A DNA stretch of 19,465 bases from the NCBI GenBank assembly GCA_030141605.1, contig JAQGDQ010002486.1, positions 1 through 19,465 of the forward strand, in the 5' to 3' direction. The first letter of the stretch is position 1, and each line of letters opens with the position of its first letter. This DNA is from Tubiluchus corallicola (lineage: Eukaryota > Animalia > Priapulida). The translations under genes were made by a program, and so were the position numbers. Shown here piece by piece: positions 1-19,465 of this stretch. The notes under the pieces were generated by a model. The model searched no databases. It was not told where the DNA came from and was given only the letters and a program-made list of their open reading frames with translations.

Positions 1-597
1 GGCATCTCCATAGTCTATGTCTTCAATTAAAGATATTTCATAATCTTCTACCTCTCCACTTGAAGCTAATCCTATAGGGACATTACACTCATCTGTTGAG
101 GTACAATACCTAAATCTTGCATAAGTTACTCTTGGGGTTTGTGATGAAGGTATTTCAATATTTATTGTTCTTGAACCTCCAAAGATTAACTCATCATCTA
201 TTACTTGCTCACCTGTATCAAATCTACCATTTCCATTAAAATCTATCCAAGCACTTAAAACTCCTCCATTACCTGATACGCTTATTTCTAGTGGAATTGT
301 TTCCCCTATTAAAAGTTTTTGGCCTTGTAATGACACTCCACCTAAGTTTACTCCATCGTCTCCGTCGTCATCTGTGGCATTTTCACTTTCATCTATTCCG
401 TTAGAAAACCCATCTGTATCATCTGTTATTCTTTCTCCTAAAAAATTGACACCATCATTAACGTGTCTTGGACCATCATCTGCTAATAATGTGCTATAAC
501 TTTCTGGTGCATCTCCAAAATCATCTCCTAAAATTATTTGTCCTATAAAAAATACACATAGCATTAATATTAGATAAATAATTTTTTTGCTTTTCAC
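1..597 (-). CDS. Secreted GEVED-domain (CshA-like, DxGDAP...GEVED) adhesin-like surface protein, 5' part only; runs off the window edge
   Basis: Absent from the ORF track because no stop codon lies in the window. GTG at 597 is preceded by AAGGAG-N6. It translates as MKSKKIIYLILMLCVFFIGQIILG (signal-peptide-like), then DDFGDAPESYSTLLADDGPRH...AWIDFNGNGRFDTGEQV...TYARFRY...SSGEVEDYEI, and a second unit starts DYGDA at the edge. Confidence 0.85.
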   Translation of the reverse strand, partial: MKSKKIIYLILMLCVFFIGQIILGDDFGDAPESYSTLLADDGPRHVNDGVNFLGERITDDTDGFSNGIDESENATDDDGDDGVNLGGVSLQGQKLLIGETIPLEISVSGNGGVLSAWIDFNGNGRFDTGEQVIDDELIFGGSRTINIEIPSSQTPRVTYARFRYCTSTDECNVPIGLASSGEVEDYEISLIEDIDYGDA

Positions 598-828
598 ATT
601 AATCTCCTTAAATATAAAATTTTTTTTATTAATAGGTATACCCATTTTTGCCTCCTTGAAAATACAAAAGCTATATAATTTTCTAAATCTTTAATAAAAA
701 CCTGCTTAAATAATATTTATAAGTGTAAATTCAATCCCTCAATTTATAATATGTTATAAAGCTTTGAGAGATAGCGTAAAATTTAGAGTTACAATTAATT
801 GAATATTATTCATTTGAATATAGGGATA

Positions 829-933
829 TCAGAGGTTTTTTGCAAAATCATTTTTTAACACACAGAAGTGTCGAAATAAAAATTGGACAAAAAAGTTGTC
901 CAAATAATGTTTACAAATAGAAAGTTTAATCAT
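829..933 (-). CDS. Possible 34-aa small ORF (MIKLSICKHYLDNFFVQFLFRHFCVLKNDFAKNL)
   Basis: A strong RBS (AAAGGAGGG) lies 7 nt before the ATG at 933, and TGA is at 829-831. I recognise no homology. Confidence 0.25.
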   Translation of the reverse strand: MIKLSICKHYLDNFFVQFLFRHFCVLKNDFAKNL

Positions 934-1654
934 ACATAGTCCCTCCTTTGTTGTTATTTGTAGAAGTTGTAGAGGCTTTGAAAGCTACTTAATATTATTA
1001 AATGAATATTATCAATTGAAAATTTTAAATGTATAACGTTTCTTATATAAAATTTTGTACAAATTTAATGTTCTTTTTACAAAAATAACTTATTTTATTT
1101 TTATTAACATTGAATTTTTAGTTTTTTTTTTAAAAAGTAAAAAAAAAATTATTGACAACATTTTTTTACTTTTTACTACTTTTTTATTAAGGTTAATTCA
1201 AAAAATTCAAAATTTTGAAATAAAAAAAAAAGCATACATTAATGTATAAAATCTTTTTTATTTTAATTATTTGTTTTTGGTTTTTATAAAAAAACTATTA
1301 TTATCTATAAATAAATATTGTAAAATCATAATTTAATTTCAAAAATATCGTCAATTTTTTAAAATTTCACCTCAAAAAAAGAGATCTGTATTAACTAAAA
1401 AATTCGCACAACAAAAAAGTTTACTATTCTTTTTAAGGAAATTTATTTTTTACAATTTTTGATTATTAATTTTTGTAAAATATTCATTTCCATTTTAGTA
1501 CAATTAAAATTGTGCGCTTGTCAATAAGAATTTGTAAAATTAAATTCTACAAATAAATTTTTATTATATTTTAATTTATTTATTTTTATATACACTTAGT
1601 CAAACATAAATATTTTTTATTTTAAAAGCTATTATTTAATTTTATTTCTAATAA

Positions 1655-1687
1655 AAAAAAGCTATAGCCTATAGCCATAGCTTTTTT
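1655..1687. terminator. Intrinsic terminator downstream of nrdJ (A/T tracts on both sides)
   Basis: The minus strand reads AAAAAAGCTATGGC-TATAG-GCTATAGCTTTTTTTT, about 10 nt after the alternative-frame nrdJ stop at 1697. Confidence 0.75.
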
Positions 1688-1749
1688 CACTTATTCTTAA
1701 TCACATTTTGAATATCCACAGGTTCTACAAGAATAATTCCTTGAAATTT

Positions 1750-3945
1750 CTAATTTTCTTGATATATACTACATATTAACTTATTATCTTTAGATTTTAT
1801 AATTAGTTTTTTTTCATGAGTATCTTTATCATTCTTTATAAGTTCCATTAATTGCATTTTTTTAGCAACTTCATAGTCATTAAGATCCATACTTTTTTCA
1901 AATTCTTTTATTGCGTACAATATAGCTGAAGAACACGTACTTCCTTTTGATAACTTTTTTTCCTTATTAAATCTTGCCATAGCAAATGAAGTACAACCAC
2001 TTATCCCCTCTATTGCTTTGTCTAACATAAACAAATTTCCTCCAAGTCTCAATATTCCAGACATATAAATTACTGTAGATTGTATATTTTTTTCACAACC
2101 ACCTAAACCGCTTTTTATTACATAAAGATCTTGTATTCTTCTTTCTAATGTAGAGTAACCTATCATTAGCTTCAATTTTCCACATCCTATATGTATCTTT
2201 TTTGGATAATATACAGTATCTTTAGCTATTGGCTTTAAATCTCCTCTTACTAGATCTTTCGTTTTTTTTACACTTAATATTCCTTCCCTTGCTCCACCTG
2301 ATCTATAAATTGTAATTCCTTTAAGACCTTCTTTCCAGGCTGCAATATATATCTTTTCTACATCTTCAACTGTTGACTTAGAGGTTAAATTTATTGTTGA
2401 AGATATGCTAGCATCAATTCTTTTTTGCCAGACTCCTTGCATTTTCACCCTATTAAAAGGATCCAAATTTTGCGCTGTTACAAATATGTCAGGAAGGTCT
2501 TTTTCCTTTTTAATATTATGTTTTTCCATATATTCTTTTACAATTGGCGTGTAAATAGTGTAAAATCTATCTTCTTTATGCAAACTTTCTGTTTTTCTAG
2601 TATAAGAAAATGCAAAGTTTGGTTCTATCCCTGTACTAGTTTCAAGCATTGTTCCTATGCTTCCTGTAGGTGCAATAGTTAAAAGCTGTGAATTTCTAAG
2701 CCCATATTTTTTTATTAAATCATAAGTTTCATTTGAAGAATTTTCAATTAAAAATGGCGATTTTAACACATACTCAGAATTATAATTTGGGTAGCTTCCA
2801 TATTGTTTTGATAAAAGAGCACTTTCTTTTAAAGCACTATCTATTATTGTTTTTGATATAAAATCACAAACCTCAAAAGACTCTGCACTTCCATACTTTA
2901 AGCCTAGTCTTATAAGCATGTCTCCTACACCTAAAACACCTAGCCCTATTTGCCTCCAAGCCTTTACAGATTCTCTTTGTATTTCTAAAGGGTGTAAATC
3001 AAGACCTTCATCAAGCACATCATTTAAGGCCCTAATAGATATTTTTATAACTTTTTTTAGCTTTTCATAATCAAAAATACCATCTTTTACAAAAGTAGGA
3101 AGTATTATAGAGCCAAGCAAGCAAGACCCACCTGCAGGCAAAGGTTCTTCTGCGCATGGGTTTGTTCCTGCATATTCAAATTGTGGGTCTTCACTTAATA
3201 AGTTCCAATTTGAAATTCTATCCCAAAATAAAATGCCTGGTTCTGCATAATTCCAGTTTTTATAAGAAATTTCCTTAAATAAAGATAAGGAGTCAATTTC
3301 TCTTCTTATACACTCTTCAGAATTTTTTATTTTAAATTCAGTTAAAAAAGGTTTTTTATTTTCAACAGCGTTCATAAATTCATCACTAACTCTTATAGAT
3401 ATATTAGCTCTTTGCATACTGTCTAAATTTGATTTTATTTTTATAAATTCATCAATATCTGGATGTTTTATATCAATTGATAACATCAAAGCTCCTCTTC
3501 TACCATGTTGTCCTATTATTTCTGTAGTTAAGTTATATAAATTCATAAAAGAGACTGCCCCAGTTGTTGTTTTTGCTGCATTATTTACTTTAGCTCCATT
3601 AGGACGCAAATTAGATATATCTACTCCACACCCTCCTCCATAAGAATAAGTCTTTGCAAGTTGTTTTGCTGTCTCAAAAATTGATTCTATATTGTCTTCA
3701 GGTTTTGGCAGTACATAGCAATTGGAATAGGTCACTTTTTTTCCTTGCTTATATAATCCTCTATTGGAAAGTATCCTTCCTGCAAAAATAAATTCCTTAT
3801 TAAAAATAGTATCTTTAATTTCCTGATCTTTACCTGCAACTCGTTCCAGCCAGTCTGTAAAAGACTCATTTTCATATCTATATTTGTTTTTCCATATATC
3901 TATACCTAATTTATTTTCTTTTCCTAACCACTGTTTTATATTCAT
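1750..3945 (-). CDS. nrdJ: Adenosylcobalamin-dependent (class II) ribonucleotide reductase with C-terminal TSCPD-like region; terminal Cys tail is out of frame (1697-1752)
   Basis: Motifs are SNCYVL, GGGCG, RRGALM, TNPCAE, RQIGLG, TIAPTG, SISSTINL and GLKGITIYR. There is no ATP cone and no adjacent nrdB/nrdF. The start is placed at ATG 3945 (GGAGTGA-N5-ATG). Confidence 0.9.
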   Translation of the reverse strand: MNIKQWLGKENKLGIDIWKNKYRYENESFTDWLERVAGKDQEIKDTIFNKEFIFAGRILSNRGLYKQGKKVTYSNCYVLPKPEDNIESIFETAKQLAKTYSYGGGCGVDISNLRPNGAKVNNAAKTTTGAVSFMNLYNLTTEIIGQHGRRGALMLSIDIKHPDIDEFIKIKSNLDSMQRANISIRVSDEFMNAVENKKPFLTEFKIKNSEECIRREIDSLSLFKEISYKNWNYAEPGILFWDRISNWNLLSEDPQFEYAGTNPCAEEPLPAGGSCLLGSIILPTFVKDGIFDYEKLKKVIKISIRALNDVLDEGLDLHPLEIQRESVKAWRQIGLGVLGVGDMLIRLGLKYGSAESFEVCDFISKTIIDSALKESALLSKQYGSYPNYNSEYVLKSPFLIENSSNETYDLIKKYGLRNSQLLTIAPTGSIGTMLETSTGIEPNFAFSYTRKTESLHKEDRFYTIYTPIVKEYMEKHNIKKEKDLPDIFVTAQNLDPFNRVKMQGVWQKRIDASISSTINLTSKSTVEDVEKIYIAAWKEGLKGITIYRSGGAREGILSVKKTKDLVRGDLKPIAKDTVYYPKKIHIGCGKLKLMIGYSTLERRIQDLYVIKSGLGGCEKNIQSTVIYMSGILRLGGNLFMLDKAIEGISGCTSFAMARFNKEKKLSKGSTCSSAILYAIKEFEKSMDLNDYEVAKKMQLMELIKNDKDTHEKKLIIKSKDNKLICSIYQEN

Positions 3946-4094
3946 TAATATCACTCCATTTTATGTAACTAACTCTTACATCACCTAAAATATATCTTTT
4001 TATTGCTATTTTTCTACATATTGAAACCATATGAATCATAAAAATATTTTTATACAAATTATAGTTAATATAAAACAGTATTACTAATAAAGTT

Positions 4095-4964
4095 TTACAG
4101 TATATTTTTTATAACTCTTTTTAAAGATAAAGAAGCATCATACACTTCTTTTTTTTGTATTTTATATTTCTTAGAAACAATAGCTATAGCTTCTTTTACA
4201 CTTACATCATTTTTTACCATTTCTTCTATTAGATATGCTTCAAGTGTTATTTTTTTATCTTTATTACTTACATTTTTTTCTTTATCTTTATTTAAATTAA
4301 TAACAATAGTATACTCCCCTTTTTCTTTTTTTGGATTTTTACTTACTTCTTTAAGTATATCTTTTATATTTCCAAAATATATTCTCTCATAATACTTTGT
4401 TAAATCATTACAAAGACATGCTTTAACTTCTGAATTAATATCATTTATAGCCTCTAATAGTTTTTCTATTCTTTTAGGAGATTCATAAAGTACCACTGTT
4501 TTTACTGGAGCGTCTAAAACTTCTTTTAGCTTCTTTATAAACAAAGCATTTTTCTTAGGTAAAAATCCGTAAAATGCAAAAGTACTTGTATCTAAGCCCG
4601 CAACAGATAAAGCAATACTGAGTGCTGATGCTCCAGAGATTCCTATTACATCAATGTTTTTTTCTCTAGCCTCTTTAACTAGTTCATAGCCTGGATCTGA
4701 AATACATGGAGTTCCTGCATCTGTTACTAGTGCAATATTTTTATCTTCATTTTCTATTTTTGCAAAATTTCTTTTTTTAGTATTTTCATTATGTCTATGA
4801 TAAGAAATAGTCGTTTTTTTTATATTGAAATGATTTAATAGCTTTAATGTTGTTCTAGTGTCTTCTGCAGCAATAATATCACACTGTTCCAAAGTTTTTA
4901 AGGCTCTTATTGATATGTCTTCTAAGTTTCCAATTGGAGTTGGAACAATAAATAAACTTGCCAT
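4095..4964 (-). CDS. rsmI: 16S rRNA (cytidine1402-2'-O)-methyltransferase
   Basis: Motifs are LFIVPTPIGNLEDIS, AAEDTR, LVTDAGTPCISDPG, YESPKRI and KGEY. The true start is probably ATG 4964 (AAGGGAGA upstream), because the 35-codon extension in the ORF track overlaps a terminator. Confidence 0.93.
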   Translation of the reverse strand: MASLFIVPTPIGNLEDISIRALKTLEQCDIIAAEDTRTTLKLLNHFNIKKTTISYHRHNENTKKRNFAKIENEDKNIALVTDAGTPCISDPGYELVKEAREKNIDVIGISGASALSIALSVAGLDTSTFAFYGFLPKKNALFIKKLKEVLDAPVKTVVLYESPKRIEKLLEAINDINSEVKACLCNDLTKYYERIYFGNIKDILKEVSKNPKKEKGEYTIVINLNKDKEKNVSNKDKKITLEAYLIEEMVKNDVSVKEAIAIVSKKYKIQKKEVYDASLSLKRVIKNIL

Positions 4965-5040
4965 CTCACGTCTCCCTTTGCTATAAGTTTTCTGCATGCT
5001 AGGTAGCTTCCTTACACTTGAAGTTTTATAAAATATAGAG

Positions 5041-5068
5041 AAAAAAGAGCATTTTTTCAGCTCTTTCA
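5041..5068 (-). terminator. Intrinsic terminator after the nitroreductase gene
   Basis: The minus strand reads GAAAGAGC-TGAAAAAAT-GCTCTTTTTT. Confidence 0.55.
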
Positions 5069-5083
5069 AAATTTATTTCTACA

Positions 5084-5902
5084 TCATTTTATAACTTTTA
5101 CTTTTAGATCACTTTCTCGCTGAACTCCACGGACATGTCCATATTTTGCTTTACCTAAAAGTAAGGCAAATCCATATATATGATCTTCAGGTATTTTTAG
5201 GTCTTTTTTTATATCTGGAATCAAATCAAAAATATATCTTAGATCAACCCACAAAGTGCCTATCCCCATATTTTGAGCAAGCAAGTCAACGTAAGACAAA
5301 TTTATAATTGAATTAATATTTCCTGACTTTGCAAATTCATTGGTCACTACTAACATATGAGGGGCGTTTTTAAAGAATATATCTTCATTTTTTTCTTTAG
5401 CATGCAGCATTTCTTTGACTAATTCATAATAATTATTAGATTTTTCCATTTCTTTATATATATTACTAAGCTGGTTATACCATTTTTCTTTAAGCGTATT
5501 AAATACAGTTCTATTTTTAATTAAAAAATAATGTACTTTTCTAGAATTATTACTAGTTGGCGCATGTATAGCTGTTGATAGTATATTAGTTAAAACATCA
5601 TCTGGAATATTTTCAGATTTAAATTTTCTTATTGACCTTCTACCTTTCATAAGGTTTTTTATTTTTTCAATTTCTGGATATTCTAAATGTACACTATCTT
5701 TAGGGTTTTTTCCTAAAATTGATAATGCTCCCTTTGGACATATAGCTAGACAATGCTGACATTTTATGCATTTTTTTTCATTTTCATTTTTTATGTATGG
5801 AAATTCACTGCTTGACGCCCACTCTATTATATTTAGTGGACAATCTATTCCACATAAGTTACATTTTATACACAAATCTTCATTTATTTTAAAATTTATC
5901 AT
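5084..5902 (-). CDS. Nitroreductase family protein with N-terminal 2x[4Fe-4S] ferredoxin domain
   Basis: Cys motifs CIKCNLCGIDCP and CIKCQHCLAICP, followed by the nitroreductase motifs RRSIRKF, HAPTSNN and GIGTLW. Confidence 0.9.
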   Translation of the reverse strand: MINFKINEDLCIKCNLCGIDCPLNIIEWASSSEFPYIKNENEKKCIKCQHCLAICPKGALSILGKNPKDSVHLEYPEIEKIKNLMKGRRSIRKFKSENIPDDVLTNILSTAIHAPTSNNSRKVHYFLIKNRTVFNTLKEKWYNQLSNIYKEMEKSNNYYELVKEMLHAKEKNEDIFFKNAPHMLVVTNEFAKSGNINSIINLSYVDLLAQNMGIGTLWVDLRYIFDLIPDIKKDLKIPEDHIYGFALLLGKAKYGHVRGVQRESDLKVKVIK

Positions 5903-5924
5903 TCCCCACTCCCTTAAAGATAAA

Positions 5925-6794
5925 CTATATACCTCTTAAAGCCAAAGCAATAGCCCCCGTTATACCTGCATTATCTTTTAATTTAGGATTTACAATGTAA
6001 CTATCTATATCTTTTATTATCTCATCTTTGTCAACATAGTTATTTAATAGCTTTAATACTTGTTTTCTAATAAGTGGAAAGAGCTGACTTTGTTTCATAA
6101 CTCCCCCTCCTAAAATTATTTTTTTTGGAGAAAGAATCAGTATATAGTTAACTAACGCTTGTGCAAGATAATAAGACTCTATTTCCCACACCTTAGTATC
6201 ATTTGACAAATCAATAGCTTTTTTTCCCCATCTTTTTTCAATAGCTGGTCCACTTGCCATACCTTCCAAGCAATCTTTATGATATGGGCAACTTCCTTCA
6301 AAAGTATCATCTGGATGCCTTCTTATCTGGATATGGCCCATTTCAGGGTGTAATAAACCATGCACTAATACACCATCTGTATATATTCCTCCTCCAATTC
6401 CAGTTCCAACAGTCAAATATATGCAATTTTCTACCTCTTTAGCTGCCCCCCATTTCACTTCACCTAAAGCAGCTCCATTTACATCTGTGTCAAAAGTAAT
6501 TGGTATATCGAAATACTTTTCTAGCTCTCCAACAATATTATAATTGCTCCAATAAGGTTTTGGTGTAGTAGTTATGTACCCATATGTCAATGAATTTACA
6601 TCTGGATCAATTGGCCCAAATGATGCTACTCCTAAAGCTTCTATATCTTTATTTTTATAAAACTCAATTACTCTTTTCATTGTTTCCTCTGGAGTTGTTG
6701 TGAGAAAAGATATTCTCTCCTTTATATTGCCTTTTTCATCACCAACTGCACAAACAAATTTTGTTCCTCCAGCCTCTATTCCTCCAATTATCAT
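5925..6794 (-). CDS. scrK: ROK-family fructokinase (ScrK/GmuE-like)
   Basis: Motifs are GGIEAGGTKFVCAVG, FGPID, DTDVNGAALGE, TVGTGIGGG, HPEMGH and CPYHKDCLEG. Confidence 0.88.
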   Translation of the reverse strand: MIIGGIEAGGTKFVCAVGDEKGNIKERISFLTTTPEETMKRVIEFYKNKDIEALGVASFGPIDPDVNSLTYGYITTTPKPYWSNYNIVGELEKYFDIPITFDTDVNGAALGEVKWGAAKEVENCIYLTVGTGIGGGIYTDGVLVHGLLHPEMGHIQIRRHPDDTFEGSCPYHKDCLEGMASGPAIEKRWGKKAIDLSNDTKVWEIESYYLAQALVNYILILSPKKIILGGGVMKQSQLFPLIRKQVLKLLNNYVDKDEIIKDIDSYIVNPKLKDNAGITGAIALALRGI

Positions 6795-6810
6795 TATATC
6801 ACCTCTACTA

Positions 6811-7782
6811 TTAGTAATAACTTTTTATTATCTCTAAGGTTCCACTTAGCTCTACTTGAATATTAGCTGGGATAAACCATGTCTCTCCTTTAAAAACTCT
6901 ATAAATTTCATTATTATATTTCATTATACCATTTCCAGAAATTATTGAATAAATATTAAAATGTTTTATTTCTTTTTCTAAATATCTATCTTTTATGTTG
7001 AGTTTGTCTAAATTAAAATAACTTCCTCTTATTAATTCCTCATATGAGTATGTTCCGCAATCTATTTTTTTTCTAGATTCATTTGTTGAAATCTCAGGTA
7101 CCATTTCAAAATCTATTACATCAAGAGCTTTATCAATATGCAGCTCTCTTGGTTTTCCATTAACTAATCTGTCAAAATCATATAACCTATATGTTGTATC
7201 TGAGTTTTGCTGCGTTTCACAAAATAAAACACTTCCTTCTATACTTGCATGTACTAATCCAGGCTTTAAATTTATAAAATCACCTTTCTTTATATTTATG
7301 ACATTAAATACACTGAAAAAGTCATCAGATTTTATTTTTTTTTCAAATTCCTCTTTATTTATACCTTTATTAATTCCTAAAATTAATTTTGCATCATCGC
7401 TAGCTCCCATTATATACCAACATTCTGACTTACCAGGTTCTTTTTCAATTTCATAAGCATATTTATCACTAGGATGTACTTGAACTGAAAGTTTATCATT
7501 TACATCAAGGTATTTAATTAAAATTGGAAATTTATTTTTACATTTTAAGTAAACATCTTTACCAACTAGCTTTTCCTTATATGTTGTTAATAATTCTTGT
7601 AGAGTTTTTCCAGCTAATTTTCCTTGAGACACTATACTCATTCCATTTTTATGAGATGACACCTCCCAAGATTCTCCATACTTTTTTTCATTTGGAAGTT
7701 CCATGTTTAAACACTTTTCAAATGCTCTTCCACCCCATATTTTTTCTTTAAACACTTTTTCAAATTTTAATGGATATAACAT
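6811..7782 (-). CDS. manA: Mannose-6-phosphate isomerase, class I (cupin)
   Basis: Motifs are KIWGG, GESWE, FPILIK, LSVQVHP, KSECWY and QQNSDTTYRLYD. The start is probably ATG 7782 after AAAGGTGG (the ORF track starts at 7800). Confidence 0.9.
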   Translation of the reverse strand: MLYPLKFEKVFKEKIWGGRAFEKCLNMELPNEKKYGESWEVSSHKNGMSIVSQGKLAGKTLQELLTTYKEKLVGKDVYLKCKNKFPILIKYLDVNDKLSVQVHPSDKYAYEIEKEPGKSECWYIMGASDDAKLILGINKGINKEEFEKKIKSDDFFSVFNVINIKKGDFINLKPGLVHASIEGSVLFCETQQNSDTTYRLYDFDRLVNGKPRELHIDKALDVIDFEMVPEISTNESRKKIDCGTYSYEELIRGSYFNLDKLNIKDRYLEKEIKHFNIYSIISGNGIMKYNNEIYRVFKGETWFIPANIQVELSGTLEIIKSYY

Positions 7783-7812
7783 AATACCACCTTTTTTCAT
7801 TTTATATAATAC

Positions 7813-7841
7813 AAGATATCACATTTAATAGTAAAAATCAA
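7813..7841 (-). promoter_or_regulatory. Putative sigma70 promoter for manA-scrK-nitroreductase
   Basis: TTGATT-N17-TATCTT with a TG extended -10. Confidence 0.35.
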
Positions 7842-7908
7842 TGTTCATACTTAATAGTTTATTTCAAATTAAAAATATCATATTTATCATGTATATATAC
7901 TATATTTC

Positions 7909-7937
7909 TTTACATTTTCTGCATTTTATAATACAAT
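7909..7937 (+). promoter_or_regulatory. Putative sigma70 promoter for rlpA
   Basis: TTTACA-N17-TACAAT. Confidence 0.4.
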
Positions 7938-7999
7938 ATGAAAAATATTGTATTATTTATTTTATAAAATTTTATAATTAATAAAGAAAAGAGGAAGCT

Positions 8000-8503
8000 A
8001 TGCTAAAGACATTAACTATATTTTTTATATTAGTTTTATTTTCTATTTCTACGTCTAAAGTTAAAAGCAAGTTATACACAGACTATATAAAAGAAAAAAA
8101 AGTAGCACTAGCTATTCAGACAGTGTCAAGGCCTCCTGTTATAGAAAGTAACAACCTAACAACAAAGTACTCTAAAGGTCATGCATTAAGAGGAAAAGCT
8201 TCTTGGTATGGCGGCTTTTTCAATGGAAGATTAACTGCTAGTGGTGAAAGATATAATGTAAGCGAATTAACTGCAGCACATAAAACCCTTCCTTTTGGGA
8301 CTATAGTTAAGGCAATAAATCCAGAAAATGGTAAATCAGTTACTGTTAAAATAAATGATCGAGGCCCATATATTGCAGGAAGAGTCATTGACTTAAGCCC
8401 TGCTGCTTTTAAAAAAATCGCTTCTATTTCTCAAGGAATTGTACCTATAGAAATAGAAATTTTAAACGATGATAATCTTTTCAGATATAAACACGGGCTG
8501 TAA
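8000..8503 (+). CDS. rlpA: RlpA-family septal ring lytic transglycosylase (DPBB domain, no SPOR domain)
   Basis: Motifs are [31 protein letters not shown] and RVIDLS. There is an N-terminal hydrophobic signal and the RBS GAGGA. Confidence 0.92.
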
Positions 8504-8538
8504 TAGAAAACTATTTTAGTTTTGTTTAAAGTATAAGT

Positions 8539-8580
8539 ATAGAAACCAAGATTAAACTTATTTTCTAGGTTTCTATTTTT
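8539..8580 (+). terminator. Possible terminator hairpin after rlpA
   Basis: ATAGAAACC (8539-8547) pairs with GGTTTCTAT (8568-8576) and is followed by TTTT. The loop is large. Confidence 0.35.
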
Positions 8581-8599
8581 AATTGAGAGGTATTTTATA

Positions 8600-9943
8600 A
8601 TGAATAAGCATTCAAAGTCACTTGAAAGTGATCCAGTAAATAAACTATTATTAAAACTATCAACTCCTTCTGCTATAGGTTTGTTGGTTAACGCTTTATA
8701 TAATCTAGTAGATACAATTTGTGTAGGTAGAGGAGTAGGGACTCACGCTTTAGGAGCTTTAGGTATAGTACTACCTATTCAAACTATCGCCATAGGAGTT
8801 GCATTAACAATAGGACCTGGATGTGCTTCAATTGTATCTAGAGCTTTTGGATCTAAACAATACCACAAGGTAGAAACATCTGTTGCAACATCATTTGCAC
8901 TAATCTTATTTACTTCTATTATAATCATGACATTTTTTTACTCTTTTTTAGATCAGGTTATTATAGCATTTGGAGGAAATGAAGATCTCTTTGACTACGC
9001 TAAAGAATACATACAAATTATCTTACTAGGAATTCCATTTATGTCATATGCTATGCTAGCTAATAACATTGTAAGAGCTGAAGGAAATGCTAAGATGTCT
9101 ATGATAATAATGCTAGCTGGAGCAATTACAAATATTTTATTAGATCCCATTTTTATATTTGGACTAAAGCTAGGTGTAAAAGGTGCTGCTCTAGCAACAA
9201 TTATAGGACAAATTGTTTCTTTCATTATTTTGCTTTTTTATTTTCTATTTTCTAAAACTCAGCTCAAGTTTTCTATAAAAAAGCTCAAATTTGACTATAA
9301 AGTTGCACGAGAAATATTTACTGTTGGCTCCCCTTCTTTTTTTAGAAATGTAGCAGGATCTTTTATAATTGTATTTTTAAACATATTACTCAATAAACAT
9401 GGAGGCTCTATAGCTATAGCATTATTTAGCACAATAAACAAACTTTTAATGTTTATACTTATACCATCTTTTGGTATTGCTCACGGTGCACAGCCAATTA
9501 TTGGATTTAATTATGGAGCTAAAAATTACAAAAGAGTTATACAAGTAGTTAAAACAAGTATTTTGTGGAGTTTTATTTACTTTATGATATGGACTATTTT
9601 TATAGAGATATTTCCTAGATTAAGTTTAGCTGTTTTTACAACTGATGCTGAATTTTTAAATTTAGGTACACCTTTTATGAGAATTATCGTTTTGATATTT
9701 CCATTTATTGGTTTTCAAATAATAGGAGTTACTTTTTTTCAAGCTATTGGAAAGGTAAAACCAGCGTTATTTTTATCACTGTCTAGGCAGGTAATATTTT
9801 TATTCCCTTTGCTCTGTATACTCCCAAATATTTATGGACTTTTAGGTATAATAATATCTTTTCCTATAGCTGATCTTTTAGCATCTATAGCTGCAGCAAT
9901 TATGATACGAAAACAAATTATAGAAATAAAGTCTTTTACATAA
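8600..9943 (+). CDS. MATE-family efflux transporter (MepA-like)
   Basis: 447 aa with about 12 hydrophobic segments. Motifs are LYNLVDT, RAEGN, NILLDPIFIF, GVKGAALAT and QPIIGFNYGA. Confidence 0.92.
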   Translation: MNKHSKSLESDPVNKLLLKLSTPSAIGLLVNALYNLVDTICVGRGVGTHALGALGIVLPIQTIAIGVALTIGPGCASIVSRAFGSKQYHKVETSVATSFALILFTSIIIMTFFYSFLDQVIIAFGGNEDLFDYAKEYIQIILLGIPFMSYAMLANNIVRAEGNAKMSMIIMLAGAITNILLDPIFIFGLKLGVKGAALATIIGQIVSFIILLFYFLFSKTQLKFSIKKLKFDYKVAREIFTVGSPSFFRNVAGSFIIVFLNILLNKHGGSIAIALFSTINKLLMFILIPSFGIAHGAQPIIGFNYGAKNYKRVIQVVKTSILWSFIYFMIWTIFIEIFPRLSLAVFTTDAEFLNLGTPFMRIIVLIFPFIGFQIIGVTFFQAIGKVKPALFLSLSRQVIFLFPLLCILPNIYGLLGIIISFPIADLLASIAAAIMIRKQIIEIKSFT

Positions 9944-9977
9944 ATTTTAAAATTTATATATTGGAGGAAAAATAATT

Positions 9978-11000
9978 ATGAATACTTTTGGAAATATCTT
10001 TAAAATTTCAATTTATGGAGAATCTCATGGGTCTGGAGTCGGTGTTGTACTTGATGGATGTCCACCAGGAATAGATATTGTAGAAGAAGATTTCTTAAAA
10101 GATTTATCAAGAAGAAAACCTGGAAAAATAGGCACTACATCTAGAGTAGAATCAGATTTTCCTATTTTTATTTCAGGTGTTTATAATAATAAAACAACAG
10201 GATCCCCTATAAATATATTCTTTGAAAATAAAAACACAAAATCAAAAGATTATAGTAATCTCTTGGATATGCCAAGACCTGGACACTCAGACTTTGTTGC
10301 TAGTAAAAAGTATAAGGGATTCAATGACATAAGAGGAGGAGGACATTTTTCTGGAAGGCTTACTTTAGCACTTGTTTCTGCAGGAGTTATTGCTAAAAAA
10401 GTACTACTCCCTATACAGCTAAACATTGAAGCTTCATTAATAGAAGTAGGAGGCATTAAGTATAAAGAAGATAATATAGACTATATAAATTCAATAATAG
10501 AAAAAAACAGTTTAGATAAAGACTCTTTAGGAGCAATAATCCAGTGTAGAGTAAATAATGTTCCTATTGGTTTCGGTGAACCATTTTTCAATTCTGTTGA
10601 GTCAGTTATATCTCACATCATATTCTCTATTCCAGGTATAAAAGGAATCGAATTTGGAGCAGGGTTTAAATCCTCAAAAATGAAAGGAAGTGAACACAAT
10701 GATTTGATAATTAACAAGTTTGGTCATACTTCAAGCAATAATAATGGAGGCATAAACGGAGGAATAAGTAACGGAAATGATATAATTTTTAATGTTGTTG
10801 CAAAGCCTACTTCTAGCATCTCTAAACCTCAAAGCTCTTTTAATTTTAAAACTAATGAGATAAGTGAGTTAGTTATAAATGGTAGACATGATGCATGTTT
10901 TGCAACTAGGTCTACTATCATTGTTGAAAACGCTTGTGCTGTTGCTATTGCTGACTTATACCTTACAGCAAAAGCTCTAAATTCAGATCTTTTTTCATAA
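9978..11000 (+). CDS. aroC: Chorismate synthase
   Basis: Motifs are GESHG, RPGHSD, RGGGHFSGR, NNNGGINGGISNG, KPTSSI and GRHD. Confidence 0.96.
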   Translation: MNTFGNIFKISIYGESHGSGVGVVLDGCPPGIDIVEEDFLKDLSRRKPGKIGTTSRVESDFPIFISGVYNNKTTGSPINIFFENKNTKSKDYSNLLDMPRPGHSDFVASKKYKGFNDIRGGGHFSGRLTLALVSAGVIAKKVLLPIQLNIEASLIEVGGIKYKEDNIDYINSIIEKNSLDKDSLGAIIQCRVNNVPIGFGEPFFNSVESVISHIIFSIPGIKGIEFGAGFKSSKMKGSEHNDLIINKFGHTSSNNNGGINGGISNGNDIIFNVVAKPTSSISKPQSSFNFKTNEISELVINGRHDACFATRSTIIVENACAVAIADLYLTAKALNSDLFS

Positions 11001-11025
11001 TTTTTCATGATAGGAGAAAGTCAAA

Positions 11026-11523
11026 TTGAAAAGAAAAAACTATATAAATTGGGACGAATACTTTATGGGTATAGCTCTTCTTTCTGCAAAAAGAAGTAAG
11101 GATCCTTCAACACAAGTAGGAGCTTGCATTGTAAATGGAAGCAACCGAGTTGTTGGTATAGGGTATAATGGTTTTCCTAAAGGGTGTAGTGATGATTTGT
11201 TCCCTTGGGGGAAAACAGGTAGCTTTTTAGAAACAAAATATCCATATGTAAGCCATGCAGAACAAAATGCTATTTTAAATAGCACAAGGTCACTTGAAAA
11301 ATGTAAAATGTATGTATCTCTTTTCCCATGTCATGAATGTGCAAAATTTATAATACAAAGTGGTATAACAAGTATAATATATCTTCACGATAAATACAGC
11401 AATAGTGATTCGAATAAAGCTGCTAAAAAGATGTTTGATTCTAGTGGAGTTAATTATTATAAACTAGATACTTCCATTAAAAGCATTAATATAAATTTTC
11501 AAGTAGATCAATCTAATAGTTAA
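11026..11523 (+). CDS. dCMP deaminase (ComEB/DCTD-like)
   Basis: Motifs are WDEYFM, RSKDPSTQVGACIV, GYNGFP, HAEQNA and PCHECAK. The TTG start follows AGGAGA. Confidence 0.93.
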   Translation: MKRKNYINWDEYFMGIALLSAKRSKDPSTQVGACIVNGSNRVVGIGYNGFPKGCSDDLFPWGKTGSFLETKYPYVSHAEQNAILNSTRSLEKCKMYVSLFPCHECAKFIIQSGITSIIYLHDKYSNSDSNKAAKKMFDSSGVNYYKLDTSIKSININFQVDQSNS

Positions 11524-11529
11524 AGGTAC

Positions 11530-11556
11530 AAGGAAAGCTAAATTTTAGCTTTCCTT
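11530..11556. terminator. Bidirectional terminator between the convergent dCMP deaminase and pepT genes
   Basis: Perfect inverted repeat AAGGAAAGCTAA-ATT-TTAGCTTTCCTT. Confidence 0.8.
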
Positions 11557-11614
11557 ATATTTTTATTTAAACACCATTAGTGATAATTGTATTGTTAGAT
11601 AGTATTATATTTAA

Positions 11615-12841
11615 CTAACTTTCGTGAATTTCATCTACAATATTAATAATTACTTCTACTGCTTTTATCATTGATTCTACACATATGTATTCATGTTTGC
11701 CATGAAAATTATGTCCCCCTGTAAAAATATTTGGGCAAGGCAAGCCCTTAAATGCTAACATAGCTCCATCTGTTCCCCCACGTATTGCTTCAACTATTGG
11801 AGTAATACAAGCTTTTTTCATTGCAGATTTGGCATATTCAATAATTTCAGGCATTTTTTTTACTTCTTCTAGCATATTTTTATACTGATACGTAGTTTTT
11901 AGTTCAATTTTAGAGTTTGGGAAACTAGCCTCCACATCTTTAGCTATTTTTTTGATATATTCGTTTCTAGCATTAAATGAGTCTATATCATGATCACGAA
12001 GAGCATATAACATATGTCCATTTTCAACAGTAGCATTCATTTCCATTAAATGATAAAAACCTTCTTTATCACTTGTATATTGCGGTCTTTCATATTCTGG
12101 TATTAAGCTATCAATTTTTCTAATAATTTCACTACTACTAACCATTACACCTTTAGCAGTTCCTGGGTGAACATTACGACCTGTTATTTCTATTTCCACC
12201 ATTGACGCATTAAAGTTTTCAAATTGTAGTTCACCTATCTTGGAGCCATCAAGTGTATAGCCAAATTTTGCCCCTAGCTTTTTTACGTCAAAGTTAACAG
12301 TTCCCATTCCAATTTCTTCATCTGGAGTAAAAGCAATTAAAATGTCTCCATGTTTAATATCTGGGTTATCAACATAATACTTACAGGCTTCCATAATTTC
12401 TGCAATACCTGCTTTATCATCTGCTCCTAAAAGTGTTGTTCCATCTGTTGTAATTATTGTTTTATTTATATATTTTTTTAAACTTGGAAATTCACTTGTT
12501 AAAAGTGAAAAACCATTATCAAAAATAATATCATTACCATCATAATTTTCAATAATTTGTGGTTTTACTCCTTTTCCAGAATAATCAGGAGATGTGTCCA
12601 CATGAGCAATAAAAGCAACTGGGTCAACCTTGCGCTTGCTATTACTTGGAATTTTAGCATATAAAATACCTTTATCTGTTAACTCCACCTCTAAATTCAG
12701 CTCAAGTAACTCATCTTTTAGTACATTTAGTAAATCAAATTGTTTCATTGTTGATGGTCTTGTCTTAGATAGCGGATCTGATTGTGTGTCAATTTTTATA
12801 TATTTAATAAACCTATCAATTATTTCTTTTTTTTTTATCAT
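11615..12841 (-). CDS. pepT: Peptidase T (M20 tripeptide aminopeptidase)
   Basis: Motifs are AHVDT, LLGADDKAGIAEI, FTPDEEIG, YTLDG, HPGTAKG, IRGGTDGA and GGHNFHG. Confidence 0.96.
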   Translation of the reverse strand: MIKKKEIIDRFIKYIKIDTQSDPLSKTRPSTMKQFDLLNVLKDELLELNLEVELTDKGILYAKIPSNSKRKVDPVAFIAHVDTSPDYSGKGVKPQIIENYDGNDIIFDNGFSLLTSEFPSLKKYINKTIITTDGTTLLGADDKAGIAEIMEACKYYVDNPDIKHGDILIAFTPDEEIGMGTVNFDVKKLGAKFGYTLDGSKIGELQFENFNASMVEIEITGRNVHPGTAKGVMVSSSEIIRKIDSLIPEYERPQYTSDKEGFYHLMEMNATVENGHMLYALRDHDIDSFNARNEYIKKIAKDVEASFPNSKIELKTTYQYKNMLEEVKKMPEIIEYAKSAMKKACITPIVEAIRGGTDGAMLAFKGLPCPNIFTGGHNFHGKHEYICVESMIKAVEVIINIVDEIHES

Positions 12842-12862
12842 AAAAACCCCTAATATTCTAGT

Positions 12863-12890
12863 AAAAAAAGATACAGACTTGTCTGTATCT
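12863..12890 (-). terminator. Intrinsic terminator between the permease and pepT
   Basis: The minus strand reads AGATACAGAC-AA-GTCTGTATCT-TTTTTT. Confidence 0.65.
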
Positions 12891-12908
12891 AAACGCTATA
12901 TTAAAATA

Positions 12909-14369
12909 TTAATGATGCTCTCCATGATTTGCTATAACAGTTGCAATTGATATAAATACAATTGGACCTAGTACAGTCCAAATTCCTGTATTTAGATCAC
13001 CACTTATAAACGGGTGAATTATTGTAAAAGCATTACCAAATAGCACAATTATAAAGGTCATAATAGTTGCTAGTAAAACTAAAGAAGGCTTTATTAAAAT
13101 TACATCTTTAGACAATTTGTCATTTGTACGGTATTTATACCATGCATATATCAAGAATAGATATGGTAATGTCATACCTACATTTATCATTGTAACTAGC
13201 ATATCAAATAATTCATCTGCTGTGTCACCAAAAAATAACCCTGAGATCCCTTTTAAAACAATAAACCCTGATACTACATACATTTGAGCTTTTATTGCAT
13301 TGTAGTATACTCCGTTTTCATTTTTATCTTGAAAGTGGTCTGGCCAGTAACTCTTTGGAGTTGATTCAATTAGCTGTTTTAGTGGGGCATAAGTCAATGT
13401 AATTAGTGCACCCATGTATGATAGAAATATTGCAAGAGCTGTATATCTCATTAGAAATTCACCTAATATTTTTGGATTTTTCATTCCAAATACATTACCT
13501 ACTTCAATACCTAAGTTAGTCATTATTAGATACAATGAGTTCATAGAATTAATTCCTTCTGATGGAAATCCGCTCCATGACATAATAGCACCTACAAATA
13601 AAAACCCTAGCACATAAAAGCAAACAATAAAAGTACCTGCTATTGCAATTCCTTTCTTAAGGTCACGATTTGGATTTTCTAAATCATCAGAAACTCCTGC
13701 CATAGCTTCTGTGCCACCATATGCAAAAACAGAGAATACTAAAAAACCTAAAAACGGCATAGCTGAATGAAAGCTAGGATTTGGAGATGATCCAAAAGCC
13801 ACTAAGCTAATAGGCTCTGCAAATACAAATCCATTAAATGCTAAAACAAGTATCCCACCAATTAAAAGGACAATGTTAAGTGATATAACTGCTATACCAC
13901 CAATTGATGCCACTTTTCCAAATCTATTTGGCCCTCTTTTTAAAAGTACTGTTATTCCAAATATAAGAAATAAACCTAAAACTGATAGCATCAGTGGTCC
14001 CATATTAGTAGTTTTGTCTACACCAAATAGCGTAAATGATAGAGGTATCCAAGTATTTAAAGCTTTGGTAAACATCCATATTAAGTATGAAGAGTACCAC
14101 ATAAATATACCATATAATGCAAACTTACCATTAGTAGAGTGTTTCATCCAGCTATAGATCCCACCTTCTGTTTCTCTAAATCCTGTACCAAATTCGATCA
14201 TCATACATAAAAATGGTATAAAAAAGAATAAACCACCAATTATAAAAAATGGTATCGCAGCATAACCCATTCTGTAATAACCTATTGAAATGTTTACTAC
14301 TCCAAATACAGAAGTTATCATCATCAGTACAAACATTCCAAGAGTCAATTTTTTAGCGTTTTTAGACAT
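12909..14369 (-). CDS. APC-superfamily amino acid permease (YjeM/GadC-like)
   Basis: 486 aa with about 12 TM segments. Motifs are TSVFG, FFFIP, EGGIYSW, FAYGGTE and YAPLKQLI. The RBS is AAGGAGG. Confidence 0.88.
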   Translation of the reverse strand: MSKNAKKLTLGMFVLMMITSVFGVVNISIGYYRMGYAAIPFFIIGGLFFFIPFLCMMIEFGTGFRETEGGIYSWMKHSTNGKFALYGIFMWYSSYLIWMFTKALNTWIPLSFTLFGVDKTTNMGPLMLSVLGLFLIFGITVLLKRGPNRFGKVASIGGIAVISLNIVLLIGGILVLAFNGFVFAEPISLVAFGSSPNPSFHSAMPFLGFLVFSVFAYGGTEAMAGVSDDLENPNRDLKKGIAIAGTFIVCFYVLGFLFVGAIMSWSGFPSEGINSMNSLYLIMTNLGIEVGNVFGMKNPKILGEFLMRYTALAIFLSYMGALITLTYAPLKQLIESTPKSYWPDHFQDKNENGVYYNAIKAQMYVVSGFIVLKGISGLFFGDTADELFDMLVTMINVGMTLPYLFLIYAWYKYRTNDKLSKDVILIKPSLVLLATIMTFIIVLFGNAFTIIHPFISGDLNTGIWTVLGPIVFISIATVIANHGEHH

Positions 14370-14722
14370 ATAAATCCTCCTTGTTTTATATTAATTTTTA
14401 ATTATTTATATCACAATTTATTTTTAACTAAATTAAACACTTTTAGTCCATTTCATAGTTGTTATTGTAGCATTAAGTCATAAATAATATTTTAAATTTT
14501 TTTACTGCTTGGTAGATAGAATCTCAAAATATGAACTTTAGAAAATGTCAAAGTTGAAAAGTTTTATTTCACTATTATTTTATATATAGTTTTAAAAACT
14601 GTAAGAATTGAAATGAAGCATTATAAGGCTATTTATATAATATAGCTTGGTGCCATAATTCACTAATTTGTCTACTCTTTTAGCTATATCATTTTGTCTT
14701 TTTTATAAACCCGTCAAAACTT

Positions 14723-15817
14723 ATTTTATTCCCACTATGTGGGTATAGTCTCGTTCGGGTCCTTCTGGGCTCGCAAACCATTGCGGGTCGTTTTATTCCC
14801 ACTATGTGGGTATAGTCTCGAACAAGTCTTAGATTTGCTTACCTTTCTCTAGTTGAGTTTTATTCCCACTATGTGGGTATAGTCTCTTTTTTTAATTTTT
14901 TTTACTTATAAAATACAAAATTGTTTTATTCCCACTATGTGGGTATAGTCTCCCCGCAAAAATTCAAGCAATATTAGATGAAAATATTGTTTTATTCCCA
15001 CTATGTGGGTATAGTCTCTAGAAAAATAATAGACTTAATGTATAAAAATAATCTGTTTTATTCCCACTATGTGGGTATAGTCTCTTAATGGAAAAAAACA
15101 AGGTAAATGGAAATATTATACGTTTTATTCCCACTATGTGGGTATAGTCTCTAAAAGAGAAGATGAGTGGAAATATTACCATGACAAGTTTTATTCCCAC
15201 TATGTGGGTATAGTCTCATAATGAAGGTGATGAACTATACACCTGGTTTTCCTTGTTTTATTCCCACTATGTGGGTATAGTCTCTAGAATTGACAGAAAA
15301 TTATAAAGATGGACAAAGAGAGTTTTATTCCCACTATGTGGGTATAGTCTCCTCTCGATGGAAAAATAAATCTTGAGACAATAGAAAGTTTTATTCCCAC
15401 TATGTGGGTATAGTCTCCAATGAAAATGGGCAATTAAGAAAAATAATAAACTAGTTTTATTCCCACTATGTGGGTATAGTCTCACAAGAAACAGGTCAAT
15501 GGAAATATTACCATGACAAGTTTTATTCCCACTATGTGGGTATAGTCTCAAGATAAAAGAAAAAGGGATATTGACAACTTCAATAGTTTTATTCCCACTA
15601 TGTGGGTATAGTCTCTATAAATAAATCCATCTGGGATAAAGTAGAGGAGAACGGTTTTATTCCCACTATGTGGGTATAGTCTCTATGATGAAGATGGACA
15701 ATTATGGAAAATAGGAAATTAGTTTTATTCCCACTATGTGGGTATAGTCTCAAAGATAATAGAAAACTATGTAAATGGTAAAGAAGAGTTTTATTCCCAC
15801 TATGTGGGTATAGTCTC
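14723..15817 (-). CRISPR. CRISPR array: 17 direct repeats (30 nt) and 16 spacers (36-38 nt), type VI-C
   Basis: The repeat on + is GTTTTATTCCCACTATGTGGGTATAGTCTC, which in the transcribed orientation is GAGACTATACCCACATAGTGGGAATAAAAC (hairpin CCCAC-ATA-GTGGG, 3' AAAAC). Repeats start at 14723, 14790, 14857, 14923, 14989, 15055, 15122, 15188, 15255, 15322, 15388, 15454, 15520, 15586, 15654, 15722 and 15788. Only the leftmost copy deviates (G>A at 14723), which marks the trailer end and supports minus-strand transcription. Confidence 0.99.
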
Positions 15818-15945
15818 ACGTATATATTTTATATACTTAATTTATTGCTTTTAAAGTGCTAATATTATCGATCTATACAATAAATGCTTTTTTTCAAATA
15901 GAAGTCTATATTTTATAGTGCATCAATTTTTGCATTATTATACAT
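15818..15945 (-). promoter_or_regulatory. CRISPR leader (AT-rich), with a perfect TATAAT at 15942-15937 pointing into the array
   Basis: This non-coding AT-rich segment adjoins the undegenerate end of the array on the cas13c side. No good -35 box is visible. Confidence 0.6.
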
Positions 15946-15949
15946 TGAC

Positions 15950-15977
15950 AAAGTAGGTACCCTTAAAGGGTAACTTT
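15950..15977 (-). terminator. Hairpin immediately after the small-peptide stop codon
   Basis: The minus strand reads AAAGT-TACCCT-TTA-AGGGTA-(CCT)-ACTTT. The U tail is short, so terminator function is uncertain. Confidence 0.35.
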
Positions 15978-16060
15978 TAGATAGCCAAAAGATACATTAA
16001 ATCAACTATAAGTTGGCATATTCGGCATATCATAGATATAACCATAGTTATATCCTTCAT
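15977..16060 (-). CDS. Putative 27-aa hydrophobic peptide MKDITMVISMICRICQLIVDLMYLLAI (type I toxin-like, or a Cas13c accessory micropeptide)
   Basis: A near-perfect anti-SD match (TAAGGAGATGAT) precedes AATT-ATG at 16060, and TAA is at 15977-15979. There is an upstream promoter and a downstream hairpin. The ORF is below the ORF-track length cutoff. Confidence 0.55.
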   Translation of the reverse strand: MKDITMVISMICRICQLIVDLMYLLAI

Positions 16061-16154
16061 AATTATCATCTCCTTAAAAGTATTTTGACTTAACGTCTTT
16101 GCTAAGTTATCCATACTTTTAATTCGATAGCCTCTCTAAGAGTACCTATAAATG

Positions 16155-16183
16155 ATGTTATCATATTTTAAATTAAAAATCAA
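16155..16183 (-). promoter_or_regulatory. Putative sigma70 promoter for the small-peptide gene
   Basis: TTGATT-N17-TAACAT with a TG extended -10, starting 16 nt after the cas13c stop. Confidence 0.4.
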
Positions 16184-16199
16184 CAGATTTTATATGATA

Positions 16200-19100
16200 C
16201 TATTTATTATGGGATCCATAAAATACTTTTTTACTTTTTATGATCCCTGTATAGTCTTCTAAAATATTATCTTTTTTATCTACAAGTTTAAATGTGTTTT
16301 TCTCTATTTTATAGCTTATATCGTTAGGATTTTCTATTTCTTTTTCATTTTTCAATATTTTTTCTTTTATAAACTTTTCAATTTCTCTTTTTTCATGAAT
16401 AATATACGTTTCTTTTACATTTTTATTATTTATTACACTTAATTCTATGCTCCTTTTTTCTCCACAAGTTAACTCTATTACAAGTTTATCCTTTACTTTT
16501 TGTATTATATATTTTTTATATATCCCTAGTAGTTGTGAGCTTTCTCTTTTTATAACTCCCATTATATTATCTTCATAGTTTGATGCATTTTTTAATAGTT
16601 CTCTCATTTGTTTCTTTTTCCCTTTCTCAATAAAAACCTCTATTTCAGATATTTGCTTATGTATATTATACCCAATATTTCCAGTATCTTTTATTTTTAT
16701 AAACTCATTATATTTTTCTAATATTTTTGGAAGGTCGTTTTTATTTAATCCATATCTCTTCAAAGTCTCTTCTTCTTTTCTATATTTTTTTTCTTTATTT
16801 GATATTCTTTCTTTATTTTTTTCTTCAAATTCTTTTACAAGATCTTCTTTATGAGTTGAGTTTAAATTAAAAATAAATTTTTTCTTTTTCATATAATAAT
16901 CATTGATAAAATTCATTCCAAGATTTATACTACTTAGTTCATTTTTGATACTTTGAGTAATACAGTCTATTTTCTCACTTAAAGATAAGTTATTACTAAA
17001 TGGATAATTTAAAAATAAGTCTTGATAGTCTAGATGAGCTATACTATTTCTAATTTTTCTTAAACAAATATTATTTATTTTTGTATTTTCTATTAGTTTT
17101 CCAAAGTTATATTCTTTAGATAATTTATTATTTTCTAACACATCCATTATAGTTTTTATATTTTTATTTTTTTCTAAATATTTAAAAAGAGCATGAATCT
17201 CTATATCATTTGTTAATTTGAAAATATCTTGATAATATTTTATAAGGGGAATAATAATATTTTTGTCAAAAATTTTCTTTTCTTTTATACCAGAGTATTC
17301 TCTTACCATAACTTCTGAAGTATTTATACCAATGTTTTTATATATTTTGTTAAAATCATCTTGTAAGTTTCTAAGTTCTGTTAATTCATAAGAAATAATT
17401 TCAAATTTTTTAGAATTTTTTTCAAACAGCCTCAAGTTATGAAAAAAAGTATCTTTATTATTAGAGCTCTCAGAAACAAAATCTACATTTTTCATATCAT
17501 AATAATTTTTCTTTACAAAACCTAAAAAATCCCCTCTTAAATCTACAGGAATTAAGAGATACATTACAGTATAAAACTTAATCAAATTATTTGATCTATC
17601 TTTATTTAAAAAATATGATTGTTCTTTTTTTATAGTTTTTATATTTTTATATAAATCACCTAAATTAAAGTTACTTTCTTCTTTACTTATTTTAGCTCCT
17701 AGATATTCTTCTCTTTTACTTTTATATTTTGATATTTCTTCTAGCTTTGTTGTATCAAATTTTTCTTTAAATTCCTTAATACTAAAATCAAATTCTTTAT
17801 ATAAAAACCCATATGCCATTTGAAGCTTGTATTTTAATCTATACTTTGAGTTTAGCTTCGTTATTTCTTCCATTTTACCTTTGATATTTAAAAGACTTTC
17901 ATTAATACTAGTTATCTCTTTTTTATTTCTATTTACTTTTCTTTCAATTAGTTTACTTTGTTTATCCACTAATTCTTTTCTTTTATTATATAGCTTTTTA
18001 TAATTTTCACAATTATGTATATCCCATACATATGGTATATTTTCTTCGCCAATAAGCCTTTCTAATCTTTTCATTTCCTTTAGCTCTGCATTCATTGATT
18101 TTTTAGTTTTTTCTTCTATTTTTTTCTCTTTAATTTCTCCAGTTTTTATTGATTCTTCAAGAAAACTTTTTCTACTTGTAAAATTTTCTTTCATTAATGT
18201 CTTTAGTGCTCTATTTTCTCTTCCATCACTCACAAAGAATGAATTTATAAAATTATTAAAACCATTTTTCCTATTACAAATACTGTGATATAAATCATAT
18301 AATTTTTTTGCCTTTTTATCTTTATCAAGTATTCTTATTTTTGTTTCTTTTTCTAAGTAATTAGTTTTTTCCTCTTCTTTTATATTTTTAAGTTTTGATA
18401 ATTCTTCAAAAATATTTAAATCTAAGAGTTCACTTATTGGAGTTTTTCCATTTTTATATTTTACTTCTACATTTGCATCTGTATCAGTAAGTAAATCCCT
18501 AAAGTATCTATAATTGTAATGCATAAGTTTATGCCTAAAATCAGCAAATAAAGCTACTATTTTTTCCATATCAGCTTTAAAGTTTTCTTTACTAATAAAA
18601 TCTAATTTTTCCTCTACTTCTTTATTTTGCCATTTTTTTTCTTCTACTTTTTTTACATAATTATCTATTTTATTATTATGATTTTCTATAAATTTATGTA
18701 TATAGTCTTCTGATATTTTTTCTGCTAAATTATTGTAAAACTCTTCTCTTTTCTCAGGAGATACATCCTTTATATTTATTTTCCATATTTCTGTTATATT
18801 TTCATATTTTCCACCTTTACCTTTTACTTTTGTACCTGTATCTTTTGTTAAAAAATCATTTATAAAAGCAAAATAAATAAGCATATTTGATCTATATGAT
18901 AAAAATCTTTTTATTTTATATATTTCTCGTGAATCTATTTCCTCTTTTTTACAATCTGCAATTAAAGAGTAATTTTTACATATTTCTTCTCTCAAAAGTA
19001 CTCTTTCTGTATAAGATTCTTCTCTTCTTCTTTCTTTTTCTCCCTCTTTATCTTTTTCCAATATATCTTTTACATACACTTCTACCAATATGTCTTCTTT

Positions 19101-19421
19101 ATTAGTTTTTTTATATTCACCGTAAACAATATACTTTCTAGTAATTTCTCCTGTATACTTATCTCTTTTTTCTACTTCAAACCCTTTTTCTGAGCCTTCA
19201 ATTTTTATTGATTTACTTTCAGTGGATATATTTTCTACATCAAAATTAATGTCCCCGCCATCTTTATCTTTATCAAGTTTATCGTGACTAACATTAAAAA
19301 CATCCACCCCTCCTTGCTTTGTATAAAGCACTTTTATTTCCTTTATTTTTTCACTATCAAAGTTTGATATAATAACCCTTACTATAGAGCTTTTATTTGA
19401 TTTTCTATTTTGATTTTTCAT
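16200..19421 (-). CDS. cas13c: Type VI-C CRISPR RNA-guided RNase Cas13c
   Basis: 1073 aa, K/E-rich and adjacent to the array. It has two HEPN RxxxxH motifs, RHKLMH (aa 296-301, nt 18519-18536) and RNSIAH (aa 791-796, nt 17034-17051). Segments I recognise from fusobacterial Cas13c are NKSSIVRVIISN, IYKIKRFLSYRSNML, LLDLNIF, KNGFNNFIN, TKLNSKYRL, RGDFLGFVKKNYYD, FFHNLRLFEKN and INDYYMKK. The RBS is AAGGGGG. Confidence 0.95.
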   Translation of the reverse strand: MKNQNRKSNKSSIVRVIISNFDSEKIKEIKVLYTKQGGVDVFNVSHDKLDKDKDGGDINFDVENISTESKSIKIEGSEKGFEVEKRDKYTGEITRKYIVYGEYKKTNKEDILVEVYVKDILEKDKEGEKERRREESYTERVLLREEICKNYSLIADCKKEEIDSREIYKIKRFLSYRSNMLIYFAFINDFLTKDTGTKVKGKGGKYENITEIWKINIKDVSPEKREEFYNNLAEKISEDYIHKFIENHNNKIDNYVKKVEEKKWQNKEVEEKLDFISKENFKADMEKIVALFADFRHKLMHYNYRYFRDLLTDTDANVEVKYKNGKTPISELLDLNIFEELSKLKNIKEEEKTNYLEKETKIRILDKDKKAKKLYDLYHSICNRKNGFNNFINSFFVSDGRENRALKTLMKENFTSRKSFLEESIKTGEIKEKKIEEKTKKSMNAELKEMKRLERLIGEENIPYVWDIHNCENYKKLYNKRKELVDKQSKLIERKVNRNKKEITSINESLLNIKGKMEEITKLNSKYRLKYKLQMAYGFLYKEFDFSIKEFKEKFDTTKLEEISKYKSKREEYLGAKISKEESNFNLGDLYKNIKTIKKEQSYFLNKDRSNNLIKFYTVMYLLIPVDLRGDFLGFVKKNYYDMKNVDFVSESSNNKDTFFHNLRLFEKNSKKFEIISYELTELRNLQDDFNKIYKNIGINTSEVMVREYSGIKEKKIFDKNIIIPLIKYYQDIFKLTNDIEIHALFKYLEKNKNIKTIMDVLENNKLSKEYNFGKLIENTKINNICLRKIRNSIAHLDYQDLFLNYPFSNNLSLSEKIDCITQSIKNELSSINLGMNFINDYYMKKKKFIFNLNSTHKEDLVKEFEEKNKERISNKEKKYRKEEETLKRYGLNKNDLPKILEKYNEFIKIKDTGNIGYNIHKQISEIEVFIEKGKKKQMRELLKNASNYEDNIMGVIKRESSQLLGIYKKYIIQKVKDKLVIELTCGEKRSIELSVINNKNVKETYIIHEKREIEKFIKEKILKNEKEIENPNDISYKIEKNTFKLVDKKDNILEDYTGIIKSKKVFYGSHNK

Positions 19422-19465
19422 AAGACCCCCTTTTAAAAATATAGTAAAATTACTATAATCAATAG

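Follow-up and report, generated by a model that had tools for sequence, protein, structure and literature searches.

The stretch of DNA analysed here, called the window throughout (19,465 nt in its whole length), carries a cas13c gene and, adjoining it in the same orientation, a CRISPR array with a repeat of the VI-C type. Cas13c is the least studied of the Cas13 subtypes. The principal features of the locus are the following.

16200..19421, minus strand: cas13c, 1073 aa, matched by NF038193 and called Cas13c by PADLOC
15818..15957, minus strand: AT-rich putative leader, between the gene and the first perfect repeat
14723..15817, minus strand: CRISPR array of 16 spacers between 17 repeats of 30 nt, the trailer repeat at 14723 being degenerate

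The effector and its setting

The effector matches the profile NF038193 with 741.7 bits against a cut-off of 150, and both of its HEPN R-x4-H motifs (R296 and R791) are intact. The proposal of a first-pass annotation of this DNA, namely that a Cas13c array is present, is thus borne out by an intact cas13c beside 17 repeats, and on its sequence the locus is a member of the type VI-C CRISPR-Cas systems. With those of Fusobacterium, Cetobacterium and Tissierella it has in common the profile match, the HEPN pair, a downstream co-oriented array, a 30-nt hairpin repeat and spacers of 36-38 nt, the length found throughout this array. It differs from known type VI-C systems in its effector, at most 47% identical to theirs (47% being the figure for the closest of 88 relatives compared), and in a focus on MORN2 that is seen in 0 of 22 other arrays. 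Two further Cas13c loci, L016 and L017, have repeats of 36 nt as against about 30 nt in the others. Neither cas1 nor cas2 was seen among the 12 long proteins of the window that were scanned; upstream of cas13c the window includes only 44 nt.

The neighbouring genes in the window, which encode ribonucleotide reductase, RsmI, ROK, phosphomannose isomerase (PMI), MatE, chorismate synthase, peptidase M20 and YjeM, lie in low-GC chromosomal DNA. Since the top named relatives of the phosphomannose isomerase are those of Haliovirga (63%) and Psychrilyobacter (60%), and the peptidase shares no more than about 51% identity with any counterpart in 190 Fusobacteriota genomes, the host is likely to be a deep-branching fusobacterial lineage without a close sequenced genome. 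None of 10 proteins of the window was present in the protein collection searched. At positions 1-645 (minus strand) the window holds the start only of a GEVED-domain surface protein, which extends past the window edge.

Orientation of the array

The sole degenerate repeat is the copy most distant from cas13c, and both the repeat type and the layout are common to 19 other Cas13c loci, in which a GAC/GAT...AAC-type repeat runs with the gene and a degenerate copy stands at the far end in 7 of the 19. From the position of the degenerate repeat and the layout of these relatives we infer a leader beginning at 15818, crRNAs transcribed from the minus strand and S16 as the newest spacer. The earlier claim that the array is read from the minus strand, with crRNAs complementary to the mRNA, accordingly finds support in the layout of the array and its 19 relatives. 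A promoter scan of the leader returned 15 sites where 12.2 were expected, a number not above chance. The crRNAs of type VI-C carry the repeat at the 5-prime end, as stated in a review (PMC9569848).

The spacer that would be the oldest, S1 (14753-14789), stands apart from the host and from every other spacer in its GC content of 62% and in forming a hairpin. Between cas13c and the leader there is, in addition, a hydrophobic ORF of 27 aa (15977-16060, minus strand; GRAVY 1.6); its ribosome-binding site lies right against the 3-prime arm of a hairpin of -18 kcal/mol, and a two-way terminator-like site (15958-15972) is found downstream. Comparable short hydrophobic ORFs were seen at 4 of the 19 other Cas13c loci (L012, L020, L022 and L027), all of which have a longer gap between gene and array, of 366-451 nt. 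Type I toxin-antitoxin pairs reportedly sit beside CRISPR arrays of C. difficile and, likened to these, the ORF with its hairpin resembles a type I toxin-antitoxin insertion next to a type VI-C system. An Rfam search gave no credible match.

Seven spacers copied from MORN2 coding sequence

All spacers were scored in six frames against a cyclic profile of 24 columns, derived from 31 MORN2 units in 9 fusobacterial ORFs. The spacers on which the argument turns are listed below, with the plus-strand peptides of six of them.

15085..15121, minus strand: MORN2 spacer S6, score 20.3; peptide NGKKQGKWKYY
15152..15187, minus strand: MORN2 spacer S7, score 11.4; peptide KREDEWKYYHD
15285..15321, minus strand: MORN2 spacer S9, score 13.7; peptide ELTENYKDGQR; the unit repeat-S9-repeat is present in sequencing run X2 too
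15352..15387, minus strand: S10, weak candidate and uncounted, score 7.2 (p 0.008), below the control maximum of 8.5
15418..15453, minus strand: MORN2 spacer S11, score 19.1; peptide NENGQLRKIIN
15484..15519, minus strand: MORN2 spacer S12, score 6.9 (p 0.014), with a 20-nt identity to S7; peptide QETGQWKYYHD
15550..15585, minus strand: S13, phage-type rusA resolvase spacer, mRNA-antisense as are the MORN2 spacers
15684..15721, minus strand: MORN2 spacer S15, score 16.6; 30/32 match in run X3
15752..15787, minus strand: MORN2 spacer S16, leader-proximal, score 15.4; peptide KIIENYVNGKE

The scoring confirmed that seven of the 16 spacers are, as judged from sequence, copies of MORN2 coding sequence, with predicted crRNAs antisense to the mRNA. 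The seven peptides and their coordinates are exactly those first claimed, six of them scoring well above chance (S6, S11, S15, S16, S9 and S7, all with shuffle p<=0.0015) and S12, whose own score lies below the control maximum, being counted because its last 20 nt are shared with S7. That the source is MORN2 is supported by the fit of the profile in one frame and on one strand: in the minus-strand frames 16 of 16 spacers score below 0. Among the controls, a score of 10 or more is reached by 3 of 2106 coding 36-mers of the window, by none of the 173 unique spacers that 19 other Cas13c arrays contain (maximum 8.5) and by none of 14 spacers from 3 further ones (maximum 3.1); these 22 control arrays, with 187 spacers, include several from non-fusobacterial hosts, and two of the loci are the same array. 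S10 had been put forward as a weaker candidate, and so it proved, the codon phase of its leader-side end also being unlike that of the seven. All seven lie on one strand (P 0.008), and they make up 7 of the 11 newest spacers as against 0 of the 5 oldest (hypergeometric 0.029).

The peptides tile the 24-residue unit of the MORN_2 (PF07661) / YwqK family. When the seven spacers are aligned to the 72-nt unit, no single unit accommodates two of them, and by comparison made by hand at least 5 distinct repeat units are involved. In S7 (15152-15187) column 10, where the MORN2 unit normally has Gly, is occupied by Asp, possibly the sign of a unit that is degenerate or has escaped.

A second strain with the same focus

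Four of five sequencing runs, which come from three studies, contain part of the locus. Run X3, from another study than the best-matching run and of a sample kind that is unrecorded, includes 294 nt identical to cas13c and the same repeat, and both of its two visible spacers are new, unlike all 16 of the window. Read by hand, both are again MORN2-like (the G-x-x-x-G-x-W half of the unit) and in the same orientation, and one has 23 nt in common with S12. The same run yields a 46-nt contig free of repeat sequence, which matches S15 at 30/32 positions and continues in frame into the N-G-K of the next unit; since its length exceeds that of the spacers of this array, it is most simply taken as a piece of a MORN2 target gene, chromosomal or mobile. 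Its depth is 8, as compared with 10.8-16.4 for the cas13c and array pieces, contig depth being no measure of copy number. In runs X1, X2, X4 and X5 no spacer-matching contig outside the array was found among those listed, and gaps in these assemblies carry no weight for or against self-targeting. Each run of one sample (sample S1) holds a single array unit only (spacers S8, S9 and S2), which probably results from assembly collapse of parallel spacer paths, and run X4 holds one 98% cas13c piece and no array, from a small share of its reads.

The targeted MORN2 subtype

MORN2 is expanded in fusobacteria, with 115-250 domains per genome reported in active invaders (PMC4222103), and the unit tiled by the spacers is the same 24-residue unit as that of the family at large. 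The targeted subtype is nevertheless a W-rich one that is uncommon in fusobacterial chromosomes. W-K at columns 12-13 is present in 3 of 3 spacers covering these columns as against 3 of 94 chromosomal units; the motif G-x-W-K-Y-Y-H-D has no exact match in 190 Fusobacteriota genomes and, with one mismatch allowed, 7 matches in 6 of the 190. On this evidence the W-rich subtype (G-x-W-K-Y-Y-H) is rare on fusobacterial chromosomes, and the guides therefore do not sample the general expanded fusobacterial MORN2 family. Of the earlier claim, the targeting of MORN2 stands, and the equation of its target with the expanded chromosomal family does not.

The rarity of the subtype bears on the suggestion that Cas13c is aimed at the MORN2 transcripts of its own host, for regulation or conditional dormancy. 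The expansion of the family in fusobacteria, its presence in 5 of 5 relatives tested and the recurrence of the focus in a second strain would all agree with such a role. The subtype, however, is rare on chromosomes, the guides are the newest of the array and, as far as the two visible spacers of X3 show, differ between strains, whereas guides with a regulatory role should be old and conserved, and 0 of the 187 spacers of other Cas13c arrays, fusobacterial hosts included, do the same. Moreover, with both HEPN sites intact seven guides against self mRNA should be costly, and in type VI-B spacers to self mRNA are reported to be under-represented (PMC8092290). We consider this reading improbable.

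The nearest proteins by subtype resemble secreted proteins of cellular origin. When a profile derived from the spacers was run against 1.84 billion proteins, secreted tandem-repeat proteins ranked top; none of the 150 proteins listed from that search has an exact spacer peptide, the best agreeing at 9 of 11-12 residues. These closest relatives are unnamed or of Bacteroidota origin, the one organism name among ten top-subtype proteins looked up being Polaribacter. A word-indexed search for MORN2 proteins gave one match only. According to one report, MORN2 proteins are without a demonstrated function (10.1101/534297).

A further possibility is that the array polices chromosomal cassettes that move horizontally from relatives or neighbours, for example toxin-immunity arrays with W-rich MORN2 genes of the immunity type; a cell that took up and transcribed such a cassette would then go dormant. 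Six fusobacterial genes bear the near-exact motif. Two of these come immediately after an AHH nuclease toxin domain, and another consists of a tandem pair of the same type of protein. YwqK is described as a cognate immunity protein in Bacillus (PMC13648612), and MORN2 genes are reported to cluster with IS elements and to vary between strains (PMC4222103). The best matches of the spacers to these motif-bearing genes, however, reach only 26-28 of 36-37 nt, the capture of seven spacers needs a frequency of exposure that an infectious element would better provide, and S13 is of phage type. Cassette policing is a candidate that we regard as unlikely. At loci L213-L215 of fusobacterial genomes AHH nuclease toxin domains are followed by proteins of about 400 aa whose C-terminal part is a MORN2 region, an arrangement that is apparently one of polymorphic toxin and immunity.

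Phages, plasmids and the search for protospacers

In one genome (G157) two prophages carry a rusA copy that S13 matches in frame at 32/36 positions, and in IMG/VR the match is 30-32/36 in 10 of 10 contigs; a spacer against phage rusA implies that the array does ordinary anti-phage work. For the MORN2 spacers, the search for protospacers gave none in GenBank phages, plasmids, IMG/VR or the 190 Fusobacteriota genomes, the best matches in these genomes being 31/36 to 31/37. Motif scans of IMG/VR returned 0, 0, 12, 23 and 16 loci with a best MORN2-spacer match of at most 29/38, and protein-seeded viral scans for a MORN2 source found nothing.

MORN2 is known from mobile elements of several kinds. 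It occurs in three tandem genes of a Helicobacter prophage and on plasmids of Fusobacterium and Cetobacterium, and it is reported in marine phage satellites (PMC9618062). In phages at large it is rare, being present in 1-3 of 50,697 GenBank phage records. In one fusobacterial prophage lineage (L147, L153 and L163) a MORN2 gene lies between a VRR-NUC resolvase and the terminase. This gene (L147 9238-10645; also in L153 and L163) encodes a signal peptide, is equipped with a ribosome-binding site of its own as well as an extended -10-like box, stands in L147 between the resolvase and a late activator, and is likely to be a moron. In the viral contigs L156 (8789-10750), L121 (4059-6248) and L143 (8896-11076) MORN2 repeats form part of fusion proteins, either with a phage lysozyme or behind an N-terminal domain that by eye is glycosyltransferase-like. 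Phage FNU1, considered as a carrier of YwqK/MORN2, was rejected, as none was annotated or found in the whole record. Neighbourhoods of rusA contain MORN2 in 0 of 10 IMG/VR loci, 0 of 18 genome regions and neither of the G157 prophages, and VRR-NUC loci in 1 of 16, so that S13 may come from a different phage.

Spacer capture and a candidate PAM

The leader-side ends of the seven MORN2 spacers fall at 4 of the 72 possible registers of the unit (S9/S16, S7/S12, S11/S15 and S6), and in every case the end lies at the second position of a codon. The probability of such clustering is 0.0009, or 0.012 if S7 and S12 are merged. In 98 real units the flanks at these registers, read on the crRNA strand, are CCA/CCT, CCA, TTA (55/98) and TCA (51/98), with the consensus at the leader-proximal, crRNA-5-prime side, and in 12 rusA contexts the flank of S13 is CCT in 8 and CTT in 4. 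The four registers would imply a PAM like that of type I-B, of the form CCW/TTA/TCA, a post hoc reading that depends on family-consensus flanks and in which CC is partly built in by the choice of Gly-containing units. A 5-prime YYN toward the leader and spacers of 36-38 nt are traits of type I-B. One of the X3 spacers appears not to fit the PAM. The PAM predicted for type I-B of F. nucleatum is YNW (10.1101/2022.01.21.477265). No protospacer for comparison was found for 173 spacers of other VI-C arrays in 183 loci. Since NGG is only about 1.5 times more frequent in MORN2 DNA than in the genes of the window (0.058 vs 0.038), the density of PAMs does not explain the focus on MORN2.

Registers of this PAM-like kind point to capture from DNA, and primed acquisition by a DNA-targeting system at a single MORN2 locus, self or foreign, could have left the spacers as an inert by-product beside a Cas13c that is silent or does not select. 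Priming by type I-B has been reported to make hotspots in type VI-A arrays, even on the host genome (10.1101/2024.10.25.620265). The seven MORN2 spacers, S13 and the two X3 spacers are, however, all mRNA-antisense, an orientation that elsewhere is reported to arise by selection (PMC8092290, PMC7515739), and the strand bias of priming would mimic it only if the same strand were favoured in both strains. We rate the by-product reading as rather improbable.

Probable repeated immunisation against a mobile element

The array is real and unusual, and immunity is its most likely function, self-regulation an unlikely one. Our preferred reading, to which we give a probability of roughly 0.55, is repeated immunisation against a mobile element, be it phage, plasmid or prophage, that carries MORN2 either as one long gene or as several. 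Of the explanations first offered for the array a mobile element is favoured because the block contains the rusA spacer too, the visible spacers of a second strain are different ones and the candidate PAM points to capture from DNA; what speaks against it is that no MORN2 protospacer was found in the databases searched, that MORN2 is rare in phages and that the proteins nearest in subtype look cellular and secreted.

Under repeated immunisation, a type I-B-like Cas1-Cas2(-Cas4), which we place elsewhere in the cell because cas1 and cas2 were not seen in the window, would capture spacers in trans from double-stranded DNA at YYN PAMs, such PAMs being supplied at fixed registers by the MORN2 codons for conserved Gly, Tyr and Glu. 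Priming, together with the several targets offered by near-identical units, would turn the repeat-rich locus into a hotspot, and selection would retain only those guides that are antisense to an expressed transcript. These guides would switch on the RNase activity of Cas13c, so that infection or lysogeny is aborted, while the array would keep turning over, and another strain should then have different guides to the same family. Even for an element that was 8.5% MORN2, 7 of 16 spacers would arise with a P of only 2e-4, so that extra focusing, through priming, multivalency or strong early expression, has to be assumed.

Several of these steps have been described in other systems. In type VI-B only mRNA-antisense spacers are reported to persist in nature (PMC8092290), and in type III selection is reported to concentrate spacers on a small early region (PMC7515739). 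Like the VI-B system of Flavobacterium columnare (PMC8092290) and the VI-A system of Listeria seeligeri (10.1101/2024.10.25.620265), the present array would combine spacers captured from DNA, a leader-side PAM, hotspots and selection for antisense guides; unlike these two, which as reported draw on type II-C Cas1-Cas2, it has a putative PAM and a spacer length resembling those of type I-B, and its hotspot is a protein-repeat family. With the type III hotspot on the Thermus phage phiFa (PMC7515739) it shares RNA-targeting spacers on a small transcribed region and a strand bias of the kind driven by selection, but that case concerns, as described, a laboratory infection by a known phage with unique genes, and ours a natural array and a repetitive gene family.

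In a literature search that excluded most subscription journals and supplements no description of MORN2-focused CRISPR targeting was found. The first-pass annotation had known of no family-focused targeting by Cas13, and for MORN2 this holds in the literature found; the concentration of spacers on a small transcribed region is, as reported for phiFa (PMC7515739), precedented. Strand bias and hotspots, then, are already known, whereas a natural array focused on one protein-repeat family in two strains was not found in that literature, nor was a VI-C array with a PAM signature resembling that of type I-B.

Implications

If repeated immunisation is the correct reading, there would be a fusobacterial element for which its MORN2 transcripts are an exposed weak spot, and there would be a PAM prediction for the supply of spacers to VI-C arrays without cas1 and cas2, the PAM being type I-B-like where the two published cases are of type II-C. 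A wider and more speculative view, which we hold only tentatively, is that Cas13c serves this deep-branching fusobacterial lineage as a sentinel at the level of a protein family, re-armed through borrowed type I-B adaptation and not directed against one phage. That the target would then be the whole MORN2/YwqK subfamily, be it cassettes of the immunity type or the host's own copies, with the repeats acting as multivalent RNA targets, is an equally tentative, rather unlikely proposition. Were it true, this would be a CRISPR system aimed at a gene family and not at a genome.
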